Assembly (NCBI GenBank): GCA_944381175.1
Contig: CALWKD010000004.1
Location: 76,939-140,938, forward strand
Source of the DNA: an uncultured Clostridia bacterium
Lineage (GTDB): Bacteria; Bacillota; Clostridia; Christensenellales; UBA1242
Length of the DNA stretch: 64,000 bases
Direction of reading: 5' to 3'
In this document: positions 1-64,000 of the stretch, piece by piece
Position numbering within the stretch: position 1 is the first letter of the stretch
Layout of the letters: every line of letters starts with the position of its first letter
The notes under the pieces: generated by a model
The model's input: the letters and a program-made list of their open reading frames with translations, nothing else
Database searches by the model: none
What the model was told of the DNA's origin: nothing
Program-made: the position numbers and the translations under genes

Positions 1-1624
1 TTCCGTCTCTCCTGCCGACTGTTCCTGTCTTTGAAGCGAGGGAAGTGGACTTTATGTCGGACAACTTTCTTGCCGTTCCACTTTTGACGCTTTCCTGCAA
101 GATGTTTGTCATCAGATATGCACTGTCTTCTCTGAAAACCATTTTCTCTTGCGGTTTGTGCATATAGACGATTTTGTTGTTTTTGTCGGTTATGTATTGG
201 ATAAAATGTGACGGGGCAAACTCGCCACCATTTGGAAAGACCGTGTAAGCGCTTGTCAAATCTTGCAAATTCACGCCATAGGTCATTCCACCGAGGGCGA
301 GAGCATAACTGCTATCTTTTTCGTCAAAAGAAAGATCAAGTTTCTCAGCGTATTGCATCCCAGTGTCAATTCCAATGTAACTTAAGACCTTGATTGCTGG
401 GATATTTACGGAATTTTTCACGGCGTCGGTTATGGACATATAGCCTGCAAACTTCTTGTTTACATTCTCTGGCTCATAGCCTCCAATTTTGAGAGGCTCG
501 TCCAGAATTTGAGTGGAAGGGGAGATGACATTTTCGTTCAGTGCGGGAGCATAGACCAAGAGAGGTTTGATGCAAGAGGCGGGCTGGCGTTTTATCTCCA
601 AAATTTTGTAATCTGCGTCCGCAACATATGCCTTTATGCCGTGGGAGCGGTTGTCGATGACAATGCCAGCGTCCGAAAGCCCTTCCACTTTGTTTTGGGC
701 AATGGCATTTTCGAGTGCTTTTTGCTTGTCTTTGTCGAAATAGGTGTGCAGTTTGTAACCGCCGAGAGCGAGTTGCTTTGCGGTGGTGTTTAAGAGTTTT
801 GTCGCCTCGTCAATGCTCGCTTGGGAGTAAGAATTTAGTTTGTTTCGAGTGTGAGGCGTGATTGAGAGGGTGAGAGGCTTGTTTTGTGCGGTTATCTTTT
901 CTGAGGCGGTGATTTTGCCGTCTTTTTCCATTTCGGAAAGCACCAAATCTCGTCTTGCCTTGCAGTTTTCTGGGTTTGTGATTGGAGAATATCTGCTTGG
1001 GGCTTTAATCATTCCCGCGAGCGTGCAACTCTCTTCCAGCGTCAAATTTTTTGCAGATTTGTTGAAATAATATTTTGACGCGTCCTCAATTCCATAGCAG
1101 TTATTACCGAAAAAGATTATGTTTAAATAACTTTCGAGTATCTCATCCTTTGAAAAGTTTTTTTCGAGTTTTTTTGTCAGTGCCATTTCTTTCAGTTTTC
1201 TGTCAAATGTTTTCTCGCTCGAAAGATGTGTGTTTTTGATAAGTTGTTGGCTTATTGTCGAAGCACCCTCTTTGAGTTTTCCACTTTTGAGGTTGTTTAT
1301 CATTGCCTTGACAATTCTTTTTTTGTTTAGTCCGTGATGTTTGTAAAAATCTTTATCCTCAATCGAAATAAATGCCTCTTTTGTGTGCTCGCTCAAATCT
1401 TCAAGTTTGCAGTAGTCGCCGTTGAACTGGTTCTCGTCCTCCATTTTTATGTTTTCGCTTGAATAGATATCAATCGAAAGAGAAGGGCTTGTGAGAGTTT
1501 CGGCATTTAGTGGCAACGACTGATACTTAACATAATTAGTCGTCAGATAGGTCGCACAAAATGTCACTGCAAAAACCCCGATGAGAACTATTGAAATTAG
1601 ACAAATTTTGACAAATTTCTTCAT
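1..1624 (-). CDS. Class A penicillin-binding protein (glycosyltransferase + transpeptidase), N-terminal ~540 codons; C-terminus lies outside the window
   Basis: Own minus-strand translation from ATG (CAT at 1622-1624): MKKFVKICLISIVLIGVFAV signal-anchor. GT51 motifs EDKDFYKHHG, GASTISQQLIKN, RYSP. Transpeptidase motifs SCIK (SxxK), SVN, and KTGT near the window edge. Absent from the ORF track because it runs off the edge. Confidence 0.85.
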   Translation of the reverse strand, partial: MKKFVKICLISIVLIGVFAVTFCATYLTTNYVKYQSLPLNAETLTSPSLSIDIYSSENIKMEDENQFNGDYCKLEDLSEHTKEAFISIEDKDFYKHHGLNKKRIVKAMINNLKSGKLKEGASTISQQLIKNTHLSSEKTFDRKLKEMALTKKLEKNFSKDEILESYLNIIFFGNNCYGIEDASKYYFNKSAKNLTLEESCTLAGMIKAPSRYSPITNPENCKARRDLVLSEMEKDGKITASEKITAQNKPLTLSITPHTRNKLNSYSQASIDEATKLLNTTAKQLALGGYKLHTYFDKDKQKALENAIAQNKVEGLSDAGIVIDNRSHGIKAYVADADYKILEIKRQPASCIKPLLVYAPALNENVISPSTQILDEPLKIGGYEPENVNKKFAGYMSITDAVKNSVNIPAIKVLSYIGIDTGMQYAEKLDLSFDEKDSSYALALGGMTYGVNLQDLTSAYTVFPNGGEFAPSHFIQYITDKNNKIVYMHKPQEKMVFREDSAYLMTNILQESVKSGTARKLSDIKSTSLASKTGTVGRRDG

Positions 1625-1704
1625 TGCTTTATATTGTGGGTTTATTTGCTGAAATTATTCTTATTGACTTGATTTGGTCGTTTTTTTCTTGTATAATATC
1701 TATT

Positions 1705-2829
1705 ATGAAATATTTTATAGTTACATATGGTTGCCAGATGAATGTGCACGAGTCTGAAAAACTTGCTGGCATTTGCGAGAAAATGGGATACACTTTGGCT
1801 GACAAAAGGGAGGATGCCGACCTTATTGTTTTCAACACTTGTGCAATTCGAGAAGGGGCAGAAGATAGAGTTTTTGGGAATGTTGGGGCTTTGAAGAAGT
1901 TGAAAAAGCAGAAGCCCAACCTTATTATCGCGGTCTGTGGTTGTATGACGCAAAAGGAGTCGACCGCAAACGAAATGATGAGGAAATTTCCATTTGTTGA
2001 CATTGTCATCGGCACATTCAACTTGCCAAACTTTGAGCATTATGTGGAAGCGGTCAAACTCGGCAGACAACTCGAAATTTGGAACGAGGGCGACATTGAC
2101 GAAAGTCTTCCATACAAAAGGACAAGTGGCGAAAATGCTTGGGTGAACATTATGCAGGGGTGCAACAATTTTTGCACTTATTGCATCGTGCCTTATGTGC
2201 GTGGAAGAGAAAAAAGCAGATCGGAAGAGAACATTTTGAATGAAATCAGAGAGATTGTGAAGAGCGGGAAATACAAAAAAATAACCCTTCTTGGTCAAAA
2301 TGTAAATTCTTACGGCAAGGACCTTTCGCCTCAAGTGCCATTTTCAAAATTGCTCAAAGACATTTGCCAAATTGAAGGGGACTTTAAGATTTGGTTTATG
2401 ACTTCGCACCCAAAAGATTTGACGGATGATGTCATTGATGTGGTGGCAAGCGAAGAGAAAATCTTGAAAGATATTCACCTGCCAGCACAAAGCGGGAACA
2501 ACCGAATTTTAAATCTTATGAACAGGCGTTACACACGAGAGAAATACCTCGGAATAATTCAAAAAATTCGCGAAAAAATTCCAAACTGCAGGATAACTTC
2601 GGATTTTATCGTCGGCTTTCCAACAGAGACCGAAGAGGAGTTTATGGACACAATGAGTTTGGTGGAAGAGGTGAAATATGACAGCATTTTTGCCTTTATG
2701 TATTCGCCAAGAGAAGGCACAGTTGCAAGCAAAATGGACGGGCAAGTGCCACAAGAAGTCAAACAAAGAAGGGTGAACGAACTTCTCGCCCTCGAAAAGA
2801 AAATTCAGAAAAAAGAAGGTAAGAAATAA
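1705..2829 (+). CDS. miaB: MiaB-type radical-SAM methylthiotransferase, apparently without a C-terminal TRAM domain (374 aa)
   Basis: ATG at 1705 (MKYFIVTYGCQMNVHESE, UPF0004 N-domain). Radical-SAM CNNFCTYC. Ends ...QKKEGKK with TAATG overlap onto mutS. The TTG at 1624 in the ORF track was rejected as the start. Confidence 0.85.
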   Translation: MKYFIVTYGCQMNVHESEKLAGICEKMGYTLADKREDADLIVFNTCAIREGAEDRVFGNVGALKKLKKQKPNLIIAVCGCMTQKESTANEMMRKFPFVDIVIGTFNLPNFEHYVEAVKLGRQLEIWNEGDIDESLPYKRTSGENAWVNIMQGCNNFCTYCIVPYVRGREKSRSEENILNEIREIVKSGKYKKITLLGQNVNSYGKDLSPQVPFSKLLKDICQIEGDFKIWFMTSHPKDLTDDVIDVVASEEKILKDIHLPAQSGNNRILNLMNRRYTREKYLGIIQKIREKIPNCRITSDFIVGFPTETEEEFMDTMSLVEEVKYDSIFAFMYSPREGTVASKMDGQVPQEVKQRRVNELLALEKKIQKKEGKK

Positions 2830-5444
2830 TGGCTCAAAAGGTCAAAGAACCATCAGATATGATGAAACATTATCTGCACATGAAAGAGCAATATAAAGAT
2901 TGCATCTTGTTTTATCGTCTTGGAGATTTTTACGAACTTTTCTATGAAGACGCAATTGAAATTTCCAAAGTCTTGGACTTGGTGCTCACTGGGAAAAATT
3001 GCGGGCTTGATGAGCGAGCACCGATGTGCGGTGTGCCTTATCACGCTGCGGAAGGGTATATCGCAAAACTTGTTTCGCTTGGATACAAGGTTGCAGTTTG
3101 CGAGCAACTGACCGAGCCAAAGAAAGGTGTGAAGATTGTTGAGAGAGACGTTGTAAGAGTTGTGACGGCGGGCACGGTTGTCGATGACAGTATGCTTGAA
3201 GAACGAAAAAACAACTATATTATGTCGGTGTTTTTAGGTGACGACAAACTCTCTGTGGTCTATTGCGACATCACGACTGGCGAGTTTAATCTTTGCCACT
3301 TCGACGGCGGACTTGAAAGCAATTTTGCTGATTTATTAAATCGTGTTATGCCGTCTGAGGTGATTGGAAACAGCAGTGCGAAGATATTTTACAATAATCT
3401 TCCAATTCTCAAGTTTGGCGTTTATCCAAAGTTTGAGGAGTATTTTGATTATGCGTTTGGAATGGCGAAGGCGACTGAGAACATAGACAAACAGTTTGGG
3501 CAGAACGCCGTCAATGTCTTTGAACTTAAATCAAACAAGCAGGACATTCCAGCGATTGGGGCACTTTTGGAATATTTGCAGGAGACGCAGAAGAGGTTGC
3601 TTAAAAACATAAACAAAATCACCAAGGTCAAAAACAATCAATATATGGTCATTGATATGAACACAAGACGAAATCTCGAACTTGTGGAGTCAATCAGAGA
3701 GCGAAAGAGGTATGGCTCGCTTTTGTGGCTTATGGATATGACAAAGACGAGTATGGGTGCGAGGAAATTTCGTTCTATGTTTGACCAACCGCTCCAAAAC
3801 TCGACAGAAATCAATGACAGGCTTGACAGCGTTGAGGAACTTTCAAAAAATCTTATTTTGAGAGACAGGCTTTCGGAAACCCTCTCAAACATCAGAGATA
3901 TTGAGAGAATAAGCGGAAAGATTGCATATGGAAACATCTTGCCGAAAGATTTGATTGGGCTCAGGCAGTCACTCAATCAAGTGCCAAACATAAAGAATTT
4001 GCTCGCCAATATGAAATCAAAGAAACTGGTGAATATACGGGAGAATTTGGTGGATTTTGGAGAGATTGTGAAACTTCTTGAAAGTGCTATTGTCGACAAT
4101 CCACCTGCACTTTTGAAAGACGGCGGATATATCAAGAAAGGTTTCAATCAGGAACTTGATGAACTTAGAGATGCCAAAGATATCGGCAAGCGTGAGTGCG
4201 ATAAACTCGAGGAGTTGGAGAAGGCTCAGACAGGAATAAAAAATCTTAAGATTGGCTTCAACAGCGTCTTTGGATATTACATAGAGGTCAGCAAAGGACA
4301 GACTGACCTTGTTCCGCTTCGATATATCAGAAAGCAGACGATTGCAAATTCGGAGCGTTACACGACGGAAGATTTGCAGAAAATCGAGGACAAAATCTTA
4401 AATTCGGAAGAAAATGCGAAAAAACTTGAGGAAAAACTCTACAAAATGCTCATCGAGTATCTTTCAAATTATCTTTCTGCATTTTCAGATGTTGCGAAAC
4501 TTATTGCGGAGACGGACGCACTGCTCTCTCTTGCTCAAGTCGCCGTCAAATACAATTTCTGCAAGCCTCAGATAAGCAAAAGCATCAAAAAAATTGAGAT
4601 TGTGGAAGGCAGACATCCAGTTGTTGAGAGGTTTGTCAAAGAGGGGGCGTTTATTGCAAACGACACACTTCTTGACTGTGAGGACAACCAGATGATGATT
4701 ATCACTGGACCGAATATGGCGGGCAAAAGCACATATATGAGGCAGGTCGCAATCATAACTTTCCTTGCTCACATTGGCAGTTTTGTCCCAGCAAAGAGTG
4801 CCCAAATCTCAATCACTGACCGAATTTTCACTCGTGTTGGGGCGAGTGACGACTTGGCGTTTGGGCAAAGCACATTTATGGTTGAGATGAGCGAAGTCGC
4901 AAACATCTTGGCAAACGCAACCGACAGAAGTCTTGTTGTTCTTGACGAAATTGGCAGGGGAACATCCACCTTTGACGGTCTTTCAATCGCTTGGGCGGTT
5001 GTGGAGTATATCTGCAAAAAACTCAACTGCAAAACGCTTTTCGCCACGCATTATCACGAACTTTCCGAACTTGAGGGTGTCATTGAGGGTGTGAAGAATC
5101 ACAAAATCACCGTCAAAGAGGTCGGTGACAACATTGTCTTTTTGAGAAAGATTGTCAGAGGGAGTGCAAATCGAAGTTTTGGTGTGGAAGTTGCCCAACT
5201 TGCTGGCGTTCCGCAAGAAGTCATCGACAGGGCGAAGGAAATCAGTTTGAATCTTGAAAGTGTAAATCAAAAACTTGATATGAATATGTTTGGCGAGGAT
5301 AAAGAACGCAAACTTCAAGAAAGAAACAACAAACTTGGGCAAAAACTCCTCTCAATGCTCAAAGATTTGGACATCAACAGACTTTCCCCAATGGAGAGTT
5401 TTGAAGTTTTGAATGACCTCATAACAAGAGCGAAAGAGGAGTAG
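2829..5444 (+). CDS. mutS: DNA mismatch repair protein MutS
   Basis: 871 aa. N-terminal mismatch-binding region (MMKHYLHMKEQYKDCILFYRLGDFYELF), Walker A GPNMAGKST, DEIGRGTST. Confidence 0.97.
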   Translation: MAQKVKEPSDMMKHYLHMKEQYKDCILFYRLGDFYELFYEDAIEISKVLDLVLTGKNCGLDERAPMCGVPYHAAEGYIAKLVSLGYKVAVCEQLTEPKKGVKIVERDVVRVVTAGTVVDDSMLEERKNNYIMSVFLGDDKLSVVYCDITTGEFNLCHFDGGLESNFADLLNRVMPSEVIGNSSAKIFYNNLPILKFGVYPKFEEYFDYAFGMAKATENIDKQFGQNAVNVFELKSNKQDIPAIGALLEYLQETQKRLLKNINKITKVKNNQYMVIDMNTRRNLELVESIRERKRYGSLLWLMDMTKTSMGARKFRSMFDQPLQNSTEINDRLDSVEELSKNLILRDRLSETLSNIRDIERISGKIAYGNILPKDLIGLRQSLNQVPNIKNLLANMKSKKLVNIRENLVDFGEIVKLLESAIVDNPPALLKDGGYIKKGFNQELDELRDAKDIGKRECDKLEELEKAQTGIKNLKIGFNSVFGYYIEVSKGQTDLVPLRYIRKQTIANSERYTTEDLQKIEDKILNSEENAKKLEEKLYKMLIEYLSNYLSAFSDVAKLIAETDALLSLAQVAVKYNFCKPQISKSIKKIEIVEGRHPVVERFVKEGAFIANDTLLDCEDNQMMIITGPNMAGKSTYMRQVAIITFLAHIGSFVPAKSAQISITDRIFTRVGASDDLAFGQSTFMVEMSEVANILANATDRSLVVLDEIGRGTSTFDGLSIAWAVVEYICKKLNCKTLFATHYHELSELEGVIEGVKNHKITVKEVGDNIVFLRKIVRGSANRSFGVEVAQLAGVPQEVIDRAKEISLNLESVNQKLDMNMFGEDKERKLQERNNKLGQKLLSMLKDLDINRLSPMESFEVLNDLITRAKEE

Positions 5445-5470
5445 GTAGAAAGTTTTTAAAGGAGAAGAAT

Positions 5471-7432
5471 ATGGCTATCAATGTGTTGTCACCGAGAATT
5501 TACAATCGTATCGCCGCAGGAGAAGTGGTCGAAAAGCCAGCCTCTGTGGTCAAGGAACTTGTCGAAAACAGCATAGACGCTGGAGCGAGCAAGATTAAGA
5601 TTGAGATTGTTGGTGGCGGAATAAAAAAGATTTCTGTGTCTGACAATGGATGCGGAATTTCAAAAGATGACCTTCCGCTTGCCTTCTTGCCACACGCAAC
5701 GAGCAAGATTTCAGATATTGATGACCTTGACGGCATTGTTACGCTTGGGTTTCGCGGAGAGGCACTTGCAAGCATTGCTTCTGTTTCGCTTGTAAACCTT
5801 TCCACAAAGACCAAAGAGGCGGAAACTGGATACAAGATTGAAGCAAACGGCGGAGAAATTTCAAAAGTGGTGGAGGTTGCGAGACTTGACGGCACAACCA
5901 TCACGGTCTGTGACCTTTTCTACAATACTCCAGCAAGAGCAAAATTTTTGAGAAAGCCAAAATCTGAGGAGAGTGATATCACGCATTTGGTGGAGAAGTT
6001 TATGCTTGCTCATCCTGAGATTTCTTTTGAGTATGTGGTGGACGGTAAAAGCATTTACAACCACGCCAGCGGAAGCCTTGACGAAGTGGTCTATCTTATT
6101 TACGGAAAAGAGGTCTATGAAAATCTTTTGAAACTTGACCACGAAGAAGACGGGGTCAAGGTGGGAGGATATATCGTTTCTCCAAAACTCTCGAAGCCAA
6201 ACCGCACATTCCAATCACTCTTTGTAAACGGCAGATATGTCGAGAATTTTATGGTCTCTGCTTGCGTGCAAGGGGCTTATGAGCATTTTCTTATGAAAGG
6301 AAGATTCCCTATCTACATTTTGAAACTGGAAATTCCTTTTGATAGGGTCGATGTCAATGTTCATCCAAACAAAAAAGAGGTCAAATTTGACAATTCTTCA
6401 AGAATTTTCGGTATAATTCGCAGGGCTGTTGAGAAGGCTCTCGTTTCGACAAATTTGATTGCGGACTTCCAGTTTACAAGTGAAGAAGAAAAGGAATGGA
6501 GCAAGTTCGACATAAATGTGGATAAAGAGCCAGAGCGCACTGGCTTTGATGCTTATCCTCAAACAAATTTTGACAAGATGACGGAAAGCGAGGGTGCAAG
6601 TTTCAGAGTCTCTGTGGATGATGAGAGTTTGAAAGAGAAGGTTGTCTCTCCAAAAGAATACCAAAAGAAAGGCATTGAAATCATAAATATGCCAGAATTT
6701 TCTTCTGTTAAGTCGGATGTGAAGGCAAAAAACCGACCAGGCGGAAACATTTTTTTTGACCAGTCAGGTGACAGCCTCTTGCACGAGGTCGAACTCAGCG
6801 TCAAAAACGAGATGAAAGCGGAGAATTTGCCAAAGGTGGAAAAAGAGACCTTTTTGACTTCAAATATTGAGAAAATCAAGATTGTGGGTGCGGTTTTCAA
6901 GACCTACATCATAACAGAATTTGAGGACGCGGTCTACATCATTGACCAACACGCGATGCACGAGCGACAAAATTATGAGAGACTCAAGGAGCAGATTGAG
7001 AAAAACAATGTCGCAAAACAAGACCTTCTCATCCCTTACAAAGTGGAACTTTTGGCAAAGGATATGGAGCAGTTTAGGGAAAGAATAGCAAATCTTGAGC
7101 AGATTGGCTTTGAAATAAGAGACAACGGCTCGAATTTTGAAATTTTGAGTGTGCCGTTTGTCATCTCTGGAATAAATTTGAAAAACTTTGTTGATGATAT
7201 TCTGTCGAGCGACATCTACAATGACAAAACTGCCAGCGGAATTGTCAATGACAAACTCTGCCAAACCGCTTGCAAGCACTCAATAAGAGCGGGTGACAGC
7301 ATTTCAAAGGAGGAAATCGTTTATTTGATTGAACAGATGCAAAAAAATGTTCCGCTTTGCCCACACGGCAGACCAATCATTGTCAAAATCAGCAAAAAAG
7401 ATTTTGAGAAGATGTTTAAAAGGACTTTGTGA
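5471..7432 (+). CDS. mutL: DNA mismatch repair endonuclease MutL
   Basis: 653 aa. GHKL ATPase N-terminus (NRIAAGEVVEKPASVVKELVENSIDAG). C-terminal endonuclease motif DQHAMHERQNYE. RBS AAAGGAG upstream. Confidence 0.97.
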   Translation: MAINVLSPRIYNRIAAGEVVEKPASVVKELVENSIDAGASKIKIEIVGGGIKKISVSDNGCGISKDDLPLAFLPHATSKISDIDDLDGIVTLGFRGEALASIASVSLVNLSTKTKEAETGYKIEANGGEISKVVEVARLDGTTITVCDLFYNTPARAKFLRKPKSEESDITHLVEKFMLAHPEISFEYVVDGKSIYNHASGSLDEVVYLIYGKEVYENLLKLDHEEDGVKVGGYIVSPKLSKPNRTFQSLFVNGRYVENFMVSACVQGAYEHFLMKGRFPIYILKLEIPFDRVDVNVHPNKKEVKFDNSSRIFGIIRRAVEKALVSTNLIADFQFTSEEEKEWSKFDINVDKEPERTGFDAYPQTNFDKMTESEGASFRVSVDDESLKEKVVSPKEYQKKGIEIINMPEFSSVKSDVKAKNRPGGNIFFDQSGDSLLHEVELSVKNEMKAENLPKVEKETFLTSNIEKIKIVGAVFKTYIITEFEDAVYIIDQHAMHERQNYERLKEQIEKNNVAKQDLLIPYKVELLAKDMEQFRERIANLEQIGFEIRDNGSNFEILSVPFVISGINLKNFVDDILSSDIYNDKTASGIVNDKLCQTACKHSIRAGDSISKEEIVYLIEQMQKNVPLCPHGRPIIVKISKKDFEKMFKRTL

Positions 7433-8343
7433 TGAAGAAGTTTAAGGCGGTGTTTATCCTTGGCCCGACTGCTGTTGGGAAGACTTTTTTCAGCGTCAAA
7501 CTGGCAAAAGACCTTGACGGAGAGATAATTTCTTCGGACTCAGTGCAAATTTACAAGGGGCTTGACATTGGCTCGGCGAAAGTGACAAAAGAAGAAATGC
7601 AGGGTGTCAAGCACTATGCGATTGATATTTTGGAGCCAGATGAGGAATTTTCGGTTTATGATTTTGTGGAATTTTCAAAGCAGAAAATCGCTGAAATCTC
7701 AGAAAATGGCAAATTGCCGATTGTCGTCGGTGGAACTGGGCTTTATGTCAAGGCGTTGACGCTTGGATATGACTTCGGCGGGACAAAAAAGGACGAAAAT
7801 TTGCGAGAGAACTTGGAAAATTTGGCAAGAGAAAAGGGAAATGACGCACTTTTTGAAATTCTTAAAGAAAAAAATCCAACTATGGCGGAAAAAACGGACA
7901 AATCAAACACTGTTAGGCTTGTCAGAGCACTTGAAATTGCATTGTCGGACAAGGAAAAAGGAAAAAATGAGAGCCAAATTGACGCCTTGCTCATTGCGTT
8001 GAATCACGACAGAGAAAAACTCTATGCCGACATAAACAGGCGTGTGGATGTTATGCTTGAAAATGGATTGGTGCAGGAAGTTGAGGGGCTCAAAGCGAGA
8101 GGTCTTACAAAAGAAAACCAATCAATGAAAGCGATTGGGTATAAAGAGGTTTTGGCGTATCTTGACGGAGAATATTCCTATGAGAGAATGGTGGAACTTC
8201 TCAAACAGCACAGCCGAAATTATGCGAAAAGGCAACTCACTTTTCTTCGAGGAATGGAAAATGTGCATTTTGTCGAGGTTGAGGACAGAGAAAAAGCGTA
8301 TGAAGAGATTTTGAGTTTGGTCAAAGATTGGCGGGGAAAATAA
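7432..8343 (+). CDS. miaA: tRNA dimethylallyltransferase
   Basis: P-loop GPTAVGKT. SSDSVQIYKGLDIGSAK. ATG at 7432 overlaps the mutL stop (TGATG). Confidence 0.95.
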   Translation: MKKFKAVFILGPTAVGKTFFSVKLAKDLDGEIISSDSVQIYKGLDIGSAKVTKEEMQGVKHYAIDILEPDEEFSVYDFVEFSKQKIAEISENGKLPIVVGGTGLYVKALTLGYDFGGTKKDENLRENLENLAREKGNDALFEILKEKNPTMAEKTDKSNTVRLVRALEIALSDKEKGKNESQIDALLIALNHDREKLYADINRRVDVMLENGLVQEVEGLKARGLTKENQSMKAIGYKEVLAYLDGEYSYERMVELLKQHSRNYAKRQLTFLRGMENVHFVEVEDREKAYEEILSLVKDWRGK

Positions 8344-8403
8344 AGATTGAAAGAATGCAAGCGATTGTGTTCTTTTTTTTGGTGCAAAGAAATAAGATAT
8401 CTT

Positions 8404-9027
8404 ATGTTTAAGTCATACAAAGCACGCTCTTTTTTCAGTGGACTCAGGTTCACCTGTTCAAATGTTGTAAGGGAAAACAAGGGGAAACTTTTCCTCACTT
8501 TTTCACTTGTCACTGTGGCTGTTTTCGTCGGGGTTTTCCTCGCAATCAAAAACAACAACTCCTACAATCTTGGACAACTGCAAGAAATCGACCTATGTGA
8601 TTTTTACAGCGGGGTGGTCGCCTCGTCCTCGGCGTTTATGTCTCGATGTGTCTCGCTTGTGGTCAATCTTCTGTTGCTCACTGCATTGTCTTTCAGTCCA
8701 TATCTCTTTCCTCTTGCACAAGTGCTTTTCTGTTTCAGGGGGTATTTGCTTGGGTTGAACATCACACTCGTTTTCATTTTTTATGGCATAGGCTCGATTG
8801 TGACAGTCATCGTTGTCGTCATCCCTTGCCAACTTATTTCGCTTTTTCTGCTGGTGGGGTTCTATCTCATTTTCTCCAAAATAAACTCAAATTGCAGAAG
8901 ATTTGGCTGTTGCGAGTGCAATCGTTTCGTTTTTGTGATTTCCGCACTTGCTCTTCTTTTGCTTGTGAATTTGGTCGAGACTTTTCTTTTGGTTTTGCTC
9001 AACGGGAATGTGATACTCGTCATTTAA
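8404..9027 (+). CDS. Polytopic membrane protein, possibly stage II sporulation protein M-like
   Basis: About 5 predicted TM helices after a short basic N-terminus. Size, topology and the FxRG..G...TLVF region resemble SpoIIM. Start is uncertain (ATG 8404 vs TTG 8347). It sits next to a DacB-like gene. Confidence 0.45.
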   Translation: MFKSYKARSFFSGLRFTCSNVVRENKGKLFLTFSLVTVAVFVGVFLAIKNNNSYNLGQLQEIDLCDFYSGVVASSSAFMSRCVSLVVNLLLLTALSFSPYLFPLAQVLFCFRGYLLGLNITLVFIFYGIGSIVTVIVVVIPCQLISLFLLVGFYLIFSKINSNCRRFGCCECNRFVFVISALALLLLVNLVETFLLVLLNGNVILVI

Positions 9028-9085
9028 TCACTTTTGCATAAAATGACAACTTTTGCCTAACCTATTTGCAAAAGGAGTTTGTTTT

Positions 9086-10246
9086 ATGGCAAAGTTTTTT
9101 AGAGGAACAATTCTCACAGTTTTGGCTCTTGCACTTTTTGTGTGCGGTTGCCAAATGAAAACAATGGTTACTTTTGCCTCAACTGAGGTGGACATAACGA
9201 GCAAAAGCGCGATTCTTATGGAATGTGACAGCGGAGAGGTCTTGTTTTCAAAGGACGAGACGAAGAGGCTTCCTGTCGCGAGTATGGTCAAGATGATGAC
9301 GATTTTGATTTCGCTTGAGGAACTTCAGGAGGGGAATGTCGCTCTTGACACAAAAATAACCACTTCCGAAAATGCCTCTGGAATGGGTGGGTCGCAGGTT
9401 TTTATTGACCCGTATGTTGATTACACATTTGAGGACTTGCTCAAGTCTGTGATTATGGCGTCAGCAAATGACGCGAGTGTCGCTCTTGCGGAATACTTCA
9501 ACGGAAACGAAAAAGCATTTACAAATCGAATGAACAAAAGGGCAAAGGAACTCGGAATGACAGACACTCATTATGTAAACTGCACAGGGCTTCCTGCACC
9601 AGAGCAATATTCTTCTGCGAAGGATACTGCCATTCTTCTTAAAGAGATTTTGAAGCACGACATTTATCACAAATACAGCACGATTTGGATGGATACTTTG
9701 ACTCATCCATCTGGAAGAGAAACTGAACTTGTGAACACAAATCGTCTTATCAGGTACTATGAAGGGTGCGACGGAGGAAAGACAGGCTCGACAAACGAGG
9801 CGGGCTGTTGCCTTGGAGCATCTGCAAAAAGAAACGATATGAGGCTTATTTCGGTTGTGGTTGGAGCGCCAAACAGCAAGACGAGATTCAACGAAAGTGC
9901 AACACTTTTCAACTATGGTTTCAAAAACTTTGAAAGCAGAAAACTTGCAAACAGTGCGGTTGCAATCAAATCAATTCCAGTTTTGAAAGGAAAAACGGAC
10001 AGTGCTGAGGTGTTTGCTTCGGAGGACTTCTCGGCGGTTGTGAAAAAGGGTGACGACTCAAATTATCAAGTCGACTTGAAAATCTCCGAAAGCGTCAAAG
10101 CACCGACAAAGTCAGGCAATGTTGTTGGAAAAATAATTATCTCCAAAAATGGAAATGTTGTGAAAGAAATTCCAGCCATTGTCAAAGAAAACATCAAACA
10201 TCTGTCAACTTTTGAGACTGCAAAACATATTATAAATAAATGGTAG
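9086..10246 (+). CDS. D-alanyl-D-alanine carboxypeptidase (peptidase S11, DacB/DacF-like)
   Basis: Signal peptide. SMVK (SxxK) in the context RLPVASMVKMMT. SAND/SxN region. KTGST. RBS AAAGGAG 8 nt upstream of ATG 9086. Confidence 0.9.
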   Translation: MAKFFRGTILTVLALALFVCGCQMKTMVTFASTEVDITSKSAILMECDSGEVLFSKDETKRLPVASMVKMMTILISLEELQEGNVALDTKITTSENASGMGGSQVFIDPYVDYTFEDLLKSVIMASANDASVALAEYFNGNEKAFTNRMNKRAKELGMTDTHYVNCTGLPAPEQYSSAKDTAILLKEILKHDIYHKYSTIWMDTLTHPSGRETELVNTNRLIRYYEGCDGGKTGSTNEAGCCLGASAKRNDMRLISVVVGAPNSKTRFNESATLFNYGFKNFESRKLANSAVAIKSIPVLKGKTDSAEVFASEDFSAVVKKGDDSNYQVDLKISESVKAPTKSGNVVGKIIISKNGNVVKEIPAIVKENIKHLSTFETAKHIINKW

Positions 10247-10251
10247 AAAAT

Positions 10252-10275
10252 AAAGGCTAATCGCCTTTTTTTCTT
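10252..10275 (+). terminator. Weak rho-independent terminator after the carboxypeptidase gene
   Basis: AAAGGC-TAATC-GCCTTT followed by a T-run. Confidence 0.4.
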
Positions 10276-10343
10276 TTAAAAAATGGTTGAATTTGTCAGT
10301 TTGTTGTGATATAATACAAGCCTAGACATTTTAGGAGAGGTTT

Positions 10344-10877
10344 ATGAGCGAATACACAATTGAGAAAAAAGACGGAAAACTTACTATAAAAAAAGACAAC
10401 AAAGAGATTTTGGGAAGATTTAAATCAATCACTCCAGACCCAGAATTTGAGGGATATTATTTGGGTGTGGTTGCTGGGAGGAAAAAATACCAAGTGATTT
10501 TTTCACGCATGGGAGAGTTTTTGCACGCCTTTGAAAAGAAAGAGAAAAATGCTGGAGTGTCAAAATTGATTGACGAGATTTTGGGCTCTGAAAATATTGT
10601 TGAGAGTATGCAAAGCGTCAAATCAAAGACTTTTTGGACGGACGAAAATGTTGTCAGGGCGTTTAGGACCAGACACGCAAATCGTTTCAAGGCGGAGAGT
10701 GTTGGCAAAAGCAAAGTTGACTGCAAGAGAGGAGAAGTTTTGTATAATCTTGAAAAAAACTGCATTGAAAAGTTTTTGGCAAAGCAAAACAATGTTTCTT
10801 TAAAGAATGCTATCAAATGCCAAAAATCTTCCAATCAATCTTCTGGAAAGTCCACAACTGCAGGAAGTGGCAAATAA
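10344..10877 (+). CDS. Hypothetical protein (177 aa, Lys-rich, Ser/Gly-rich tail)
   Basis: ORF with RBS AGGAGAGG 6 nt upstream. I recognise no motif. Confidence 0.5.
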   Translation: MSEYTIEKKDGKLTIKKDNKEILGRFKSITPDPEFEGYYLGVVAGRKKYQVIFSRMGEFLHAFEKKEKNAGVSKLIDEILGSENIVESMQSVKSKTFWTDENVVRAFRTRHANRFKAESVGKSKVDCKRGEVLYNLEKNCIEKFLAKQNNVSLKNAIKCQKSSNQSSGKSTTAGSGK

Positions 10878-10970
10878 GAGAGTGCTTTGGCACTTTTTTT
10901 GTTGGGTTTTGCTTGCGTTTGCAGGCATTTTTTGTTATAATTTTCTTGGTTTATATCTATTGGAGAGGTT

Positions 10971-11753
10971 ATGGCAGAAATTGAAGTTGTTGAGAATGAG
11001 CAGAAAGAAGAAAGCAAGGATATGCTTTTGTCTTCTGGCGCCTACAGATTCAAACTCGACAACTTTGAAGGACCGCTTGATTTGCTTTTGCACCTTATCA
11101 AAGACGCAAAACTTGACATTGCGACTGTCAGACTTGCGGAGATAACTGGACAATATTTGGACTATATGCAGGACATCAAAAGCGTGGATATGGACAAAGC
11201 AAGTGAGTTTATCACGGTGGCTGCCACACTGATTGAGATTAAGTCAAAGAGCGTGCTTCCTGTCGAAAAGGAGGAAGAGCCTGACGAAGAAAGCGATGAA
11301 GAGATGCTCAGGAGGAAGTTGCAGGAGTATGCACTTTTCAAGGAGACCAGCAAAAAACTTAAGGACATTGAGGATGTAAACAAACTTTATCGTGCACCAG
11401 GCAAGGAGACGGAGAAGGTTAAAGTCGTCATCAAGGATATGGTGCTTGACCAACTGCTTGACGCTTTTGCAAAACTTTTGACCAGAGAGGAACTTAAAAA
11501 AGCAGTTCAAAATGAACAACCAAAGAAAATTGTCAAAGATCGATTTACTGTGGCAGAAAAAATCATCGCCATAAGAAATTTCGCAAAAGAGAGAAAGCGT
11601 TTTGAATTTGAGGAACTTTTTGACGAAGATATGACAAAGAGCGAACTTATAAACACTTTCCTCGCACTTTTGGAACTTCTGAAATTGCAAACGGTGAAGG
11701 TTGTGCAAAACGGCACATTTGGGAATATTGTCATAACGGCAAACGAGGTGTGA
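10971..11753 (+). CDS. scpA: Segregation and condensation protein A (kleisin)
   Basis: FKLDNFEGPLDLLLHLIKDAKLDI signature. Directly followed by scpB. Confidence 0.93.
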   Translation: MAEIEVVENEQKEESKDMLLSSGAYRFKLDNFEGPLDLLLHLIKDAKLDIATVRLAEITGQYLDYMQDIKSVDMDKASEFITVAATLIEIKSKSVLPVEKEEEPDEESDEEMLRRKLQEYALFKETSKKLKDIEDVNKLYRAPGKETEKVKVVIKDMVLDQLLDAFAKLLTREELKKAVQNEQPKKIVKDRFTVAEKIIAIRNFAKERKRFEFEELFDEDMTKSELINTFLALLELLKLQTVKVVQNGTFGNIVITANEV

Positions 11754-11754
11754 T

Positions 11755-12426
11755 ATGAATGTTGAAAACAAGAAAAACTTGGACGAGATAATCTTTTCTG
11801 TGCTTTTCGTCGCTGGAGAGGGCGTCGAGAAGTCTTTCATCGCGGAAAAACTCAACTTGACAGAGGAAGAAGTTGAAAAGACGATTCAGTCACTCAAAAA
11901 GAAATATTCGGGCGACGCTGGCGTGCATATAATCACTTACAAAAACAAAGTCCAACTTGCATCAAATCCCGCTTATGCAGATTACATCGGCGAGGTGTTG
12001 AATCCTATCAGAGAGAAAACTCTCACAAGAGCAGCACTTGAAACTCTTGCAATCATCGCCTACAAACAGCCTATCACAAAACTCGAAATCGAAGAGATAA
12101 GAGGGGTCAACAACTGCGATTATGCCATTCAGATTTTGGTCGACCAAGGGGTTATTGAGGTGGTCGGAAGAAAGGACGCGGTCGGCAAGCCACTTCTCTT
12201 CGGCACAACCGACGGCTTTTTGAAGAGGTTCAACCTTCAAGATTTGGCGGAACTTCCAGATTATGAGGGGCTTCTTGAGAGAATTAAGGTCATTGAAACA
12301 GGGGATGACCAGCAAAAGAGCGACAGCCTTTACAACGAATTTAAACTTCCTGATGAAGAGGAAATTCCAGACTTTTTGAAAGATGAAGAGGGTGTCAAAC
12401 AAATCAAAGGCGACGACATTGCGTAA
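11755..12426 (+). CDS. scpB: Segregation and condensation protein B
   Basis: LFVAGEGV..., TRAALETLAIIAYKQPITKLEIEEIRGV, winged-helix repeats. Acidic C-terminal tail. Confidence 0.93.
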   Translation: MNVENKKNLDEIIFSVLFVAGEGVEKSFIAEKLNLTEEEVEKTIQSLKKKYSGDAGVHIITYKNKVQLASNPAYADYIGEVLNPIREKTLTRAALETLAIIAYKQPITKLEIEEIRGVNNCDYAIQILVDQGVIEVVGRKDAVGKPLLFGTTDGFLKRFNLQDLAELPDYEGLLERIKVIETGDDQQKSDSLYNEFKLPDEEEIPDFLKDEEGVKQIKGDDIA

Positions 12427-12454
12427 TGGTGCAAGATTTTGTTAGATTTCAAAC

Positions 12455-12490
12455 AAAAAAGATATTGCAAATTGAGGTGATATCTTTTTT
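12455..12490 (+). terminator. Rho-independent terminator after scpB
   Basis: AAAAAGATAT / ATATCTTTTT stem with a 14-nt loop and a T-run. Confidence 0.55.
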
Positions 12491-12715
12491 TATTTTTCTT
12501 GTTTTAAAGACTGAAAACCTTTTCGTGTTTTATTTCTGTTTTTGAATTTTTGGAGAGAGTTGTTTCATATCATATCTTATGGACAAGCAAAAATCTTATG
12601 GTGAAAACTATCAGCAGGTGCATCTCAAACACACTCGCTCCGTCAAGTTTTGGCTCGTTACAGGTGGTGTTTGCTCTTTGACCTTGGTTTGCTTGGTCGT
12701 TTTGGGGCTTGTTTT

Positions 12716-13546
12716 ATGAAAAAGTTTAGCATAAATCCCGTTGCTCTCGTCGTGTGGCTTTGGCTGGTGATTATGAATGGTTTTGTTGTTGCAACAAACT
12801 ACATCTTTGCAATCACTATTCACGAACTAGGTCACTTCATTACGGCAAAAAAATTGGGCTACAAACTCTCAAAATTTTCGCTCTCTCCTTATGGCGTGGA
12901 ACTTTCTTATTTTGGACAAAGCATAAATTACAGAGACGAACTTCTCATTGCTTTCGCTGGGCCAGCAGTGAATTTTGTTTCAGTGTTTTTTGTTTTGGGG
13001 CTTTGGTGGATTATGCCGACAATATATTTTTTCACGGAGAGTTTTGTCAGCATAAGTCTGCTTATTGCGCTCGTGAATTTGCTTCCAGCATATCCTCTTG
13101 ATGGCGGAAGAATTTTCGTGTCGGCAAGTTCTCACTTCGTCAAAGATCGAACGGCAAAAAAGATAACCTATTTTGCAAATCTCTTTTTAGGCATTTTTTT
13201 CTTTGTGATGTTTGTCGTTTTTTTGTTTATAAATTTCAATCCGAGTCTACTTTTGTTTTCACTTTTCCTCTTTGCTGGAATATTAGATTTGAGGTTTTCA
13301 TCGAGATTTGAAAAGATAAATATATTTGCAAAAAATATGAAAAATTTCACAAAACCAAACATCTATTGTGTGAGTCCTGACACAAGACTTTGCGAACTTC
13401 TGTCGAGACTTCAAACCTCAAAAACAATTATTTTTTGTGTAATTTTTGAAAACGGGAAAACTGTCAATTTAAGCGAAAAAATGGTGATTAATTTATCTTT
13501 AAATTATCCATACGAAACAAAATTGAATGAAATATTTAATTATTAA
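12716..13546 (+). CDS. spoIVFB: M50 site-2 metalloprotease with C-terminal CBS-like domain, SpoIVFB-like (pro-sigma-K processing type)
   Basis: HELGH (HExxH) in a TM helix. NLLPAYPLDGGR (NxxPxxxLDG). Six TM segments. C-terminal ~70 aa are CBS-like. ATG at 12716 preferred over the upstream track start. Confidence 0.7.
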   Translation: MKKFSINPVALVVWLWLVIMNGFVVATNYIFAITIHELGHFITAKKLGYKLSKFSLSPYGVELSYFGQSINYRDELLIAFAGPAVNFVSVFFVLGLWWIMPTIYFFTESFVSISLLIALVNLLPAYPLDGGRIFVSASSHFVKDRTAKKITYFANLFLGIFFFVMFVVFLFINFNPSLLLFSLFLFAGILDLRFSSRFEKINIFAKNMKNFTKPNIYCVSPDTRLCELLSRLQTSKTIIFCVIFENGKTVNLSEKMVINLSLNYPYETKLNEIFNY

Positions 13547-13617
13547 AAAAATACGAATTTATTTTTTTTGAAAATAATTTTCCATTCGTATTTTCCGTAT
13601 TTTAAAATATTTTTGAT

Positions 13618-14073
13618 TTATTTGTTTTCTTTTACCAAAAATGGAATAAGTCTGTCAATATTTTCTCTTTCAAAATGATATAATTTATCCATAATTTCAT
13701 CCAATTCTTTTGAGATGTCTTTGTGGTCGGCTTTGTCTTTTATGCATGTGAGGATGCCCATAAATGTGCCAAGAAGCATCATCTCTGCGATGTTTCTTGT
13801 GCTTTTGTCCATCATTGTACCCATATTGACACTTGTCCAAAGTCTTGCTTTTTCAATCCAGTTGTTGTCCTTCAAGTCCTCAATTCGCTCCGCTTTGGCA
13901 AAGTTTTCACATTCTTTCGCAAGGCAAGAATATTCATCTTGTTCTTTTGAAAGTTCGCTTATCAAGTCGTTGTCCTGCACTTTGAGGATGATGTCTCCAA
14001 TTGACTGAATTGCCGTTTTTGTGTTTTGGTAAATTGCGTTGAGATATTTTGTTAGTGATTCTTTTTCGTCCAT
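13618..14073 (-). CDS. Hypothetical all-helical protein (151 aa)
   Basis: ATG (CAT 14071-14073) preceded by RBS AAGGAGAA. Heptad-like helical sequence. Divergently transcribed from the cyclase-like gene. Confidence 0.55.
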   Translation of the reverse strand: MDEKESLTKYLNAIYQNTKTAIQSIGDIILKVQDNDLISELSKEQDEYSCLAKECENFAKAERIEDLKDNNWIEKARLWTSVNMGTMMDKSTRNIAEMMLLGTFMGILTCIKDKADHKDISKELDEIMDKLYHFERENIDRLIPFLVKENK

Positions 14074-14195
14074 AATTTTCTCCTTGATTATATTGTGGAC
14101 AGATAAAATTTTTATATTCAGTTTTTTGACAATATTCGCTCTTTTTCGCATTTTCAAAAATGAATACATCTTGAATTGTTTCTCAAAATAGGAGT

Positions 14196-15611
14196 ATGAA
14201 AACTTCAACAAAAATTCTGACAATTTTGGCTGTTGCCACAGTCGTTCCGACTATCTTTCTTTTTAAGTATCTTTTGGATGCAATCGTTCCAACAGGGACT
14301 TCGTTTGTGGTGAGTATGACGCCACTAGGTTGGGTTGCACTTGCATTTTTGGTCGCGTCGACAATTTTTGTCGGAATTTTGTTTTTTAAACTTGTTCAAA
14401 AGCAGAGATTGGCAAGTGCACTTTTTTTGACGATTGTTCCTTTGACGCTTGTTTACGGAGTCTTTGTGGCATATGTTTCTTCCATAAACGAAATGACGGA
14501 CATCACCGCTCAATCTATCAAAACAATGATGAAAATTTCTCCGGGCGAACAGTCGCAAAGTGCAATGCTTTGGGTTGGACTTGCAACTGTGGTCTATCTT
14601 CTTCTTTTGTTTGTCATCATAATTTCTTTATGCAGTCCTTTGACCAAAGTGGAAAAGGTGACGAAAAATCTTGGCGATGGCAGACTTAAATCTGATGACT
14701 TCAAAGTGGGAGGAGTCAAGCAATTTAAGGAGATTGAAAATTCACTCAACAAAATCAACTTCCAATACAAGCAAAAAGAAAACAAACTCAAGCAAACTGA
14801 CCTACAAAAACAGAAAAATCTTTCAAAGCAGTTTTTCAGATTTCTTGGTGAAGAGGGACTGGCGGAATTGGAACTTGGAAAACACGTCAAAAAGACTGCG
14901 ACCTTGCTGTTGTGCGATTTGGAGTGTGAGAAGGCGAAAAACAAGACACTCAGCCTCGAAGAAAATTTCAATTATATAAATTCCTATTTGAAAGTGGTGT
15001 ATCCGATTATAAAAAGGTTTAACGGCTTTGTTGACAAATTTCTTGGCGACGGCGTTTTGGCAGTTTTTTCAGAACCTCAAGAGGCCATTCTTTGTGCACA
15101 CGCACTTGTCAAGGCGATTGAAGTCAAAAACAAAGGGCAGAAGGAACTCTTGCCAATTGAGGCAAAGATTGTTGTGGACACGAGCGAGGTGGTTTTTGGA
15201 ATAGTTGGTGAGGACGATAAAAAAGAGCCACAAATCATAAGCGAGGTCTTGGACAATTTGAAAAAGATGCAGGAGACAAATGCTTACATCGGCACGAAAA
15301 TGTTGGTCTCAAAGCAGGCGTTGAACAGCCTTCCGCAAAATTTTGAATTTGATTACAGATACACGGGCGTTTTGGAAGTCGATGACAAAAAAATACCTCT
15401 TTATGAGAGTTTGGAGACATTTGGCAAGAGGAAGAAAGAGAAGATTTTGAAGTTGAAAAACAATTTTGAGGCGGGAGTTCGTGCTTACAATCAAAAGAAG
15501 TTTAAGCAAGCGAAACAGGAATTTGAGAGCGTGTTGCATTATATGCCAGATGACACGCCTGCTTATGTCTATTTCAACAAAACTCTTGAAAAACTTAAGG
15601 AAAGTGCGTGA
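14196..15611 (+). CDS. Membrane-anchored class III nucleotidyl cyclase-like protein with C-terminal TPR-like helix pair
   Basis: Four N-terminal TM helices and a coiled linker. Cyclase-homology blocks LLLCDLECEK (FxDxxGFT position, Asp kept), KFLGDGVLAVF (second metal Asp kept), GIVGE, EVLDNLKKMQE (N kept, Arg position not obvious). Confidence 0.65.
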   Translation: MKTSTKILTILAVATVVPTIFLFKYLLDAIVPTGTSFVVSMTPLGWVALAFLVASTIFVGILFFKLVQKQRLASALFLTIVPLTLVYGVFVAYVSSINEMTDITAQSIKTMMKISPGEQSQSAMLWVGLATVVYLLLLFVIIISLCSPLTKVEKVTKNLGDGRLKSDDFKVGGVKQFKEIENSLNKINFQYKQKENKLKQTDLQKQKNLSKQFFRFLGEEGLAELELGKHVKKTATLLLCDLECEKAKNKTLSLEENFNYINSYLKVVYPIIKRFNGFVDKFLGDGVLAVFSEPQEAILCAHALVKAIEVKNKGQKELLPIEAKIVVDTSEVVFGIVGEDDKKEPQIISEVLDNLKKMQETNAYIGTKMLVSKQALNSLPQNFEFDYRYTGVLEVDDKKIPLYESLETFGKRKKEKILKLKNNFEAGVRAYNQKKFKQAKQEFESVLHYMPDDTPAYVYFNKTLEKLKESA

Positions 15612-15673
15612 GAGGCTTAAACATATCAAAGTTTCTTGACAAAATGTGAGTTTTTCTTTAAAATAAAGACGAA

Positions 15674-17232
<1,559 letters not shown>

Positions 17233-17286
17233 AAAAGGTGAGCGAGGGATTGTCTTTTATTTTTTGTTTCAAATTTGAACCGATTT

Positions 17287-18009
17287 TTAAATTCTTTTTA
17301 CTTCACCTTTTGAGATTTTGTAGCATTTTCCGTATAATTTTTTGTTTCCTTCGTCATCAACCAAAAGATATGAGCCGTTTGGGATGCCTAGAAAATCTTT
17401 TTCGTTTGACATAGGCAAAATGTAATCGTTCACAATATCAATTTCATCAAGGGGTATTTGATAGGTTTTTGTTTTTCCGTCAAAGTGCGGAATGATGATT
17501 TCATCGCAAAATCCCAAGCCCTCAAACCACCTTGGCTCATCAAGGTCGGCAAGTTCTTCTGGAAAATTTGCAACCGTCTCACATAAATTCATTGCTCCAG
17601 CAGAAGTTCCAATCACGATGCCTTTAAAGTTTTTTAAGATGTTTTTGAGATTTATTTCCTTGAAGAAATTTTGTTGACATAAGCATTTGCCACCACTAAG
17701 GATGATTATATCTGCATTTTCCAAAATTTCTTTTGCGTTTGATTTGTTTCGACTGTCAAGCACAATCTTTTCTTTGAAAGGTTCTTTTTTGAAGGTTAAA
17801 TCAAAACTTTTGAAAACAAGAGCGGAGCGGGTGTCATTTTCGATTGTGTTGTTTGGGTCATTGCAAACCCACACGAGTCGATTTTTTGCTTTTAAATTCT
17901 TTTTAAGGTTAGTCAAAATTTTGTTTTTGTTTTTGATTTTGGTTGGAGTTCTGCTTCCGTCTTCATTGTGTCGGTGAGTGACAAGACGGCTTGTCAAGAT
18001 AAATGTCAT
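17287..18009 (-). CDS. Peptidase S51 (dipeptidase E-like) family protein
   Basis: ILSGG...; nucleophile elbow IGTSAGAM; IIPHFD. ATG (CAT 18007-18009) with RBS AAAGGAGGAA. Confidence 0.7.
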   Translation of the reverse strand: MTFILTSRLVTHRHNEDGSRTPTKIKNKNKILTNLKKNLKAKNRLVWVCNDPNNTIENDTRSALVFKSFDLTFKKEPFKEKIVLDSRNKSNAKEILENADIIILSGGKCLCQQNFFKEINLKNILKNFKGIVIGTSAGAMNLCETVANFPEELADLDEPRWFEGLGFCDEIIIPHFDGKTKTYQIPLDEIDIVNDYILPMSNEKDFLGIPNGSYLLVDDEGNKKLYGKCYKISKGEVKRI

Positions 18010-18061
18010 AATTCCTCCTTTCAATCAAAAAACAAAATATTAAATTTTTGATAAAAATAGT

Positions 18062-18151
18062 TGGCGCAGAGAAGGAGATTCGAACTCCTGGTGCGATTTC
18101 TCGCACACAGCCTTTCCAGGGCTGCACCTTAAACCACTCGGACATCTCTGC
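18062..18151 (-). tRNA. tRNA-Ser (anticodon GGA), type II, CCA encoded
   Basis: Hand-folded. Acceptor GCAGAGA/TCTCTGC. Anticodon arm CAGCC-CTGGAAA-GGCTG. Long variable arm GTGCGA-GAAA-TCGCAC. T-arm AGGAG-TTCGAAT-CTCCT. Discriminator G + CCA. Confidence 0.9.
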
Positions 18152-18568
18152 ATTTGTCGCAAACTGCATTTAGATTTGGTTTGAATTTAAAATTATTTGC
18201 CACCAAAAACCAATAAGAGCGGTTTAAGGTGCATTTGGGGTCCCCAAAAATTTTTAATTTTAGGGGAGAAGAGAGAAACAAGCGTTAGGGCGAAACTTTC
18301 AAACCTTTGAAAGTGAGCAAAAAGCGAAGTTTCGAACGCAAACCACTCGGACATCTCTGCATTTGTCGCAAACTGCATTAGATTGGGTTTGAATTTAAAA
18401 TTATTTGCCACCAAAAACCAATAAGAGTGGTTTAAGGTGCATTTGGGGTTCCCAAAAATTTTTAATTTTAGGGGAGAAGAGAGAAACAAGCGTTAGGGCG
18501 AAACTTTCAAACCTTTGAAAGTGAGCAAAAAGCGAAGTTTCGAACGCAAACCACTCGGACATCTCTGC
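18131..18568 (-). repeat. Tandem 209/208-bp repeat: three copies of tRNA-Ser nt 1-21 separated by two ~188-nt inserts (X)
   Basis: The 21-mer aaaccactcggacatctctgc occurs at 18131-18151, 18340-18360 and 18548-18568. X copies at 18152-18339 and 18361-18547 differ by only a few substitutions/indels. Confidence 0.95.
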
Positions 18569-18576
18569 ATAGGTTT

Positions 18577-18672
18577 GGGAAGCACCAACTCCGTTTAACG
18601 CGGGCACGATTTACGAAATGTAAATCTAACCGCTACTGCGTTGGTTCTCCTCCAAGTCTCTCTCCATTAAGG
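18577..18672 (-). other. Structured module homologous to the P12 arm of the RNase P RNA in this window
   Basis: Minus strand reads CCTTAATGGAGAGAG...GCGGTTAG-hairpin-CCGCGTTAAACGGAGTTGGTGCTTCCC. The 27-nt 3' block matches rnpB 39968-39994 with one compensated mismatch. Confidence 0.7.
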
Positions 18673-18868
18673 TGAGATGACTCAAAGGTTTTTCATAACG
18701 CGCCGCGCAAATTGAAGTTTGCTCATCGCAAGCGCTCGGGGAGCGTTTGTTTGCTCCGCCTCACGACCAAGCGAAAATCTCGAATACCCTCGATTTTGTC
18801 GTGACTTGAAGTTGTATTTTTTTATATTTCCTCCAAGTCTCTCTCCATTAAGGTGAGATGAATCAAAG
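18649..18868. repeat. 39-nt direct repeat pair (18649-18687 and 18830-18868)
   Basis: cctccaagtctctctccattaaggtgagatga[c/a]tcaaag occurs twice, 181 bp apart. The first copy is the 5' part of the P12-like module (minus sense). Confidence 0.9.
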
Positions 18869-19042
18869 TTTTTTTCGTTATGTTCACTTCCAAAGCATAT
18901 TAAAGATACCACAAATGAAAAAGTTTTGCAAGCGATTTTTAGTTTAAACCTTTTCAGTTTTTAGACAATAGTATATTTTGTTGACACAATCTCCTTTTGT
19001 GTGCTATTATACCTACAAATGAGGAAAAATGGAGACAAAAGT

Positions 19043-19606
19043 ATGGCAAAAGAAGATTTGAGGGTTATCAGAACAAGGAAATTGCTTTCTAAGGCATTGA
19101 AAGATTTGTTGCAAGAAAAATCGTTTGACAAAATTACAGTCAATGACATCTGTGACAAGGCAATGGTGCATAGGGCGACTTTTTACAACCATTTTATTGA
19201 TAAAATTGATTTATTGGACTATGTTTTTGACGAAATGCAGAACGAAATTTATCAAAATGTTGTGAAATTGACCGATTTCAACTCATCAAAAGAGATGTAT
19301 ATTGCAATTTTAAGCAAAATTATTGATTATGTTGATCAGCATAGAAAAGAGATTAAACTTATTTTGAAAAACAGCACAAAGGAATTTCAGACAATTTTGT
19401 TTGACGCGATTCGCAGAGGAATTTCTTATTTGGTGGCAAAGTGCAACGACAGCAGTCCTTATGAGGACATCCTTGATGAAATTGTAAGTTTTTTCACTGG
19501 CGGGTTTTCAAGGTTGTGCATTGAACTTATTTTGTCTGATAAACCAATCAAGAAGGATATGATTATGGCTTATTTGGAAAGCATTTTGAATGTGACGATT
19601 TTATAA
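19043..19606 (+). CDS. TetR/AcrR family transcriptional regulator
   Basis: N-terminal HTH TRKLLSKALKDLLQEKSFDKITVNDICDKAMVHRATFYNHF. RBS GGAGA before ATG 19043. TTGACA-18-TATTAT promoter at 18981-19010. Confidence 0.9.
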   Translation: MAKEDLRVIRTRKLLSKALKDLLQEKSFDKITVNDICDKAMVHRATFYNHFIDKIDLLDYVFDEMQNEIYQNVVKLTDFNSSKEMYIAILSKIIDYVDQHRKEIKLILKNSTKEFQTILFDAIRRGISYLVAKCNDSSPYEDILDEIVSFFTGGFSRLCIELILSDKPIKKDMIMAYLESILNVTIL

Positions 19607-19620
19607 AATTTGGAGAAAGT

Positions 19621-21201
19621 ATGGCATTGAAATCAATTTATGAAATTGGAGAAAAAATTGGCGTAAAAGAGGAAAATGTAATTCCTTATGGGAAGAATTG
19701 TGCGAAGTTAGAAAATGAAAATGGGGGCAAAAAAGGAAAACTTATTTTGGTCTCTGCAATGACTTCAAACAAGACAGGCATCGGAAAAACAACAGTCTCA
19801 ATTGGGCTTGCTGACGCAATAAATCGTTTGGGAAAATCTGCGACTCTTGCTCTGAGAGAGCCGTCTCTTGGTCCAGTGTTTGGCATCAAAGGTGGTGCGA
19901 CGGGCGGTGGTAGAGCAAAAATTGAGCCGAGTGATGAGATAAATTTGCATTTCACAGGTGATTTTGACGCAGTTACGCAAGCAAACAACTTGCTCGCGTC
20001 AATAATCGATAACCACATCTTTCAAGGCAACGAACTGCAAATTGACCCTCAAAAAATTTTCTTCAAAAGATGTCTCGATGTGAACGACAGAAGTCTCAGG
20101 CAAATACAATACAAAATTGGTGATGTTGAGATTTGCACTGGGTTTAACATAACTGCGGCGAGTGAGGTTATGGCTGTTTTGTGTCTAAGTGAAAACATTG
20201 AGTCTTTGAAGAAAAATCTTGGAAATATTTTGGTTGCACTAAACAAAAAAGGAAAGCCTATTTTTGCAAAAGATTTGCAAGCGGAAAATGCAATGGCAAT
20301 TCTGCTTAAAGATGCAATCAAACCAAATCTTGTGCAGACACTTGAGGGGACACCAGCACTTGTTCACCTTGGACCATTTGCAAATATTGCTCACGGGTGC
20401 AACAGCAATGTCGCCACGAAGTTTGCTCTGTTGCACTCAGATTATTGCGTCACCGAGGCGGGCTTTGGAAGTGATTTGGGAGCGGAAAAGTTTTTTGATA
20501 TAAAGTCAAGGTTGATTGGAAAGACGCCAGATGCTGTTGTGCTTGTCATTGTGATTGATGTGATAAAAGAACACGGAAATGGTGACCTTAAACTTGGATT
20601 TGAAAATGTTAAAAAACACATAGAAAATTTGAGAGATGTTTTCAATGTACCTTTTGTTGTGGCAATAAACAAACATAGTTCGGACAGCAAAAAGGACATC
20701 CAAATGACTTTGAAATTGTGTGAAAATGAAAAAGTGAATGTTGCAGTTTGTGATGCCTTTGGAAAAGGCGGAGAAGGTTGCAAAGAACTTGCCGAGAAAA
20801 CTTTGAGAGTTTGCGAAGAGAAAAAGCGCACAAAATTTGCGTATGAGATGAGTGACGATATAAAAACAAAAGTTGAAAAAATTGCAACGAAAGTCTATGG
20901 TGCTGGAAGAGTTTTGTGTAGCAAAATTGCAGAAGAAAAAATTGCCCTTGCGGAGAAATTGGGCTTTGGGAAATTTTTCGTAAACATTGCAAAAACGCAG
21001 TTCTCTTTTTCGGATGATAAAAACCTTTTGGGTGCTCCAAAAAATTTCGATTTTCACATTTCTGACATTGAAATAAGAAGTGGGGCAAATGTCATTGTCG
21101 CGATTGCTGGGAATATGTTGTTGATGCCAGGGCTTTCAAAAAATCCAAATTATAAAAATATGAAAATTGATAAAAATTCGAAAATTTCGGGTTTATTTTA
21201 A
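19621..21201 (+). CDS. fhs: Formate--tetrahydrofolate ligase-like protein (divergent, 526 aa)
   Basis: GIGKTTVSIGL P-loop region, PSLGPVFGIKGGATGGG, HLGPFANIAHGCNS, EAGFGSDLGAEKF. Several canonical signature residues differ (see finding). Confidence 0.8.
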   Translation: MALKSIYEIGEKIGVKEENVIPYGKNCAKLENENGGKKGKLILVSAMTSNKTGIGKTTVSIGLADAINRLGKSATLALREPSLGPVFGIKGGATGGGRAKIEPSDEINLHFTGDFDAVTQANNLLASIIDNHIFQGNELQIDPQKIFFKRCLDVNDRSLRQIQYKIGDVEICTGFNITAASEVMAVLCLSENIESLKKNLGNILVALNKKGKPIFAKDLQAENAMAILLKDAIKPNLVQTLEGTPALVHLGPFANIAHGCNSNVATKFALLHSDYCVTEAGFGSDLGAEKFFDIKSRLIGKTPDAVVLVIVIDVIKEHGNGDLKLGFENVKKHIENLRDVFNVPFVVAINKHSSDSKKDIQMTLKLCENEKVNVAVCDAFGKGGEGCKELAEKTLRVCEEKKRTKFAYEMSDDIKTKVEKIATKVYGAGRVLCSKIAEEKIALAEKLGFGKFFVNIAKTQFSFSDDKNLLGAPKNFDFHISDIEIRSGANVIVAIAGNMLLMPGLSKNPNYKNMKIDKNSKISGLF

Positions 21202-21204
21202 ATA

Positions 21205-21231
21205 AAAAAGGTGCAAAATTGCATCTTTTTT
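21205..21231. terminator. Bidirectional terminator between fhs and the glycosyltransferase gene
   Basis: AAAAAGGTGCAA-AA-TTGCATCTTTTTT. Confidence 0.6.
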
Positions 21232-21308
21232 AATTTTTTCTATTTTTTTTGTATTTTTTATTATTTTTTTAATTAAAGAAAAAGTGTGATTTTTCGCTTT
21301 TTTTAAAT

Positions 21309-22370
21309 TTATTTTATAAAAAATTTTTCGTTAAATATCACTGCTTTATTTTTTGGAGAAAGATTTTTTGCTAATAAATGATATTTTTTAGCCTCTTGAT
21401 AATTTATTGGAAAATACAACCTTGAAAGTTCGATATATGGAATAATGTTTGAATAATCTATAGATACAAAACCAGAATTATTTTTGCAATGAAGTGCACA
21501 TTCATACCAAAAAATTGATGACGGATTATCTTTTTCTCTTTCGCAAAGTTGTGCTATTTTGCAACACAATTCGCTTGTCGGAGTGTGAGAGGATAGGGCA
21601 TTAAAAAGTTGCATTTTTGCACTTTTTTCATCTTTTTTAATCAAAAAACAATCAGAAAGCATCATTTGTGCTGAGAGGTTGTCAGGCGGATAGGTGTTTG
21701 GAATTTTTATGAATTTCTTTAAATTTTTTATTGCACTTGAAATGTATCCGTTGAAGTAGAGTTCTCGTGCATAATAAAACAATTCTCGTGGAGAAAATTC
21801 CACCTTATCTCTTTTCATTTTTTGATATATTTTCAAGTTTCGTTTTTGTTTGTTTTGTTTTATTTTTCTATGTTCGATGACGATGTCGGAGTTGATAATT
21901 TTCCCACTAGGAATTATGACTTCGTGCACTCTGCTCGACCAAGTGAAATTTTTTGAGCGTTTCAAGATTCGTTCTCGATTGAAGAGGAAATGAGGGTTTC
22001 CGTTTTCGTCAAAATTTTGTGCATATTTGCACATACAGACATCAAAGTCAGTGCCAGAGGTTTTGAGAGTGAGAATTTTTTGGGTGTTTTCCTCGCTTAT
22101 AACATCATCCGCATCAAGCCACATTTGATAATCACAGGTTGCTTTGCTGAAAGAAAAATTTCTTGCCTTTGCAAAGTCGTCGCACCACTCAAAATCAAAA
22201 ACTTTTTCTGTGTAAGATTTTGCAATTTCCTTTGTGCCGTCGGTTGAGCCAGTGTCAACGACGATTATCTCATCGGCAAATTTCTTTGCACATTCCAAAA
22301 CCCTTGCGATTGTCTCTTTTTCGTCTCTTACAATCAGACACACTGAAAGGGTGAAAGTTTTGCAGTCCAT
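21309..22370 (-). CDS. Family 2 glycosyltransferase with C-terminal TPR-like helical domain
   Basis: LSVCLIVRDEKETIARVLECAKKFADEIIVVDTGSTDGT (GT-A, DxD-type WLDADD). Helical repeat C-terminus. Confidence 0.8.
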   Translation of the reverse strand: MDCKTFTLSVCLIVRDEKETIARVLECAKKFADEIIVVDTGSTDGTKEIAKSYTEKVFDFEWCDDFAKARNFSFSKATCDYQMWLDADDVISEENTQKILTLKTSGTDFDVCMCKYAQNFDENGNPHFLFNRERILKRSKNFTWSSRVHEVIIPSGKIINSDIVIEHRKIKQNKQKRNLKIYQKMKRDKVEFSPRELFYYARELYFNGYISSAIKNLKKFIKIPNTYPPDNLSAQMMLSDCFLIKKDEKSAKMQLFNALSSHTPTSELCCKIAQLCEREKDNPSSIFWYECALHCKNNSGFVSIDYSNIIPYIELSRLYFPINYQEAKKYHLLAKNLSPKNKAVIFNEKFFIK

Positions 22371-22457
22371 AAGAATTTTTATGCAAATTTGGCAAAATTG
22401 TTGAAAAACTTGCATTTCTGTTTTGAAATTTTTTTTCTTTATGATAAAATCCCAATT

Positions 22458-23123
22458 ATGAAGATTGAGAATGGTTTTAATTTCAAGACTTTTGAGAGAA
22501 GACGAAAAAAGTTTTTAAAAGCAAACAAAAAGAAGAGTTTTGTCATTTTGGGAGGGGAAGGGAAAGTTATGTTTTCTGTTCCTCACGCTGTCAAGCAGGT
22601 GCGACTTGGAAAAGTGAAGTTTGCAGAACCAAACACGCTCGCTCTTGCTCTTGAAATCAGAGAAAAGACAAACATTCCTATGATTGTCAAAACTGCTTGC
22701 TTCAACGATGACGCAAACTTCGACCTTATATGTCCATACAGGGAGGAACTCAGAAAATACATCGAGGGAAACGGAATAAAATACCTCGTCGATCTTCACA
22801 GTCTAAATGCAAACAGGGAGCAGGACATTGACCTTGGCGTCAACTTTGGACTCAACATCGCACCAGACGAGAAGATGTTTGATTTTCTTGAGAAAGAGTT
22901 TGCAAAACGCGGGTTTAAGGTGGTGATTGACCAACCTTTCAACGGCGGGGCTCGAACCATCTCATCCTTTATCTCGAGGCAATGCGGAATTTGGACATTG
23001 CAACTTGAAATCAATACAAGATATCTGTATTTCGCAGATAAAGTGGAAAGATTGCAGGAGATTATTTCTGTTCTCTTCAGGCTGATAGAAAAAATCAACA
23101 ATGATAAAAGCAAAAACGAATAA
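22458..23123 (+). CDS. Hypothetical hydrolase, possibly N-formylglutamate amidohydrolase-like
   Basis: FSVPHA...; LVDLHS block resembles the FGase family. Weak, memory-based assignment. Confidence 0.4.
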   Translation: MKIENGFNFKTFERRRKKFLKANKKKSFVILGGEGKVMFSVPHAVKQVRLGKVKFAEPNTLALALEIREKTNIPMIVKTACFNDDANFDLICPYREELRKYIEGNGIKYLVDLHSLNANREQDIDLGVNFGLNIAPDEKMFDFLEKEFAKRGFKVVIDQPFNGGARTISSFISRQCGIWTLQLEINTRYLYFADKVERLQEIISVLFRLIEKINNDKSKNE

Positions 23124-23143
23124 ATAGAAGGAGATACAAAAAA

Positions 23144-24010
23144 ATGAGAAAAATTGCAATTATGACCGACAGCAACAGCGGAATCACTCAAGATGAGGCA
23201 AACAAACTAGGGATATTTGTCGTTCCTATGCCGTTTATTATTGACGGAGACATATATTTTGAGGGAGTAAATTTGTCCATTGACAAGTTTTATGAGATTC
23301 AAGACAGCGGGAAGAGAATCACGACTTCCCAGCCTAACATAAACGAAATTGTCGACAAGTGGAAAGAAATTCTCAAGGAATACGACGAGATTGTTCACAT
23401 TCCGATGTCAAGCGGGCTTAGCCAAAGTTGTGAAACGGCGACTTCTTTTGCCGAAAACTTTGAGGGCAAGGTGCAAGTGGTGGACAACAGGAGGATTTCA
23501 ATCACTCAAAAGGCTTCTGTTTTTGACGCGGTTAAAATGGCAAAAAACGGATTGTCTGCTCTTGAAATCAAAAAGGAATTGGAGGAAAATGCTCTTCAGT
23601 CTTCCATTTATATTATGGTTGACACTCTCAAATATCTCAAACAGGGCGGACGCATAACTCCAGCGGCTGCGGCAATTGGAACTGTTTTAAACATCAAGCC
23701 TGTGCTACAGATTCAAGGAGGAAAACTTGACCAATATACAAAGGTTATGAATGTTAAGTCTGCGAAGGCAAAGATGATTGAGGGATTGAAAAAAGATTTG
23801 GAAGGTCGCTTTGCAGAATTTGTCAAGGCGGGCGAGATGAGAATCTCAGTTGCTCACACTCAAAATGACGAAAATGCACAGATTTTCGCTGAGGAACTTA
23901 AGAAAAACTTTCCAAATGTTCCAATTGAGTATGTCGACCCATTGTCACTTTCTGTGGCAACTCACATAGGCAAGAAGTCTCTCGCTTGTGGGTGTTATAG
24001 GGTTTATTAA
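23144..24010 (+). CDS. DegV family fatty-acid-binding protein
   Basis: IAIMTDSNSGI..., TTSQPN, YLKQGGRIT. Confidence 0.9.
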   Translation: MRKIAIMTDSNSGITQDEANKLGIFVVPMPFIIDGDIYFEGVNLSIDKFYEIQDSGKRITTSQPNINEIVDKWKEILKEYDEIVHIPMSSGLSQSCETATSFAENFEGKVQVVDNRRISITQKASVFDAVKMAKNGLSALEIKKELEENALQSSIYIMVDTLKYLKQGGRITPAAAAIGTVLNIKPVLQIQGGKLDQYTKVMNVKSAKAKMIEGLKKDLEGRFAEFVKAGEMRISVAHTQNDENAQIFAEELKKNFPNVPIEYVDPLSLSVATHIGKKSLACGCYRVY

Positions 24011-24122
24011 AATTCAAAGTGTCTGGTTTTTGTGCGGTTTTGTAAGCCTGAATTTGTGTTTCTCGCCATTCTTTGTCGAAAGATAGAAAATCACAGGTTT
24101 GGGAAAAGGTTATGAGGTTTTT

Positions 24123-24992
24123 ATGAAAGATTGTATTTTTTGCAAAATTGTAAATGGCGAAGTTCCGTGTTATAAGATTTATGAGGATGATTTTTGTTTG
24201 GCATTTTTGGATATTTCAAATGATGCATATGGACACACTTTGGTTGTTCCGAAAAAACATTATGAAAACATCATAACTTGCAATGCCTCTGTCCTTGCAA
24301 GACTTATGGAAGTTTGCAAGAAACTTGCAACTCACTTTGTCAAAGATTGTGGATTTGACGGCGTCCACATTTTGAATAACTGTGGAATCACTGCGATGAT
24401 TAATCACATCCACTTTCACATCTTCCCAAGAAAAGAGGGTGACGGCAAGGAGATTTACACAAATTTGGGGAGTTCTGGGGCAGAACTTGAAGATGTTTGC
24501 AAAGCCTTGAAGATGTCAGACGAAAAACCTCAAACAACAGAGCCTGAAAGTGAGAGCTCTGTGATTTTGTATACTGACGGAGCGTGCTCGGGAAATCCAG
24601 GTGCTGGCGGTTGGGCATCCATTTTGTCCTTCAAAGGCAGAGAAAAAATCTTCTCTGGAGGCGAAAAGGAGACGACAAACAATCGTATGGAACTTATGGC
24701 GGTCATTGTTGGGCTTGAAAATATCAAAAAAGGCAACAAGGTGTCTGTTTTCAGCGACAGCGCGTATGTCGTCAACGCTTTCAATCAGGGCTGGATCGAA
24801 AATTGGAAGAAGAGGAATTGGAGAACGAGTGCTGGCGATGAGGTTGCAAACAAGGAACTTTGGCAGAGGCTTTTGTCCGCAATGGACGGCTTGGAAGTGG
24901 AATTTGTCAAGGTTAAAGGTCACAGCGACAATGAGAAAAACAATCGTTGCGATGCCTTGGCAAGAGAGGAGATTTTGAAACTTTCTGATTGA
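24123..24992 (+). CDS. Fusion protein: HIT-family nucleotide hydrolase + RNase HI
   Basis: N-terminal half: CIFCKIVNGEVP and histidine triad HIHFHIFPR. Acidic linker. C-terminal half: LYTDGACSGNPGAGGW, NNRMELMA, FSDSAYV, HSDNEKNNRCDALA (DEDD RNase H residues). Confidence 0.85.
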   Translation: MKDCIFCKIVNGEVPCYKIYEDDFCLAFLDISNDAYGHTLVVPKKHYENIITCNASVLARLMEVCKKLATHFVKDCGFDGVHILNNCGITAMINHIHFHIFPRKEGDGKEIYTNLGSSGAELEDVCKALKMSDEKPQTTEPESESSVILYTDGACSGNPGAGGWASILSFKGREKIFSGGEKETTNNRMELMAVIVGLENIKKGNKVSVFSDSAYVVNAFNQGWIENWKKRNWRTSAGDEVANKELWQRLLSAMDGLEVEFVKVKGHSDNEKNNRCDALAREEILKLSD

Positions 24993-25061
24993 GAAATTTG
25001 TGCTTAAAATTCTTCATTATTTTAAAAATATTGGATACTCTTTGAAATGGATGCTCTTTGA

Positions 25062-25089
25062 AAAACGCCGAGATTTTGGCGTTTTTTTT
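25062..25089 (+). terminator. Rho-independent terminator
   Basis: AAAACGCC-GAGATTTT-GGCGTTTTTTTT. Confidence 0.75.
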
Positions 25090-25123
25090 GAACAGCGTGT
25101 TTGGAAGTGTTTTGGGGTTAAGT

Positions 25124-26101
25124 TTATATTTTAAATATCAAAAGAAGCGCAACCGTTACGAGCGTGGAAAAGATTGCGTGGCAAAATTTTTGCAGAATGA
25201 AGAATCTTGCGGGCATTTTTATGCTTGAAAGCATTGTGAGAGATTGAAGCACGGTGGAAATTCCGCCAAAACTGATGACAAACGAGCAGAGAATGGTCGC
25301 AAGGTTTAGGTTTTGCAGGCTGGAGATGTCTACGCATCCTTTCGTGATTTCGATCACACCTTCGACAAAAAATCTCAATGTGTCTGGCAAAAGGGAAAGA
25401 AGTGGCGAAAAGCACTCAATGACAATGAAGAAAATGGTTATTATGCAACCTACGGAAAGAATCGCGAGCGTGGAGTTTAGGACGATTTCGCTTATGTCCG
25501 ATTTCTTCTGAGCGAAGTTTTGATCTTGCGGAAGCGGAGATTCGTCTTGGAGGGAGTTGTTTTGCCTTAATTTGAGTCTTCCAAACAAAATGCCATTCAA
25601 AATTGCACCGAGAACGTGGCTTATAAACAGAATATAGCCAATCGTTTGGTTTTTGAACATCCCAATTCCGACTGCACCGATGATAAACATTGGTCCAGAG
25701 GTTGAGCAAAATGAGGTCATTTTGAAGGCGTCTTCTCTTGTGATCTTTCCTTGCAGGAATAAGTCCGCAACCATTTTTGATCCGACTGGATAGCCAGACA
25801 TTATTGCCATTAAAAAAGTGTAAAACGAGATCGGAGGGGACTTGAAGAGGGTTTTGCCTACGGCAGAGAAAGGGTGAGTGAACGACTGCATACAATCAAG
25901 TGAGGAAAGCACCTTCGTGAAAAACATAAAGGGAAGCACGCTTGGAAGCACGCTCATTGCCCACGCTGAGATGCCGTCAAGCGATTTTGAAATATATTTT
26001 GCTGGCTCGCTTATCATACAAAAAAGGAAGTAAAGGACAAGAATTGTCAAAAGATAGGCTGTCCAGTTGGATTTGCGTGACATATGCCTGATATTTTTCA
26101 A
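25124..26101 (-). CDS. ylbJ: Sporulation integral membrane protein YlbJ-like (nucleoside-recognition/Gate domains)
   Basis: GISAWAMSVLPSVLPFMFF, MSGYPVGSKM, FCSTSGPMFIIGAVG. TTG start at 26101 has a properly placed AAAGGAGGG RBS. Confidence 0.75.
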   Translation of the reverse strand: MKNIRHMSRKSNWTAYLLTILVLYFLFCMISEPAKYISKSLDGISAWAMSVLPSVLPFMFFTKVLSSLDCMQSFTHPFSAVGKTLFKSPPISFYTFLMAIMSGYPVGSKMVADLFLQGKITREDAFKMTSFCSTSGPMFIIGAVGIGMFKNQTIGYILFISHVLGAILNGILFGRLKLRQNNSLQDESPLPQDQNFAQKKSDISEIVLNSTLAILSVGCIITIFFIVIECFSPLLSLLPDTLRFFVEGVIEITKGCVDISSLQNLNLATILCSFVISFGGISTVLQSLTMLSSIKMPARFFILQKFCHAIFSTLVTVALLLIFKI

Positions 26102-26319
26102 AATTCCCTCCTTTTTTGTTTGACAATATGGCGAAACTTTCCTTATAATAAGAAAAGAAACAATTCCGTTTCAGTTTTTTATTTTGATAATTTTTCAAAA
26201 ATTTGGCAATCTTTGACAAGCGAAAATTTTCCAGTTTTGTTTTTTAACTTGAGAAAATTTCGGCAGGATGCTTTGTTATATTGTATTGCAAATTTTTCGG
26301 AAAAAGAATGGAGAGTTTG

Positions 26320-27327
26320 ATGTATAAGATAAAAGATTTGTTGAAAAGAGCGAAGAAAAAACAAAAAACAATTGTCTTCCCTGAGGTCAGTTTCTCGGAT
26401 AGGACATTTGAAGCTGTTAAGATTTTGCAAAAGAAGGGCATTGTCAAAGTTTTGCTTGTGGGAGATGCAAGTGCTTTGATTTTGCGAGATAAGGCGTTTT
26501 CGGAGTTTGAAATTGTCAATCCTGTAACTTTCCCAAACAGAGACAAACTTGTCAAAACGCTTTACGAGAAGAGAAAGGAAAAGGGTATGACGCCTGAGCA
26601 AGCAGACGAACTTGAGAAAGACCCTTATTATTTTGCAACACTTCTTGTTGAGTGTGGATATGCAGACGGAATGGTTGCTGGGGCTGAGTGCTCGACCGCA
26701 AACACTGTCAGACCTGCACTTCAAATTATCAAGGGCAAAAGCAAGAAAGAGCCAGTTTCTTCTTGTTTCTTGATGTATGGAAAAAACAAATTCTTGGACA
26801 ACGAAGCACTCGTTTTGTCTGATTGCGGAATTATTGAAAACCCAGACAGCGACACACTTTGTGCAATCGCATCTCAAAGCGTCAAGAGTGCAAGAGATTT
26901 CGGTCTTGACCCAAGAGTTGCGTTCCTTTCTTATTCGACAAAGGGAAGTGCAAAGAGCGAGGCTGTGGACAAGGTTAGGACGGCTTACGAAAAGTTTAAG
27001 AAGAAAGAGAAAGATGTTGTGTGCGACGGCGAACTGCAATTTGATGCTGCAATGGTTCCGCAAGTGGCAGAACTCAAGTGCAAAGACAGTCCGCTCAAGG
27101 GAACTGCAAATGTGTTGATTTATCCTGATATCCAAGCGGGAAACACAGGATACAAAACAATGCAATACATCGGAGGTTTGAACGCGATTGGACCGATTTT
27201 GCAAGGACTTAGAAAACCTGTGAACGATTTGTCGAGAGGTTGCAATGTGAATGACATCGTTGTTGTCAGTGCAATCACCGCTCTTCAATGTGAAGATAAA
27301 AATGAAAAATCGAAAGAATCAAAATAA
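26320..27327 (+). CDS. pta: Phosphate acetyltransferase
   Basis: TIVFPE, GYADGMVAGAECSTANTVRPALQIIK, GELQFDAA, LIYPDIQAGNTGYK. RBS GGAGAG before ATG 26320. Confidence 0.93.
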   Translation: MYKIKDLLKRAKKKQKTIVFPEVSFSDRTFEAVKILQKKGIVKVLLVGDASALILRDKAFSEFEIVNPVTFPNRDKLVKTLYEKRKEKGMTPEQADELEKDPYYFATLLVECGYADGMVAGAECSTANTVRPALQIIKGKSKKEPVSSCFLMYGKNKFLDNEALVLSDCGIIENPDSDTLCAIASQSVKSARDFGLDPRVAFLSYSTKGSAKSEAVDKVRTAYEKFKKKEKDVVCDGELQFDAAMVPQVAELKCKDSPLKGTANVLIYPDIQAGNTGYKTMQYIGGLNAIGPILQGLRKPVNDLSRGCNVNDIVVVSAITALQCEDKNEKSKESK

Positions 27328-27350
27328 AAAATGAAAAAGGAGAAAATTTT

Positions 27351-28586
27351 ATGAAAATCTTACTCATCAATGCGGGAAGTTCGTCTTTGAAATATCAACT
27401 TATTGATATGAAAACAGAGAAAGTTATTGCAAAGGGAAATTGCGAAAAAATTGGGCTTTCTGCACCAGTGATCACCTACAAACACAACGGAGAGACGAAA
27501 GAATTTCCTGGTGCAAAAAATCACGAAGAGGCAATCCAAAAAGTTTTGGATATTTTGACCAACAAAGAGTATGGCGTGGTTTCAAGCCTTGACGAAATCG
27601 AGGCTGTTGGACACAGAGTGCTTCACGGTGGAGATATCTACACAGACTCTGTGCTTATCACGAGCAAAGTTATGAAAGACCTTGAAAAACTCGTTCCACT
27701 TGGACCACTTCATATGCCAGCAAACATCGCTGGAATCAAGGCTTGCCAAGCGGTTATGAAAGTGCCACAAGTTGCAGTTTTCGACACTGCTTTCCACTCA
27801 ACTATGCCTGAATATGCATATATGTATCCAATCAAATACGAGGACGCGAAGAAATATAAGATAAGAAAGTATGGCTTCCACGGCTCAAGTCACAAGTTTA
27901 TCACGCAAGAAATGGCAAAAATTTTACACAAACCTATCAGCAAACTCAACCTCATCATCGCACACCTTGGGAATGGTTCAAGCGTGACTGCTGTGAAAGA
28001 CGGCAAGAGTATTGACACAACAATGGGGCTTACTCCACTTCAAGGACTTATGATGGGGACACGTTCGGGAGATGTTGACCCAACTGTTGTTCAATATCTT
28101 TGCGAGAAGAAAAATATGACAGTTCAAGAGGTTATTTCCTATTTGAACAAACAATGCGGACTTTTGGGTATTTCTGGTTACTCAAGTGACCAAAGAGAAC
28201 TTATTGCAAAGGCAAACGAGGGAGACGAAAGATGCAAACTTTCTCTTGAAATGCTTTCGTATTCTGTCAAGAAACATATTGCCTCTTTCCTCGGGGTTAT
28301 GGGGAAACTCGACGCAATTGTCTTTACTGGCGGAATTGGCGAAAATGGAAAAGAGACTCGTGAGAGTGTTATGAGTGGATTTGAATATCTTGGAATTGTC
28401 CTCGACAAAAAGAAGAACAACAACTTCAAGCGTGGCGAGGTCAACCTCATCTCTTCCGACAAGTCCAATGTCAAGATTTATATTGTTCCAACCGATGAGG
28501 AACTGCTTATGGCAAGAGATACAAAGGCGATTGTTTCCGCTCTTCCTGCCAAGAAAAGTTCAAAATGTGCAAAAAAGTCCAAATAA
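27351..28586 (+). CDS. ackA: Acetate kinase
   Basis: MKILLINAGSSSLKYQL, GHRVLHGG, FDTAFH, YGFHGSSH, TGGIGEN. Confidence 0.96.
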   Translation: MKILLINAGSSSLKYQLIDMKTEKVIAKGNCEKIGLSAPVITYKHNGETKEFPGAKNHEEAIQKVLDILTNKEYGVVSSLDEIEAVGHRVLHGGDIYTDSVLITSKVMKDLEKLVPLGPLHMPANIAGIKACQAVMKVPQVAVFDTAFHSTMPEYAYMYPIKYEDAKKYKIRKYGFHGSSHKFITQEMAKILHKPISKLNLIIAHLGNGSSVTAVKDGKSIDTTMGLTPLQGLMMGTRSGDVDPTVVQYLCEKKNMTVQEVISYLNKQCGLLGISGYSSDQRELIAKANEGDERCKLSLEMLSYSVKKHIASFLGVMGKLDAIVFTGGIGENGKETRESVMSGFEYLGIVLDKKKNNNFKRGEVNLISSDKSNVKIYIVPTDEELLMARDTKAIVSALPAKKSSKCAKKSK

Positions 28587-28589
28587 AAC

Positions 28590-28618
28590 TTGACAAATGT
28601 GAATTTTTGCGTTAAAAT
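28590..28618 (+). promoter_or_regulatory. Sigma-A type promoter for rpmF
   Basis: TTGACA (28590-28595), 17-nt spacer, TAAAAT (28613-28618). About 80-nt leader with a CGAAAA/TTTTCG hairpin. Confidence 0.6.
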
Positions 28619-28706
28619 AAGCAAGCAATGAGAATTAGACGAAAAATGGCTGAAAAATCGGCACTTTTCGTTTTCTTGAGATTATTTCACTAAAAGGAGA
28701 ATTAAA

Positions 28707-28898
28707 ATGGCTGTTCCAAAGCATAAGGTTTCAAAAGAAAGAAGAAACACAAGAAATTCTGCAAATTTCAAAGCAGAAGCACCTGCTCTTGTTGAATGTC
28801 CAAAATGCCACGAGTTGAAAAAACCACACACTGTTTGCAAAAACTGTGGGACATACAAAAACAAGACAGTTGTTGAAGATAAAAAGAAGAAAGACTAA
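28707..28898 (+). CDS. rpmF: 50S ribosomal protein L32 (Zn-ribbon form)
   Basis: MAVPKHKVSKERRNTR...CPKCHELKKPHTVCKNCG. Confidence 0.95.
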   Translation: MAVPKHKVSKERRNTRNSANFKAEAPALVECPKCHELKKPHTVCKNCGTYKNKTVVEDKKKKD

Positions 28899-28924
28899 GA
28901 TTTTATCAAAAATCAGAATGAAAG

Positions 28925-28957
28925 AAAACTCAACCATATCGGTTGAGTTTTTTTGTT
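28925..28957 (+). terminator. Rho-independent terminator after rpmF
   Basis: AAACTCAACC-ATAT-CGGTTGAGTTTTTTT. Confidence 0.8.
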
Positions 28958-29098
28958 TAAAATTGTCTTTATTGAAAATTTTCACTTCTGTTTTTTTGGT
29001 CAAGATTTGCAGGGCTTTCGCTTGGAAAGAAAACCTCAAATTCAATTCCAGATTTGCGTCAAATATGTGAGATTTTTGCAATGAGAGGAAATTTTTGA

Positions 29099-29620
29099 TT
29101 ATTTTCCACCTCTTCCGTCAGAAAATCGCCCTGATTTTTCTGGCTCGGTTATGTTTGTTCGCACATCTTTATTTTGTGCGTATGTATTGCCATATGCTTC
29201 GGCGTAGCCGTAAATCCTGCATCTTAAAAGAACCGCATTTCCGTGAAGTTTTGCTAGGTTTGCTGCCGTGCATCTCAAAAGTTTTGCATTGCCATATGCT
29301 CTTGCGTACCCTTTTAAGATGGTGTCGGTTATTACAGAGTTTCCAAATGCTGCTGCATTTTCTGAAATTTCGCTTTCTCCTTTGATTTGTGCATTGTCTT
29401 GAACTCGTGCATCACCAAAAACTTTGGAATTGCGATGCACCCAGCAACTACCTTTTTGTGAGAGGTTTCTCTCTTCTGAAATGTAACCTCCGAAATCTCC
29501 AGATTTTACTATAACATTTCCTTTTTCGTCACGGATATCCTTCATTGCCTGGATTCTGAAAAGTGGACGACCATTGATAAAAATTGCGTCGTGCTCTAAA
29601 AATTTATATTTCTTTCCCAT
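29099..29620 (-). CDS. YdcK-like beta-helix repeat protein (173 aa)
   Basis: ATG (CAT 29618-29620) with RBS GGAAGGAGAG. N-terminal FINGRPLFRIQAMKDI..GDFGGYISEERNLSQKGSCWV. This is followed by degenerate G-x-A-x-V/L repeat turns, as in E. coli YdcK-type proteins (memory-based). Confidence 0.6.
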   Translation of the reverse strand: MGKKYKFLEHDAIFINGRPLFRIQAMKDIRDEKGNVIVKSGDFGGYISEERNLSQKGSCWVHRNSKVFGDARVQDNAQIKGESEISENAAAFGNSVITDTILKGYARAYGNAKLLRCTAANLAKLHGNAVLLRCRIYGYAEAYGNTYAQNKDVRTNITEPEKSGRFSDGRGGK

Positions 29621-29847
29621 ATCTCTCCTTCCGTATTGATTATAGCATATAAAAAGAATTTTGCAAGGGGAAAAGCAAAAATTTATTTTTTTCTTTGCCA
29701 AATCTTTCAATGTATCATTTTCAGACATATATTTTTTGCAAAAAAGCGTTTTGGCGTTTATTCTTTTGACTTTGGTGACGTTTTTTTGATATATTTGTAT
29801 TGATAGCATAACTGTCTTGTGCAGTTTGTTTTGTTTAGGAGCGTGTT

Positions 29848-30855
29848 ATGAAAATTGTTGTTGATGCTTTTGGTGGAGACAACGCACCAGTTGAAGTTGT
29901 TGAGGGTGCTGTGCTCGCCATAAAAAAGAACAAAGATTTGAAAATTGTTTTGTCTGGAGATGAGGCGAAAATAAAGGATTTGCTTGCTGGAAGAGAAGAG
30001 AGAATTGAGATTCTTGACGCAAAGGAAATCATCACAAACGATGATCAGCCAACTCTTGCAATCAGGCAGAAAAAGGACTCTTCGCTTGTCAAGGCATTTG
30101 ATTTGCTCAAGGAAGACGAGGAGATTGTTGGGCTTGTTTCTGCTGGAAGCACAGGGGCGGTTTTGACGGGCGCGATTTTGAAAATTGGAAGAATCAAAGG
30201 TATTTCAAGACCCGCTCTTTGTCCATTTTTGCCTACTGTGGTCGAGGGTAAAAATGTGGTTATTTGCGATTGCGGGGCGAATGTGGACTGCAAGAGTGAA
30301 CACCTGTTGCACTTTGCAATTATGGCTTCGGCGTATTATTCAATTATGAACAATGTGGAAAGCCCTAGGGTTGCACTTTTGAATAATGGTGCAGAGGAGC
30401 ACAAGGGGAATGAACTTACAAAATCTACCTATCCTCTTATGAAAACCCTTCCAATAAATTTCGTAGGAAATATTGAGGCAAGAGATGTTATGAGTGGCAA
30501 TGTCGATGTTATTGTCACAGACGGCTTTGCTGGGAATGTCCTTTTGAAAGGAGTTGAGGGTGTTGCGAGTGCAATGTCCAAAATGATAAAAAAAGAAGCA
30601 AAGAAAAGCATCTTTTCGATGCTTGGGGCTCTTATGATGGGGAGTTTCAAGGGCTTGAAAGCGAAGATGGATGTGGATAAATATGGCGGAGCACCATTTT
30701 TGGGCTGTAAGAAACTGGTTGTGAAGACTCACGGCTCGGCAAACAGATTCAACATCTGCAACACCATTTTGCAAGTCGCAAATTTGCACGAGAAAAAACT
30801 TAATGAAAAAATTGAGAGTTTGGTTTCTGAAATTCAAACCAAAATGGAGAAATAA
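29848..30855 (+). CDS. plsX: Phosphate acyltransferase PlsX
   Basis: MKIVVDAFGGDNAP, DCGAN, VTDGFAGNVLLK, KTHGSA. Confidence 0.95.
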   Translation: MKIVVDAFGGDNAPVEVVEGAVLAIKKNKDLKIVLSGDEAKIKDLLAGREERIEILDAKEIITNDDQPTLAIRQKKDSSLVKAFDLLKEDEEIVGLVSAGSTGAVLTGAILKIGRIKGISRPALCPFLPTVVEGKNVVICDCGANVDCKSEHLLHFAIMASAYYSIMNNVESPRVALLNNGAEEHKGNELTKSTYPLMKTLPINFVGNIEARDVMSGNVDVIVTDGFAGNVLLKGVEGVASAMSKMIKKEAKKSIFSMLGALMMGSFKGLKAKMDVDKYGGAPFLGCKKLVVKTHGSANRFNICNTILQVANLHEKKLNEKIESLVSEIQTKMEK

Positions 30856-31482
30856 ATGATTGAAAAGAAATTGGGGTACGCTTTCAAAAATCAAAAATTG
30901 CTTAAGACTGCATTGACTCATCCTTCAAAATCTAAAGACAACTATCAAAGGTTGGAGTTTTTGGGTGACAGCATTTTGAATTTTTTGGTTGGCGAATATT
31001 TGTTTAAGCATTGCGACAAGCACGAAGGTGAGTTGACGGTGTTGAGGGCACATTATGTGTCTGAAAAACATCTTTCTGAGTGTTTTGATGAGATTGGGCT
31101 TGAGGAAGATGTTATTGCAGGGAAGAGTTTGAATGGAGAGATTACTTCTGCGATAAAGGGTGATGTGATTGAGGCGATTATTGCGGGAATATATCTTGAC
31201 AGTGACTTGGAAACCGCAAGGCAATTTGTTATTGAAAAACTGCATATTGACGGCTTTGAAGAGGCAAAAAACGACAACTACAAGTCGCAACTGCAGGAAC
31301 TTATTCAAGCAAATTTCAAATGTTCCATAAAATACGAAACGGTCAAGGTCGACGACTTTTTCGAGGCGAAGTTTTTTATGGATGACGACTGCATCGCAAC
31401 GGGTTATGGCAAGGACAAGACCTCTGCGGAACAAAATTGTGCTTATGTTGCACTCTCAAAACTCTTTGTCGAGGAAGATTGA
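30856..31482 (+). CDS. rnc: Ribonuclease III
   Basis: Signature NYQRLEFLGDSILNF. KGDVIEAIIAGIYLD. Short C-terminal dsRBD. Confidence 0.93.
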   Translation: MIEKKLGYAFKNQKLLKTALTHPSKSKDNYQRLEFLGDSILNFLVGEYLFKHCDKHEGELTVLRAHYVSEKHLSECFDEIGLEEDVIAGKSLNGEITSAIKGDVIEAIIAGIYLDSDLETARQFVIEKLHIDGFEEAKNDNYKSQLQELIQANFKCSIKYETVKVDDFFEAKFFMDDDCIATGYGKDKTSAEQNCAYVALSKLFVEED

Positions 31483-31522
31483 CGGGCGGCTTTTCAAAAA
31501 TCCCAATTTATAAGGTGGAAGT

Positions 31523-34500
31523 ATGTATTTTAAAAGAATTGAAATGATTGGTTTTAAATCATTCGCCGACAGAACGGTGATTGAGTTTAATGGCGGATTT
31601 ACTGCGATTGTTGGGCCAAATGGCTGTGGCAAGAGCAATGTTTCTGATGCGATAAGATGGGTGCTTGGAGAACAGAGCGCCAAGAGTTTGCGTGGTGACA
31701 ATATGCAGGACGTCATCTTCAAAGGCACGGAGAAGAGGAAGAGTTTGTCATATTGTGAGGTTACACTGACTTTCGACAACACCGACAGATTTTTCAACAT
31801 CGCCTATGACGAACTTTCTATCACCAGAAAACTTTACCGCTCTGGCGAAAGTGAGTATCTCATAAACAAAAACACTTGCCGTCTTAAAGACATCACTGAT
31901 TTGCTTTTTGACAGCGGTATTGGAAAAAATGGTTATTCTGTCATTGGGCAGGGTAAGGTCAGTGAAATTGTCGACGAAAAACCAGAAGAGCGACGCTCGA
32001 TGTTTGAGGAGGCGGCTGGGGTTGCGAAATTCAAGTCGAGAAAGGACGAGGCGGAGAGAAAACTCGAAAGGACGAGAGACAACCTTGTCAGGATTGATGA
32101 CATTATTGCAGAGATTGACAGGCAAATGGGTCCACTGAGAAAGCAAGCCGAAGATGCCAAGAAGTATCTTGAATATAAAGGGCAACTTAAGGACTTGGAA
32201 GTCAATGCATATGTTTTTCAATATGAAAACGCAAATGTGGTCAAAGGTCAAATTAAGCAGAGAATGCAGGCACTTGAAGAGGAACTTTCTGCAAGACAGA
32301 GCGATTTGGAGAAGATCACAAATGACTATGACGCTCAAATGAACAAACTCTCGGATTTTGACAAGCAAATTGCCTCGCTCAACGATGAAATTTTGAGGCT
32401 TACTGTTGACCTTGAAAAGCAGGAAGGTGAAACCAAGGTCGCAAGAGAGAGAATAAATTTCACTCATAAGGAAAATGACCGAATAAATCTCGACATAACA
32501 AACGCAAAAATTGTGCTTGAAAATTGCGACGAACAAGAAAAAGAAAAACTTTCCGAGAGAGAATCTTTGAAAGAGCGTTTGGAGATGCTCAATAAATCAT
32601 ATGAGAACCTCTCAAACAAACACCTTGAGATTGTTGACGAGATGTCGCTTAACGAAACAGAGGCTGGGCAGTCACAACAAAAAATGATTGAAACTCTTGG
32701 TTCTCTTTCTGATGTCAAGAGCAACCTCTCTCGTCTTGAAACAGAGAAGGGGCTTCTTATTCAAAACAGCGGAGTTTTGGACAAGAATATTGAGGAAGTT
32801 GAGGCGAAACTCTCGGAGGCGAAAAGGGCTCAGAGCGAGAGTCAAAAACTTATAAATTCGACCCAAGAAGAATATCAAAAGATAAAGAGCGAAAACGAGG
32901 AGATTGCTGGAAGAATTTTCGTCACAAGTAAGGACATTTCGGAACTTGAGACCGAAAGAACAAATGTTTCGACGCAAATCAAGGTGTTTGAAAACAGAAG
33001 GAAACTTTTGACTGAGATGCAGGCGGAGTATGAGGGTTATGCTTACAGCGTTAAGAAGATTTTGAAGGAAAGCGAGAAAAATTCTGCCATAAACAGCAAA
33101 ATGGTGGGCGTTTTGGCTTCGCTTATCAAAGTGCCAGCGCAGTATGAGACGGCGATTGAGGTTGCGCTTGGAAATGCGGTGCAAAATATCGTCACATATA
33201 ATGAGGACAATGCAAAAGACCTTATCTCTTTCCTGAAAGAAAACAAATATGGCCGTGCGACTTTCCTTCCAATAAGCACTATGAGGCGTCGTGATATGGA
33301 TGAGCGGGCGATTTCGGGGCGTAAAGGCGTTTTTGGGGTCGCAAGCAAACTTATTTCATACGACAAGAAGATTGACAATGTTATCAGCAATTTGCTCGGA
33401 GGGACTGTCATCGTGGACAATATGGTGACTGCTGTTGACCTTGCAAGAGACAACAGGTTTTCATTCAAGATTGTCACACTCGACGGCGATGTCGTAAGCA
33501 CACAAGGCTCTCTCACTGGTGGAAGCAAGAAGAATGAGATTACAAACCTCATTTCAAGAGAAAGAGAGATTGAGTCTTTGGCAAACGAAATCGAGAAGTT
33601 GACGCAGAAAGAGTATGAGATGAGAAACAAGATAAACTACCTCAATGTCGATTTAAATGCTTCAAAGGCTTCGGAAAAGAAAATTTCCGCTCAGAAAAAC
33701 GAACTTGAAATCAAACTTGCAAAAGAGCAGGAAAAACTCGAGGCTCTCTCAAGCAATTTGAAGGACCTTGAAGAAGAAAAGCGTGTTTATGAGATGGAAA
33801 AAACCTCCATTTCAAACAAATTGAAACTTATTGAACAAGATTTGTCACAGTCGAATTTGGTGCAGAACGCTTTGAGTGGAAATAAAGAGGATGCTGACCT
33901 TCTTGTTAAGCAAAAGCAGGAAAGATACAACCAAATCAGACGCGAAAGAGACGAGATTGTTTCCAATATGACCACGGTCAAGGTTGATATTGCGTCTTGT
34001 GAGGCGAAAATCAAGGCCTTGGATGACGAACTTCATCGAATTGCTGTGGAAAGGGATAAGCAGGTTGCAAATATCACCTCATATGAGTCGCATTTGGCGG
34101 AGAATGAGAAGTTTATTGAGAATGCTGAGGCGATGATAAGAGAGAAGATTGAGAATGCGAAGCCGTCTGAGGCAAAAGATAAACTTCAAAACATCCGAAA
34201 AGAGAGAGAAAATCTGGAAAACAGCAAGGTTCAAATCTCTGCAAATATCAAGAAACTTGACGAGGATAAGACCTCCACAATGGAGCAAATCTCTGTGGTT
34301 AATGACAAAAAATACAGAGAAGAGGGCAATTTGACCAAGGTCGACACCGAACTTGAGACGATGCAAGAGAGAATTTATGAGGAGTATAGCCTGACTTACA
34401 ATGGTTGTCTTGAGTTTAGGAGACCAGATTTCGACATCAAAGAGGCACTCATCTCAATCAGCAAGTTGAAAAAGGACATCTCCGCTTTGGGTTATGTCAA

Positions 34501-35110
34501 TGTTCACGCAATTGAAGATGTTTCCACTCTTCTTGAAAGATACAATGAGATGACAACTCAATCGGATGACCTCAAAAAAGCCGAGGAAGATTTGGTGACG
34601 ATTATCAAAGATTTGTCAAACGAGATGCTCACCAAGTTTAATGACGAATTTAACAAAATCAACGACAGTTTCAAAGTGGTGTTTAGAGAACTCTTTGGCG
34701 GTGGAAATGCAAGACTTGAACTCACTGAGGCGGAGGACCCACTTGAAGCAGGGGTTGAGATTATGGTTCAACTGCCAGGAAAGGCTGCAAACAAGTTGTC
34801 ATTGTTGAGCGGTGGAGAAAAGACGCTGACGGCGATTGCACTTTTGTTTGCGATTTTGAGGCTCAAACCTCTTCCATTCTCGCTTCTTGACGAAATTGAG
34901 GCTGCACTCGATGATGCAAACATTGAAAGATTTGCTATGTATCTTAAGAAATTGTCGCAGACGACGCAGTTTATTGTTATCACTCACAGAAAACCGACAA
35001 TGGAACTTGCGGACAGTCTTTATGGCGTTACAATGGAAGAGAAAGGTGTTTCAAAGATTGTTTCTGTCAAACTTGCAGATGCTATTAAGCAGGCGGAATC
35101 AGGAAATTAA
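31523..35110 (+). CDS. smc: Chromosome partition protein Smc
   Basis: 1195 aa. Walker A GPNGCGKSN. Long coiled coils with hinge (GVLASLIKVP...). Signature LSGGEKTL. Walker B LLDEIEAALD. Confidence 0.97.
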   Translation: MYFKRIEMIGFKSFADRTVIEFNGGFTAIVGPNGCGKSNVSDAIRWVLGEQSAKSLRGDNMQDVIFKGTEKRKSLSYCEVTLTFDNTDRFFNIAYDELSITRKLYRSGESEYLINKNTCRLKDITDLLFDSGIGKNGYSVIGQGKVSEIVDEKPEERRSMFEEAAGVAKFKSRKDEAERKLERTRDNLVRIDDIIAEIDRQMGPLRKQAEDAKKYLEYKGQLKDLEVNAYVFQYENANVVKGQIKQRMQALEEELSARQSDLEKITNDYDAQMNKLSDFDKQIASLNDEILRLTVDLEKQEGETKVARERINFTHKENDRINLDITNAKIVLENCDEQEKEKLSERESLKERLEMLNKSYENLSNKHLEIVDEMSLNETEAGQSQQKMIETLGSLSDVKSNLSRLETEKGLLIQNSGVLDKNIEEVEAKLSEAKRAQSESQKLINSTQEEYQKIKSENEEIAGRIFVTSKDISELETERTNVSTQIKVFENRRKLLTEMQAEYEGYAYSVKKILKESEKNSAINSKMVGVLASLIKVPAQYETAIEVALGNAVQNIVTYNEDNAKDLISFLKENKYGRATFLPISTMRRRDMDERAISGRKGVFGVASKLISYDKKIDNVISNLLGGTVIVDNMVTAVDLARDNRFSFKIVTLDGDVVSTQGSLTGGSKKNEITNLISREREIESLANEIEKLTQKEYEMRNKINYLNVDLNASKASEKKISAQKNELEIKLAKEQEKLEALSSNLKDLEEEKRVYEMEKTSISNKLKLIEQDLSQSNLVQNALSGNKEDADLLVKQKQERYNQIRRERDEIVSNMTTVKVDIASCEAKIKALDDELHRIAVERDKQVANITSYESHLAENEKFIENAEAMIREKIENAKPSEAKDKLQNIRKERENLENSKVQISANIKKLDEDKTSTMEQISVVNDKKYREEGNLTKVDTELETMQERIYEEYSLTYNGCLEFRRPDFDIKEALISISKLKKDISALGYVNVHAIEDVSTLLERYNEMTTQSDDLKKAEEDLVTIIKDLSNEMLTKFNDEFNKINDSFKVVFRELFGGGNARLELTEAEDPLEAGVEIMVQLPGKAANKLSLLSGGEKTLTAIALLFAILRLKPLPFSLLDEIEAALDDANIERFAMYLKKLSQTTQFIVITHRKPTMELADSLYGVTMEEKGVSKIVSVKLADAIKQAESGN

Positions 35111-35119
35111 GGGGAGAAT

Positions 35120-36016
35120 ATGGGAATTTTCAGAAAGATTGGCAATGCTCTAAAGAAGACGAAAGAGGCTTTTTCAAGAAAAATTGACGAACTTCTTTCG
35201 CACGGAGAAGTTGATGATGATTTGTTTGATGACCTTGTCGATGTCTTGATTTCGTGTGATATTGGAGTCAAGGCGTCGGTCGAGATTGTTGAGGAACTTC
35301 GTAAACTGGCGCACAGCAAAAAGGTGAGGACTGCAGAAGGGGTTAAGGCACTTTTGAAGGAGATTATTTCAGGGTATTTTGAAGATGCTCCAGAACTTGA
35401 AATTGAGTATCCCGCAATCATAACAATCATTGGTGTCAATGGAGTCGGAAAGACGACCACGATTGGAAAACTTGCAAATTATTTCAAGTCTAAAAATAAA
35501 AGCGTGACACTTGTTGCTGGAGACACTTTCAGGGCGGCTGCCTCTTCCCAACTTACAGAGTGGGCGTCAAGGACAAAGACGAGAATCATCAAGCACGCCG
35601 AAGGGGCTGATGCTGGTGCGGTTGTGTATGACGGAATCGCGAGTGCAAAAGCAAACAAGACGGATGTGCTTTTGGTGGACACGGCGGGCAGGCTGCACAC
35701 AAAAACAAACTTAATGGCGGAACTTAAAAAGATTGAAAAAATTGAGGAAAGAGAATATCCAGAGGCACACAAATACAACTTTATTGTTCTTGATGCAACC
35801 ACAGGGCAGAACGCTTTGTCTCAAATAAATGCCTTTGCTGAGTATGCAAAAATCGACGGAATAATTCTTACGAAACTTGACGGAACGGCAAAAGGTGGCG
35901 TGATTATTGCAATTGAAAAAGAATACAAATTGCCAGTTGTGTTTGTCGGAACTGGAGAAAAGGTCGACGATATTGAAGAGTTCTCTCCAAAAGATTTTGT
36001 TGACGGATTATACTAG
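35120..36016 (+). CDS. ftsY: Signal recognition particle receptor FtsY (NG domain only)
   Basis: GVNGVGKTTTIGKLA, VAGDTFRAAA, DTAGRL, TKLDGTAKGG. Confidence 0.95.
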   Translation: MGIFRKIGNALKKTKEAFSRKIDELLSHGEVDDDLFDDLVDVLISCDIGVKASVEIVEELRKLAHSKKVRTAEGVKALLKEIISGYFEDAPELEIEYPAIITIIGVNGVGKTTTIGKLANYFKSKNKSVTLVAGDTFRAAASSQLTEWASRTKTRIIKHAEGADAGAVVYDGIASAKANKTDVLLVDTAGRLHTKTNLMAELKKIEKIEEREYPEAHKYNFIVLDATTGQNALSQINAFAEYAKIDGIILTKLDGTAKGGVIIAIEKEYKLPVVFVGTGEKVDDIEEFSPKDFVDGLY

Positions 36017-36100
36017 ATGTGTTGTGGTATGCATTGCATAATACTCAACATATTGTGTAGTATGCAAAAATATAACACAAATGGAAGATAGGAGAATTTT

Positions 36101-36883
36101 ATGAAACTAGACGGAAAAGTTGCGGTCATATCTGGCGGTGCAAGCGGAATTGGATTTGCAATTGCAAAGAGACTGAAAAGCGAGGGAGTAAGAATTTACG
36201 ACATCTCAAAAACTACTTCTAAATCTGAAATTTTTGAAAAATCTTTTCAGTGTGACATCTCAGATGACGAAAAGGTTTCGGTTGTGGTCGAAGAAATTTT
36301 GAAAAAAGAAAAGAACATTGATTTGCTTTTTTGCAATGCTGGATTCGGAATTGGTGGGCTTTTGGAAAATGCAAAAATTTCAAGCATTGCCAACATTATG
36401 AATGTAAATCTCATCGCTCATATGAAAATGACAAAACTTTTTCTTAAAAACATAAACGAGAATGGGCGTATCGTTTACACGGGCTCACTGGCTTCAATTA
36501 TTCCTCTTCCATATCAGGCTTGTTACAGTGCAAGTAAGGCGGGAATTGAAAATTTCGCAAGAGCGATTGCCACGGAAGTTAAACAAAAGAAAATCAAAGT
36601 TTTGACCTTTATGCCAGGAGACATAAACACAGGTTTCACCGATGCGAGAATCAAGGAGACTGGAAACAGCGAGGGTGAGCGCCAAGGAATTGCAAAAATG
36701 GAGAAGTCGGAAAGAAAGGGAAAAACGCCAGACTTTGTCGCAAAGCGAGTTTTGAGGGTGATTAAAAGGAGAAATCCACCACTTCGAGTTTCCATTGGTG
36801 GAACAAGCAAACTTATCTCTGCGCTTGTGAAAATTTTGCCTGTGAAAATGCTGAACTTTCTTGTGGAGAAAATTTATATTTAA
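36101..36883 (+). CDS. SDR family oxidoreductase
   Basis: VISGGASGIGFAIA (TGxxxGxG). NAG. YSASK catalytic motif. Confidence 0.85.
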   Translation: MKLDGKVAVISGGASGIGFAIAKRLKSEGVRIYDISKTTSKSEIFEKSFQCDISDDEKVSVVVEEILKKEKNIDLLFCNAGFGIGGLLENAKISSIANIMNVNLIAHMKMTKLFLKNINENGRIVYTGSLASIIPLPYQACYSASKAGIENFARAIATEVKQKKIKVLTFMPGDINTGFTDARIKETGNSEGERQGIAKMEKSERKGKTPDFVAKRVLRVIKRRNPPLRVSIGGTSKLISALVKILPVKMLNFLVEKIYI

Positions 36884-37035
36884 AATTTCAAAAGCATTTT
36901 TTTGGTTTTTGTTGATGTCATATTCAACATTTCAAATTTGGAGTATATTTTTTAATCTGGGAACTTGTCTCAGATTTTTCTTTTTTGGCAAAATTTGACA
37001 TTTTTCAACATATATTTTCCCATAGGAGTTTTCTT

Positions 37036-37761
37036 ATGGTTTTTGAAAGTTTTGCTTATTTTTTCAGTAGAATTTGTCTGTTTACAAATTATGTCAACAC
37101 CACTCAGGGTTTCCCAAAACCGCTGGAAGCAAAAGAAGAAAAAGAACTGTTTGAAAAGATGAAAAATGGAGACAAAAAAGCGAGAGAAAAACTTATAAGT
37201 CACAACCTAAGGCTTGTGGCTCACATTGTCAAAAGATACACAAATTCGCTTGAGGCAGATGACCTTTTGTCCGTGGGAACAATTGGGCTTGTCAAGGCGA
37301 TTGACAGTTTTGATTACGACAAAAAGGTCCAACTTTCCACTTACGCTGCAAGGTGTATAAACAACGAAATTTTGATGCTTATCCGCTCAAACAAAAAGCA
37401 CAAAAATGTGGTTTCCTTAAACAGTCTCACCACAAGTGGTGACGACGACAAGGAACTCGAACTTCAAGATGTTTTATCTTCCGATGATGAGGAGATTTTT
37501 TCGCAGGTGGAGACAAGTCTCACGGTTCAGAAGATAAAGAAAATCATTGAAAACAAGTTGGACGAGAGGGAAAAAATTGTCATCAAACTTCGATATGGAA
37601 TTGATTGCGAAAGGGCGTTTACTCAAAAAGAAATTGCTGACAAATTGGGAATTTCTCGCTCCTATATTTCTCGAATTGAAAACAAATCAATCAAAGTTAT
37701 TCGAGATGAGTTTGAAAAAGAGGGAGAAAATGCTGTCTCGGGGATTATTCCCAAAGAATAA
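37036..37761 (+). CDS. sigK: Sporulation sigma factor, pro-sigma-K type, uninterrupted
   Basis: Hydrophobic pro-sequence MVFESFAYFFSRICLFTNYV, then FPKPL..., HNLRLVAHIVKRY, STYAARCINNEILMLIR, region 4 QKEIADKLGISRSYISRIE. RBS AGGAG. A mother-cell-type CATATATT -10-like element lies at 37009-37016. Confidence 0.8.
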   Translation: MVFESFAYFFSRICLFTNYVNTTQGFPKPLEAKEEKELFEKMKNGDKKAREKLISHNLRLVAHIVKRYTNSLEADDLLSVGTIGLVKAIDSFDYDKKVQLSTYAARCINNEILMLIRSNKKHKNVVSLNSLTTSGDDDKELELQDVLSSDDEEIFSQVETSLTVQKIKKIIENKLDEREKIVIKLRYGIDCERAFTQKEIADKLGISRSYISRIENKSIKVIRDEFEKEGENAVSGIIPKE

Positions 37762-37988
37762 TTGCAAAAATTTTACAAATTTTGCTTGACAGTTTGCTTT
37801 CAAAAAAATTATTATAAAAATAAGTGAAAATATTTGTTTTTTATCTGAATTAAAACATTTTTTTGAGCAATTTTTGGTTTTAAGTTTATTGTTTCAAAAG
37901 TCGCCGATTTTGAAATAATTAAAAAAACACTAAAATCAACCAAATTTGCTCTTTTTGCAAAAATTTAGTTTTCCGAGGGGGTGGCAGA

Positions 37989-39350
37989 ATGGACAAGTTG
38001 GAGTTTTATGATATCGTTGGAAAACTTATTGTGCCACTTTTTACTGGTTCTTATTTGGCGGGCGAAATGGAGTCCTCACCAAGAGATTTGGAGGTTGCAC
38101 TTGGGAAAGGAAATTCCGTTCTTCTGAAGCCAACAAAACTTGATGACTACAGAATTGTTCTCAAGCGTGGGCAAGCGTTTAAATCTTTTGAGGTCAACAT
38201 TATTCGCTCAATTATCAAAGTTTTGAATGACATATCCGAGCTTGGCATAACGGACAAAATGTATTTGTCAAAGTTGCAAAGTATTGCCATCGAAAGAGCA
38301 CTTATTGAAAGTCTTACCGACGCGGGAAGTGAGACGATTTTGGGGATTATTGGAGAACTTGAAAAGTGGTCCACAAGGACATATGAGGGGCAGAGTGTCT
38401 CGCTTGGAATTTTGGTGAATTTGGCAAGTGTTGCAGACCAGCACAATCCTGTTTATTATCACAATGTTTTGGATAGTGACTTTTTTGCTCTCTTCACTGA
38501 TGCAGTCAATTCCTTTGTGGAATTTGATAAAGACGGAAAGATGATGGGATATGTTTCGCTTAAAAATCCCAAAAAGGTGGCAACGGTTTCGCCTTATATT
38601 TACGAAAAAGTTGCCAGAATTTGCAACGACAAAAGAATTGGAATTTGCTTGACAAAAAATGAAGATATATTGATTTTCTATTCAAGGCAACTCGTCTTTG
38701 CAAAAAGAAATGGGAGTTGGTGTGTTTATTGCCACGATGAGATCATCAGGCTTTTGCAAAACAATGTCTCCTCGGCGGCAAAACAAATCAGGCGTGCGAT
38801 TTACAACACCGCTCTCGATTGTTCTTTCTCATACAAAGGGGCTTGCATCGCTTACATCGACAAAGACAAGACGCTTGAGGCACTTTCGCACATTGATGTG
38901 GCGGACATAATTTCAGAAGAGTATTTCAACAAGAAAAAAGAACTCGAACTGGAGGAGGCTGGAAAACTTTACAATCTCGGAAATGCGAAGTTTATTATTG
39001 ACAAGTTCAGTTTGAGTTATGAAGAATTTTTGGATAAATACAAGTATGCAAAAACTATGGCTATCAGACGCATTGTCGCAGGGAAAAAACTCTTTGAACT
39101 TGACCGAAAACTTGTCGAGGAAATGACTGCTATTGACGGAGCGACAATCGTTGATTATGAGGGAACAATCATCGCGGTGGGTGCGATTATCAAGATTGAG
39201 GCAGGAAGTGACGGCGGTGGGCGTCTCGCTGCAGCAAAGACAATGGCAAAATACGGTGTTGCAATCAAAGTGTCGCAAGACGGAATTATGCAAGGCTTCA
39301 CATTCGACAAAAAGACAAACACGGTGAAACAGATTTTTTATGTAGGGTAG
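37989..39350 (+). CDS. Divergent DisA_N/DAC-fold domain protein with large uncharacterised N-terminal region (453 aa)
   Basis: C-terminal AIDGATIVDYEGTIIAVGAIIKIE....GGGRLAAAKTMAKYGVAIKVSQDGIMQGF aligns by eye to the diadenylate cyclase core (HDGAVII...GTRHRAA...VVSEETG). DGA is kept and RHR is lost. TTGACA-18-TATTAT promoter at 37787-37816 gives a leader of about 170 nt. Confidence 0.55.
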   Translation: MDKLEFYDIVGKLIVPLFTGSYLAGEMESSPRDLEVALGKGNSVLLKPTKLDDYRIVLKRGQAFKSFEVNIIRSIIKVLNDISELGITDKMYLSKLQSIAIERALIESLTDAGSETILGIIGELEKWSTRTYEGQSVSLGILVNLASVADQHNPVYYHNVLDSDFFALFTDAVNSFVEFDKDGKMMGYVSLKNPKKVATVSPYIYEKVARICNDKRIGICLTKNEDILIFYSRQLVFAKRNGSWCVYCHDEIIRLLQNNVSSAAKQIRRAIYNTALDCSFSYKGACIAYIDKDKTLEALSHIDVADIISEEYFNKKKELELEEAGKLYNLGNAKFIIDKFSLSYEEFLDKYKYAKTMAIRRIVAGKKLFELDRKLVEEMTAIDGATIVDYEGTIIAVGAIIKIEAGSDGGGRLAAAKTMAKYGVAIKVSQDGIMQGFTFDKKTNTVKQIFYVG

Positions 39351-39402
39351 GCGAAAAAACGGCACTTTAGCGAAAAAACGGCGCTAAAACTCGGCTTGCT
39401 GT

Positions 39403-39573
39403 TCGCAAGCGCTCGGGAGACGCTTGTTTTTTCGCTACTTCGCACCAAACGAAAATTGCACAATTTGTGCAATTTTGTGCGAACTTTCTTTGGTTTTTAT
39501 TTATAAAGACGCATGGCGTCCGACCAAGCGAAAATCTCGCTCGCTTTGCTTCACTGCGATTTTGTCGTGACTT
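39403..39573. repeat. Modular intergenic repeats (module 1 at 39403-39430; bulged-hairpin module 2 at 39441-39486 and 39520-39573), related to 18726-18807
   Basis: tcgcaagcgctcggg.ag.cg.ttgttt is shared with 18726-18752. The motif CGAC-CAAGCG-AAAATC...GATTTT-GTCG-TGACTT is shared with 18762-18807. The variant CGCAC-CAAACG-AAAATTGCACA-ATT-TGTGCAATTTT-GTGCG keeps the architecture with different stem sequence. Confidence 0.8.
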
Positions 39574-39753
39574 AAAGTGGAGACATCGAAATGGTGCTGA
39601 GCAGATGCAAAAAAAATAAATGTAGTTAGGCGAAAATTTGTATGTTTAAAATAGAAAATGAAAAAATGGCGCTTTTGGCTTGGTTTTATATTCTCATATA
39701 TTTAGGAATTTGGAAAATAAAAGGGCACGCGGTGGCATTGTGGGGTTGGAGCG

Positions 39754-39782
39754 GTTGACAAATTTAGTGTTTTGTGATATAC
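39754..39782 (+). promoter_or_regulatory. Sigma-A type promoter of rnpB
   Basis: TTGACA (39754-39759), 17 nt, TATACT (39777-39782). The P1 helix starts about 7 nt downstream. Confidence 0.7.
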
Positions 39783-39787
39783 TGACA

Positions 39788-40200
39788 AAGTCAGACAGCC
39801 AGATGGTCGCTGTGCAGTTGTGATGACTGCAGAGAGGAAAGTCCGAGCATCTAAAGAACAAGGTGCCAGTTAACGGCTGGTGAAGGCGACTTCAAGGATA
39901 GTGCAACAGAAATAGACTGCCCTAATTGGGGAGAGTCAATGAAGTGGCGGTTAGGCTTTGCCTTGTCCGCGTTAAACGGAATTGGTGCTTCCCCAGGGCG
40001 ATGGTGGAAAGGTAGGGTAAGAGCCTACCGAGGCGGTGGCAACATCGCTTGCTCTGTAAACCCCACCTGATGCAAGATTAAGTTTGAGCATATGTGTGTT
40101 CTTTCACGCTCAACAAAAGTATCGCTTGAACTTGTTGGCGACAACAAGTCTGGATAGATGACCATCAAATACAGAACTCGGCTTACAGACTGTCTGACAA
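39788..40200 (+). ncRNA. rnpB: RNase P RNA, bacterial type A, with an enlarged P12 arm
   Basis: P1 GTCAGACAG...CTGTCTGAC. P4 strands GAGGAAAGTCCGAGC and ACAGAACTCGGCTTACAG. GTGCAACAGAAA. P13/14-type GGTAGGGTAAGAGCCTACC. Confidence 0.9.
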
Positions 40201-40226
40201 ACCACTTTATGTGGTTTTTTTATTGC
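40201..40226 (+). terminator. rnpB terminator; first copy of a 26-nt perfect direct repeat
   Basis: ACCAC-TTTAT-GTGGT + T7. The identical 26-mer accactttatgtggtttttttattgc recurs at 40502-40527. Confidence 0.8.
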
Positions 40227-40295
40227 GTTTTCGTGTTTTTCGACTTTTTGTTTGATTTAATTTGTTTCCAAAAACATTTTTGATATAATTCCTAT

Positions 40296-40502
40296 ATGAA
40301 AAGAAAATTTGCAGAGAGGTTGAGAGAGTTGAGACAGGAGAAAAAGTTGTCGTATAAGCAACTAGGAAATCTTGTCGGCTTGAGTTCTTCGGCACTTTGC
40401 AATTGGGAAAATGGTCTGATGGATATCACAAGTGACAACTTACAAATTTTGGCGGATTTCTTTAAGGTGAGCACTGATTACCTTTTGGGAAGAGAAGATT
40501 GA
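40296..40502 (+). CDS. XRE-family helix-turn-helix protein (68 aa), probably leaderless
   Basis: FAERLRELRQEKKLSYKQLGNLVGLSSSALCNWENG...LADFFKVSTDYLLG. Extended -10 TGATATAAT ends 7 nt before the ATG, and there is no RBS. Confidence 0.85.
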   Translation: MKRKFAERLRELRQEKKLSYKQLGNLVGLSSSALCNWENGLMDITSDNLQILADFFKVSTDYLLGRED

Positions 40503-40527
40503 CCACTTTATGTGGTTTTTTTATTGC
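40502..40527 (+). terminator. Second copy of the 26-nt terminator repeat
   Basis: Perfect repeat of 40201-40226. It begins at the last base of the XRE stop codon. Confidence 0.8.
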
Positions 40528-40579
40528 AAAAATTTGAGTGCTAAGTCTAAAAAATTTCTCCTTTGGAAACAATTGCTTT

Positions 40580-41809
40580 ATGACGAAAAAAGAGTATATT
40601 CAAAGGGCAAAGAATTTGATTTTGAACAGGGTGAGATTTCACGCACCGATTTTGTTTGACGACGAGATTGATGAAAGGGTTTTGGAAAATGGCGGGATAG
40701 ACAAAAATTTGCCAATTTTCAAGTTTGAGAAAGTCCTTGACAAAAAACTTATCAAGGCGTTTGCACTTGCAAAGAAAGAGGAAAAATTCAATCTTGTGGT
40801 GGCGTCTGAGGTGGAGGGGAAGAAGTGTAAGGTGCTTCAAAATCTTCCAAACACGGTTCTTTTGGGAAGATATTCTTCCAAAAGGCTCTTGGAAATGATC
40901 AACAAGTTGAACATAAATTATTCCTCCTCAACCAATTTCAATTTGGAGTTTAAAGACAAGTTTTTTTGTGTTAATGGCGTGAGATTCAATCCGTCTTTTC
41001 AAGATTTTCTGCTTGTGCAAGAGGCTGTTTTTGAGGATGTTTTTGTCAAATACAACGAATTTGTTTTGAATGGCGAAAACATCTTCGTCAAGTTTTTAAA
41101 CAAGGTGAGTGAAGAAAAAAAGTTGACCATCGAACTGAACATTCCACTCAAAAAGGGTTACTATTATTTCAAAAAAATGGACAAGGCATATTTGATTGAA
41201 AATTTGGTGACGAAAGAAAAACTCTTTTTCAATTTCCTATGCAGTGGGGCAAAGTTTTCCTTTTCAAATGTTGACGGACTTGAAAACTCGGTGTTTTGTT
41301 GTGTCAACTTGAAACTCAACATCACGCTTAAGCCAAAGCAGATGAAATTTGTCTTTTTCAATTTTGGCTCGTCGAAATTCTCAATTAAAACCCTTTCGGA
41401 AGCCGAAAAATTTGTCAAACTTTCGCAGAAGAAAACGAGAGAAGTTTTTGATGTGCAGGTTAAGACCAAAAATCCAAAATTTGATTTCTTTTTCAATCGT
41501 ACTCTTCCGCAAAAAATTTGGGTGAACTGGCTCAACGGCACATTTGACAGAGGTTTGGAAGAGAAATATTTGACTTACCGCAGACTTTTTGTGCGAGGGA
41601 AAGAAAAAATATCATTTGTCAAATTTTCAGAAATCGGAGTGAGAGAAATTGGGGTCTTTAATGGAGAATATTACAAAAAAATCATTTTTGTGCAAGGAGA
41701 CGAGAAGTTTCTTAAAGTGGGCAAGACTTATTTTTACAACATCAACGACATCACGAGTCGAACTCTCTCAAGCAAAGAGCCTGTGCTTTTGAGTTTTGGA
41801 GAGGAGTGA
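40580..41809 (+). CDS. Hypothetical protein (409 aa), Phe/Lys/Asn-rich, likely beta-rich
   Basis: Long ORF with codon usage like its neighbours. I recognise no motif. Start ATG 40580 is tentative. Confidence 0.5.
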   Translation: MTKKEYIQRAKNLILNRVRFHAPILFDDEIDERVLENGGIDKNLPIFKFEKVLDKKLIKAFALAKKEEKFNLVVASEVEGKKCKVLQNLPNTVLLGRYSSKRLLEMINKLNINYSSSTNFNLEFKDKFFCVNGVRFNPSFQDFLLVQEAVFEDVFVKYNEFVLNGENIFVKFLNKVSEEKKLTIELNIPLKKGYYYFKKMDKAYLIENLVTKEKLFFNFLCSGAKFSFSNVDGLENSVFCCVNLKLNITLKPKQMKFVFFNFGSSKFSIKTLSEAEKFVKLSQKKTREVFDVQVKTKNPKFDFFFNRTLPQKIWVNWLNGTFDRGLEEKYLTYRRLFVRGKEKISFVKFSEIGVREIGVFNGEYYKKIIFVQGDEKFLKVGKTYFYNINDITSRTLSSKEPVLLSFGEE

Positions 41810-41933
41810 AGTTTTTTCTCGGAATTTTCAAAACTTATTTGAATTAGAAAAATTTGGAAATAAAAAAATATTTAAAATTTTTTAACAAATTGTTTGCATA
41901 TGTCGCAAATCTTTGCTAAAATATCTCTCAGAT

Positions 41934-43223
41934 ATGGACACAAGACAGAGAATTCCACTTGCGGAAAGAATGAGACCAACTTCTCTCGAAGAGTTTGTCG
42001 GGCAGGAACATATTGTTGGGAAAAACAAACTGCTTTATCGTGCCATTTCGACGGGCACGGTGGGCAGTTGCATTTTTTATGGACCTCCTGGCACTGGAAA
42101 GACCACACTTGCAGGAATTATTGCAAAGATGCTCAACGCCAACATCGAAAAACTCAACGCTGTCTCAAGTGGTGTTTCGGATGCAAAGGCTGTCATTGAA
42201 AGGGCAAGAACGCAAAAACAGATGTTCGGCACTGACACATATCTTCTGCTTGACGAATGTCACAGGTGGAGCAAGTCGCAAAGTGATTGCGTGCTTCAGG
42301 CGATTGAAGAGGGGGACATTTATTTCATTGGCTCGACCACTGAAAATCCATACACATCTATGACGCGGGCGATTGTGTCAAGATGCAGTGTGTTTGAGTT
42401 TAAGAAAGTGTCTCAAAACGATGTCGAAAAAGTTTTGCAAAGGGCGATTTCTGACAAAGAAAAAGGTCTTGGCGATTTTAAGACACAGGTTGATGAAGAC
42501 GCTGTCAAATTCCTTGCTTTCGCTTGCAATGGAGATGTCAGAACTGCACTGAACGCTCTTGAACTTGCCGTGCTTTCCACCAGTGTCGGAAAGGACAAAG
42601 TGATACATATCGACAAAACGACTGTTGCAGAATGTTTAAACAAGCGACCTCTTTCCATTGATGAGAGTATGTATTATGACTATCTGTCGGCATTTTGCAA
42701 GAGTTTGCGTGGCTCGGACACCGAAGCGGCTTTGTATTATGCACACAGGCTCATAAAAGCGGGGATAGACCCATTGATTATCGCCAGAAGAATGATTGCT
42801 CACGCCTCTGAGGACATCGGAATGGCGGACAGCAACGCTCTGCTGATGGCAATCAGTGCACTTATTGCTTGCGAGAAAATTGGTCCACCAGAGTGCTATT
42901 TGAACATCTCTCACGCAATCATTTATTTGTGTGAGGCGGAGAAGTCAAACAGCGTGCTTAAAGCGATGCATATGGCAATGGAAGACGCTGAAAATGAAAG
43001 AGAGGACATTGTGCCAAACCACTTGAAAAATCATCCAAGCACAAACAAAGACGGTCACGGCAAATACAAATATCCGCACGATTATGGCGGTTATTGCAAC
43101 CAACAATATATGCCTGACAGTCTTAAAGACAGGGTTTATTATGTCCCAAGTGAAAATGGCAGAGAAAAAAATTTGATTAGGAAAAAATTTTCCAAAAATG
43201 GCTTTGTGCCAAAGAAAAAATAA
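41934..43223 (+). CDS. rarA: Replication-associated recombination protein A (AAA+ ATPase RarA/MgsA)
   Basis: LAERMRPTSLEEFVGQEHIVG. Walker A GPPGTGKTT. Walker B LLLDECHR. C-terminal MgsA helical domain YYDYLSAFCKSLRGSD. Confidence 0.93.
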   Translation: MDTRQRIPLAERMRPTSLEEFVGQEHIVGKNKLLYRAISTGTVGSCIFYGPPGTGKTTLAGIIAKMLNANIEKLNAVSSGVSDAKAVIERARTQKQMFGTDTYLLLDECHRWSKSQSDCVLQAIEEGDIYFIGSTTENPYTSMTRAIVSRCSVFEFKKVSQNDVEKVLQRAISDKEKGLGDFKTQVDEDAVKFLAFACNGDVRTALNALELAVLSTSVGKDKVIHIDKTTVAECLNKRPLSIDESMYYDYLSAFCKSLRGSDTEAALYYAHRLIKAGIDPLIIARRMIAHASEDIGMADSNALLMAISALIACEKIGPPECYLNISHAIIYLCEAEKSNSVLKAMHMAMEDAENEREDIVPNHLKNHPSTNKDGHGKYKYPHDYGGYCNQQYMPDSLKDRVYYVPSENGREKNLIRKKFSKNGFVPKKK

Positions 43224-43388
43224 ATGGTCGGAAACAAGAATTTTTGATAATGTGAGTTTTTGTTTTTCAAAACTTGCTCAGATTTGACAAATTTTTTGCT
43301 TACCCAACATCATCCTGTTTTAATTGTTTTGGTGTTTGCAAAAAGTTTCTGATTGAACATACATTATGCTAATTAAGGAGAAAAAGAA

Positions 43389-44348
43389 ATGTTTGGAAAA
43401 AGGGCAGACGGAGTTAAGGTTAAAGATTTGCAGATTATTGACAAGGCAATAAGTTATTTTATGCCACAGAGAATTGACGCGGTGAACTTTTCAGCTCAAT
43501 ATGTGAATTGCAAGACATTGGACGAGTTTATCTTGAAAGAAAAGAAGGAAAACGGGATTCATTACACATACACAGAGATTTTGATTGCGGCGGTTGTTCG
43601 TATGCTTCACGAAAGACCAAAAGCAAACAGATTTGTCAATGACTGTGTGATTTATCAAAGAAATTATATCTCTGTTTCAATGAGCATTTTGACAAAACTT
43701 GTTGACGAGGGTGAGGAGTTGACTTTGAAGTTCTATTTCAAAGGAACTGAGAGTTTGCCTGAAGTCAAAAAGATTGTTGATGATGAAATTGCAAAAAATT
43801 TGGTTGCAAACGCAGAGACGCACGAGACAACCAGAATTGCAGGGCTTCTTTGCAAACTTCCAAGTTGGATGTTTAAACTTGCCATTTGGTTTGTCAGGAA
43901 GTTGGACAAGCACAACTGCTTGCCAAAGTCTCTCATTCACGCAAGTCCTTTCCACACAAGCATTTATGTCGCCGACCTAAGAAGCATCAAACTTGACAGA
44001 ATTTATCATCATCTTTACAATTTCGGAACGACTTCTATGTTCGGAACTATCGGGAAAGTTAAATATGTTCCAGTTGCAGACAGAAGCGGAAATGTGACGG
44101 TTGAGAAGAGACTTGAAATGGGCTTCTCGCTTGATGAGAGAATATGCGACGGACTTTACTACCGTAACTGTATGAAAATGATCACCGATTTTGCGGAAAA
44201 CCCAGAACTTTTGAAAGAACCTCTTCCAGAACCAGAACTCACAGGAAAGGCTCTCAAGAAAAAGCAAAAAATGGACAAAAAGAGAGCAAAAAAAGAAGCA
44301 AAATTGGCAAAGAAAAAGAAGAAAACTGAAGAGAAAGAAGGAGTTTAA
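43389..44348 (+). CDS. Stand-alone 2-oxoacid dehydrogenase E2/CAT-fold acyltransferase-like protein with DER in place of DHR and a poly-Lys tail
   Basis: FGTTSMFGTIG and GFSLDERICDGLYYRNCMKMITDFAENPELL align to the E2 catalytic-domain motifs (...SFDHRxxDG...P..LL). No lipoyl or E3-binding domains. Confidence 0.65.
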   Translation: MFGKRADGVKVKDLQIIDKAISYFMPQRIDAVNFSAQYVNCKTLDEFILKEKKENGIHYTYTEILIAAVVRMLHERPKANRFVNDCVIYQRNYISVSMSILTKLVDEGEELTLKFYFKGTESLPEVKKIVDDEIAKNLVANAETHETTRIAGLLCKLPSWMFKLAIWFVRKLDKHNCLPKSLIHASPFHTSIYVADLRSIKLDRIYHHLYNFGTTSMFGTIGKVKYVPVADRSGNVTVEKRLEMGFSLDERICDGLYYRNCMKMITDFAENPELLKEPLPEPELTGKALKKKQKMDKKRAKKEAKLAKKKKKTEEKEGV

Positions 44349-44772
44349 GACTTGCAGGCTTTGAAATTTGCTGAGAAATAGTGGAGAAAATTATCTCCAC
44401 TATTTTTTTTGTTTAAGTTTGGAAAGAGGGGGCGGGCTTGTCCTTCTTTTTTTTTGTTTTCAATTTTTGTTAAAAGCGATGAAAAAATCTTGTTTTAAAA
44501 CCCAAGATTTGCCGAAAAATCTAAATTTTATGGCAAAAATTTTTGAAAAAATTCAAATTTTTAAATTGAAAAAATTGTGTTGAAATTGTCTTATGTTGCT
44601 CTAAAAATGTCGAAAATTGAGTGTTAAGGCACAAATTTGATGTCCTTTTGACATCAGAAATTGTTGCATTTGAAAAATATTGTAAATTTTTGAATATTTC
44701 GGTGACACAAAAATTTGACTATGAAAAACTTTGTTTTTATAATCGTCTTGGATACTAAAAAGAGAGGTTAAA

Positions 44773-45297
44773 ATGAACGAAGAAATTATTTGGACAAAAA
44801 CAATCTTGAAGGTTTACAGGTACTTGGAAAGGATTAGTGGAGCGATTGACAGACTTGTTTTGAGGTGCGGTCTTGGAAGCGGAAGTTTTAACTCACAGAT
44901 GTTTTATCAAAACAATGTGCTCTCAATTTCCCAGAAGATTATCAACCTTTCGGAGCGAAAAGTTACATTGATAAATTTGAAGGTGCTCACGGAGACCATT
45001 CTCAAAAAGTTGAAAGCGGAGGACGCAAAAATTTTGATTGAAAAATATGTCGACGGGAGAAAATATAAGGATATTTGTTTGAGGAACCAAATAAGTTTGA
45101 GGACAATTTACAGAAGGCTTGACGCCAGCGAAAATGCTTTTGCTCGTCTGCTTGTTGCAAAGGGTTACAGCGGACAGAAACTCTCACAAATGCTTGAAAA
45201 TGAAAATTGGATTTTGAGCGTTTACAACCAGTTGAAAGAAAAAAATGACGACTTTGATTTGTCATCATCTTTTCTTGATAGGGCGGTCTCAATGTGA
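44773..45297 (+). CDS. Sigma-70 region-4-like / phage late-regulator-like HTH protein (174 aa)
   Basis: LSERKVTLINL...LKAEDAKILIEKYVDGRKYKDICLRNQISLRTIYRRLDASENAFARLL. RBS AGAGAGG. Confidence 0.55.
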   Translation: MNEEIIWTKTILKVYRYLERISGAIDRLVLRCGLGSGSFNSQMFYQNNVLSISQKIINLSERKVTLINLKVLTETILKKLKAEDAKILIEKYVDGRKYKDICLRNQISLRTIYRRLDASENAFARLLVAKGYSGQKLSQMLENENWILSVYNQLKEKNDDFDLSSSFLDRAVSM

Positions 45298-45319
45298 CAC
45301 TTGCACGCTTTTGCAAGGG

Positions 45320-46105
45320 CTATAAATCGTTTTCGTCAAATTCAAAATAATCTCCGTGATGCACTTTTTTCCTGTCCTTCTTGATTTGCTTTCTTGATTT
45401 TGTTATTTGAATGATTTTTGTCGGTTTTATCAGAAAATACAAGATGAGCACGCTTGGCACGCTTATGGAAACAATCAACATTATTTTTGTGCCTGTTGAG
45501 AGAGTTTTAAGTTCGCTGTTGGGCGAGGTCGACAGGTCCAAGTCCGTTATGATTGAAAAAGTCTCATAATTTGTGGAAATTGGCGTGAAATAATGGGTCA
45601 GTGGCGAGAAAATATACCCAAAATATGTCTCTCCGTCGACGGTCGTGCTGGCATAATACCACTCATTGCTTGTGCTTGAGACCTGCTCGCCAATCTTTGT
45701 GCCATAATATGTGAAGGTGTTGTTTGTGTCGACATCAACTCCAGAACTGCTTTGGGAAGGGTTTTCATACAATTTGTATGGCACAAACACCCTGAAAGTG
45801 CTGTTTGCGTAAGGGTTTTGCGGAGTCCCGTTCATAAGAGTGACCCTGTCCTTTTTGACATAGCCCGTCACATCTTTGTAAGACACTTTGAAATAGTCGT
45901 CAACCGAACTTTCCACTTTGACGAAATAGGAATATGGAATTTCAAAGAGAGCGGAATTTTCGCTCGGTGTTGAGCAAAGGTAGACTCCGTTGTTTTGCAC
46001 CTTTGCGTAATAAGAATTTTCTGCATAAGTTGTTTGCGGATGAAAAAGGACTGCAAAACAAAAAATTTGCAAAAACATTAAACTTAAAATAATAAATTTT
46101 TTCAT
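45320..46105 (-). CDS. Secreted SH3b-like repeat protein with C-terminal TM anchor
   Basis: Signal peptide MKKFIILSLMFLQIFCFAVL. Two YxxV..ngVyL/fKVsY..vtGYV SH3b-like segments. TM helix IMLIVSISVPSVLILYFLI and a basic tail. Confidence 0.6.
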   Translation of the reverse strand: MKKFIILSLMFLQIFCFAVLFHPQTTYAENSYYAKVQNNGVYLCSTPSENSALFEIPYSYFVKVESSVDDYFKVSYKDVTGYVKKDRVTLMNGTPQNPYANSTFRVFVPYKLYENPSQSSSGVDVDTNNTFTYYGTKIGEQVSSTSNEWYYASTTVDGETYFGYIFSPLTHYFTPISTNYETFSIITDLDLSTSPNSELKTLSTGTKIMLIVSISVPSVLILYFLIKPTKIIQITKSRKQIKKDRKKVHHGDYFEFDENDL

Positions 46106-46197
46106 ATTTTCATTTTAGAATATCAATTTTTGTGGGTAGTAGGAGATTTTTGTCAAATTGTTGCCCATTTTATTTATTTTTGTATTAAGAGGACTTT

Positions 46198-47628
46198 ATG
46201 GAAGACAAACTTATAAAAAGATTGCTTAGAATTGAAAAGACCATTGATTTGAGATATAACGCAAACCGCCTGAATTTTTACAACAAAAAAGGAAAGATTC
46301 ACAAAAAACAAATGGCATTTCACAAATGCAAGAAGAGAAACCGCTGGGTCTTTGGCGGAAATCGTTCTGGCAAAACTGAGTGCGGAGCGGTGGAAGTGGT
46401 CTATCTTGCTTGCGGGATTCATCCGTATCGAAAAAACAAGGTGACGGAAGGTTGGGTTGTCAGTCTTTCAAGACAGGTGCAAAGAGATGTCGCACAAAAG
46501 AAGATTTTGCAATATTTGCCCCAATCTTACATTGAGAAAATTGTTATGGTCAGCGGAGGTGCGGACAGTGCCGAAAACGGAATTATTGATTTTATTGTCG
46601 TAAGGTCGGCTGTGGGCGGGCTAAGCAAAATCGGCTTTAAAAGTTGCGACCAGGGCAGAGAGAAGTTTCAAGGGGCTTCACTGGACTATGTTTGGTTTGA
46701 CGAAGAGCCTCCGCAGGACATTTATATGGAATGTAAAATGCGTGTGCTTGACAAATGCGGAGATATTTTTGGCACGATGACGCCACTTAAAGGGCTCACT
46801 TGGGTCTACAACACCATCTACCTAAACGATAAGCAGGACAGTGAGGTTTGGTTTGAGATGATGGAGTGGGCGGACAACCCATTTCTGTCCAAAAAAGAGA
46901 TTCAAAACTTGACCAAGACTTTGCCCGCTGACGAACTGGAAAGCAGGCGTTATGGCAAGTTTATGCAAAACGGTGGGCTTGTCTACAGCGAGTTTGACGA
47001 AAATGAGAATGTCATTGAGCCGTTCGACATCCCAGAAGATTGGCAGGACGCAATATCTATTGACCCAGGACTTCACAACCCCCTTTCCGCTCATTTTTAT
47101 GCGGTTGATTATGACGGAAATGTCTATGTTGTGGCGGAGCATTATCAGGCGGAGAAGAGTGTGGAGTTTCACGCAAACAAAATCAAGGAGATTGCCGACA
47201 GACTCCATTGGAAGCGTGACAGAAACGGCTTTTTGCGAGCTTTTATTGACTCGGCGGCGAAACAAAAGACTTTGTCCAGCGAGAAAAATGTCGTGGAACT
47301 TTTTTATGAAAATGGAATCCTCGTAAACCCCAATGTCAACAAAGACCTTTTCTCTGGCATCTCTGTCGTCAAGTCTTACATCAAGACTCTTGATGGGAAG
47401 CGAAGACTTTTCATCTTTAAAAATTGCGTAAATTTGATTCGCGAGATAAAGAGTTATTGGTGGGGAGATGACGATGTTCCGATCAAGAAAGATGACCACT
47501 GTCTTGACGAACTTCGATATTATCTTATGACAAAACCGCTCAACAAAGAAAGGGCAGGAAAAAATGAAATTCAAAAGGACAAAGAAAAAATGGCGAGGAG
47601 ACTCAGATTGTCTGGAAACAATTATTAA
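46198..47628 (+). CDS. Phage terminase large subunit (TerL) homologue, apparently intact, without other phage structural genes
   Basis: Walker A GGNRSGKT. Walker B DYVWFDEEP. RNase-H-fold nuclease Asp motifs AISIDPG and KKDDHCLDELRYY. Confidence 0.85.
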   Translation: MEDKLIKRLLRIEKTIDLRYNANRLNFYNKKGKIHKKQMAFHKCKKRNRWVFGGNRSGKTECGAVEVVYLACGIHPYRKNKVTEGWVVSLSRQVQRDVAQKKILQYLPQSYIEKIVMVSGGADSAENGIIDFIVVRSAVGGLSKIGFKSCDQGREKFQGASLDYVWFDEEPPQDIYMECKMRVLDKCGDIFGTMTPLKGLTWVYNTIYLNDKQDSEVWFEMMEWADNPFLSKKEIQNLTKTLPADELESRRYGKFMQNGGLVYSEFDENENVIEPFDIPEDWQDAISIDPGLHNPLSAHFYAVDYDGNVYVVAEHYQAEKSVEFHANKIKEIADRLHWKRDRNGFLRAFIDSAAKQKTLSSEKNVVELFYENGILVNPNVNKDLFSGISVVKSYIKTLDGKRRLFIFKNCVNLIREIKSYWWGDDDVPIKKDDHCLDELRYYLMTKPLNKERAGKNEIQKDKEKMARRLRLSGNNY

Positions 47629-47716
47629 AAGGAATTTTTTGCCAATTTTTGTAAATTTTGCAAATAATTTGTCAATATATTTGGAAAAATAATCTTGAAT
47701 GTGGTAAATTAAGACT

Positions 47717-50116
47717 ATGAGAAAAAGCATCAAAAAGGTTGTGTGTGCGGGCGTTGTTTTTGCTGTCATATCCATCTTTGCTGGTCTTGGTGGATTTTGT
47801 TTTTCTTCGCAAAATGTTGTGGAAGCGGCGACAACTTATGCAAACACCTATGAGATTGGAGACAAAGGAACTCTTCAAAACAGAATAATAAACTATGGAA
47901 ACACGAGTTCCACCTCAAACTTTGTCTTGACGAGCGATATTGATATGAGCGGAATCACGCTCAATTCGACTCTTGGCACGGAGGAATTTCCTTTTCAGGG
48001 GACTTTCGATGGACAGGGGCACACCATATCAAATTTGACGATTGACCTTTCTCAGACGCTTCAGGGCACTCCTGTCACGGCGTCAAACAAATATGCTGGG
48101 CTCTTTGGAATTACGAATGGTGCAACCATAAAAAATGTCGCACTTTCTGGCACAATCACAATCATTTTGGGCGATTGCACAACTGCTTATGTTGGTTCTT
48201 TGGTCGCAAATGCACAAAACACGACCATACAATATGTTCAAAACTCTGCAAGAATGGTCATCAAGCAAAGCCCAAGTGATGTGACACAAACCTCTTTTGA
48301 CAACACTTTGATTCTTGGCGGGCTTGTCGGAATTTCAAATTCTTCAAGCATTTCGTATGTCATAAACAGGCAAACTGACATTGGCTCATTCAGTTTCAAC
48401 GACAACAAAGGAAGAATTTCTTCTATCGGGGGTGTCGTTGGGCAACTTCTGAACAGCAGCCTTGTCTTTGGTGTGTCAAGGGCAAACTTGAATGTGACTG
48501 TTGGGGAAAGTTATGCTGGGACTTTGAATATAGGGGGAGTCTTTGGCTCAGTTTCTGGCTCAAAAGTTTTCCAAAGAGTTGGGGTTGCTGTTGCGGATAT
48601 GATTGTTGAGAACACTCTGAATGTGACAAACAATTCCTCAATCATCAATGCGACGGTCAATGTTGGGCAGGTCGGTGGTGTGATTTCAAGTCCATATCCG
48701 ACGACGCTTGGACTTTCTTCCATTTATTATCGCACAAATTCAACTCATTCCGCTTTTGGAGAGACAAACACCTACACTTTCTCAAATTCAGCGACGCTTG
48801 ACGGAATTATTCATACCGACACGCAGTTTACAAGTGAAGCGGTTGTGAACGATTCCAGCAAAAACTGGCACTCTTCCTTTGGGCTTTGGGATTTTGACAC
48901 GGTTTGGTATTTCAACGGCTCAACTATTTATTTGCAGAGTTTTTATGGCGGTTTTAACATTCAACTTGCCTCCGATTTGCAAAACTCAACTATTTTTGAA
49001 GTTGAGGGAATTTCTGATGAGAACGGTTTGACAAGCACAAGATACAATTATCAATCGCAGGTGACGATTTCTTTCAGATTTAGGGATGGTATGGAAAAAT
49101 ATTACACCATAACTGGACTAAACCAAGGAAGCGTTGAAAACAAAGTGACCATTGACTACAACACCGAAACTGGACAATACACAAACACTTCCGACCCAGA
49201 AAATTATGCCATTTCTGAGGACGGCGGCGTGATTTCCGTCACTATTAAAAGCGTGAACAGGTCGACTGCTGGCACTTATGACATAAATTACAGGGCAAAC
49301 GAGTTCACTGTTGAGGTGACGACAAAATTGTTTGATTCGGAAAATCAACTTGAGGAAGGTGTTGTGCCTGGAGATATTTATTATGCTGGAGGAAACACTG
49401 CGCAAGTGCTTCCAGTCAGTGTTATGATGACTTACAACACCACAAGAACACTTGAGGTTAGACTCAGAAATGCAAACTCACCATACGCACTTCAGGGGTG
49501 GTATCTCGAAGTGGAAGACGGACAAGACAAACTTCTTTCTTCTGGAAGTTCCTTGGCAATAAGTTTTGGTTCAGGCGATTTTACGGACAACTGCAAGATT
49601 TATGCAAGATACCAAGATGACGCGTGTCGAATCAGTTTTGAAATTAAGGGCGACGGAATTTCCGAAATCTATATCGGAGACAACTTGGTGACCGAAAAGG
49701 TTGCGACAGTGCTCAAAACTGCAAGCAGGCTTAAACTTGAGATTTATGTCGAAGAGGGATACACTTTTGATGTCCAACGCTTTTTGGATATGATGGCAAC
49801 ATATCGTGGCGAAGATACCACAACTCCTTTCTGCACTTGGGAGAATGAGGCGAGTGGAGACGACAGATATTATCTTTTCTATCTTGATATGACCACTTTG
49901 AGAGGAGAATTCTCTGAGAGTTTCAGCGTCGAACTTGACACTGAAAAGACCGTCGCAGAGACAAACACTTGGATTTGGTATGTGGTCGGAGGTGTTGGAG
50001 GCGCTGTTGTGCTTGGCGTTGCGATATTCCTGATTGTCTTCTTTGTTAAACGCCGAGGCGGTGGTGGCGGAAATGTCGGAGGATATTCAAGAAAATCTTT
50101 CAGAGGATACTACTAA
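47717..50116 (+). CDS. GLUG-motif repeat surface protein with C-terminal TM anchor and Gly/Arg tail
   Basis: Signal peptide. FQGTFDGQGHTISNL. Repeated GLFG/GGLVG/GGVVG/GGVFG beta-helix-type GLUG units. TM WIWYVVGGVGGAVVLGVAIFLIVFFV + KRRGGGGGN. Confidence 0.7.
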   Translation: MRKSIKKVVCAGVVFAVISIFAGLGGFCFSSQNVVEAATTYANTYEIGDKGTLQNRIINYGNTSSTSNFVLTSDIDMSGITLNSTLGTEEFPFQGTFDGQGHTISNLTIDLSQTLQGTPVTASNKYAGLFGITNGATIKNVALSGTITIILGDCTTAYVGSLVANAQNTTIQYVQNSARMVIKQSPSDVTQTSFDNTLILGGLVGISNSSSISYVINRQTDIGSFSFNDNKGRISSIGGVVGQLLNSSLVFGVSRANLNVTVGESYAGTLNIGGVFGSVSGSKVFQRVGVAVADMIVENTLNVTNNSSIINATVNVGQVGGVISSPYPTTLGLSSIYYRTNSTHSAFGETNTYTFSNSATLDGIIHTDTQFTSEAVVNDSSKNWHSSFGLWDFDTVWYFNGSTIYLQSFYGGFNIQLASDLQNSTIFEVEGISDENGLTSTRYNYQSQVTISFRFRDGMEKYYTITGLNQGSVENKVTIDYNTETGQYTNTSDPENYAISEDGGVISVTIKSVNRSTAGTYDINYRANEFTVEVTTKLFDSENQLEEGVVPGDIYYAGGNTAQVLPVSVMMTYNTTRTLEVRLRNANSPYALQGWYLEVEDGQDKLLSSGSSLAISFGSGDFTDNCKIYARYQDDACRISFEIKGDGISEIYIGDNLVTEKVATVLKTASRLKLEIYVEEGYTFDVQRFLDMMATYRGEDTTTPFCTWENEASGDDRYYLFYLDMTTLRGEFSESFSVELDTEKTVAETNTWIWYVVGGVGGAVVLGVAIFLIVFFVKRRGGGGGNVGGYSRKSFRGYY

Positions 50117-50218
50117 AATAGGCTCTCCTTTCCAAAATTTCCAAAGTCTTGCTTTCAGATTTGACAAATCGACAGAGGTGTCAAAATGAACGAGGATAAG
50201 AAAAATAAATGAAAAAAA

Positions 50219-50255
50219 TAAAAGGACTTGAGTTTGCAAGCCCTTTTTTTTGTGA
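50219..50255. terminator. Bidirectional terminator between convergent genes
   Basis: AAAGGACTTG-AGTTTG-CAAGCCCTTTTTTTT. Confidence 0.6.
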
Positions 50256-50332
50256 ATTTTGAATTTTTTCGATTTGTAAAAGTCCGAAAAATTTTGGTTT
50301 TCGTTTTTTTTACGAGTGTTGAAGTCTGATTT

Positions 50333-51346
50333 TTAGAGAGCAAGCGCGAGTGAGTTGTCGACAACCTCTGCCCAATTTGACTTTTCTGTGATTACGCCAG
50401 CATTGAGCATAACATTCATAAGGTTTTCAAAACTCTCTTCTGTCAAAACCATATCACTTGACCAAGCATTTATGGCGATGTATTGCTCAACTGCGACCTC
50501 AAGTTCCTCAATTGTGTTTCCTGTGAATGATGGCAAAAGTGCCTCTGCAACAGTTGTGGAATCGTTTTCGATGATAAACTCATATCCTTTGTGCACCGCT
50601 TTCAAAAACCTCTCGGCTTGTTCCTTGTGGTCTTTGAGATAACTTTCCTTTGTTGCAAAACAGGTGTATGGAATGCTGCCTGAAAGTTCTCCAAGGCTCG
50701 CAACGATGTGACCTTTTCCCTCTTTGACGATGTTTGTGGCTGTTGGCTCAAACAAGGTGCAGTATTCGATTGACGAATCTGCGTCCCACACGCTTGCGGT
50801 GAGGTTGAAAGCGACGTCGGTGCGAAGGTTGATTTCGTCAGCGCCCTCTCCGATTGTGTAACCATTTTTCTCAATGATATACTCCAAAGTCATCGCTGGA
50901 AGTCCGCCTTGTCTTCCGCCAATAATGGTCTCTCCGACCAAGTCTGCCAAGGTGAAATCGTTGTGTTCCGATTTTGAAACGATAAACGACCCGTCACATT
51001 TGGTGAGTTGCCCAAACACAACTGGTGCGTCTTGGATGTCCTCTTGGTTTGTGTAAACCACTGTCTCTGGCCCTGCGAGAATGATGTCTGCTGAGCCTGA
51101 AAGAAGCGAACTCATCGACACATCAGAGCCTCCACCATTTGTCAGGTTTACAGTCAGCCCTTCATCTTCAAAAAATCCCTCATTTATTGCGACATAAAGT
51201 GGGGCATAGAAGATGCTATGTGTAACTTCGTTCAATTCTATGGTGTTGTAATCTTTCTTTTTCCCGCAACCTACAGCCAAGACGGAAGTTGTGACAATCA
51301 AAAGACACATCACGCACAAAATGCTTATCTTTTTAAAAAGTTTCAT
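50333..51346 (-). CDS. ABC-transporter substrate-binding lipoprotein (NMT1/THI5, NitT/TauT-like), orphan
   Basis: Lipobox LAVGC. HSIFYAPLYVAINEGFFEDEGL. No permease or ATPase genes adjacent. Confidence 0.8.
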   Translation of the reverse strand: MKLFKKISILCVMCLLIVTTSVLAVGCGKKKDYNTIELNEVTHSIFYAPLYVAINEGFFEDEGLTVNLTNGGGSDVSMSSLLSGSADIILAGPETVVYTNQEDIQDAPVVFGQLTKCDGSFIVSKSEHNDFTLADLVGETIIGGRQGGLPAMTLEYIIEKNGYTIGEGADEINLRTDVAFNLTASVWDADSSIEYCTLFEPTATNIVKEGKGHIVASLGELSGSIPYTCFATKESYLKDHKEQAERFLKAVHKGYEFIIENDSTTVAEALLPSFTGNTIEELEVAVEQYIAINAWSSDMVLTEESFENLMNVMLNAGVITEKSNWAEVVDNSLALAL

Positions 51347-51432
51347 TTTTCCTCCTCATAAAAAATCTTATGATTTGGGAAAGGTTTTTGTTCTCTGAGA
51401 CAAGGATTATTTCGTTTAATATCTCAAATTGT

Positions 51433-51462
51433 TTGGCAATGTCGGTGGAAATATTGTAAAAT
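51433..51462 (+). promoter_or_regulatory. Promoter of valS
   Basis: TTGGCA, 18 nt (including an extended TG), TAAAAT. Confidence 0.55.
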
Positions 51463-51483
51463 AGCACATAAGTGGAGATTATT

Positions 51484-54078
51484 ATGGAAAAAAGTTACGA
51501 ACCTCAAAAATTTGAAAGCAAAATTTATCAAACTTGGTTGGAAAAGAAATATTTTTCTGCAAAACCAAACAAAAATAAGAAAAAGTTTAGCATTTGTATG
51601 CCACCACCAAATGTGACTGGGAAGGCACACGTTGGGCACGCTTTAAACAACACCATTCAGGATATTGTGGTGAGGTTTAAGAGGATGAAGGGGTTTGAGA
51701 CTCTTTGGACTCCAGGCACTGACCACGCCGCAATCGCAACAGAAGCAAAAGTTGTGAATGCTCTTGAAGCGGAAGGTTTGACAAAGGAACAAGTCGGCAG
51801 GGAGGCGTTTATCAAGAGAGGTTGGCAGTGGTACAAACTCTATGGCGACACCATTTGTGACCAACTCAAGACCCTTGGAATCTCTTGCGATTGGGACAGA
51901 AAAGCATTTACTATGGACGAAAACCTGAACCGTGCTGTCAGACACGCATTTGTTGAGTATTACAAAAAAGGTTATATCTACAAAGGCAAGAGGGTGATAA
52001 ATTATTGTCCGCACTGCAAGAGTTCCATTTCCGATATTGAAAACGAATACAAGGAGCAGACGACAAAACTTTGGCACATTCGTTATCCTTTTGAGCAGGG
52101 TGAGGGTGGAATTGTCGTTGCGACAACGAGACCTGAGACGATGTTTGGAGACACCGCTGTCGCTGTCAATCCAAGAGACAAGCGTTATAAGGATTTGATT
52201 GGCAAAAATGTCATTTTGCCTATCGTGAACAAACCAATTCCAATTGTTGCCGACGAGTATTGCGAGATGGAGTTTGGAACTGGGGCTGTGAAGATTACGC
52301 CAGCACACGACCCAAACGACTATGATTTGGGGCTTCGTCACAATCTTCCAATGGTCACTGTCATTGACGATGACGGAAAACTCAACGAAAACGCAGGGAA
52401 ATTTGCAGGACTTGACAGAATTGAGGCAAGAGGTCCAATTGAGGAAGAACTTAAAAAACTTGGCGTGCTTGTAAAGACCGAGACTTACAAAAACAAGGTG
52501 GGATGTTGTTGCCGTTGCGGAACGATGACTGAGCCAAAAGTTTCGGAGCAGTGGTGGGTCAAGATGAGCGAACTTGCAAAACCTGCCATTGAGGCAGTCA
52601 GGACAGGAGAACTTAAATTTGTTCCAAAGCGTTATGAAAAGCAATACCTAAATTGGCTTTGCAACATTCAAGATTGGTGCATTTCAAGACAGTTGTGGCT
52701 TGGGCACAGAATCCCAGTTTTCACCTGCGAAGATTGTGGTTTTGTCGATGCTTGCGAAGAGGATATGAAAGTTTGTCCAAAGTGTGGAAGCAAGAAAATT
52801 TCGCAAGATCCAGATGTTTTGGACACTTGGTTCTCTTCTGCACTTTGGCCTTTCTCGACGCTTGGCTGGCCAGAGAAAAATGAGTATTATGACTATTTCT
52901 ATCCGACTGATGTGCTTATAACTGCTTATGATATAATAACTTTCTGGGTTGTTAGAATGGTATTCAGCGGTCTGTTCTTCACGAAAAAACTTCCTTTCAA
53001 AGAGGTTGTGATAAACGGAATTGTCCGTGACATCCAAGGTCGCAAGATGTCAAAAAATCTCGGAAATGGCATTGACCCGATTGATGTTATAAATGAATTT
53101 GGTGCTGACAGTTTGAGACTTTCGCTTGTAAACGGAACTTCAATGGGTATGGATATTGGTTATTCAAAGGACAAGGCGAAAGAGAGCAAAATTTTCATCA
53201 ACAAACTCTACAACGCGAGCAAATTCGTTATCTCAAACACTGAGAATATCAAAATTAGACCGATTTCTGATTTCAAATTGGACGAAAAAGACAAGTGGAT
53301 TTTGTCAAAATTGCAGGCACTGGTCAAGTCGACAAACAAGAATATGGAAAAATATGCTTTGGGTGTTGCATCTGCAAACTTGATTGAGTTTACGGTTTCT
53401 TCTTTCTGCGATTGGTATATTGAGGTCAGCAAACTTGATTTGTATGGAGACAACGCGGAGAACAAGGAAAAGATACAAAACATTTTGCTCTATGTTTTGA
53501 CAACTCTTTTGAAACTCTTCCATCCATATATTCCGTTTGTCACAGAGGAGATTTATCAAAATCTTGCAGGACACGAAGAGACGATTATGCTCTCAAAATT
53601 CCCTCAGGAAGACGCAAAATTGGCGTTTAAAGATTTGAAATTTGAGGGAATTATTTCGGTGATTAAGGCGATTCGTGCGACAAGAAGCGAGTATAACATC
53701 CCAGACAACAAAAAGGTTTCAATAAACATTCTTCCGCTTGCTGAAGAAAAACTTTTCAAAGAAAATTTGAATATCATTTGCAAACTTGCAGGTGGAAGTC
53801 AAATTCAAATTTTGAAAACTGAACCAACCGAAAAATCGGCAAAAATTGTCACATCAATTTGCAATGTTTTCTTGCCTATGGGCGATTTGGTCGATGAAGA
53901 GCAGGAGCACGAAAGAATCGCAAAGAAGATTGAAGAACTTAAGTTTGAAATCGAAAGAAGTGAAAAAATGCTTGCAAATTCTGGTTTTGTTGCAAAAGCA
54001 CCAAAAGCGCTTGTTGAGGCGGAGAAGGAAAAGCTCAAAAAAAACAGAGAGTTTCTTGAAAAACTTCAAAATCAATAA
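51484..54078 (+). CDS. valS: Valine--tRNA ligase
   Basis: PPPNVTGKAHVGHA (HIGH). KMSKNLGN (KMSKS). CP1 editing domain. C-terminal coiled coil. Confidence 0.97.
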   Translation: MEKSYEPQKFESKIYQTWLEKKYFSAKPNKNKKKFSICMPPPNVTGKAHVGHALNNTIQDIVVRFKRMKGFETLWTPGTDHAAIATEAKVVNALEAEGLTKEQVGREAFIKRGWQWYKLYGDTICDQLKTLGISCDWDRKAFTMDENLNRAVRHAFVEYYKKGYIYKGKRVINYCPHCKSSISDIENEYKEQTTKLWHIRYPFEQGEGGIVVATTRPETMFGDTAVAVNPRDKRYKDLIGKNVILPIVNKPIPIVADEYCEMEFGTGAVKITPAHDPNDYDLGLRHNLPMVTVIDDDGKLNENAGKFAGLDRIEARGPIEEELKKLGVLVKTETYKNKVGCCCRCGTMTEPKVSEQWWVKMSELAKPAIEAVRTGELKFVPKRYEKQYLNWLCNIQDWCISRQLWLGHRIPVFTCEDCGFVDACEEDMKVCPKCGSKKISQDPDVLDTWFSSALWPFSTLGWPEKNEYYDYFYPTDVLITAYDIITFWVVRMVFSGLFFTKKLPFKEVVINGIVRDIQGRKMSKNLGNGIDPIDVINEFGADSLRLSLVNGTSMGMDIGYSKDKAKESKIFINKLYNASKFVISNTENIKIRPISDFKLDEKDKWILSKLQALVKSTNKNMEKYALGVASANLIEFTVSSFCDWYIEVSKLDLYGDNAENKEKIQNILLYVLTTLLKLFHPYIPFVTEEIYQNLAGHEETIMLSKFPQEDAKLAFKDLKFEGIISVIKAIRATRSEYNIPDNKKVSINILPLAEEKLFKENLNIICKLAGGSQIQILKTEPTEKSAKIVTSICNVFLPMGDLVDEEQEHERIAKKIEELKFEIERSEKMLANSGFVAKAPKALVEAEKEKLKKNREFLEKLQNQ

Positions 54079-54082
54079 TAAA

Positions 54083-54115
54083 AAAGTGTGGAACAAAAAA
54101 CCGCACTTTTTCTTT
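54083..54115 (+). terminator. Rho-independent terminator after valS
   Basis: AAAGTGTGG-loop-CCGCACTTT + T-run. Confidence 0.7.
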
Positions 54116-54172
54116 TATATTCGACAAATTTCTTTTTCAATTTTTAGCGAGGCTTGGCATATAATGATTTTT

Positions 54173-54454
54173 ATGAGCAGAAAAGATTATTTATTTTTCA
54201 GTGGAATGGGATGTTTCTACAAGCAAAAAGGTGAGGTTGCAGAAAAGGCAAAAAAATTTGAGGAGGCAGGACTCACTTTTTCTTCGGCGTCGGAGTTTTT
54301 TGGGAGGGCGATTGAAGTTGCAAAGTGTGACGGAATTGCTGATTATGGAAAAAATCTTTCCAATATGAGTTATTGCAAAAATAAGGCGGAGCAAATGCAA
54401 GACTTGGTGAGAGACCAGAAAAATTCACTTGCTTTTGTAAGAAGCGCTAGGTAA
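54173..54454 (+). CDS. Hypothetical small helical protein (93 aa)
   Basis: Distal part of track ORF 53846-54454. TATAAT at 54160-54165 lies 8 nt before ATG 54173, so the mRNA is possibly leaderless. I recognise no motif. Confidence 0.4.
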   Translation: MSRKDYLFFSGMGCFYKQKGEVAEKAKKFEEAGLTFSSASEFFGRAIEVAKCDGIADYGKNLSNMSYCKNKAEQMQDLVRDQKNSLAFVRSAR

Positions 54455-54605
54455 GTGACCTGGTCGCATATCGCGTTTGGTGATGGGATAAATTTTATTG
54501 GAATTGAAGAAATCACGGTTTTTTATCTAAGAAATCTTGCGAAAAATGTCGAAATTTGCAGTTTTTGTTATTGAAATTTGGTTTATGATGTGATACAATT
54601 TGAAT

Positions 54606-55217
54606 ATGGAAATGAATTCTGGAAACTCTCTAAACTTTAAAAAGGTTTGTTTGAAAAATGGGAAGGTTGTCAAACTTTGTTGCACTTCTGTTGCATCTGA
54701 TTGCATTATTTTGGCGTATAATGAGGACAAACAAGTCGGAAAGTGCAGTTTCTCTTTCAGCGAAGCATCAATGAGAAAATGGAGCAAGCGTGAGGTTTTG
54801 CAATATTCCAAGCAAAAAGGCAGAAGGGACTTGAAAGAGATTTATGAGGTCAACAGAGTTTATAAGAATGGTTGGGAATATAGGCGTTTGTTTGATGAAG
54901 AACCAGCCGAAGGGTTTCACAAAGACTTGCAAAAAGAGTGCACAATAAACCTCATACAAGTCGAGAGTTGGGACTTTTACAAGGTGGGGCTTGGCTCGGC
55001 GATGTTTACTGAGATGCAAAATATGGCCATTGATGAGGGGTGCAAGCGAATCACCGCTTGGTATTGTCCAGTGGGGCAGTTTGCAGACGGTGCACAAAGT
55101 TTTTACATAAGAAATGGCTTTACATTCAAAAAGGATAAGTCTGGTTTCAATATCACAGCGATAAAAGAATTGCCGAAGGGAAAGGGCAAAAAAGTTGACT
55201 CAAAAGGAAAGGAGTAA
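54606..55217 (+). CDS. GNAT-like N-acetyltransferase
   Basis: YKVGLGSAMFTEMQNMAIDEGCKRI...FYIRNGFTF (motif A/B-like). Confidence 0.6.
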   Translation: MEMNSGNSLNFKKVCLKNGKVVKLCCTSVASDCIILAYNEDKQVGKCSFSFSEASMRKWSKREVLQYSKQKGRRDLKEIYEVNRVYKNGWEYRRLFDEEPAEGFHKDLQKECTINLIQVESWDFYKVGLGSAMFTEMQNMAIDEGCKRITAWYCPVGQFADGAQSFYIRNGFTFKKDKSGFNITAIKELPKGKGKKVDSKGKE

Positions 55218-55250
55218 GGCTCTTAATTTTCTAAATAAGGGCAAAAAAGG

Positions 55251-55283
55251 TTGTGGAAAAAGAAATAAATTCCACAATTTTTT
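55251..55283 (+). terminator. Rho-independent terminator
   Basis: TTGTGGAA-loop-TTCCACAA + T6. Confidence 0.7.
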
Positions 55284-55286
55284 ATC

Positions 55287-55871
55287 TCAAAGATAATTCA
55301 AAAGAAAAAATAAAAGTGAAGAGATAAAAAATAAGAGTACAAACAAAAAATAGAAATAAAATTTAATTTTTCTCAGGGGATATTAGGTGCTGGATTTTGC
55401 AGTATTTATAGATTTTATTAACATTGCTTTTATTTCTTCACATTCTTTAATTAATGTATCCACATTTTCAATATTATAACCAACCTTATCAATTAATTTC
55501 AACCAATATAAACTTTCTGAACATTCTTTCAAAGCAATATGAAGTTTAGAAATGAAGTCCGCTTTTGAATTTCCAAAGGTTGCCTCGTTGAGATTTGCCC
55601 CTATGCTTGTTGCAGAACGAATTAGTTGTTTTGCGATTGTGTTATCTTTTTTAAGAAGTAAAAAATTTTCATAAAACTTGACAATGTCCGCAGCAAATTG
55701 CAAGGTTTTATCGTGTAATATGCTCTTCTTCATAAATACTCTCCTAATAGATATTATTATAATAACAAACACTCCACAACTTTTCTTTCTTATTTCTTCT
55801 TTTTTATTTCAAAAATAATCCAAAAGAAAAAATAAAAGTGAAGAGATAAAAAATAAGAGTACAAACAAAAA
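55287..55871. repeat. Direct repeat pair flanking the four-helix-bundle gene (51-nt perfect core at 55299-55349 and 55821-55871, imperfect 12-nt extension)
   Basis: caaaagaaaaaataaaagtgaagagataaaaaataagagtacaaacaaaaa occurs twice, 522 bp apart. Confidence 0.95.
55383..55733 (-). CDS. Four-helix-bundle protein (23S rRNA intervening-sequence protein family)
   Basis: LQFAADIVKF...AKQLIRSATSIGANLNEA...DFISKLHIALKECSESLYWLKL. RBS AGGAGAG. TATAAT promoter inside the unique segment. Confidence 0.85.
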   Translation of the reverse strand: MKKSILHDKTLQFAADIVKFYENFLLLKKDNTIAKQLIRSATSIGANLNEATFGNSKADFISKLHIALKECSESLYWLKLIDKVGYNIENVDTLIKECEEIKAMLIKSINTAKSST

Positions 55872-55906
55872 TAATCCACCCCTTGCAGGAATGGATTATT
55901 TTTGTC

Positions 55907-55988
55907 TGGTGCGGATGAGAGGGGTCGAACCTCCACGGTTTCCCACTTGCCCCTTAAACAAGCGCGTCTGCCATTCCGCCACATCCGC
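55907..55988 (-). tRNA. tRNA-Leu, type II, apparent anticodon AAG, CCA encoded
   Basis: Hand-folded. Acceptor GCGGATG/CATCCGC. D-stem GCG/CGC. Anticodon arm CTTGT-TTAAGGG-GCAAG (U33, G37). 11-nt variable arm. T-arm GGAGG-TTCGACC-CCTCT. Terminator hairpin at 55868-55904. Confidence 0.8.
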
Positions 55989-56110
55989 ATATCTAATTTT
56001 TAAAATCTTACATATTATACATTACTGTTTTTCTTTTGTCAACAATTTTACACAAAAAAACATTATTTTATTTTTACTAATAAAATATTATTGTTGAAAG
56101 GAGAACAAAA

Positions 56111-56557
56111 ATGGATTTTAACATCAGAAAAGCGGTTGAGATTGACAAAGATTTCATTGTTTATGCAAACAAGGAGATAGACGAAGAGTCATACATAGAA
56201 AAATCAATTCTTAAAGAAAACATAGAAAAAGACTTATTTCAAAATGAAAGATGTGTTTGTTTGATTGTTGATGCGGGCGAAAAACGGGCTGGAATGGCAC
56301 TTTTTTCAAAGGTCTATTGGGCTGACAGAGGCGAAGGGGTGTATATCTCGCAAATTTATGTCCAGCCAGAGTTCAGAAGGCAGGGGGTGATGAAGAGATT
56401 GTTGAAAGCAATTTTTGAATATTTCCCTGAGACCCATTTCGTGACCTGTCTTGTCTCACGAAAAAATGAAAAAATGCTATGTTGTATGAATAAAATGGGC
56501 TTTGACGACGAAAATATGGCGTCTTTTGCGATAAACAGAGAAGATTTTCCCTTTTAA
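56111..56557 (+). CDS. GNAT family N-acetyltransferase
   Basis: ISQIYVQPEFRRQGVMKRLLKAI (Q/RxxGxG/A-like motif A). 148 aa. RBS AAAGGAGAA. Confidence 0.8.
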   Translation: MDFNIRKAVEIDKDFIVYANKEIDEESYIEKSILKENIEKDLFQNERCVCLIVDAGEKRAGMALFSKVYWADRGEGVYISQIYVQPEFRRQGVMKRLLKAIFEYFPETHFVTCLVSRKNEKMLCCMNKMGFDDENMASFAINREDFPF

Positions 56558-56659
56558 ATTCTTCCCACTTTATGCTTGGCTTTGAGTTTCCACTTTAAGT
56601 ATATTTTTTATAATTATGATATTTATTATGTTGATTTTTTTGCAGTCTGGTGATATACT

Positions 56660-59600
56660 ATGTCTATGGTGAATAATGGTAAACTGAAGAAGATAAAGTT
56701 TTTGTGTTTGTTTGCATTTGCATTCTTGCTTTGCTCAATTTCTTTGCTTGGCATACCTGTTGTGCAAGAAGCGAGTGCAAACGTGAGCGAAATTGAAGAA
56801 TTTGAAGAATTTTATCAGTCATTTATGCAAATGGTGCAGGAGTATGACGTTGAGGAGCAGACAATCTCAACGATGAGTGCAAACGGCACTGTTGAAGAAG
56901 AACCAAACTATCAAACAAGACTTATTGTGATGTCTGACAGTGCTGTTGATGATTATGGCGCGGTCGCATCTTGCCATTATAAAAATTATTATTATTTTCA
57001 ATATGAAGACTACGAAACGACCGACGAGGCGTATGATTATTATCTTGGGCTTGACGGCGTTCAGGTTATGTATGATTACAAAACGACCATAAACGATGAC
57101 TTCACAACTGGAGAATACATAACCATTGATTCGTCGAGTTACAATTCTTGGGGTTGGAAAACCCAAAACGATTATCTCGGAGCAAATTCATATCTCACCA
57201 CTTTGATGGAAACTGTCGGCGAGGCAAACTTGAACAGTCAAGTTGTCGCAGTTCTTGACACGGGAATAAACACCTCTCACACTTTGTTTAGAGGAAGAAT
57301 TTTGACGGAGTATGCCAGAAATTTCACTCCAATTTCGCCATACACTTCAATAATCGACGCAAGTGACTATGAGGACGATAACGGACACGGCACTCATGTA
57401 AGCGGAATTATCGCAGAAATAACTCCGTCTGATGTGATGATTTTGCCTCTTAAAGTGCTTGATGCAGATGGAAACGGCTATGTTTCTTACATCACCAATG
57501 CGATTGAGTATGCGTTGAGTGTCAAGGACAGCATTGAGGCGGAAGGTTATGAATTTAAGGTTATGAATATGAGCATCGGAGTCTCATCTTCTTCCTCAAC
57601 AGAGCAACAAGTCTCCGCAAATGCAACCATAAGCAAACTGAATTTGAGTGCGTGGGTGAACGAGGCGTATTCGCAAGGGGTGCTCTCTGTTGTGTCTGCA
57701 GGAAACACCGAGGGAGGAGGAAAACAGATAAGTTCGACTCCTGCAAACGTTTCAAACGCCATTGTTGTCAGTGCACTTATGCAAACAAATTCAAGTTCTG
57801 GTGCTTTGATGTATGATTATTCCTACAGCGACTATGGTCCAACAGTCGATTTTGCCGCACCAGGAACTTCAATTAAGAGTGCGTGGATAGGGAGTTCTTA
57901 TGCTACAATGTCCGCGTCTGGAACGTCTATGGCAGCACCTCACGTGACGGCTTGTGTGGCACTTTTGTATCTCAATCCAATGTTTGAAAATTATTCTTTT
58001 GAAGAGTTGAACACTCTTTTGCAAGAGAATGTAAACAGGAGTTTGATTTACACTGGAAATAGGTATGCCTTGTCAAGCAGTGCCGTAAGAAACAATTATT
58101 ATGGATATGGAATTATAAACATCAAAGAAATCGGGCTTGTCATTGAGGGTGAAGTTGTGTTTGAAGAGGTGAGTTCAAGTGATGATGAAATTGTCATCAA
58201 ACTCAGTTGCACAACTCCTGTTTCTGCTGGGCAGACGGTGGAAATTTATTACACAACTGATGAGTCAGCAGAAAGCGTGAGCAGTGCAAATGGAACGCTT
58301 TACAGAAATGGTTCAAACATCTCCATTTCAAAATCCACAAGATTTTTGGCGGCAGCATTTATCAAGCAAAATGATATGGTCGTCAAGAGAAGCGAAGTGG
58401 CAATCGAGACTTTTTATGTCGGAAATCAAGATATTGAATCAGCCTACACAATCTCTTCTGGGGTGTTGACTCAATACAGCGGAACGGAACTTTCCACTCT
58501 TGTTGTGCCAGAAGAAATTTCTGGGCAAAGAGTGATTGGGGTGAACAGCAGGGCATTTTCAAATTCTCCTGTTGAAGTTTTGTATTTGCCTTCGACTATT
58601 TTGAAGATTTATGATTATGCGTTTGACTCAAACACAAAACTGACTGAAATTCATTGTGATAGCGATGCCGTTGTTGTAGGGAATTACGCTTTCCAAAGAT
58701 GTTCAAATTTGAAAAAAGTTGACATCCCAAATATAACCTCTTTGGGAGCACTCGCGTTCGCTTATTCCGGCATTGAGGAAATTTCCTTGCCAAATGTGGT
58801 CACGATAGATAAAAACGTCTTTTCTGCTTCTTCTTTGAAAACCATAATGATTGGGCAGGACATAGAAAGCATTGGAAGTCACACTCAGATATCTGTCCAA
58901 GAAGTTTATGGATATGCAGGCACACCAGCAGAAGATTTTGCTGTGGAGTTTGACGCACAATTCTTTGATTTGACTTTGAGTATCACAAAAAATTTCGGGA
59001 TACAAAAAGTTGTCAGAGAGGGAGGAAGTTTGGAGTTGAAACTCCAATACTCTGGCTATGATGTGGAGGTTGCTGTGGAAACTGGTGGTGCGGAATATAT
59101 CCAAAGCATCACTTCGGATGAAAATCTTTCCACTTTGACCTTGTCGTTTAAGAACCTTTCAATTGGGAATTATTCAATAAAGGTCGATTTGACAGATAGA
59201 TTTGGCGTGGAAGTTTCAAGCAACATACTGAGGCTTGTTGTGGTCGACGAAAACGCAACTTCTTACACCTTGAGTTATAATGCTGGGAATTTTGATTTGT
59301 TTGTGGATGGAGAACTCGTTGAGGGCGATTTTGAGATTTTCGAGGGGCAGACTTATTCCATAACCTATCAGCCTTCCGCTGGTTACAACATCAATTCAGT
59401 CACTTTGAATGACGAACAAAAAAACAGCAACAGCGGTTTCAGAATTTCAAATGTTCAACAAGATTACAAAATCAACATAAACACCATTGAGCAATCAATT
59501 CTCACGGTGAACTTTAATTCTTCAGTTGGTGATGTGTATGTCGACGGGCAGAAATTGGAAGTCTCTTATTACACAGTTGATAGAGGCTCAAACTTGACAT

Positions 59601-60103
59601 TCACAATCGACAGTGACTATGGATACGCCGTCAAGAAAGTGTTGGTTGACGGTGTGGAACTGGTCGCAAATGAGGACGGGAGTTACACAATCTCGGACAT
59701 CACCGCAAGCAAGGTGGTTGTGGTAGATTTTGAAGAGGCTTATTACACAATCGACATCACTTTTGTAAATTCTTGCGGAAGTTATATTGTCAGCAACGGC
59801 GGAAATCTTTCAAATGTTGCATTTGGAAGCAGTAGGGAGATAACAATCTCTGCATTTGACGGATATGAGATTGACTTCATTTCGGTGGACGGAAAAATTG
59901 TCGATGTTGATGACGGAACTTTTGTGATTGACGAGATTGATTCAGACAAGAATGTCATTGTCTCTTTCAAATCTGCAAAATCTTCCTTCTTCTCAAATGA
60001 CAATTCTGCAATTTTCTACTATTTCATAATTTTCCTTGTTTTGTTTGTTGTTTTTGCAGTTGCAAGCATTGTCGTGTATTTTGTGAGAAAAAAACAAAAA
60101 TAA
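56660..60103 (+). CDS. Subtilisin-like S8 serine protease with BspA-type leucine-rich repeats, Ig-like repeats and C-terminal TM anchor
   Basis: Catalytic triad contexts VAVLDTGI, HGTHVSGII, SGTSMAAPHV. LRR_5-like (AFSNSPVEVLYLPSTILKIYDYAF...). Repeated ~85-aa beta modules. TM FYYFIIFLVLFVVFAVASIVVYF. Confidence 0.9.
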   Translation: MSMVNNGKLKKIKFLCLFAFAFLLCSISLLGIPVVQEASANVSEIEEFEEFYQSFMQMVQEYDVEEQTISTMSANGTVEEEPNYQTRLIVMSDSAVDDYGAVASCHYKNYYYFQYEDYETTDEAYDYYLGLDGVQVMYDYKTTINDDFTTGEYITIDSSSYNSWGWKTQNDYLGANSYLTTLMETVGEANLNSQVVAVLDTGINTSHTLFRGRILTEYARNFTPISPYTSIIDASDYEDDNGHGTHVSGIIAEITPSDVMILPLKVLDADGNGYVSYITNAIEYALSVKDSIEAEGYEFKVMNMSIGVSSSSSTEQQVSANATISKLNLSAWVNEAYSQGVLSVVSAGNTEGGGKQISSTPANVSNAIVVSALMQTNSSSGALMYDYSYSDYGPTVDFAAPGTSIKSAWIGSSYATMSASGTSMAAPHVTACVALLYLNPMFENYSFEELNTLLQENVNRSLIYTGNRYALSSSAVRNNYYGYGIINIKEIGLVIEGEVVFEEVSSSDDEIVIKLSCTTPVSAGQTVEIYYTTDESAESVSSANGTLYRNGSNISISKSTRFLAAAFIKQNDMVVKRSEVAIETFYVGNQDIESAYTISSGVLTQYSGTELSTLVVPEEISGQRVIGVNSRAFSNSPVEVLYLPSTILKIYDYAFDSNTKLTEIHCDSDAVVVGNYAFQRCSNLKKVDIPNITSLGALAFAYSGIEEISLPNVVTIDKNVFSASSLKTIMIGQDIESIGSHTQISVQEVYGYAGTPAEDFAVEFDAQFFDLTLSITKNFGIQKVVREGGSLELKLQYSGYDVEVAVETGGAEYIQSITSDENLSTLTLSFKNLSIGNYSIKVDLTDRFGVEVSSNILRLVVVDENATSYTLSYNAGNFDLFVDGELVEGDFEIFEGQTYSITYQPSAGYNINSVTLNDEQKNSNSGFRISNVQQDYKININTIEQSILTVNFNSSVGDVYVDGQKLEVSYYTVDRGSNLTFTIDSDYGYAVKKVLVDGVELVANEDGSYTISDITASKVVVVDFEEAYYTIDITFVNSCGSYIVSNGGNLSNVAFGSSREITISAFDGYEIDFISVDGKIVDVDDGTFVIDEIDSDKNVIVSFKSAKSSFFSNDNSAIFYYFIIFLVLFVVFAVASIVVYFVRKKQK

Positions 60104-60165
60104 TGATAAATTTCTTTGAATAATAACAAACTTGTGGTATCATATGATTGTGTAAAGGAGGACTT

Positions 60166-60744
60166 ATGTCAACATTAGGAATTGTGTTATTGGCAATCTT
60201 GGGCGTGATTTTGCTTTTGGTTGTTGTGATTGCCATTTATGTTGTGTGCGTTTATAATGCACTCATCAGACTGAAAAACAACGTGGAAGAGGGATATTCA
60301 ACAATGGATGTCTATATGAAGAAAAGATACGACCTCATTCCAAATCTCGTTGAGACAGTCAAAGGTTATGCAAAGCACGAGGAGCAAACTCTTGAGGGGG
60401 TTATGCAGGCGAGATATTCTTGTATGACTGCAAATGACCCAGAGGAAAGGGCAAAAAGCGAAAATATGCTCACTGGGACGCTTAAAACTTTGTTCAATGT
60501 CGCTGAGAATTATCCTCAACTTCAGGCAAACCAAAACTTCATTTCGTTGCAAAACACCTTGAAGAGTTTGGAAGAGGAAATCGCAAATTCCAGAAAATAT
60601 TACAATGGTTGTGTGAAGATTTTCAACAACAAAATTGAGGTTTTCCCATCAAATCTTGTTGCAAAGAGATTTAAGTTTGAAAAGAAAGTTCTCTTTGAAA
60701 TCCCAGATGAAGCGGAGAAAGTTGCTCCAAAAGTTCAATTCTAA
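60166..60744 (+). CDS. LemA family protein
   Basis: N-terminal TM. YNALIRLKNNVEEGYSTMDVYMKKRYDLIPNLVETVKGYAKHE. YPQLQANQNF. RBS AAAGGAGGA. Confidence 0.92.
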   Translation: MSTLGIVLLAILGVILLLVVVIAIYVVCVYNALIRLKNNVEEGYSTMDVYMKKRYDLIPNLVETVKGYAKHEEQTLEGVMQARYSCMTANDPEERAKSENMLTGTLKTLFNVAENYPQLQANQNFISLQNTLKSLEEEIANSRKYYNGCVKIFNNKIEVFPSNLVAKRFKFEKKVLFEIPDEAEKVAPKVQF

Positions 60745-60756
60745 TATAGGTATTCT

Positions 60757-62715
60757 ATGAAGAAATTTTTGCCATTTATCATCAGTGGTGTGGTGGTTTT
60801 GCTTGTCATCTTACTGCCTGTTTTTATTGGCGGAATAACTTCTGGAGTCTATTTGCCAGAAAGAGATTATGGCTATGAGATAACGGCTTATGATGTGGAC
60901 ATCGTGGTGAAAGATGACGGCTCTTATGACATAAACGAAACGATTGATGTGCATTTCACTTCAAGTGATTCTCACGGAATTTATAGGTGGCTTCCTGTCA
61001 TCCAATCTTCCTCATACAACAAAAACGGAAAGGTTGTTGAGAAGAATTTCAGGAGCAAAATCACCGATGTTGAATATCACACTTCGCAATCATCTGAAAA
61101 TACCTTTTTGGTCGATGAATACGAAAGCGGAGGATATTATTTTTTGCAAATGGGTTCGTCCTATTATGTTCCTTATGGCAGTAACTTGACCTATTCTTTT
61201 TCTTATAACTATGACTTTGGAGATGACAGAGAAACTGACCTTGATATGCTGTATTACAACATCATTGGCACGGGTTGGGATACCACAATCTCAAACTTGA
61301 CTTTTTCAATCACATTCCCAAAACCGGTGAGTGATGAATTTGAGTTTTATGTCGGTCGCATAGGGGAGAGTTCTACAAATAGTGAGAAGGTTGAGTATTC
61401 TTTCGACGGCTTGACGCTTGTGGGCAGATATAACGGAACGCTTGACTATGGCGAGGTGGTGACTGTTTTCAAAACTCTTGAAGAAGGGTATTTCAATTAC
61501 GACAAAAGTTATGTTTTTGACATTGTTTTGCTTGTTTTGACTGGTTTGTTTGTGGGCTGTGCGGTTTTGGTTTTCTTGAAGAAACGAAGAAAATCGCCTA
61601 TCATTGAAGTTGTCGAATTTAAAGCACCTGAGGGTATATCTCCGACTGAGGCGGGGCTTATAAACGACGGAAAAGTGACAGGTGACGATTTGTCGGCATT
61701 GCTGGTTTACTGGGCGTCAAAGGGAATTGTTAAAATCAAAAATGACGGAAAGAAAACAGTGATTTTGAGGGTTGCCACGGACGAACAGGTGCAAAATGAC
61801 CTAAAACCACACGAAAAAATCTTGTTTAATGACCTTTTTAGAGGTGGAAAGACGGAGGTTGAGGCGTTTGACTTGGGGCTGAGCGTTGACACGGGTTACA
61901 AATGCAAAACTTCTGTGACTAAAGAGACAAAAAAATATTTTGACAATGGCGCGGAAGGGTGGTTCTCTTTCCTGACTTTCTTTGCAGTTGTGCTTCTTGC
62001 GGTCTTTGTGTTTAAGAGTTATTATCAGTCAGTTTTGAGGGGGCTTGATGTCCTTCTTCAAATATTGATGGCGATTTTGATTGTCGTTGGAGTCTCACTT
62101 ATTCCGAATTTGATGAAATACAAGGACAAATGTTCCAAGAAAAAGTTTTGGCTTCTGTTGGTTTTGGACTTAATTCTCATTTTCGCTCCACTTGTTGTGT
62201 TTATGTTTGTTATGGAAGGCTACATTGACTCTTTTGGGGCGAGGTTCTATCTTTTGTTGGTGCCATCGCTTTTGGTTATCTTCTATCCAAATCTTGAAAG
62301 ATACACAGAGGCGGGAAGAAAAATCTTGGGGCAAATTCGCGGGCTGAAAAATTATATTGAAGTCGCAGAAAAGGACAGAATGGAAATGCTTGTCAAAGAC
62401 AACCCATCACTTTTCTTTGAGGTTTTGCCTTACGCGTATGTGCTTGGTGTCAGCGATGTTTATATGAAGAAATTTGAAGATGTGCAAATTGTTCAGCCAG
62501 AATGGTATCAGTCTAGTGCGGGCGATTGGACGACGTTTATCCTCATCAATCACTTTATGAATCCAATCTCAGTCTCAATGAGAGCGAACTTCACAAGACA
62601 TTTGATTTCAAGTGTTGGAAAGACTGTCGTAAGCACAGGAAAAACTCTTGGCGGTGGAGGCTTTGGCGGACACTCTGGAGGAGGTCACGGCGGTGGCGGT
62701 GGCGGAAGATGGTGA
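60757..62715 (+). CDS. DUF2207-type membrane protein with Gly/His-rich C-terminal tail
   Basis: N-terminal signal-anchor plus extracellular domain (ITAYDVDIVVKDDGSYDINETIDVHF), central TM cluster, tail GGGGFGGHSGGGHGGGGGGRW. Classic LemA-DUF2207 pairing. Confidence 0.85.
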   Translation: MKKFLPFIISGVVVLLVILLPVFIGGITSGVYLPERDYGYEITAYDVDIVVKDDGSYDINETIDVHFTSSDSHGIYRWLPVIQSSSYNKNGKVVEKNFRSKITDVEYHTSQSSENTFLVDEYESGGYYFLQMGSSYYVPYGSNLTYSFSYNYDFGDDRETDLDMLYYNIIGTGWDTTISNLTFSITFPKPVSDEFEFYVGRIGESSTNSEKVEYSFDGLTLVGRYNGTLDYGEVVTVFKTLEEGYFNYDKSYVFDIVLLVLTGLFVGCAVLVFLKKRRKSPIIEVVEFKAPEGISPTEAGLINDGKVTGDDLSALLVYWASKGIVKIKNDGKKTVILRVATDEQVQNDLKPHEKILFNDLFRGGKTEVEAFDLGLSVDTGYKCKTSVTKETKKYFDNGAEGWFSFLTFFAVVLLAVFVFKSYYQSVLRGLDVLLQILMAILIVVGVSLIPNLMKYKDKCSKKKFWLLLVLDLILIFAPLVVFMFVMEGYIDSFGARFYLLLVPSLLVIFYPNLERYTEAGRKILGQIRGLKNYIEVAEKDRMEMLVKDNPSLFFEVLPYAYVLGVSDVYMKKFEDVQIVQPEWYQSSAGDWTTFILINHFMNPISVSMRANFTRHLISSVGKTVVSTGKTLGGGGFGGHSGGGHGGGGGGRW

Positions 62716-62895
62716 TGCAAAACGCCATTGATTGCAAACAAACATTTTTGCAAATTCCCATTTTTTAATTTAAGAGTTATTTTGTGTCAGATTGTTTGAC
62801 AAAAGTTTGTGGAAATGTTTAAATAATAATGAAGAGGAAAAATTTCTTCAGGAAGGAGATATGGAAGTATTTTAGAAAATAAAAATTTATGAAAT

Positions 62896-62927
62896 AAAAA
62901 TCTGTGAAAAGTTATCACAGATTTTTT
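62896..62927. terminator. Bidirectional terminator between convergent genes
   Basis: AAAAATCTGTGA-loop-TCACAGATTTTTT. Confidence 0.75.
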
Positions 62928-62938
62928 GTTTTCATATT

Positions 62939-64000
62939 TTAATGCGCGACAACTCTTTGGTCTTGCTCAATCTCTTGTTTTGGAGTGTCGTGCATCTTTT
63001 TTGGCTTGCTCAGTGTTTGAATTGTTGCACTTGTTGTCGAGTCGTTTTCTTGTGAATTGTTTGTTTTTGTGTTGTCTTTTAATTGCGAGACTTCATTCTT
63101 GGTTTTCTCCAAAGTCTCAAATTTTGAGGTTTCAGTGATTTTGTCTTTTGCTTTGTCCAATGTGTCATTTGCAATATCTTTGATATCCTCTTTGACATTT
63201 TCAGACTTGGCATTTTCAGGCTCAATTTTCTCAACTATGTTGTCTGGATTGACTTTTTCATAGGTCTCGAGTCTCTTCTCAGGCTCTTGTTCTGCATTTG
63301 CAAAAGTTGCAGGTGGCATTGGCACTGGAGCGGTCAGACGATTTCCGTTGTTTGAGCCAGCATAATAATTATTCCCATATCCAAAACCATTGTTTCCATA
63401 GCCATATCCGTTGTTGCCGTAAGGAGCGAAGCCGTTTCTGTATCCATTGAAGCCGTTATATCCGTTGTAACCATTGTATCTGTTTCCGCCATATGTGTCG
63501 ATGTTGCGATAATTTGGTCCATATGTGTCGGTGTTTCGTGAAGAGTTAAACCTATTTAAGCGGTTGTAATTTCTGTTGTAGGAATATGGGTTGTTTGCGT
63601 AATTGTTGCGATTTTTTCTTGGTTTAGGACTCTGTGTGGTGTTTTCATCTGTTGAGTCCTCGTCTGTGGTGTTATTGTTGTAGGTGTCGATATTTTTTGT
63701 GAGAAGAGATTTTGTTTGCTTTTGGTCGGAAGTTTCTTCGCTTGTGGTGTTTTGTTGCTCTTGGTCTTGAGGAGTGCAATTTTCACAATCAAGATTTAAA
63801 CATCTTTCAATCTCATCAAGAGTGTTTAAAATGTTTTCATAATAAGCCGAGCGAATGTTTGAATTGCAGGCGAGGCGGTTGTATTTTGCGTAAAGTTTGT
63901 CCTCATTTTTGCTGACATTCTTTTTCATTGAAGAAATTGCTTTTGCGGATGAATTCATTTCGTGCTTGGTGTTGGTGACGGACGATGTGTATTTGTTTAA
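62939..64000 (-). CDS. Low-complexity Asn/Tyr/Gly-rich protein (partial or full; frame stays open to the window edge)
   Basis: Reading frame is open from 64000 and the first ATG is at 63958. The central region reads NRNYNRLNRF...YGGNRYNGYNGYNGFNGYRNGFAPYGNNGYGYGNNGFGYGNNYY. Acidic/Lys-rich C-terminal third. Confidence 0.5.
   Translation of the reverse strand, partial: LNKYTSSVTNTKHEMNSSAKAISSMKKNVSKNEDKLYAKYNRLACNSNIRSAYYENILNTLDEIERCLNLDCENCTPQDQEQQNTTSEETSDQKQTKSLLTKNIDTYNNNTTDEDSTDENTTQSPKPRKNRNNYANNPYSYNRNYNRLNRFNSSRNTDTYGPNYRNIDTYGGNRYNGYNGYNGFNGYRNGFAPYGNNGYGYGNNGFGYGNNYYAGSNNGNRLTAPVPMPPATFANAEQEPEKRLETYEKVNPDNIVEKIEPENAKSENVKEDIKDIANDTLDKAKDKITETSKFETLEKTKNEVSQLKDNTKTNNSQENDSTTSATIQTLSKPKKMHDTPKQEIEQDQRVVAH

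Follow-up and report, generated by a model that had tools for sequence, protein, structure and literature searches.

Bacterial tRNA genes are usually regarded as constitutively processed, and we know of no natural leader element that pairs with the body of a tRNA to control its folding or the access of RNase P. T-boxes precede mRNAs and bind mature tRNA in trans via the anticodon and the NCCA end. Tandem 178-bp repeats reportedly lie downstream of the tyrT tRNA-Tyr gene of E. coli, as Egan and Landy are said to have described in 1978, and elements using tRNA att sites are said to carry the 3' part of the tRNA, a point attributed to Williams in 2002.

The tRNA fragments known from att sites belong to kb-scale elements with an integrase, in which the 3' part of the tRNA is duplicated (PMC9897764). 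In a designed RNase P riboswitch, structure in the 5' leader of a tRNA gates RNase P cleavage (PMC7897497). Literature searches for a described equivalent of the leader unit presented here found none. The unit was seen in a 64,000-nucleotide stretch of DNA from an uncultured gut Clostridia bacterium, the whole of which is called the window; other loci and contigs are given by their L numbers. A 208-nt tandem repeat with three copies of the start of a tRNA gene and with inverted copies of its D-arm is real, and this observation is confirmed.

The array upstream of tRNA-Ser(GGA)

A single tandem array lies at 18131-18570 (TRF: period 208, 2.1 copies, 98% matches). Its core 21-mer, GCAGAGATGTCCGAGTGGTTT, has exactly three minus-strand copies, at 18131-18151, 18340-18360 and 18548-18568, with 0 expected in shuffles. 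The features of the array and of its surroundings are the following:

18062-18151, minus strand: intact tRNA-Ser(GGA) (ARAGORN; Rfam tRNA, 52.5 bits)
18152-18339, minus strand: X1, body of the proximal unit (TRF; repeat family D1)
18152-18197, minus strand: AT-rich tail of X1, which directly precedes the tRNA as its 5' leader and shows homology to the native leader at empty sites in relatives
18198-18212, minus strand: f of X1, a D-arm-like partner, TGGTTTTTGGTGGCA (part coordinates)
18217-18233, minus strand: antiD of X1, TGCACCTTAAACCGCTC, complement of tRNA nt 13-29, with a single G-U pair at U16
18242-18266, minus strand: hairpin hp of X1, CCCC-UAAAAU..AUUUUU-GGGG, its helix kept with compensatory changes in 13 species
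18269-18340, plus strand: module T of X1 (CM R1, 70.6 bits, E=4e-15)
18340-18360, minus strand: core copy 2, tRNA nt 1-21 without the remainder of the tRNA (exact 21-mer)
18361-18547, minus strand: X2, body of the distal unit (TRF; repeat family D1)
18361-18405, minus strand: AT-rich tail of X2 (part coordinates)
18406-18420, minus strand: f of X2 (part coordinates)
18425-18441, minus strand: antiD of X2, TGCACCTTAAACCACTC, perfect 17-nt complement of tRNA nt 13-29 (inverted 17-mer match)
18450-18474, minus strand: hairpin hp of X2 (part coordinates)
18477-18548, plus strand: module T of X2, with hairpin P2 at 18504-18521 (CM R1, 70.6 bits)
18548-18570, minus strand: core copy 3, the outermost, with 2 shared bases AT (exact 21-mer; repeat family)
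18756-18810, minus strand: S stem-loop, a module that partners T, far upstream in the leader region (CM R2, 62.5 bits)
18903-18931, minus strand: best candidate promoter for the array and tRNA, TTGCAA-17-TGgTATCTT, about 750 nt upstream of the tRNA (promoter scan, consensus match only)
39368-39576, minus strand: second T/S family locus, with no link to tRNA-Ser (CM R1, 36.9 bits, E=2e-6; CM R2, 58.7 and 57.3 bits)

An earlier note on this DNA had reported three copies of the tRNA start, separated by two near-identical segments and losing their homology to the tRNA in the D-loop, and each part of that description holds: the 21-mer is exact at all three positions, X1 and X2 differ by 3 substitutions and one 1-nt indel, and the tRNA homology of the core copies ends after nt 21 (..GGTTT|GCG). 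The sequence beyond the outermost core is, as the note had it, unrelated to X, except that 2 extra bases (AT) are held in common there, which makes the outer repeat 23 nt long. Read in tRNA sense, X1 consists of T, hp, ACCCCAAA, antiD, f and tail in that order. Besides the two fragments, nt 1-21 of the gene itself are the third, functional copy of the core, and its nt 13-29 are the D-arm target of antiD. The units thus adjoin tRNA-Ser(GGA) head to tail, each with a terminal fragment of that tRNA, as in the tyrT type of array.

The inverted copy of nt 13-29 that had been described in each X was recovered likewise. The inverted 17-mer, GAGTGGTTTAAGGTGCA, is perfect at 18425-18441 and agrees at 16/17 positions at 18217-18233, with none expected by chance, and it straddles the junction, with 9 nt to one side of it and 8 nt to the other. 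The statement that X has no ORF of its own stands in part: X is non-coding, because its period is not a multiple of 3 and because antiD is crossed in different frames in different species (ATG-CAC-CTT in some, TTG-ACC-TTA in others), yet mechanical ORFs do cross it. A small ORF over antiD (MHLKP...) was rejected since its frame is not kept between species.

One strong extended -10 promoter occurs upstream of the array in 15/15 loci and none inside X, all of these being consensus matches only. It stands at -71 to -115 in empty sites, at -254 to -484 in occupied sites and at -757 in the window. A search for consistent antisense promoters at the loci found none. As the only strong promoter stands ahead of the entire array, X is probably part of the transcript as a pre-tRNA leader; promoter positions indicate that the whole array is probably transcribed from this one promoter within the pre-tRNA.

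Conserved modules and their distribution

AntiD is the only invariant block of X across 13 species, and 12 contiguous antiD:D-arm pairs never vary among them. One pair covaries (A-U in 10 species, G-C in 2 and G-U in 1), a covariation that amounts to one phylogenetic event and for which the shuffle control gave only 22/500. Where tRNA nt 16 is C for T, antiD has G for A, with the proximal unit of the window in the G-U state, and the core copy likewise tracks the T16/C16 state of the tRNA. The minimum free energy (MFE) fold pairs 11-17 D-arm nucleotides with the leader in 14/14 antiD-bearing loci tested, and it beats a cloverleaf-enforced fold by 2.8-20 kcal/mol in these loci against 0-3.7 in empty sites, energies that overstate the competition by antiD because tRNA tertiary contacts and modifications are ignored. 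The core-X-tRNA fold has a z-score of -5.0. In every antiD-bearing locus f and antiD form an imperfect hairpin, the sequence of f being variable and the pairing kept; the computed pairings of antiD with f and with the D-arm are mutually exclusive, the D-arm being favoured by 2.8-20 kcal/mol. From conservation, the one compensatory change and the folding energies we infer that antiD is selected to pair with nt ~11-26 of tRNA-Ser RNA. Recombination or template switching (concerted evolution) could yield the same pattern without selection.

Two candidate interpretations of antiD were dropped. The idea that it is part of the native leader, first suggested by L027 and L046, does not agree with the true empty sites L009, L029 and L132, which are without antiD; the leaders of L027 and L046 resemble collapsed arrays. 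A similar complementarity between leader and D-loop at the tRNA-Leu gene of the window covers only 9 nt (p about 0.05).

The T module of X1 contains helix P1 (GAAAC/GTTTC) and hairpin P2 at 18296-18313, its two helices being separated by a large conserved internal loop. The 8-bp hairpin that the earlier note had placed at those positions is real and conserved and is identical with P2. The G4/C4 palindrome it had described gives way to a different conserved pairing, that of GGGG at 18242-18245 with CCCC at 18263-18266 via an A/T stem, which is hp. Helices P1, P2 and hp show the covariation expected of conserved secondary structure: members of the module family are 91% paired with double changes in 11/15 pairs (0/500 shuffles as good), and orthologous X units are 88.5% paired with 10 pairs showing double changes (0/500 shuffles). 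In the tRNA-sense reading the same helices have 14 A-C mismatches versus 6 G-U pairs, and the opposite strand makes the better helices; CM R1 also matches the plus strand, the reverse complement of the tRNA-sense strand. If T and hp acted purely as sense-strand RNA, this strand bias would not be expected.

T and S are low-copy modules with covarying stems, found in both orientations, mostly directly after stop codons, and closed by an A-tract/U-tract helix. The second locus in the window is placed between the gene at 37989-39350 and RNase P RNA and comprises T (39368-39436) and two S stem-loops (39433-39489 and 39512-39576). TATAAT-like boxes stand 10-16 nt upstream of S and may be promoters or, equally, the AT-rich tract that follows an opposite-strand terminator. 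Searches of Rfam at the gathering score and at E<=10 returned nothing beyond tRNA and RNase P RNA, and X, T and S match no family, T-box included. T, S and hp are a new family of covarying structured modules absent from Rfam.

Several further candidates did not survive comparison. A plus-strand terminator in X from a consensus scan (TTTGGGGTCCCCAAA and a T-run) was dropped when comparison identified the T-run as one arm of hp. A tRNA-like minihelix of core and T (GCAGAGA with UCUCUUC) can form in some species only and is not conserved in L011, L014 and L112, and a second T-like module spotted by eye at 18690-18755 scored only 8 bits with the covariance model.

In ~15 related gut Clostridia this tRNA is preceded by orthologous units that share the tRNA|T junction, which implies that the unit arose once. 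Units with the same core|GCG-T junction were found in L011, L013, L014, L024, L025, L030, L033, L041, L111, L112, L122-L128 and L134. The T regions of unit-bearing species have diverged to ~73-77% identity with the unit still present. The earlier note had allowed that relatives might show X as a plain native leader, with no core duplication or inverted segment; both are present in relatives.

Unit number varies between close relatives, with 2 units in the window, L111 and L123-L125, 1 unit in L122, L126 and L127 (despite a MnmA protein identical to that of L123-L125), and 0 units in L132, L133, L135 and L136 against at least 1 in L134 (MnmA being identical among these), although the counts come from short-read assemblies and the differences could partly be collapse artefacts. 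Comparison of the empty site L009 with the occupied L112, whose flanks are 97-99% identical, gives a 128-nt unique insert and a 68-nt direct repeat, and the empty L029 shows the same pattern against L030 and L111. The bounding repeats of these relatives run from the native leader into the tRNA start and measure 55 nt (L030), 68-71 nt (L112) or over 70 nt (L024 and L134), as against 23 nt at the outer end of the window array. Variable unit number together with leader/tRNA-start repeats of 23-71 nt points to gain and loss by homologous unequal recombination, and the unit appears dispensable because zero-unit alleles are common. The idea that X (trailer plus leader) formed when a tandem gene pair simply lost tRNA nt 22-90 was rejected, as it leaves antiD and the differing post-tRNA sequence unexplained. 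In L046, T directly follows the full tRNA, which partly supports the trailer-plus-leader idea, and this is kept as a possible origin only.

Competing explanations for the unit

We think it probable, with room for real doubt, that tRNA-Ser(GGA) has a structured 5' leader of which X is the tandemly repeated unit, and that this leader serves as a cis-antisense element in folding and processing; a foreign insertion is not supported. The unit is a mosaic of a core, T and hp, a 12-17-nt antiD held by f, and an ordinary AT-rich leader tail. As we picture it, antiD would sequester the D-arm of the nascent tRNA, blocking cloverleaf folding and RNase P processing, or alternatively would itself be masked by f or by the upstream core acting as a decoy. 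The balance of these pairings would set the share of precursor that matures, and unit number would be a heritable dial, so that the array looks like a transcribed, copy-number-variable brake on tRNA maturation. A similar alternative in the earlier note, in which X is an antisense leader and the tRNA is expressed through it, gains support from the upstream promoter, the invariance and covariation of antiD and the predicted dominance of the duplex. The origin of the inverted D-arm copy is left unexplained by the reading of X as leader.

Taken further, the unit may be a self-contained RNA device in which a D-arm trap is opposed by two anti-traps, the f arm and the decoy core. It would then be the first example from nature of a cis-antisense element that controls how a tRNA folds and is processed by RNase P, with unit numbers of 0, 1 and 2 as a heritable, recombination-driven dial of tRNA-Ser(GGA) supply in gut Clostridia. 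We put this forward tentatively, as a possibility that may well prove wrong.

The same observations might be explained, although we regard this as rather unlikely, if X were a functionless by-product of instability at a highly transcribed tRNA gene, generated by template switching or partial duplication and by unequal crossing-over, with antiD kept by quasi-palindrome correction or gene conversion. Frequent gain and loss of units and the existence of zero-unit alleles agree with this, as does the tracking of T16/C16 by the core, which is expected from recombination, and D-loop breakpoints recur at nt 16, 17 and 21. Nor is X the sole repeat-bounded indel there: among species without X, a 167-nt segment of the same leader, flanked by 30-nt repeats, is present in L139 and absent from L140 and L141 despite identical MnmA, and fragment-bounded tandem units also occur 3' of the tRNA in relatives. 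Such a by-product would hardly be expected, however, to persist across species while T diverges to the extent given above, being so easily deleted, or to keep P1, P2 and hp paired through compensatory changes in orthologous units. The f arm changes in sequence yet still pairs with antiD, and a 12-nt invariant block stands within an otherwise fast-evolving AT-rich leader. The 17-nt inverted repeats are moreover 65-80 nt apart, which is long-range for quasi-palindrome correction.

That a site-specific integrative element (a CIME-like remnant or a trans-mobilised satellite) targeted the D-loop, brought its own tRNA 5' part and left X as its scar is very unlikely. The topology of flank, fragment, insert and intact tRNA is suggestive, and near-identical genomes are polymorphic for its presence. 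A mirror-image arrangement is found on the 3' side in L022, L024, L033 and L041, where the tRNA is followed by ~150 nt and then by an 18-21-nt 3' fragment, and in L106 a truncated core of 16 nt abuts directly on unrelated genes. Yet an integrase had no Pfam match in the window or in L106/L107, and none was found beside any of ~80 loci or in the gene tables of ~40 loci. The insert is only ~128 nt long. In integrative elements the direct repeat is confined to the tRNA, usually to its 3' part, whereas here the 5' part is duplicated with leader included, the repeat reaching 35-50 nt into the native leader with a boundary that varies by lineage; the use of the 5' side also departs from known elements, which carry the 3' part (PMC9897764). 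The core 21-mer had 0 matches in viral contigs, and X had none in INPHARED phages or PLSDB plasmids. The 59 pattern matches to the S motif in viral contigs were put down to chance, as none carries T.

The interpretation put first in the earlier note, a non-autonomous mobile element inserted into the D-loop with a 21-nt target duplication and an antisense segment guiding target recognition in the manner of a bridge or guide RNA, is more doubtful still. It has in its favour that antiD spans the junction (9 nt and 8 nt) and follows the target sequence across lineages, and that T has its large internal loop between two helices, though no complementarity between the strands of that loop and the tRNA was established. 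Against it stand the repeats of 55-71 nt with leader sequence in them, the mosaic modules and the want of a recombinase. IS elements and MITEs leave a short target duplication of fixed length, whereas the repeats here range from 23 to >70 nt, and the junction is common by descent instead of repeatedly created. The note was right that the window holds no recombinase, which was confirmed at the Pfam level for 47 of 50 ORFs >=110 aa in the 64 kb, a set in which no transposase was found either; no recombinase or nuclease gene was seen in neighbouring loci, and a DEDD recombinase is absent beside X, the flanks in the window and at all loci being housekeeping genes (mnmA, tlyA-like, TetR, S51 peptidase). 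Whole X units were not found away from tRNA-Ser(GGA), where only T or S modules occur, and no Rfam family matches. The note had itself proposed that X copies elsewhere without the tRNA-derived 21-mer or 17-mer would tell against insertion, and T occurs alone in just this way at 39368-39436 in the window, in L027 and in L018, and at gene 3' ends in relatives.

A reading of X as an invertible switch in the leader (fimS/cwpV type), in which T-hp flips between the 9-bp inverted repeats GAGTGGTTT (core) and AAACCACTC (antiD) to turn the gene ON or OFF, seems barely credible. Such repeats do flank a terminator-like segment of ~105 nt between promoter and gene, and T is reversed relative to the tRNA in L015, L031, L034 and L037, but those loci are without the inverted repeats, no invertase lies nearby, and where a switch would be seen in both orientations in populations, ~45 units all have one orientation, with no flipped form (core to nt 29, then hp) among exact-core matches.

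That the repeat is an assembly artefact, the expansion of a single leader, can be set aside with near certainty: the source is a short-read metagenome and short contigs of other runs break at the repeat, but X1 and X2 are not identical, with 4 differing positions, an independent run has a branch node that agrees with the repeat, and arrays of two units were recovered independently from other species and with other assemblers (L111, L123-L125). The array is also present in ENA contig L001, probably the source assembly, and Logan contig L002, from another run, starts exactly at a 30-mer of 9 nt of X plus the core, which supports the repeat because that 30-mer is the expected de Bruijn branch node.

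With X read as a leader of tRNA-Ser(GGA), antiD deserves attention for being invariant across species, for following the D-loop substitution and for being predicted to form a more stable structure than the cloverleaf, and unit copy number varies within species. If functional, the unit would give a model, open to direct test, of how the supply of a single isoacceptor is tuned, and tandem repeat dynamics would act as a gene-dosage dial with the gene itself unchanged. Whatever the function, a 5' fragment of a tRNA need not be an att scar, arrays of this kind cause short-read assemblies to break or collapse, and a covarying module family outside Rfam has been defined.

Comparison with known systems

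The bridge RNA of the IS110 family resembles the unit in concept only, in that part of an RNA is complementary to the sequences flanking an insertion point; here there is no DEDD recombinase and there are no dispersed element copies, the repeats are long and contain leader sequence, and the junction is shared by descent. From att-site fragments the locus differs in its 128-nt insert without integrase, in the duplication of the 5' part and in a repeat that extends into the leader. T and S are like repeats of the REP/ERIC kind and bidirectional intrinsic terminators in their low copy number, covarying stems, both orientations, position mostly after stop codons and A-tract/U-tract helix; they are unlike them in that T was credited with two conserved internal loops of 15-17 nt, unusual there (a search for a second internal loop in T found none), and in that the family is not in Rfam.

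As in a T-box, a leader RNA pairs, here by prediction, with a specific tRNA, but it does so as a cis leader before the tRNA itself and through the D-arm, and there is no Rfam T-box match. The RNase P riboswitch (PMC7897497) shares with the predicted behaviour of the unit that structure in a pre-tRNA leader decides RNase P processing. It is synthetic and ligand-controlled and masks the leader beside the cleavage site, whereas the unit is a natural element with no known ligand, whose leader is predicted to pair with the D-arm in the tRNA body.

The tyrT repeats differ in several respects, the units described here lying on the 5' side with a 5' fragment, inside a predicted transcribed leader, with a conserved antisense copy of the D-arm and with no peptide encoded. 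They are alike in being tandem units beside a tRNA gene, each with a terminal tRNA fragment and thought to arise and vary by unequal recombination, and the same 3'-side arrangement exists for this tRNA-Ser in L022 and L041.

The array in front of tRNA-Ser(GGA) and its relatives

The window is a housekeeping region of the chromosome with a GC content of about 40%, carrying mutS/mutL, miaA, scpAB, mnmA, fhs, ackA, plsX, rnc, smc, ftsY, valS and the gene for RNase P RNA. The two features at the centre of this analysis are:

18062-18151, minus strand: intact tRNA-Ser(GGA) gene (ARAGORN, Rfam)
18131-18570: tandem array of period 208, 2.1 copies and 98% matches (TRF, single array)

The core, a 21-mer forming the start of the tRNA, occurs exactly three times, and the inverted 17-mer is found on the opposite strand in two copies, one perfect and one 16/17. 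The unit bodies between the cores (X1, proximal, and X2, distal) differ by 3 substitutions and 1 indel, and an independent Logan contig starts precisely at the 30-mer expected as a graph branch point from the repeat. The description of the array in the earlier note is therefore correct, but what it read as a G4/C4 palindrome is replaced by a conserved pairing, the hairpin hp, in which CCCC at 18263-66 pairs with GGGG at 18242-45. Open frames over X are mechanical only and lack conservation.

A scan with the 21-mer, taking one genome per species, returned 38 loci, all from uncultured gut Clostridia metagenome-assembled genomes labelled as Clostridia or Clostridiales bacterium, Catabacter, Christensenella, Candidatus Caccovivens and Scatosoma. 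The same tRNA type is present in approximately 26 of these, of which 9 carry a further core upstream (exact or decayed, at -193 to -291), while in 13 the inverted D-arm segment lies 64-79 nt 5' of the tRNA; about 35 more loci came from a metagenome scan and look-ups of MnmA homologues. All X-bearing loci have one junction in common, namely tRNA nt 16-21, (G)CG and then the first helix (P1) of a module that we call T, which indicates that the unit arose once.

Some further features of the window were recorded. The far-upstream leader holds a 46-nt direct repeat (18648-18693 and 18829-18874, 96% identical, spacing 181 nt) containing the hairpin TCTCACC-TTAAT-GGAGAGA followed by CTTGGAGGAG, and similar modules lie 5' of tRNA-Ser in L037 and L031. 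At 46198-50116 (plus strand) lies a solitary ORF resembling a terminase large subunit (Terminase_6N, E=4e-17), and after it comes an ORF of 799 aa for which no Pfam match was found; this pair, amid housekeeping genes, may be a phage remnant.

Anatomy of the unit and its module families

Read in the tRNA sense, the unit consists of core, T, hp, ACCCC, an inverted copy of the D-arm (antiD), a short loop, a D-arm-like strand (f) that pairs imperfectly with antiD, and an AT-rich tail (about 45 nt) abutting the tRNA. T itself is laid out as helix P1, a 15-nt loop, hairpin P2, a 17-nt loop and a terminal pyrimidine tract. A covariance model of T recovers every X unit as well as copies unconnected with tRNA-Ser, and a second model describes a partner stem-loop, S:

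39368-39436, minus strand: T copy, 18 nt past the stop of the gene at 37989-39350 and 5' of RNase P RNA
L027: T copies between two convergent genes, one following each
L018: T copy directly after mnmA
L046 and L022: T copies directly after the full tRNA-Ser
18756-18810: S stem-loop (covariance model), with two more in 39433-39576

The second cluster in the window (39368-39576, minus strand), a T with two S stem-loops, contains no tRNA-derived sequence; the gene whose stop it follows is unannotated (453 aa), and the cluster lies about 215 nt upstream of the gene for RNase P RNA (39791-40201). In four relatives (L015, L031, L034 and L037) T lies immediately 5' of the tRNA in reverse orientation.

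The helices are supported by covariation, which is strong in the T family (91% paired, double changes in 11/15 pairs, 0/500 shuffles as good) and is still seen for P1, P2 and hp among orthologous X units (88.5% paired, double changes in 10 pairs, 0/500 shuffles). Given that P1 pairs an A-tract with a U-tract and that most of the modules are found at gene 3' ends, T and S look like elaborate, orientation-tolerant terminators or 3'-end structures; none of T, hp and S was found in Rfam. A 205-nt block of T, S and AT-rich flank that follows the CCA end of tRNA-Ser in L046 is absent from L027, where the flanks are 98% identical, so gain or loss in the module family affects the block as a whole. Read on the sense strand, helices P1, P2 and hp have 14 A-C mismatches against 6 G-U pairs, so it is for the strand antisense to the tRNA that T and hp seem to be optimised; the family-wide mismatch count also favours that strand, 7 versus 3. 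Many of the A-C mismatches are shared ancestral states, and a promoter for the antisense strand was not seen.

A single extended -10 promoter close to consensus (TTGnnn-17-TGnTATAAT) is present at each locus, invariably 5' of the entire array, at -71 to -115 in empty sites (tRNA-Ser without X) and at -254 to -484 in occupied ones; the best match in the window is at -757 (TTGCAA-17-TGgTATCTT). No promoter of comparable quality was found on either strand in the interior of X. With the sole strong promoter placed in this way, X is very probably transcribed as part of the primary pre-tRNA, in which case T in this leader could not be an efficient terminator.

Gain and loss of units

Closely related pairs show how units come and go. 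The empty locus L009 and the one-unit locus L112 have flanks 97-99% identical, and the unit in L112 shows up as 128 nt of unique sequence (T-hp-antiD) together with a direct repeat of 68 nt (f, tail and core). The empty L029 compares in a similar manner with L030, which has one unit and a 55-nt repeat, and with L111, which has two units of period 197. Contigs encoding one identical MnmA protein (P0171) carry one unit in L122, L126 and L127 and two in L123-L125, with SNPs that tell the units apart and with contigs that continue into both flanks; among those encoding another (P0179), four are without a unit and L134 has at least one. The boundary of the bounding repeat varies among lineages. This pattern points strongly to tandem duplication resolved by homologous recombination rather than to a transposon. 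The data show that X, as a unit in the 5' flank of tRNA-Ser(GGA), is mosaic in structure, conserved in the lineage and variable in copy number. An integrative-element scar, the guide-directed mobile element suggested in the earlier note, an inverton and an assembly artefact are each in conflict with at least one direct test.

The leader is generally unstable, a species devoid of X having a separate 167-nt indel with 30-nt repeats at its ends (L139 versus L140 and L141). This segment lies between mnmA and tRNA-Ser, is bounded by direct repeats of CCATTTTTGGGGAAAAGGAGTGACnAAGCG, and varies in presence among contigs with identical MnmA. On the 3' side, some relatives have tandem units bounded by the final 18-21 nt of the tRNA. 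There, 60-300 nt 3' of tRNA-Ser in L022, L024, L025, L033 and L041, lies an element of about 150 nt consisting of TTGCAAGGATTCGAAC, a long variable hairpin and CCGGCGTGATAGCGG, with an internal GGATTCGAAC antisense to the T-loop. After this element come the duplicated 18-21-nt tRNA 3' end and then a terminator; it has no match in Rfam, and in L022 and L041 forms tandem units that are a mirror image of X. A truncated 16-nt core is fused to unrelated DNA in L106 (compared with L107, L039 and L110), where its neighbour is a convergent gene, met at the 3' end, with an ABC-2 transporter operon beyond; L107 retains just 155 nt of that sequence between core and antiD. L106 and L107 share 663 nt at 100% identity before they diverge, which places a rearrangement breakpoint in the D-loop.

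Predicted pairing of antiD with the D-arm and its possible role

When 13 orthologous units are aligned, the sole invariant block within X is ACCTTAAACC(A/G)C. It belongs to antiD, whose complementarity to the tRNA covers nt 15-25 in all units and, varying with the lineage, reaches 13-29, 12-26 or 11-26. The clade with C16 (GAGCGGTTT in the tRNA) has the matching G in every antiD and C16 in the core copy; lineages with T16 have A in antiD. In the proximal unit of the window a G faces U16 as a G-U pair, and two further antiD variants are wobble-compatible on the sense RNA. Across species there are 12 contiguous invariant pairs and one varying pair (A-U in 10, G-C in 2, G-U in 1), and the shuffle control is modest (22/500) because only this single position varies. 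The sequence of f differs by lineage, yet its pairing with antiD is always kept. When a 95-nt leader plus the tRNA was folded with RNAfold, 11-17 nt of the D-arm were leader-paired in 14/14 antiD-bearing loci, and this fold beat the cloverleaf-enforced one by 2.8-20 kcal/mol, against 0-3.7 kcal/mol in six empty sites. The core-X-tRNA segment of the window has an MFE of -98.4 kcal/mol (z = -5.0), the upstream core displacing the true 5' acceptor strand. Together these data suggest that antiD is selected for D-arm pairing.

Other complements of D-loops were also seen. TTAAACC, complementary to the D-loop GGTTTAA, lies at -13 to -6 of tRNA-Ser in most loci, although not in the window, and is directly 5' of the tRNA in empty sites too, where RNAfold leaves the D-arm partly leader-paired (7-14 nt in 5/6). 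About 310 nt upstream of tRNA-Leu(AAG) (55907-55988, minus strand), 9 nt are complementary to the D-loop of that tRNA (TGCCATTCC), a borderline result when compared with shuffles (p about 0.05). All 2-kb bins of the window have a positive GC skew, so the plus strand is probably leading and transcription of tRNA-Ser and tRNA-Leu would be head-on to replication.

We propose that antiD, acting in cis, would trap the D-arm of the nascent tRNA, with f and the decoy core competing as rival partners, and that the outcome of this pairing would set the fraction of precursor that is folded and cut by RNase P. With every extra unit, the promoter would be separated from the gene by more traps and more terminator-like T modules, and unit number might thus act as a dial. 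In a designed leader switch RNase P can be gated by leader structure (PMC7897497). Against such a trap, alleles with zero units are common, the T and hp helices are better on the strand antisense to the tRNA, and the model does not account for the origin of the inverted nt 13-29 copy. A neutral origin of X followed by concerted evolution is a serious rival. The inverted copy adjoins hp and, given that GC skew is positive across the window while the tRNA is on the minus strand, our guess is that it came from a template switch at a tRNA gene transcribed head-on to replication.

Fragments of tRNA genes are usually explained by the integration of elements (PMC9897764). Our literature searches returned no described conserved leader segment that is antisense to part of the tRNA body it precedes and accompanied by a decoy and a masking arm. 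The tRNA-Ser array as such corresponds, on the 5' side, to the classic tyrT repeats.

Follow-up and report, generated by a model that had tools for sequence, protein, structure and literature searches.

A species-specific insertion in helix P12 of a bacterial RNase P RNA is homologous to the leader of tRNA-Ser(GGA)

Integrative elements and their miniature derivatives accrete in tandem at tRNA genes, as in the ICE/CIME systems. In rnpB, the RNase P RNA gene, the STRR repeats of cyanobacteria are said to have been located in helix P12 by Vioque in 1997. These repeats within cyanobacterial RNase P RNA genes are the closest precedent for the locus described here. P12 is also subject to ordinary length variation within the family RF00010. 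In one passage of the literature the helix is called 'sometimes dispensable (e.g. in cyanobacteria)' (PMC2858038), and in archaeal RNase P RNA it contains K-turn modules that bind L7Ae (PMC4245976; PMC5499556).

The case we report lies in a 64,000-nt stretch of DNA from an uncultured Clostridia bacterium, which we analysed as a whole and call the window. It is a lineage-specific expansion of P12 by genomic sequence, and what is new in it is that a single structured segment is involved and that the donor is a tRNA leader. Like the STRR case, it presents a genome-derived repetitive sequence inside rnpB with a lineage-specific distribution; unlike that case, the insert is a single 73-nt segment of three helices without a tandem repeat detectable by TRF, its relatives are found in tRNA-Ser leaders only, the insert itself occurs in one gut Clostridia species, and it has one other copy in 64 kb, whereas STRR are dispersed. 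With ordinary P12 length variation it has in common the position, the tolerance of the site and the canonical state of the remaining RNA, but it differs in being a discrete jump from 14-32 to 83 nt in one genus, with the donor in the same genome. The archaeal K-turns resemble it to the extent that P12 is able to host functional structured add-ons; the insert described here, however, is bacterial and lacks the tandem G.A/A.G signature (position 2b is U). As in the ICE/CIME systems, both the tRNA-Ser locus and the 3' end of rnpB feature strain-variable cassettes with direct repeats of 23-46 nt, but direct repeats are lacking around the P12 insert, there is no integrase nearby, and the cassettes measure just 135-300 nt. 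Our preferred reading, to which we would assign a probability of roughly 0.58, is that a leader hairpin was copied once, ectopically and as DNA, into a tolerant site in P12, where it is probably a functionless passenger.

The rnpB gene of the window specifies a bacterial type A RNase P RNA, which matches RF00010 over its full length (model positions 1-367; gathering score 100). The features at this locus are:

39791..40201, plus strand: rnpB, bacterial type A RNase P RNA, 411 nt (Rfam RF00010, 261.4 bits)
39755-39783, plus strand: rnpB promoter, TTGACA-17-TATACT
40199-40217: rnpB terminator
39923..39995, plus strand: the module, rnpB copy, an insert of ~73 nt in the P12 apical loop (from the cmscan alignment, sister rnpB genes and the fold)
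39920-39922 (CCC) and 39996-39998 (GGG), plus strand: P12 pairs bordering the rnpB module

The cmscan alignment treats 39927-39990 as an insertion within helix P12. Relatives were found via RarA, MnmA and the 453-aa neighbour of rnpB, and are MAGs labelled Clostridia, Christensenella or Candidatus Caccovivens (the last being classified as Clostridia, Eubacteriales incertae sedis). The rnpB orthologues found in ten of these relatives align to the window gene at 1-~131 and ~205-411, with almost nothing between, and the rest of the window RNA is canonical. The conserved flanks of P12 (J11/12 and J12/13), GTGCAACAGAAATAGACT and TGGTGGAAAGG, are invariant across the genus and intact here. Measured between the invariant flanks GTGCAACAGAAAT..ACT and.G.TGGAAAGG, P12 has the following lengths:

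83 nt: the window species and strain L003
32 nt: L106
22 nt: L104 and L007
22 nt: L009
18 nt: L015
16 nt: L013
15 nt: L008
14 nt: L011
14 nt: L014

The closest lineages available, as judged by the fast-evolving 453-aa rnpB neighbour (80% identity), are L104 and L106, with rnpB lengths of 350 nt and 360 nt as against 411 nt in the window. An insertion into P12 had been among the possibilities raised by the sequence-only reading, and the comparison of rnpB across relatives bears it out: with 83 nt here against 14-32 nt in nine sister lineages of the same genus, near Candidatus Caccovivens, the module has been inserted into the apical loop of P12 in this species alone and is not a native arm. P12 of L014 reads ACTGCCC-GAAA-GGGTGATGG and that of the window ACTGCCC-(73 nt)-GGGCGATGG; therefore, the insert replaces the apical loop of a minimal P12, and sits exactly between the CCC/GGG pairs which close the GAAA loop in L014. 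At the junctions, CCC/TAATTGGGG...CTTCCCCA/GGG, there is no target duplication, and the sole inverted repeat is the helix itself. No direct repeats flank the P12 insert, no junction signature such as microhomology or target duplication points to a mechanism, and TRF reports no tandem repeats in 39780-40210.

Some further observations concern the same gene. P12 is unusually small throughout the genus (14-32 nt in L007-L015, L104 and L106), and in some species it consists only of CCC-GAAA-GGG. The contigs of L002 and L006 stop just before the module; we considered and rejected P12 polymorphism within the species as the cause, because these contigs end inside the genus-identical rnpB core, and we attribute the break to an assembly-graph branch. 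The contig of L103 does not extend into rnpB. At the 3' end of rnpB a 26-nt direct repeat (40201-40226 and 40502-40527), which includes the terminator hairpin, brackets a 300-nt segment; in other strains (L003 2371-2992; L103 1-583) the same 26-nt repeats enclose a longer cassette with small HTH genes of the Xre type. This end of the gene looks like an integration hot spot.

The second copy of the module occurs upstream of a tRNA-Ser(GGA) gene, in a locus with several layers of repeats:

18062..18151, minus strand: tRNA-Ser(GGA) gene (ARAGORN; Rfam tRNA, 52.5 bits)
18152..18568, minus strand: two tandem 208-nt units between module and tRNA, each opening with tRNA nt 1-23
18569..18576, minus strand: spacer of 8 nt, AAACCTAT, separating the module from the tRNA 5' core
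18577..18672, minus strand: the module, tRNA-Ser leader copy (fold; covariance model, 97.4 bits)
18576-18653, minus strand: covariance-model core of the leader copy
18577..18603, minus strand: 27-nt block, leader copy
39967..39993, plus strand: 27-nt block, rnpB copy, which forms the 3' strand of the arm and agrees with the leader copy at 26/27 positions
18648..18693, minus strand: D3a, a 46-nt direct repeat overlapping the 5' part of the leader module
18829-18874: D3b, the partner of D3a
18694..18828, minus strand: 135-nt segment between the D3 repeats, with hairpin AAGTCACGAC...GGTCGTGA and a degenerate C block
18717-18737: the degenerate C block, GAGCGCTTGCGATGAGCAAAC, within the D3-bracketed 135-nt segment
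18903..18931, minus strand: candidate promoter of leader and tRNA, TTGCAA, 17 nt, TGgTATCTT (our own reading of the letters)

The sequences quoted earlier for rnpB and for the leader are both present exactly where, and on the strand on which, they had been placed. The two copies are 21 kb apart and mutually inverted on the chromosome; the leader module has 13 nt extra in its 5' part and a longer apical hairpin than the rnpB module. Their common 27-nt block, CCGCGTTAAACGGA[A/G]TTGGTGCTTCCC, has exactly two occurrences in the window with up to three mismatches allowed, and any match at all was seen in 0/100 shuffles. The copies are not an assembly artefact, because the rnpB copy is present in three independent assemblies (L001, L003 and L005) and the 3' half of the leader copy is recovered in L089, a contig represented in 20 or more samples. 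Exact-protein matches place the source species in several other gut-type samples too.

The first 21-23 nt of the tRNA, its 5' core, are present in three copies at a spacing of 208 nt. The module ends 8 nt upstream of the outermost 21-nt core copy (18548-18568), just as had been noted from the letters, and the duplication of its 5' part seen at the same time extends to 46 nt at 96% identity (18648-18693 and 18829-18874). In L089, AAACCTAT and the module are joined directly to a complete mature tRNA-Ser without the 208-nt units, and this junction is a real configuration because 31-mers spanning the 23-nt core were needed to form it; L090 displays the unit-type junction of the window. The 208-nt units, absent from L089 and present in L090, are a strain-variable later addition. 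The suggestion that the module occupies the position of the original tRNA leader holds up: in L089 it abuts tRNA-Ser, and a sister species has a diverged homologue in the corresponding leader. The candidate leader promoter scores below the scanner threshold, and between it and tRNA-Ser the scan contains no promoter or terminator on the minus strand.

The repeats around this tRNA gene have further peculiarities. The tandem unit (18131-18570, minus strand) amounts to 2.1 copies at 98% identity, and each unit contains a 17-nt inverted copy of tRNA nt 13-29 (18425-18441, 100%; 18217-18233, 94%), an antisense segment that could pair with the D arm and anticodon stem of the tRNA in the precursor. 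The units look as though a miniature element had accreted in tandem at a 23-nt core within the 5' part of the tRNA gene, an uncommon place for such accretion. Logan contigs and k=31 assemblies of other samples break at the 46-nt D3 repeat. L089 itself ends at the start of the leader apical hairpin (window equivalent 18611), and this break may reflect strain heterogeneity between an ancestral GGCTTTGCC and the derived ATTTAC...GTAAAT. The leader strand GUUGGUGC (18585-18592, minus strand) is complementary to the tRNA-Ser 3' end and trailer GCGCCAAC (18057-18064, minus strand), in a pairing which includes GGU/CCG like that of L15 with RCCA, and in a unit-free model of the precursor the MFE structure contains 18 leader-tRNA pairs. 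As a mechanism we dropped the pairing of GUUGGUGC with GCGCCAAC, which L100 does not share and which does not exceed what chance would give.

The equivalent loci of relatives are variable. In the closest relatives by MnmA (L096-L098, 90-92%) the segment with the S51 peptidase, tRNA-Ser and TetR is wholly missing; there, mnmA abuts FTHFS or an HD-domain gene, and the window equivalent of the missing segment is 17287-19606. The tRNA-Ser gene is on the minus strand in L099 and on the plus strand in L100 and L101. Within the genus, the interval between mnmA and FTHFS is a hot spot of recombination. In L099 (MnmA 88%) tRNA-Ser stands behind a simple promoter and the module is absent. The tRNA-Ser leader of L100 (MnmA 87%) includes a 167-nt segment (6128-6294) between 31-nt direct repeats, CCATTTTTGGGGAAAAGGAGTGAC[C/G]AAGCGT, and this module-bearing segment is absent from L101, the MnmA of which is identical to that of L100. 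The leader copy is dispensable, as its absence from L101 and L099 indicates.

The segment of L100 contains CCCTACATTGGAGGGAGATTGGGACGGGGAACCAAAAGTCTAGGCATTAGGCTTTGCCGTGTGCCGTAAAG...ATTGGGGTGCCCC. The 5' block of the L100/L107 leader matches the window leader copy with a score reached in 0/1000 shuffles; the L100 apical hairpin matches the rnpB copy at 15/16 positions, a value reached in 1/1000 shuffles; and both elements follow each other in the same order and with the same 11-nt spacing as in the module. The best hit of a two-copy covariance model in the L100 leader falls on the same segment, weakly, at 9 bits; in a large search the model misses the L100 copy. The hairpin is flanked by nested 4-bp and 7-bp helices, equalled in 79/20000 shuffles, with GGCA/UGCC in place of GCGG/CCGC (three double changes), and an alternative register with CCAA/UUGG and GGGG/CCCC is possible. 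The L100 leader segment is a probable distant homologue of the module, and we do not put it forward as a close member.

These relatives also bear on the direction of copying. The apical hairpin of the rnpB copy is of the L100 type, TTAGGCTTTGCC, and its 3' strand is shared with the window leader, the apex of which is longer (GATTTAC-ATTTC-GTAAATC). Since the rnpB apex is shared with L100, the apex of the window leader is the derived one, and an earlier form of the leader was probably the source of the rnpB copy. We infer that the leader is the home locus and that the leader copy is older than the rnpB copy. The opposite direction would have a native P12 expansion or a foreign rnpB come first, with a fragment copied later upstream of tRNA-Ser, and the L100-type apical hairpin of the rnpB copy can indeed be read as the less derived one. 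Sister rnpB genes, however, are without the module, yet a homologue is found in a sister tRNA-Ser leader; no rnpB carrying the 23-nt block was found in any other genome among 185,579 species-representative genomes; and the tRNA locus has no similarity to rnpB beyond the module, an Rfam scan of 17900-19100 at E <= 10 returning no family besides tRNA and no RNase P hit. We regard the reversed direction as largely refuted and very improbable. A degraded duplicate of rnpB at the tRNA locus, which the sequence-only reading had named as the scenario that would undo its proposal, is likewise rejected: the module alone matches there.

A second piece of leader-derived sequence lies next to rnpB:

39381..39415, minus strand: C block on the upstream side of rnpB, matching the L100/L101 tRNA-Ser leader at 34/35 positions (E = 7e-14)
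39521..39578, minus strand: hairpin block, likewise upstream of rnpB, with a counterpart in the leader at 18764-18812

The region upstream of the leader module (18717-18812) has both a hairpin block and a C block in common with 39381-39578. In the sister leaders the C block comprises 35 nt with the hairpin GCTTGC-N5-GCAAGC (L100 6299-6333; L101 6132-6166). Its 34/35 identity is far above the neutral intergenic expectation for species with MnmA 87% identical, and suggests either a recent exchange or a strong constraint. Among 107 loci, the C-block pattern is confined to the window tRNA leader, the region upstream of the window rnpB and the L100/L101/L107 leader, which is the same restricted distribution as that of the module. 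The two companion blocks are in direct orientation, unlike the inverted module copies. The presence of two separate leader-type pieces at rnpB argues for DNA-level exchange between the two loci. It speaks against a repeat dispersed throughout the genome, and also against an event mediated by RNA. An event of the latter kind would involve reverse transcription across a complex of RNase P and pre-tRNA-Ser, with template switching and replacement of part of rnpB by the chimeric cDNA. Its one attraction is the coincidence of a substrate leader as donor and the enzyme RNA as recipient, but an RNA intermediate leaves unexplained a leader block that is upstream of the rnpB promoter and on the opposite strand, the window has no reverse transcriptase, and the P12 loop is distant from the active site. 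We consider such a capture exceedingly improbable.

The module had also been proposed to be a portable RNA domain. Our results do not support this proposal: there are two close copies and a distant one, no match in large collections and no Rfam family. A degenerate 23-nt pattern gave 0 matches in 185,579 species-representative genomes, IMG/VR viral contigs and JGI metagenomes; blastn searches with the module gave no match in phage and plasmid collections; and a search with the leader 5'-block pattern retrieved the L100-type locus again and nothing further. Against Rfam 15 at the gathering threshold, the window has no family beyond RNase P and tRNA. The covariance model of the two copies, which had been suggested as a way to find more of them, yields no third copy in the 64-kb window with filters off (the next hit has 13.9 bits, E = 0.13), and in ~330 kb of genus DNA it recovers the same-species copies and no others. 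A widespread portable RNA element is rejected on the 0 hits of the 23-nt pattern in genome, viral and metagenome contigs and the lack of matches among phages and plasmids.

A more restricted form of mobility would be a low-copy miniature non-autonomous family (MITE-, REP- or PATE-like), one member of which entered the P12 loop; its members would be recognised through their hairpins in DNA, or moved in trans by a recombinase whose gene lies elsewhere. The presence of the 167-nt module segment in L100 and not in L101, between 31-nt direct repeats, is a presence/absence polymorphism of the kind such a family would leave; other direct-repeat cassettes (with 23-nt, 46-nt and 26-nt repeats) are found at both loci; the C block is 34/35 identical across species with MnmA only 87% identical; and compensatory changes are equally expected for DNA hairpins. 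Against these points, there are two copies in 64 kb and none in ~330 kb of genus DNA outside tRNA-Ser leaders, and searches of 185,579 species genomes and of the remaining collections gave no copy. The P12 insert has neither terminal inverted repeats beyond the helix nor a target duplication, and the rnpB copy is present in L001, L003 and L005, with no polymorphism seen. The window is without a transposase, integrase or reverse transcriptase: none of these, nor a recombinase, is found among the 36 window proteins scanned. A mobile family of this kind appears unlikely to us. Elsewhere in the window, 46198-50116 holds an ORF resembling the terminase large subunit (Terminase_6N, E = 3.6e-17) followed by a 799-aa ORF without a Pfam match; this may be what is left of a prophage among genes that otherwise have housekeeping roles.

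The arm common to both copies adopts a predicted three-helix fold with the same internal loops. From the outside, it consists of a GGAG/CUUC helix, a 2x2 loop, a 5-bp helix and an asymmetric internal loop, followed by a 4-bp helix, GCGG/CCGC, and the apical hairpin. Both copies have the identical sequence GUUAAACGGA as the 3' strand of the internal loop, and L100 retains part of it (GUAAAGA). The homology of the two sequences, their common fold and their compensatory changes, as originally claimed, stand: the block matches at 26/27 positions, and in the pairwise alignment 34/34 cells pair. Three pairs have changed on both sides; the A/G compensation noticed at the outset is the U-A/C-G pair in the 5-bp helix, and the other two are in the apical hairpin. 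Controls with the register slid by 1-3 columns have 44-58% of cells paired and 0 double changes; in a shuffle control of pairing and double changes, with n=2 sequences, 68/500 reach the observed value, which is not significant. The rnpB module of L003 has one G-C to G-U change in the outer helix. The third, distant sequence of L100 adds double changes in S3, with a register that is partly ambiguous; MAFFT misregisters the L100 helices in an alignment of the three copies, so that the structural counts for L100 were made by hand and are less secure. In every copy where they can be scored, 16/16 helix positions are paired, and 10/16 are variable. Covariation between the copies is seen but thin (3 double changes, n = 2). 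The sequence-only reading had taken this pattern as a sign of selection on RNA structure: the pairing does suggest such selection, but the sequences are very few, and pairing in ssDNA leaves the same signature.

By itself the rnpB copy does not outdo shuffled sequences in folding (z = -0.86), whereas the leader copy does (z = -3.7); in the leader context, predicted folds put the outer helices in competition with the D3 hairpin and with the 3' end of the tRNA. Identity between the copies is 26/27 in the 3' strand and 20/25 in the 5' strand, a difference that could hint at a sequence-specific constraint and is not significant (Fisher p = 0.09). Sequence inspection led us to reject a canonical K-turn in the internal loop, position 2b being U and not A; its bulged strand, UCAAU-GAA-G-U-G or CCAAC-GCA-G-U-A, lacks the tandem G.A/A.G signature. 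By the same means, sarcin-ricin, UAA/GAN and tetraloop-receptor readings were discarded, as none suits both copies.

A further explanation would make the module a functional RNA domain: either a binding site for a common protein or RNA partner linking RNase P RNA with the pre-tRNA-Ser leader, or a mimic of the leader that modulates processing. The fully paired shared fold, with 3 double changes between the copies and more with L100, the identity of the internal-loop strand GUUAAACGGA in both and its partial retention in L100, the 26/27 identity of the 3' strand and the placement of the L089-type module 8 nt from the RNase P cleavage site are all in keeping with it. The module is, however, absent from nine sister rnpB genes and from the tRNA-Ser leaders of L099 and L101, and its distance to the cleavage site is not conserved, varying from 8 nt in the L089 type through ~110 nt in L100 to 424 nt in the window strain. 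Moreover, no Rfam family is matched, the internal loop is no canonical K-turn (2b = U), the predicted folds in the leader context are in competition with the D3 hairpin and the tRNA 3' end, and the isolated rnpB copy has the z of -0.86 given above. We judge a functional domain to be distinctly unlikely.

In the reading we prefer, that of an ectopic DNA copy, a hairpin-forming segment of ~70 nt in the tRNA-Ser(GGA) leader would have been copied at the DNA level in the ancestor of a single species, and the recipient would have been the tetraloop-sized apical loop of a minimal rnpB P12, at a distance of 21 kb. Illegitimate recombination or ectopic gene conversion would be the likely mechanism. 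The leader region is a hot spot of small indels with flanking direct repeats. The distal part of P12 is peripheral and dispensable, and would tolerate an insert provided that it folds as a self-contained helix extension. Its stems would stay paired via compensatory changes because the insert must fold in this manner, and pairing would be kept because a 70-nt insert that misfolds within the S-domain would do harm. We infer that the insert is neutral, most likely a passenger with no dedicated function. Several observations count against this explanation: the junctions bear no signature of a mechanism; the module copies are inverted whereas the companion blocks are direct, and no single simple event covers both; the closer match of the 3' strand could hint at a sequence constraint, although the difference is not significant; the search of this genome covered 64 kb, and further copies may lie elsewhere in it; and helix positions of which 16/16 are paired while 10/16 vary represent an excess of order for a neutral passenger.

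A reading of the P12 insert as a captured substrate leader, that is, as a second copy of a putative binding site also present on pre-tRNA-Ser, seems to us decidedly improbable. If it were true, leader and enzyme would compete for or share a partner, be it a protein or the pre-tRNA itself, and RNase P would have gained a lineage-specific regulatory connection to one of its substrates. The locus is, in any case, a clean and datable example of how the peripheral helix of an essential ribozyme acquires a structured domain: the donor persists in the same genome, the state before the insertion survives in sister species, and compensatory changes have already arisen in the helices. It is a striking coincidence that the donor should be the leader of a substrate of RNase P. 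Should the insert prove functional, a ribozyme would have drawn an accessory domain from its own substrate, which is rare; a neutral insert would offer a useful natural experiment on how well P12 tolerates 70 additional nt and on the speed of structure upkeep.

Follow-up and report, generated by a model that had tools for sequence, protein, structure and literature searches.

The C-terminal ~190 aa of a 453-aa protein encoded by an uncultured Clostridia bacterium are, as judged from fold modelling and profile comparison, a genuine diadenylate cyclase (DAC)-fold domain, which is divergent and, on balance, probably catalytically competent. An active, non-canonical nucleotide cyclase that serves lineage-core physiological signalling is the reading favoured here. 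The gene (37989..39350, + strand, ATG start) lies in a 64,000-nt stretch of DNA (GCA_944381175.1, CALWKD010000004.1:76,939-140,938, forward), referred to below as the window, and its product belongs to a large bacterial protein family that is previously uncatalogued, as no family-level model was found in Pfam, NCBIfam or PADLOC. The family yielded 740 homologs at E<=1e-3, clustering at 50% identity gives at least 1,215 clusters, and members occur at least in Bacillota and Verrucomicrobiota. Its conserved residues point to a probable new class of enzymes that synthesise nucleotide signals rather than to a degenerate remnant.

DACs were long thought to make c-di-AMP only and to fall into few classes; in 2026, GGR-motif DACs of defence islands were shown to make cUA. 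If the present reading is correct, the range of nucleotide-signal synthases would grow by another large family that shares the minimal catalytic tetrad of these DACs, and a single enzyme family would serve both in mobile defence contexts and, in abundant uncultured gut Clostridia, as a core gene. Invisible to the three resources named above, the family also carries two uncharacterised putative regulatory domains. In addition, the c-di-AMP output of gut microbes draws interest with regard to STING signalling in the host.

Fold and domain architecture

The 453-aa open reading frame and the motifs that the initial annotation had quoted from it were found by direct reading of the sequence and the list of open reading frames: the peptide MTAIDGAT...IMQGF corresponds to aa 379-437, EGQSVSLGILVNL to aa 133-145 and FVEFDKDGKMMGYVSL to aa 176-191. 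The same annotation had recognised a DAC-fold core and proposed a structure search on an AlphaFold model, and the DAC relationship is upheld by the results. An AF2 model of the protein (pLDDT 95.0, pTM 0.91) matched only CdaA or DisA among the 50 top PDB matches returned by Foldseek (prob 1.00, target TM 0.5-0.63, best E = 7e-4), while for an earlier model with a pLDDT of 71 the 14 best structure matches were all DisA; the viral structures of BFVD gave no match. The matching region is the C-terminal domain (aa 259-453; 38763..39347, + strand), which is supported by Foldseek, Pfam, hhalign and a local NCBIfam match. Pfam DAC is matched by 31/108 diverse family members at E<=1, which makes it the commonest Pfam match of the family (best E = 4.8e-7), and two members scored individually reach 22.6 and 24.4 bits, under the 27-bit gathering score; a few family members have a precomputed PF02457 assignment. 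Alignment of the 108 family sequences with six PDB-verified DAC domains by hhalign gave P = 0.0012 over 113 collinear columns, and the profile-profile score of 30.0 compares with 13.7±2.6 for column shuffles, none of which (0/100) reaches it. Furthermore, the NCBIfam model of the CBASS-DAC protein DS2_3 (NF053872) matches aa 370-407 locally (18.7 bits), and the part of DS2_3 that matches is its DAC region.

A chance resemblance, in which the C-terminal region would be unrelated to DAC domains, could draw on two blank results, namely that the single window protein does not match Pfam DAC (PF02457) even at E<=10, and that PDB profile-versus-sequence searches with 22- and 108-sequence profiles retrieved no DAC, only profile-profile and fold comparison being sensitive enough. 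Against this, the fold search and the Pfam matches of 31 members agree with the local DS2_3 match and with the shuffle-calibrated profile-profile score, and chance resemblance is effectively refuted.

Two further domains precede the DAC domain. The N-terminal domain (aa 1-128; 37989..38372, + strand) is modelled as a helix, a four-stranded sheet and three long helices. Searches of Pfam, NCBIfam and the PDB sequences gave no match for its ~128 aa, as expected from the earlier remark that the first ~120 aa were unrecognisable, and hhalign comparison with the DAC and middle domains gave P = 0.23-0.52. The middle domain (aa 129-258; 38373..38762, + strand) is marked by Y132-E133-G134, P202 and W244, which are invariant in the family alignment. 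Its order of elements in the secondary structure of the model, β-α-α-β-β-α-β-β-β, mirrors that of the C-terminal domain, and the two align in register by hhalign (P = 0.011) with a score of 19.1 versus 11.9±2.4 for shuffles, 2/100 of which reach the real score (p≈0.02). The idea that this segment is a second, more degenerate copy of the same fold thus draws weak support from the element order and the profile comparison, and the middle domain is possibly a degenerate DAC-like duplicate.

Within the DAC domain, a clade-specific helical insertion (~aa 305-352; 38901..39044, + strand) lies between β1 and the DGA strand, with modelled helices H310-326, H330-339 and H344-351. In the Clostridia clade, the segment that corresponds to aa 291-375 in the alignment measures 80-91 aa, versus 41-50 aa in 74/108 members. 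TPR-like matches at aa 310-351 (E = 0.02-0.16), which fall in this insert, are not significant.

Catalytic positions and proposed activity

The DGA motif (D383-G384-A385; 39135..39143, + strand) aligns with the DGA of CdaA and DisA, and its retention, noted at the outset, is confirmed; its D and G are invariant family-wide, and A385 is at least 90% conserved. The GGGRL motif (aa 409-413; 39213..39227, + strand) aligns with (L)GTRH(R) and has the same G-G-R pattern as the PanS active-site motif, and SQDG (aa 429-432; 39273..39284, + strand) aligns with the SEETG of CdaA. Invariance was judged in a 108-sequence family alignment with a mean column identity of 23%, where D383, G384, G398, G410, R412, S429 and D431 are invariant; one further member, not included in this alignment, carries Glu in place of D431. 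The family motif patterns are xDGAT, GG(G/A)RxAAA and (I/V)K(I/V)SxDG. Such invariance of pocket residues could also suit a dedicated nucleotide-binding receptor.

The initial annotation had considered RHR lost, with GRL in its place and SQD in place of SEE, which holds in part but exaggerates the change. GGGRLAA pairs with GTRHRAA, so that it is GGGRL that stands opposite GTRHR, with R412 as the first Arg of RHR, L413 as His and A414 as the second Arg. Of the canonical RHR motif of CdaA, DisA and CdaS only R412 is retained, and it is invariant; His and the second Arg are indeed gone, as is the Thr of GTR. The SEE motif is specific to CdaA; DisA has SRRR or SHSM there, and Ser alone is common to verified DACs. 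This Ser, on the VS strand, is kept as the invariant S429. In all curated DACs only four residues are fully conserved, namely the Asp and Gly of DGA and the Gly and first Arg of G-x-R (10.64898/2026.08.10.743972), and all four are present and invariant in this family (D383, G384, G410 and R412).

PanS, the minimal DAC (mDAC) of the Panoptoo/PanDA anti-phage systems, has DGF and GGR motifs and makes 3'3'-cUA or c-di-AMP, and its motif mutants are inactive (bioRxiv 10.64898/2026.08.10.743927, 10.64898/2026.08.10.743972). Since the four universal DAC residues are invariant and PanS is active with DGF and GGR motifs, an active non-canonical cyclase is favoured for the window protein. The original suggestion had left the choice between a non-canonical nucleotide cyclase and a DAC-derived sensor; the non-canonical character of the protein stands, and the invariant tetrad and the PanS precedent tip the choice towards the cyclase. 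The enzyme would bind NTP and a divalent metal as other DACs do, and two DAC domains would face each other so that the 3'-OH of each nucleotide attacks the α-phosphate of the other, giving a cyclic dinucleotide. The product may be c-di-AMP or, as in PanS, a mixed dinucleotide such as cUA. The N-terminal and the possibly DAC-derived middle domain could have a sensory or regulatory function, or could pair with the catalytic domain as a pseudo-partner. The 64-kb window contains no c-di-AMP riboswitch, no other c-di-AMP gene and no canonical DAC.

Alternatively, the C-terminal domain may be a DAC-derived pseudoenzyme, with the protein working as a receptor or sensor that has no catalytic activity but binds a nucleotide such as ATP or c-di-AMP. 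Replacement of Thr, His and the second Arg of GTRHR would fit such a role, as would the scores of the window protein, which are under every DAC threshold, and the precedent of DACNH, a domain of CdaG proteins reported to be a very distant, non-catalytic relative of DAC (10.64898/2026.08.10.743972). Nor was a conserved linked effector or receptor gene found, either in the 80 best loci or by neighbour clustering over 80 loci, and the missing effector also suits a receptor. However, what is kept and invariant is precisely the set of four universal residues that act in catalysis or contact phosphate, pseudoenzymes usually show drift at the catalytic Asp, and DACs of the GGR type are active; a pseudoenzyme is therefore the less likely reading. 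A bolder variant of the cyclase reading is rather unlikely: by analogy with the two halves, C1 and C2, of class III adenylyl cyclases, the degenerate and GGR-type DAC domains in one chain would form an intramolecular pseudo-dimer with a product other than c-di-AMP. In Caccovivens-like gut Clostridia, this novel class of DAC-fold cyclase would be a core housekeeping enzyme that arose by domestication of a mobile ancestor associated with defence, possibly replacing CdaA.

Locus, expression signals and biological role

The gene lies, as initially described, between pro-sigK and the repeat-rich region upstream of rnpB. The upstream gene is sigK (NCBIfam SigK subfamily, 269.5 versus a 252-bit cutoff) with its N-terminal extension present, rnpB follows downstream at 39791-40201 (261 bits), and the 440-nt spacer ahead of rnpB contains direct and inverted repeats. 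A survey of distribution and neighbourhood, which had been proposed as a check, showed that 202 species-level genomes encode a relative and that the best 80 loci share a syntenic block, smc-ftsY-sigK-X-rnpB-hyp-mgsA, which is conserved in 69-70/80 of them with orthologs down to ~45% identity. The gene is directly downstream of sigK in the same orientation in 69/80 loci. In uncultured gut Clostridia of the window's lineage, which comprises Ca. Caccovivens and its relatives, the gene is a syntenic, single, monocistronic and vertically inherited core gene. The conserved downstream hyp423 was considered as a counterpart of the ~310-aa partner found in relatives embedded in restriction-modification (R-M) operons, and was rejected (hhalign P = 0.38).

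The gene has its own σA-type promoter (37786..37815, + strand), consisting of TTGACA (37786-37791), an 18-nt spacer and TATTAT (37810-37815), which agrees with the consensus at 11/12 positions, and a TTGACA(G)-N16-19-TAnnnT element recurs in the spacer between sigK and the gene in nearly all loci L001-L051, so that this part of the initial description is reinforced by conservation. An AT-rich 5' leader (37816..37988, + strand; ~167 nt from an inferred start at ~37822) carries the ribosome-binding site GAGGGGG at 37975-37981 and a hairpin (37887-37899 / 37908-37919, + strand) with the arms TTTCAAAA (37892-37899) and TTTTGAAA (37908-37915), which is present in the minimum free energy (MFE) fold. 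Promoter, leader, hairpin and both neighbours are all where the earlier reading had placed them. A regulatory function of the long leader and its hairpin was not borne out: the MFE of -30.3 kcal/mol corresponds to z = -0.77, with 42/200 shuffles folding as well, the length is specific to the window (a gap of 227 nt versus a median of 131 in 69 related loci), and the hairpin was not found to be conserved across these 69 loci. An Rfam scan of the leader returned nothing significant, and a riboswitch or structured leader was rejected. Right after the stop codon, a long hairpin (39368..39437, + strand) with perfect, 100% complementary 12-nt arms (39368-39379 / 39426-39437) ends in a T-run and is a probable terminator; since a simple terminator scan did not call it, we infer this status from the sequence.

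A link to sporulation had been raised initially; in explicit form, the protein would have a late mother-cell role together with σK (and GerE), like the sporulation-specific DAC CdaS. The position directly 3' of the co-oriented sigK in 69/80 loci speaks for it, as does a 29%-identical paralogous clade that lies directly downstream of a gerE ortholog; moreover, sigK has no clear terminator, and therefore read-through into the gene is possible. The σK -10 element has the consensus CATA---TA. Such an element is missing from the spacer, where the gene's own conserved promoter is of the σA type, and sigK adjacency is seen only where the whole syntenic block is conserved. Similarly, gerE adjacency occurs in 0/80 further loci, and the general tie to sporulation regulators, first suggested by gerE upstream of the distant clade, was not reproduced there. 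The family also occurs in non-sporulating Verrucomicrobiota. The link is not supported beyond lineage synteny, and a sporulation role is highly improbable. Alternatively, the window copy might be a defence gene, a single-gene anti-phage or abortive-infection protein whose DAC-like domain would produce or use up a nucleotide upon phage infection. Distant members do lie within type I R-M operons (L085, L088), others adjoin a DUF3800 gene, SLATT and HNH genes, or a serine recombinase with ParE/RelB, one is found next to an integrase on a viral contig, and some are fused to AbiD/Abi_2 or Schlafen-AlbA_2; DACs of defence islands are, in addition, now established. However, the window copy, like its orthologs of ~45% identity or more, sits in the stable housekeeping block described above, the gene GC (40.8% versus 39.5% for the whole window) is native, no PADLOC model matches, R-M neighbours occur in 0/80 further loci, and viral contigs carry almost no members of the family; a defence role of the window copy is accordingly improbable. 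Unbiased clustering of neighbours found the largest neighbour family in only 6/80 loci. Because the gene is a single, monocistronic and vertically inherited core gene with its own conserved σA-type promoter, physiological nucleotide signalling, rather than phage defence, would be its most likely role in gut Clostridia of the Ca. Caccovivens type.

Comparison with known DAC systems

CdaA (DacA) is the housekeeping c-di-AMP synthase, anchored in the membrane, with three N-terminal transmembrane helices, and is encoded in the cdaA-cdaR-glmM operon. Structurally it matches the window protein best, with a target TM of up to 0.63, the DGA, the Gly and Arg of G-x-R and the VS-strand Ser of the two proteins align, and it is a chromosomal core gene like the window gene, whereas its three helices, its full GTRHR and SEE motifs and its operon have no equivalent in the window protein or locus. 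The DAC domain of DisA is likewise among the top structural matches, and the acidic pair of SEE is missing in both proteins; DisA, however, forms octamers, has a canonical RHR and carries a helical linker and an HhH DNA-binding domain at its C-terminal end, while the extra domains of the window protein are N-terminal. CdaS of Bacillus, a soluble sporulation DAC, is the analogy behind the earlier sporulation idea, but it has ~200 aa and canonical motifs, and its N-terminal autoinhibitory domain consists of two helices (its structure 2fb5 is among the canonical DAC matches). Galperin reportedly distinguished 22 DAC architecture families in J Bacteriol in 2023. No known DAC N-terminal domain was matched through Pfam models among the 108 family members.

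CdaG/DS-2C (Liu-DS2, CBASS-DAC) resembles the window protein in being soluble and multi-domain with a C-terminal DAC, and its DACNH parallels the possible pseudo-DAC middle domain, although the Pfam models DACNG and DACNH match neither the window protein nor any of the 108 members at E<=1. Among the library models, its NF053872 alone matches the DGA region of the window protein locally, at 18.7 versus the 630-bit cutoff. CdaG differs in its length (~550-575 aa), in its C-terminal helical bundle and in its CBASS operon with a CD-NTase and an effector, whereas the window neighbours are sigK and rnpB. PanS, compared by its published motifs alone, shares a DAC fold with D-G-x...G-G-R instead of DGA...(T)RHR, the window counterpart being G410-G411-R412. 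It is otherwise a much simpler protein of ~150 aa that consists of the DAC domain only, with DGF, while the 453-aa window protein has DGA, two N-terminal domains and an insert of ~40 aa; similarly, PanS forms a two-gene operon with a 2TM-β-barrel effector, whereas the window gene stands without such an effector next to it.

Homology to diadenylate cyclases

The 453-aa protein encoded by the DAC-like gene (37989..39350, + strand), in which every peptide quoted in the initial annotation is found, has no match of its own in Pfam, PADLOC or PDB sequences, and its sole library signal is a local NCBIfam match to 'DS2_3_antiphage' (aa 370-407, E = 4.4e-4). DS2_3 is the published DAC-bearing protein of the CBASS-DAC system Liu-DS2/DS-2C, therefore this match counts as a signal of a diadenylate cyclase (DAC) domain. 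Its family is well conserved: the protein has 740 homologs at E ≤ 1e-3, and an exhaustive HMMER search extends the family to 1,215 clusters at 50% identity, of which 384 reach E ≤ 1e-30. Far more of 108 diverse members match DAC (31/108, best E = 4.8e-7) than any other Pfam family, and no other DAC-associated Pfam domain is present; some family members also carry a precomputed PF02457 assignment.

Profile-profile comparison of the 108-sequence family with six DAC domains (PDB 6hvl, 6huw, 8ofo, 3c1y, 9y4s and 7y0d, sequences verified against PDB) gave P = 0.0012 over 113 collinear columns, with a score of 30.0 versus 13.7±2.6 for column-shuffled DAC profiles, equalled by 0/100 shuffles. Furthermore, the best 50 PDB fold matches of an AlphaFold2 model built with a deep alignment (pLDDT 95.0, pTM 0.91) are all CdaA or DisA catalytic domains (50/50, prob 1.00, target-normalised TM up to 0.63), and a shallower model (pLDDT 70.7) also put DisA in the first 14 ranks. 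Three independent tests (Pfam, profile-profile and fold) thus support DAC homology, and resemblance by chance is effectively excluded. The model shows the predicted C-terminal domain to adopt the DAC fold that the initial annotation had proposed.

Domain organization and active-site residues

The modelled protein consists of three packed domains. The N-terminal domain (aa 1-128), predicted to form a helix, a four-stranded sheet and three long helices, has no detectable relative in Pfam, PDB-sequence and profile-profile comparisons, as already noted for its first ~120 residues. The middle domain (aa 129-258) contains the family-invariant Y132-E133-G134, P202 and W244, and had been viewed as a second, degenerate DAC copy. 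The modelled order of its secondary-structure elements mirrors that of the DAC domain, and profile comparison pairs it in register with the C-terminal domain (SNGxDT/IDGAT, APxRF/GGGRxAA, NGEILIF/SxDGxI) at P = 0.011, versus 0.23-0.52 for N-terminal-domain controls, with 2/100 shuffles equalling the score; this view is thus plausible but not established. In the Clostridia clade, an extra helical insert of ~40 aa lies between β1 and the DGA strand.

Within the C-terminal domain, the profile-profile register sets LDxSFxxxGxCI (aa 276-287) opposite the GALI β1 strand, IDGAT opposite HDGAV, GGGRLAA opposite GTRHRAA and VSQDG opposite VSEETG. The columns invariant in the family, in an alignment with a mean column identity of only 23%, include D383, G384, G398, G410, R412, S429 and D431. 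The RHR motif, described earlier as lost, has indeed exchanged its His for Leu and second Arg for Ala (and the Thr for Gly), but its first Arg is kept as R412. Likewise, SQD does occupy the place of SEE, but DisA has SRRR/SHSM there and Ser alone is common to the verified DAC set; judged by these sequences, SEE is no general DAC signature.

Gene structure and conserved neighbourhood

The promoter, leader and hairpin described in the initial annotation are present: TTGACA-18-TATTAT at 37786-37815, a leader of ~167 nt with arms TTTCAAAA (37892-37899) and TTTTGAAA (37908-37915), and an RBS, GAGGGGG (37975-37981). The long leader and hairpin are peculiar to the window copy and the structure is not significant. 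The DAC-like gene has native GC, and a long hairpin ending in a T-run directly follows the stop codon. The neighbours are also as described, with sigK upstream (269.5 bits versus the NCBIfam SigK subfamily cutoff of 252) and a repeat-bearing spacer and class A RNase P RNA (rnpB, 39791-40201) downstream.

The sigK gene (36985-37761) is intact, without an intervening element, and encodes a hydrophobic N-terminal extension ahead of FPKPL, consistent with a pro-sequence; its TTG start is probably annotated too far 5', because the alignment to the SigK model begins only at residue 18. Rfam gives a weak match to pntA sRNA at 37736-37793 (E = 0.28; 27.9 bits, below the gathering score of 54), which overlaps the -35 element and the 3' end of sigK and is most likely due to chance. 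Within the spacer (39351-39790) lie a perfect 12-nt palindrome, AAAATTGCACAA-T-TTGTGCAATTTT (39452-39476), that looks like an operator, three copies of GCGAAAAAACGGC(A/G)CT (at 39351, 39370 and 39658) and several further inverted repeats. A TTGACA-17-TATACT promoter (39755-39783) lies immediately 5' of rnpB.

The neighbourhood forms a conserved block, smc-ftsY-(SDR)-sigK-DAC-like gene-rnpB-hyp423-mgsA, in uncultured gut Clostridia: of the loci from 80 species-level genomes (51-81% identity to the window protein; Ca. Caccovivens as well as MAGs that bear labels such as Christensenella and Catabacter), 69/80 have sigK 5' and 70/80 have rnpB 3'. The order is unchanged around a 45%-identical ortholog, and the TTGACA(G)-N-TAnnnT promoter is kept in nearly all of loci L001-L051. 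The DAC-like gene is a core gene here, with a conserved σA-type promoter and a monocistronic organization. Hyp423 (40538-41809, 423 aa), syntenic in 51/80 genomes and without Pfam or NCBIfam match, is a conserved, lineage-specific protein. The SDR (short-chain dehydrogenase) gene that separates ftsY from sigK (36101-36883) occurs in only 20/80 syntenic loci and is therefore a variable block member. Between rnpB and hyp423 lies a small gene for an XRE-family HTH protein (40296-40502), found in only 1/80 related loci and by its rarity probably a recent insertion in this genome.

Possible function and relation to known cyclases

The main rival to a cyclase is a non-catalytic nucleotide receptor, for which the loss of RHR could speak. 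However, PanS, a ~150-aa DAC with DGF and GGR motifs, produces 3'3'-cUA or c-di-AMP, its D71 and R108 touch the phosphodiester, and motif mutation abolishes activity (10.64898/2026.08.10.743927, 10.64898/2026.08.10.743972; August 2026 preprints). Across ~1,200 curated DACs, only the equivalents of EcPanS D68, G69, G103 and R105 are fully conserved (10.64898/2026.08.10.743972), and these correspond to the four invariant residues D383, G384, G410 and R412 of the present family. Since the universal residues are invariant and a GGR-type PanS is active, loss of the complete RHR motif is no argument for lost catalysis, and residue conservation fits a maintained active site.

A sporulation role, suggested earlier from sigK, is less likely. 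In a distant clade (29% identity), a 472-aa member with its own TTGATT-N17-TATAAT promoter lies directly 3' of a gerE ortholog (locus L094, 7620-7896; 68 aa, best PDB match 1fse, E = 8.7e-18), whose own AC-N17-CATACAATA resembles a σK-type promoter. However, 80 further metagenomic loci contain no gerE neighbour, R-M neighbour or recurrent partner, and sigK only where the whole syntenic block is present; its adjacency in the window reflects lineage synteny and is not evidence of function. A defence role of the window copy is also less likely. Outside the Clostridia clade contexts are variable, housekeeping settings among them; type I R-M operons at two loci (L085, L088) enclose a family member with a conserved ~310-aa protein, other members adjoin DUF3800, or SLATT and HNH genes, or a serine recombinase and ParE/RelB, a Prosthecobacter member shares its region with IS110, a SUKH protein and an AAA_15/21 ATPase, and fusions join members to AbiD/Abi_2 or Schlafen-AlbA_2. 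The defence association is clade-specific, and the DAC-like gene is a self-contained unit.

The ~310-aa protein (L085 7066-7998, L088 5042-5980; 72% identity, no Pfam match) stays beside the DAC-like gene despite rearranged order, and may act as its partner or effector in the R-M-embedded clade; hyp423, considered as its counterpart, is unrelated. The family is nearly missing from viral contigs; one divergent 507-aa member (IMG/VR contig L182, 81-1604; KTYEC ... IDGAT ... GAR ... VSEDG) adjoins a tyrosine integrase.

In the favoured cyclase reading, the C-terminal domain would bind NTP and metal and cyclise NTPs head-to-head to a cyclic dinucleotide, the two N-terminal domains would regulate it, and the protein would serve a physiological, non-defence role in the window's lineage. 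No model in Pfam-A (2025), NCBIfam 20 or PADLOC 2.0 represents the family, and it does not qualify as CdaA, DisA, CdaS, CdaG or PanS. Against the models of Pfam, NCBIfam and PADLOC we rate it as a new DAC-domain architecture with a predicted GGR-type active site, although it may already be among the 22 architectures that Galperin catalogued in 2023. The GGR motif is shared with PanS, which has DGF where this family has DGA, and a degenerate middle domain followed by a DAC domain would parallel the DACNH-DAC arrangement of CdaG (10.64898/2026.08.10.743972).
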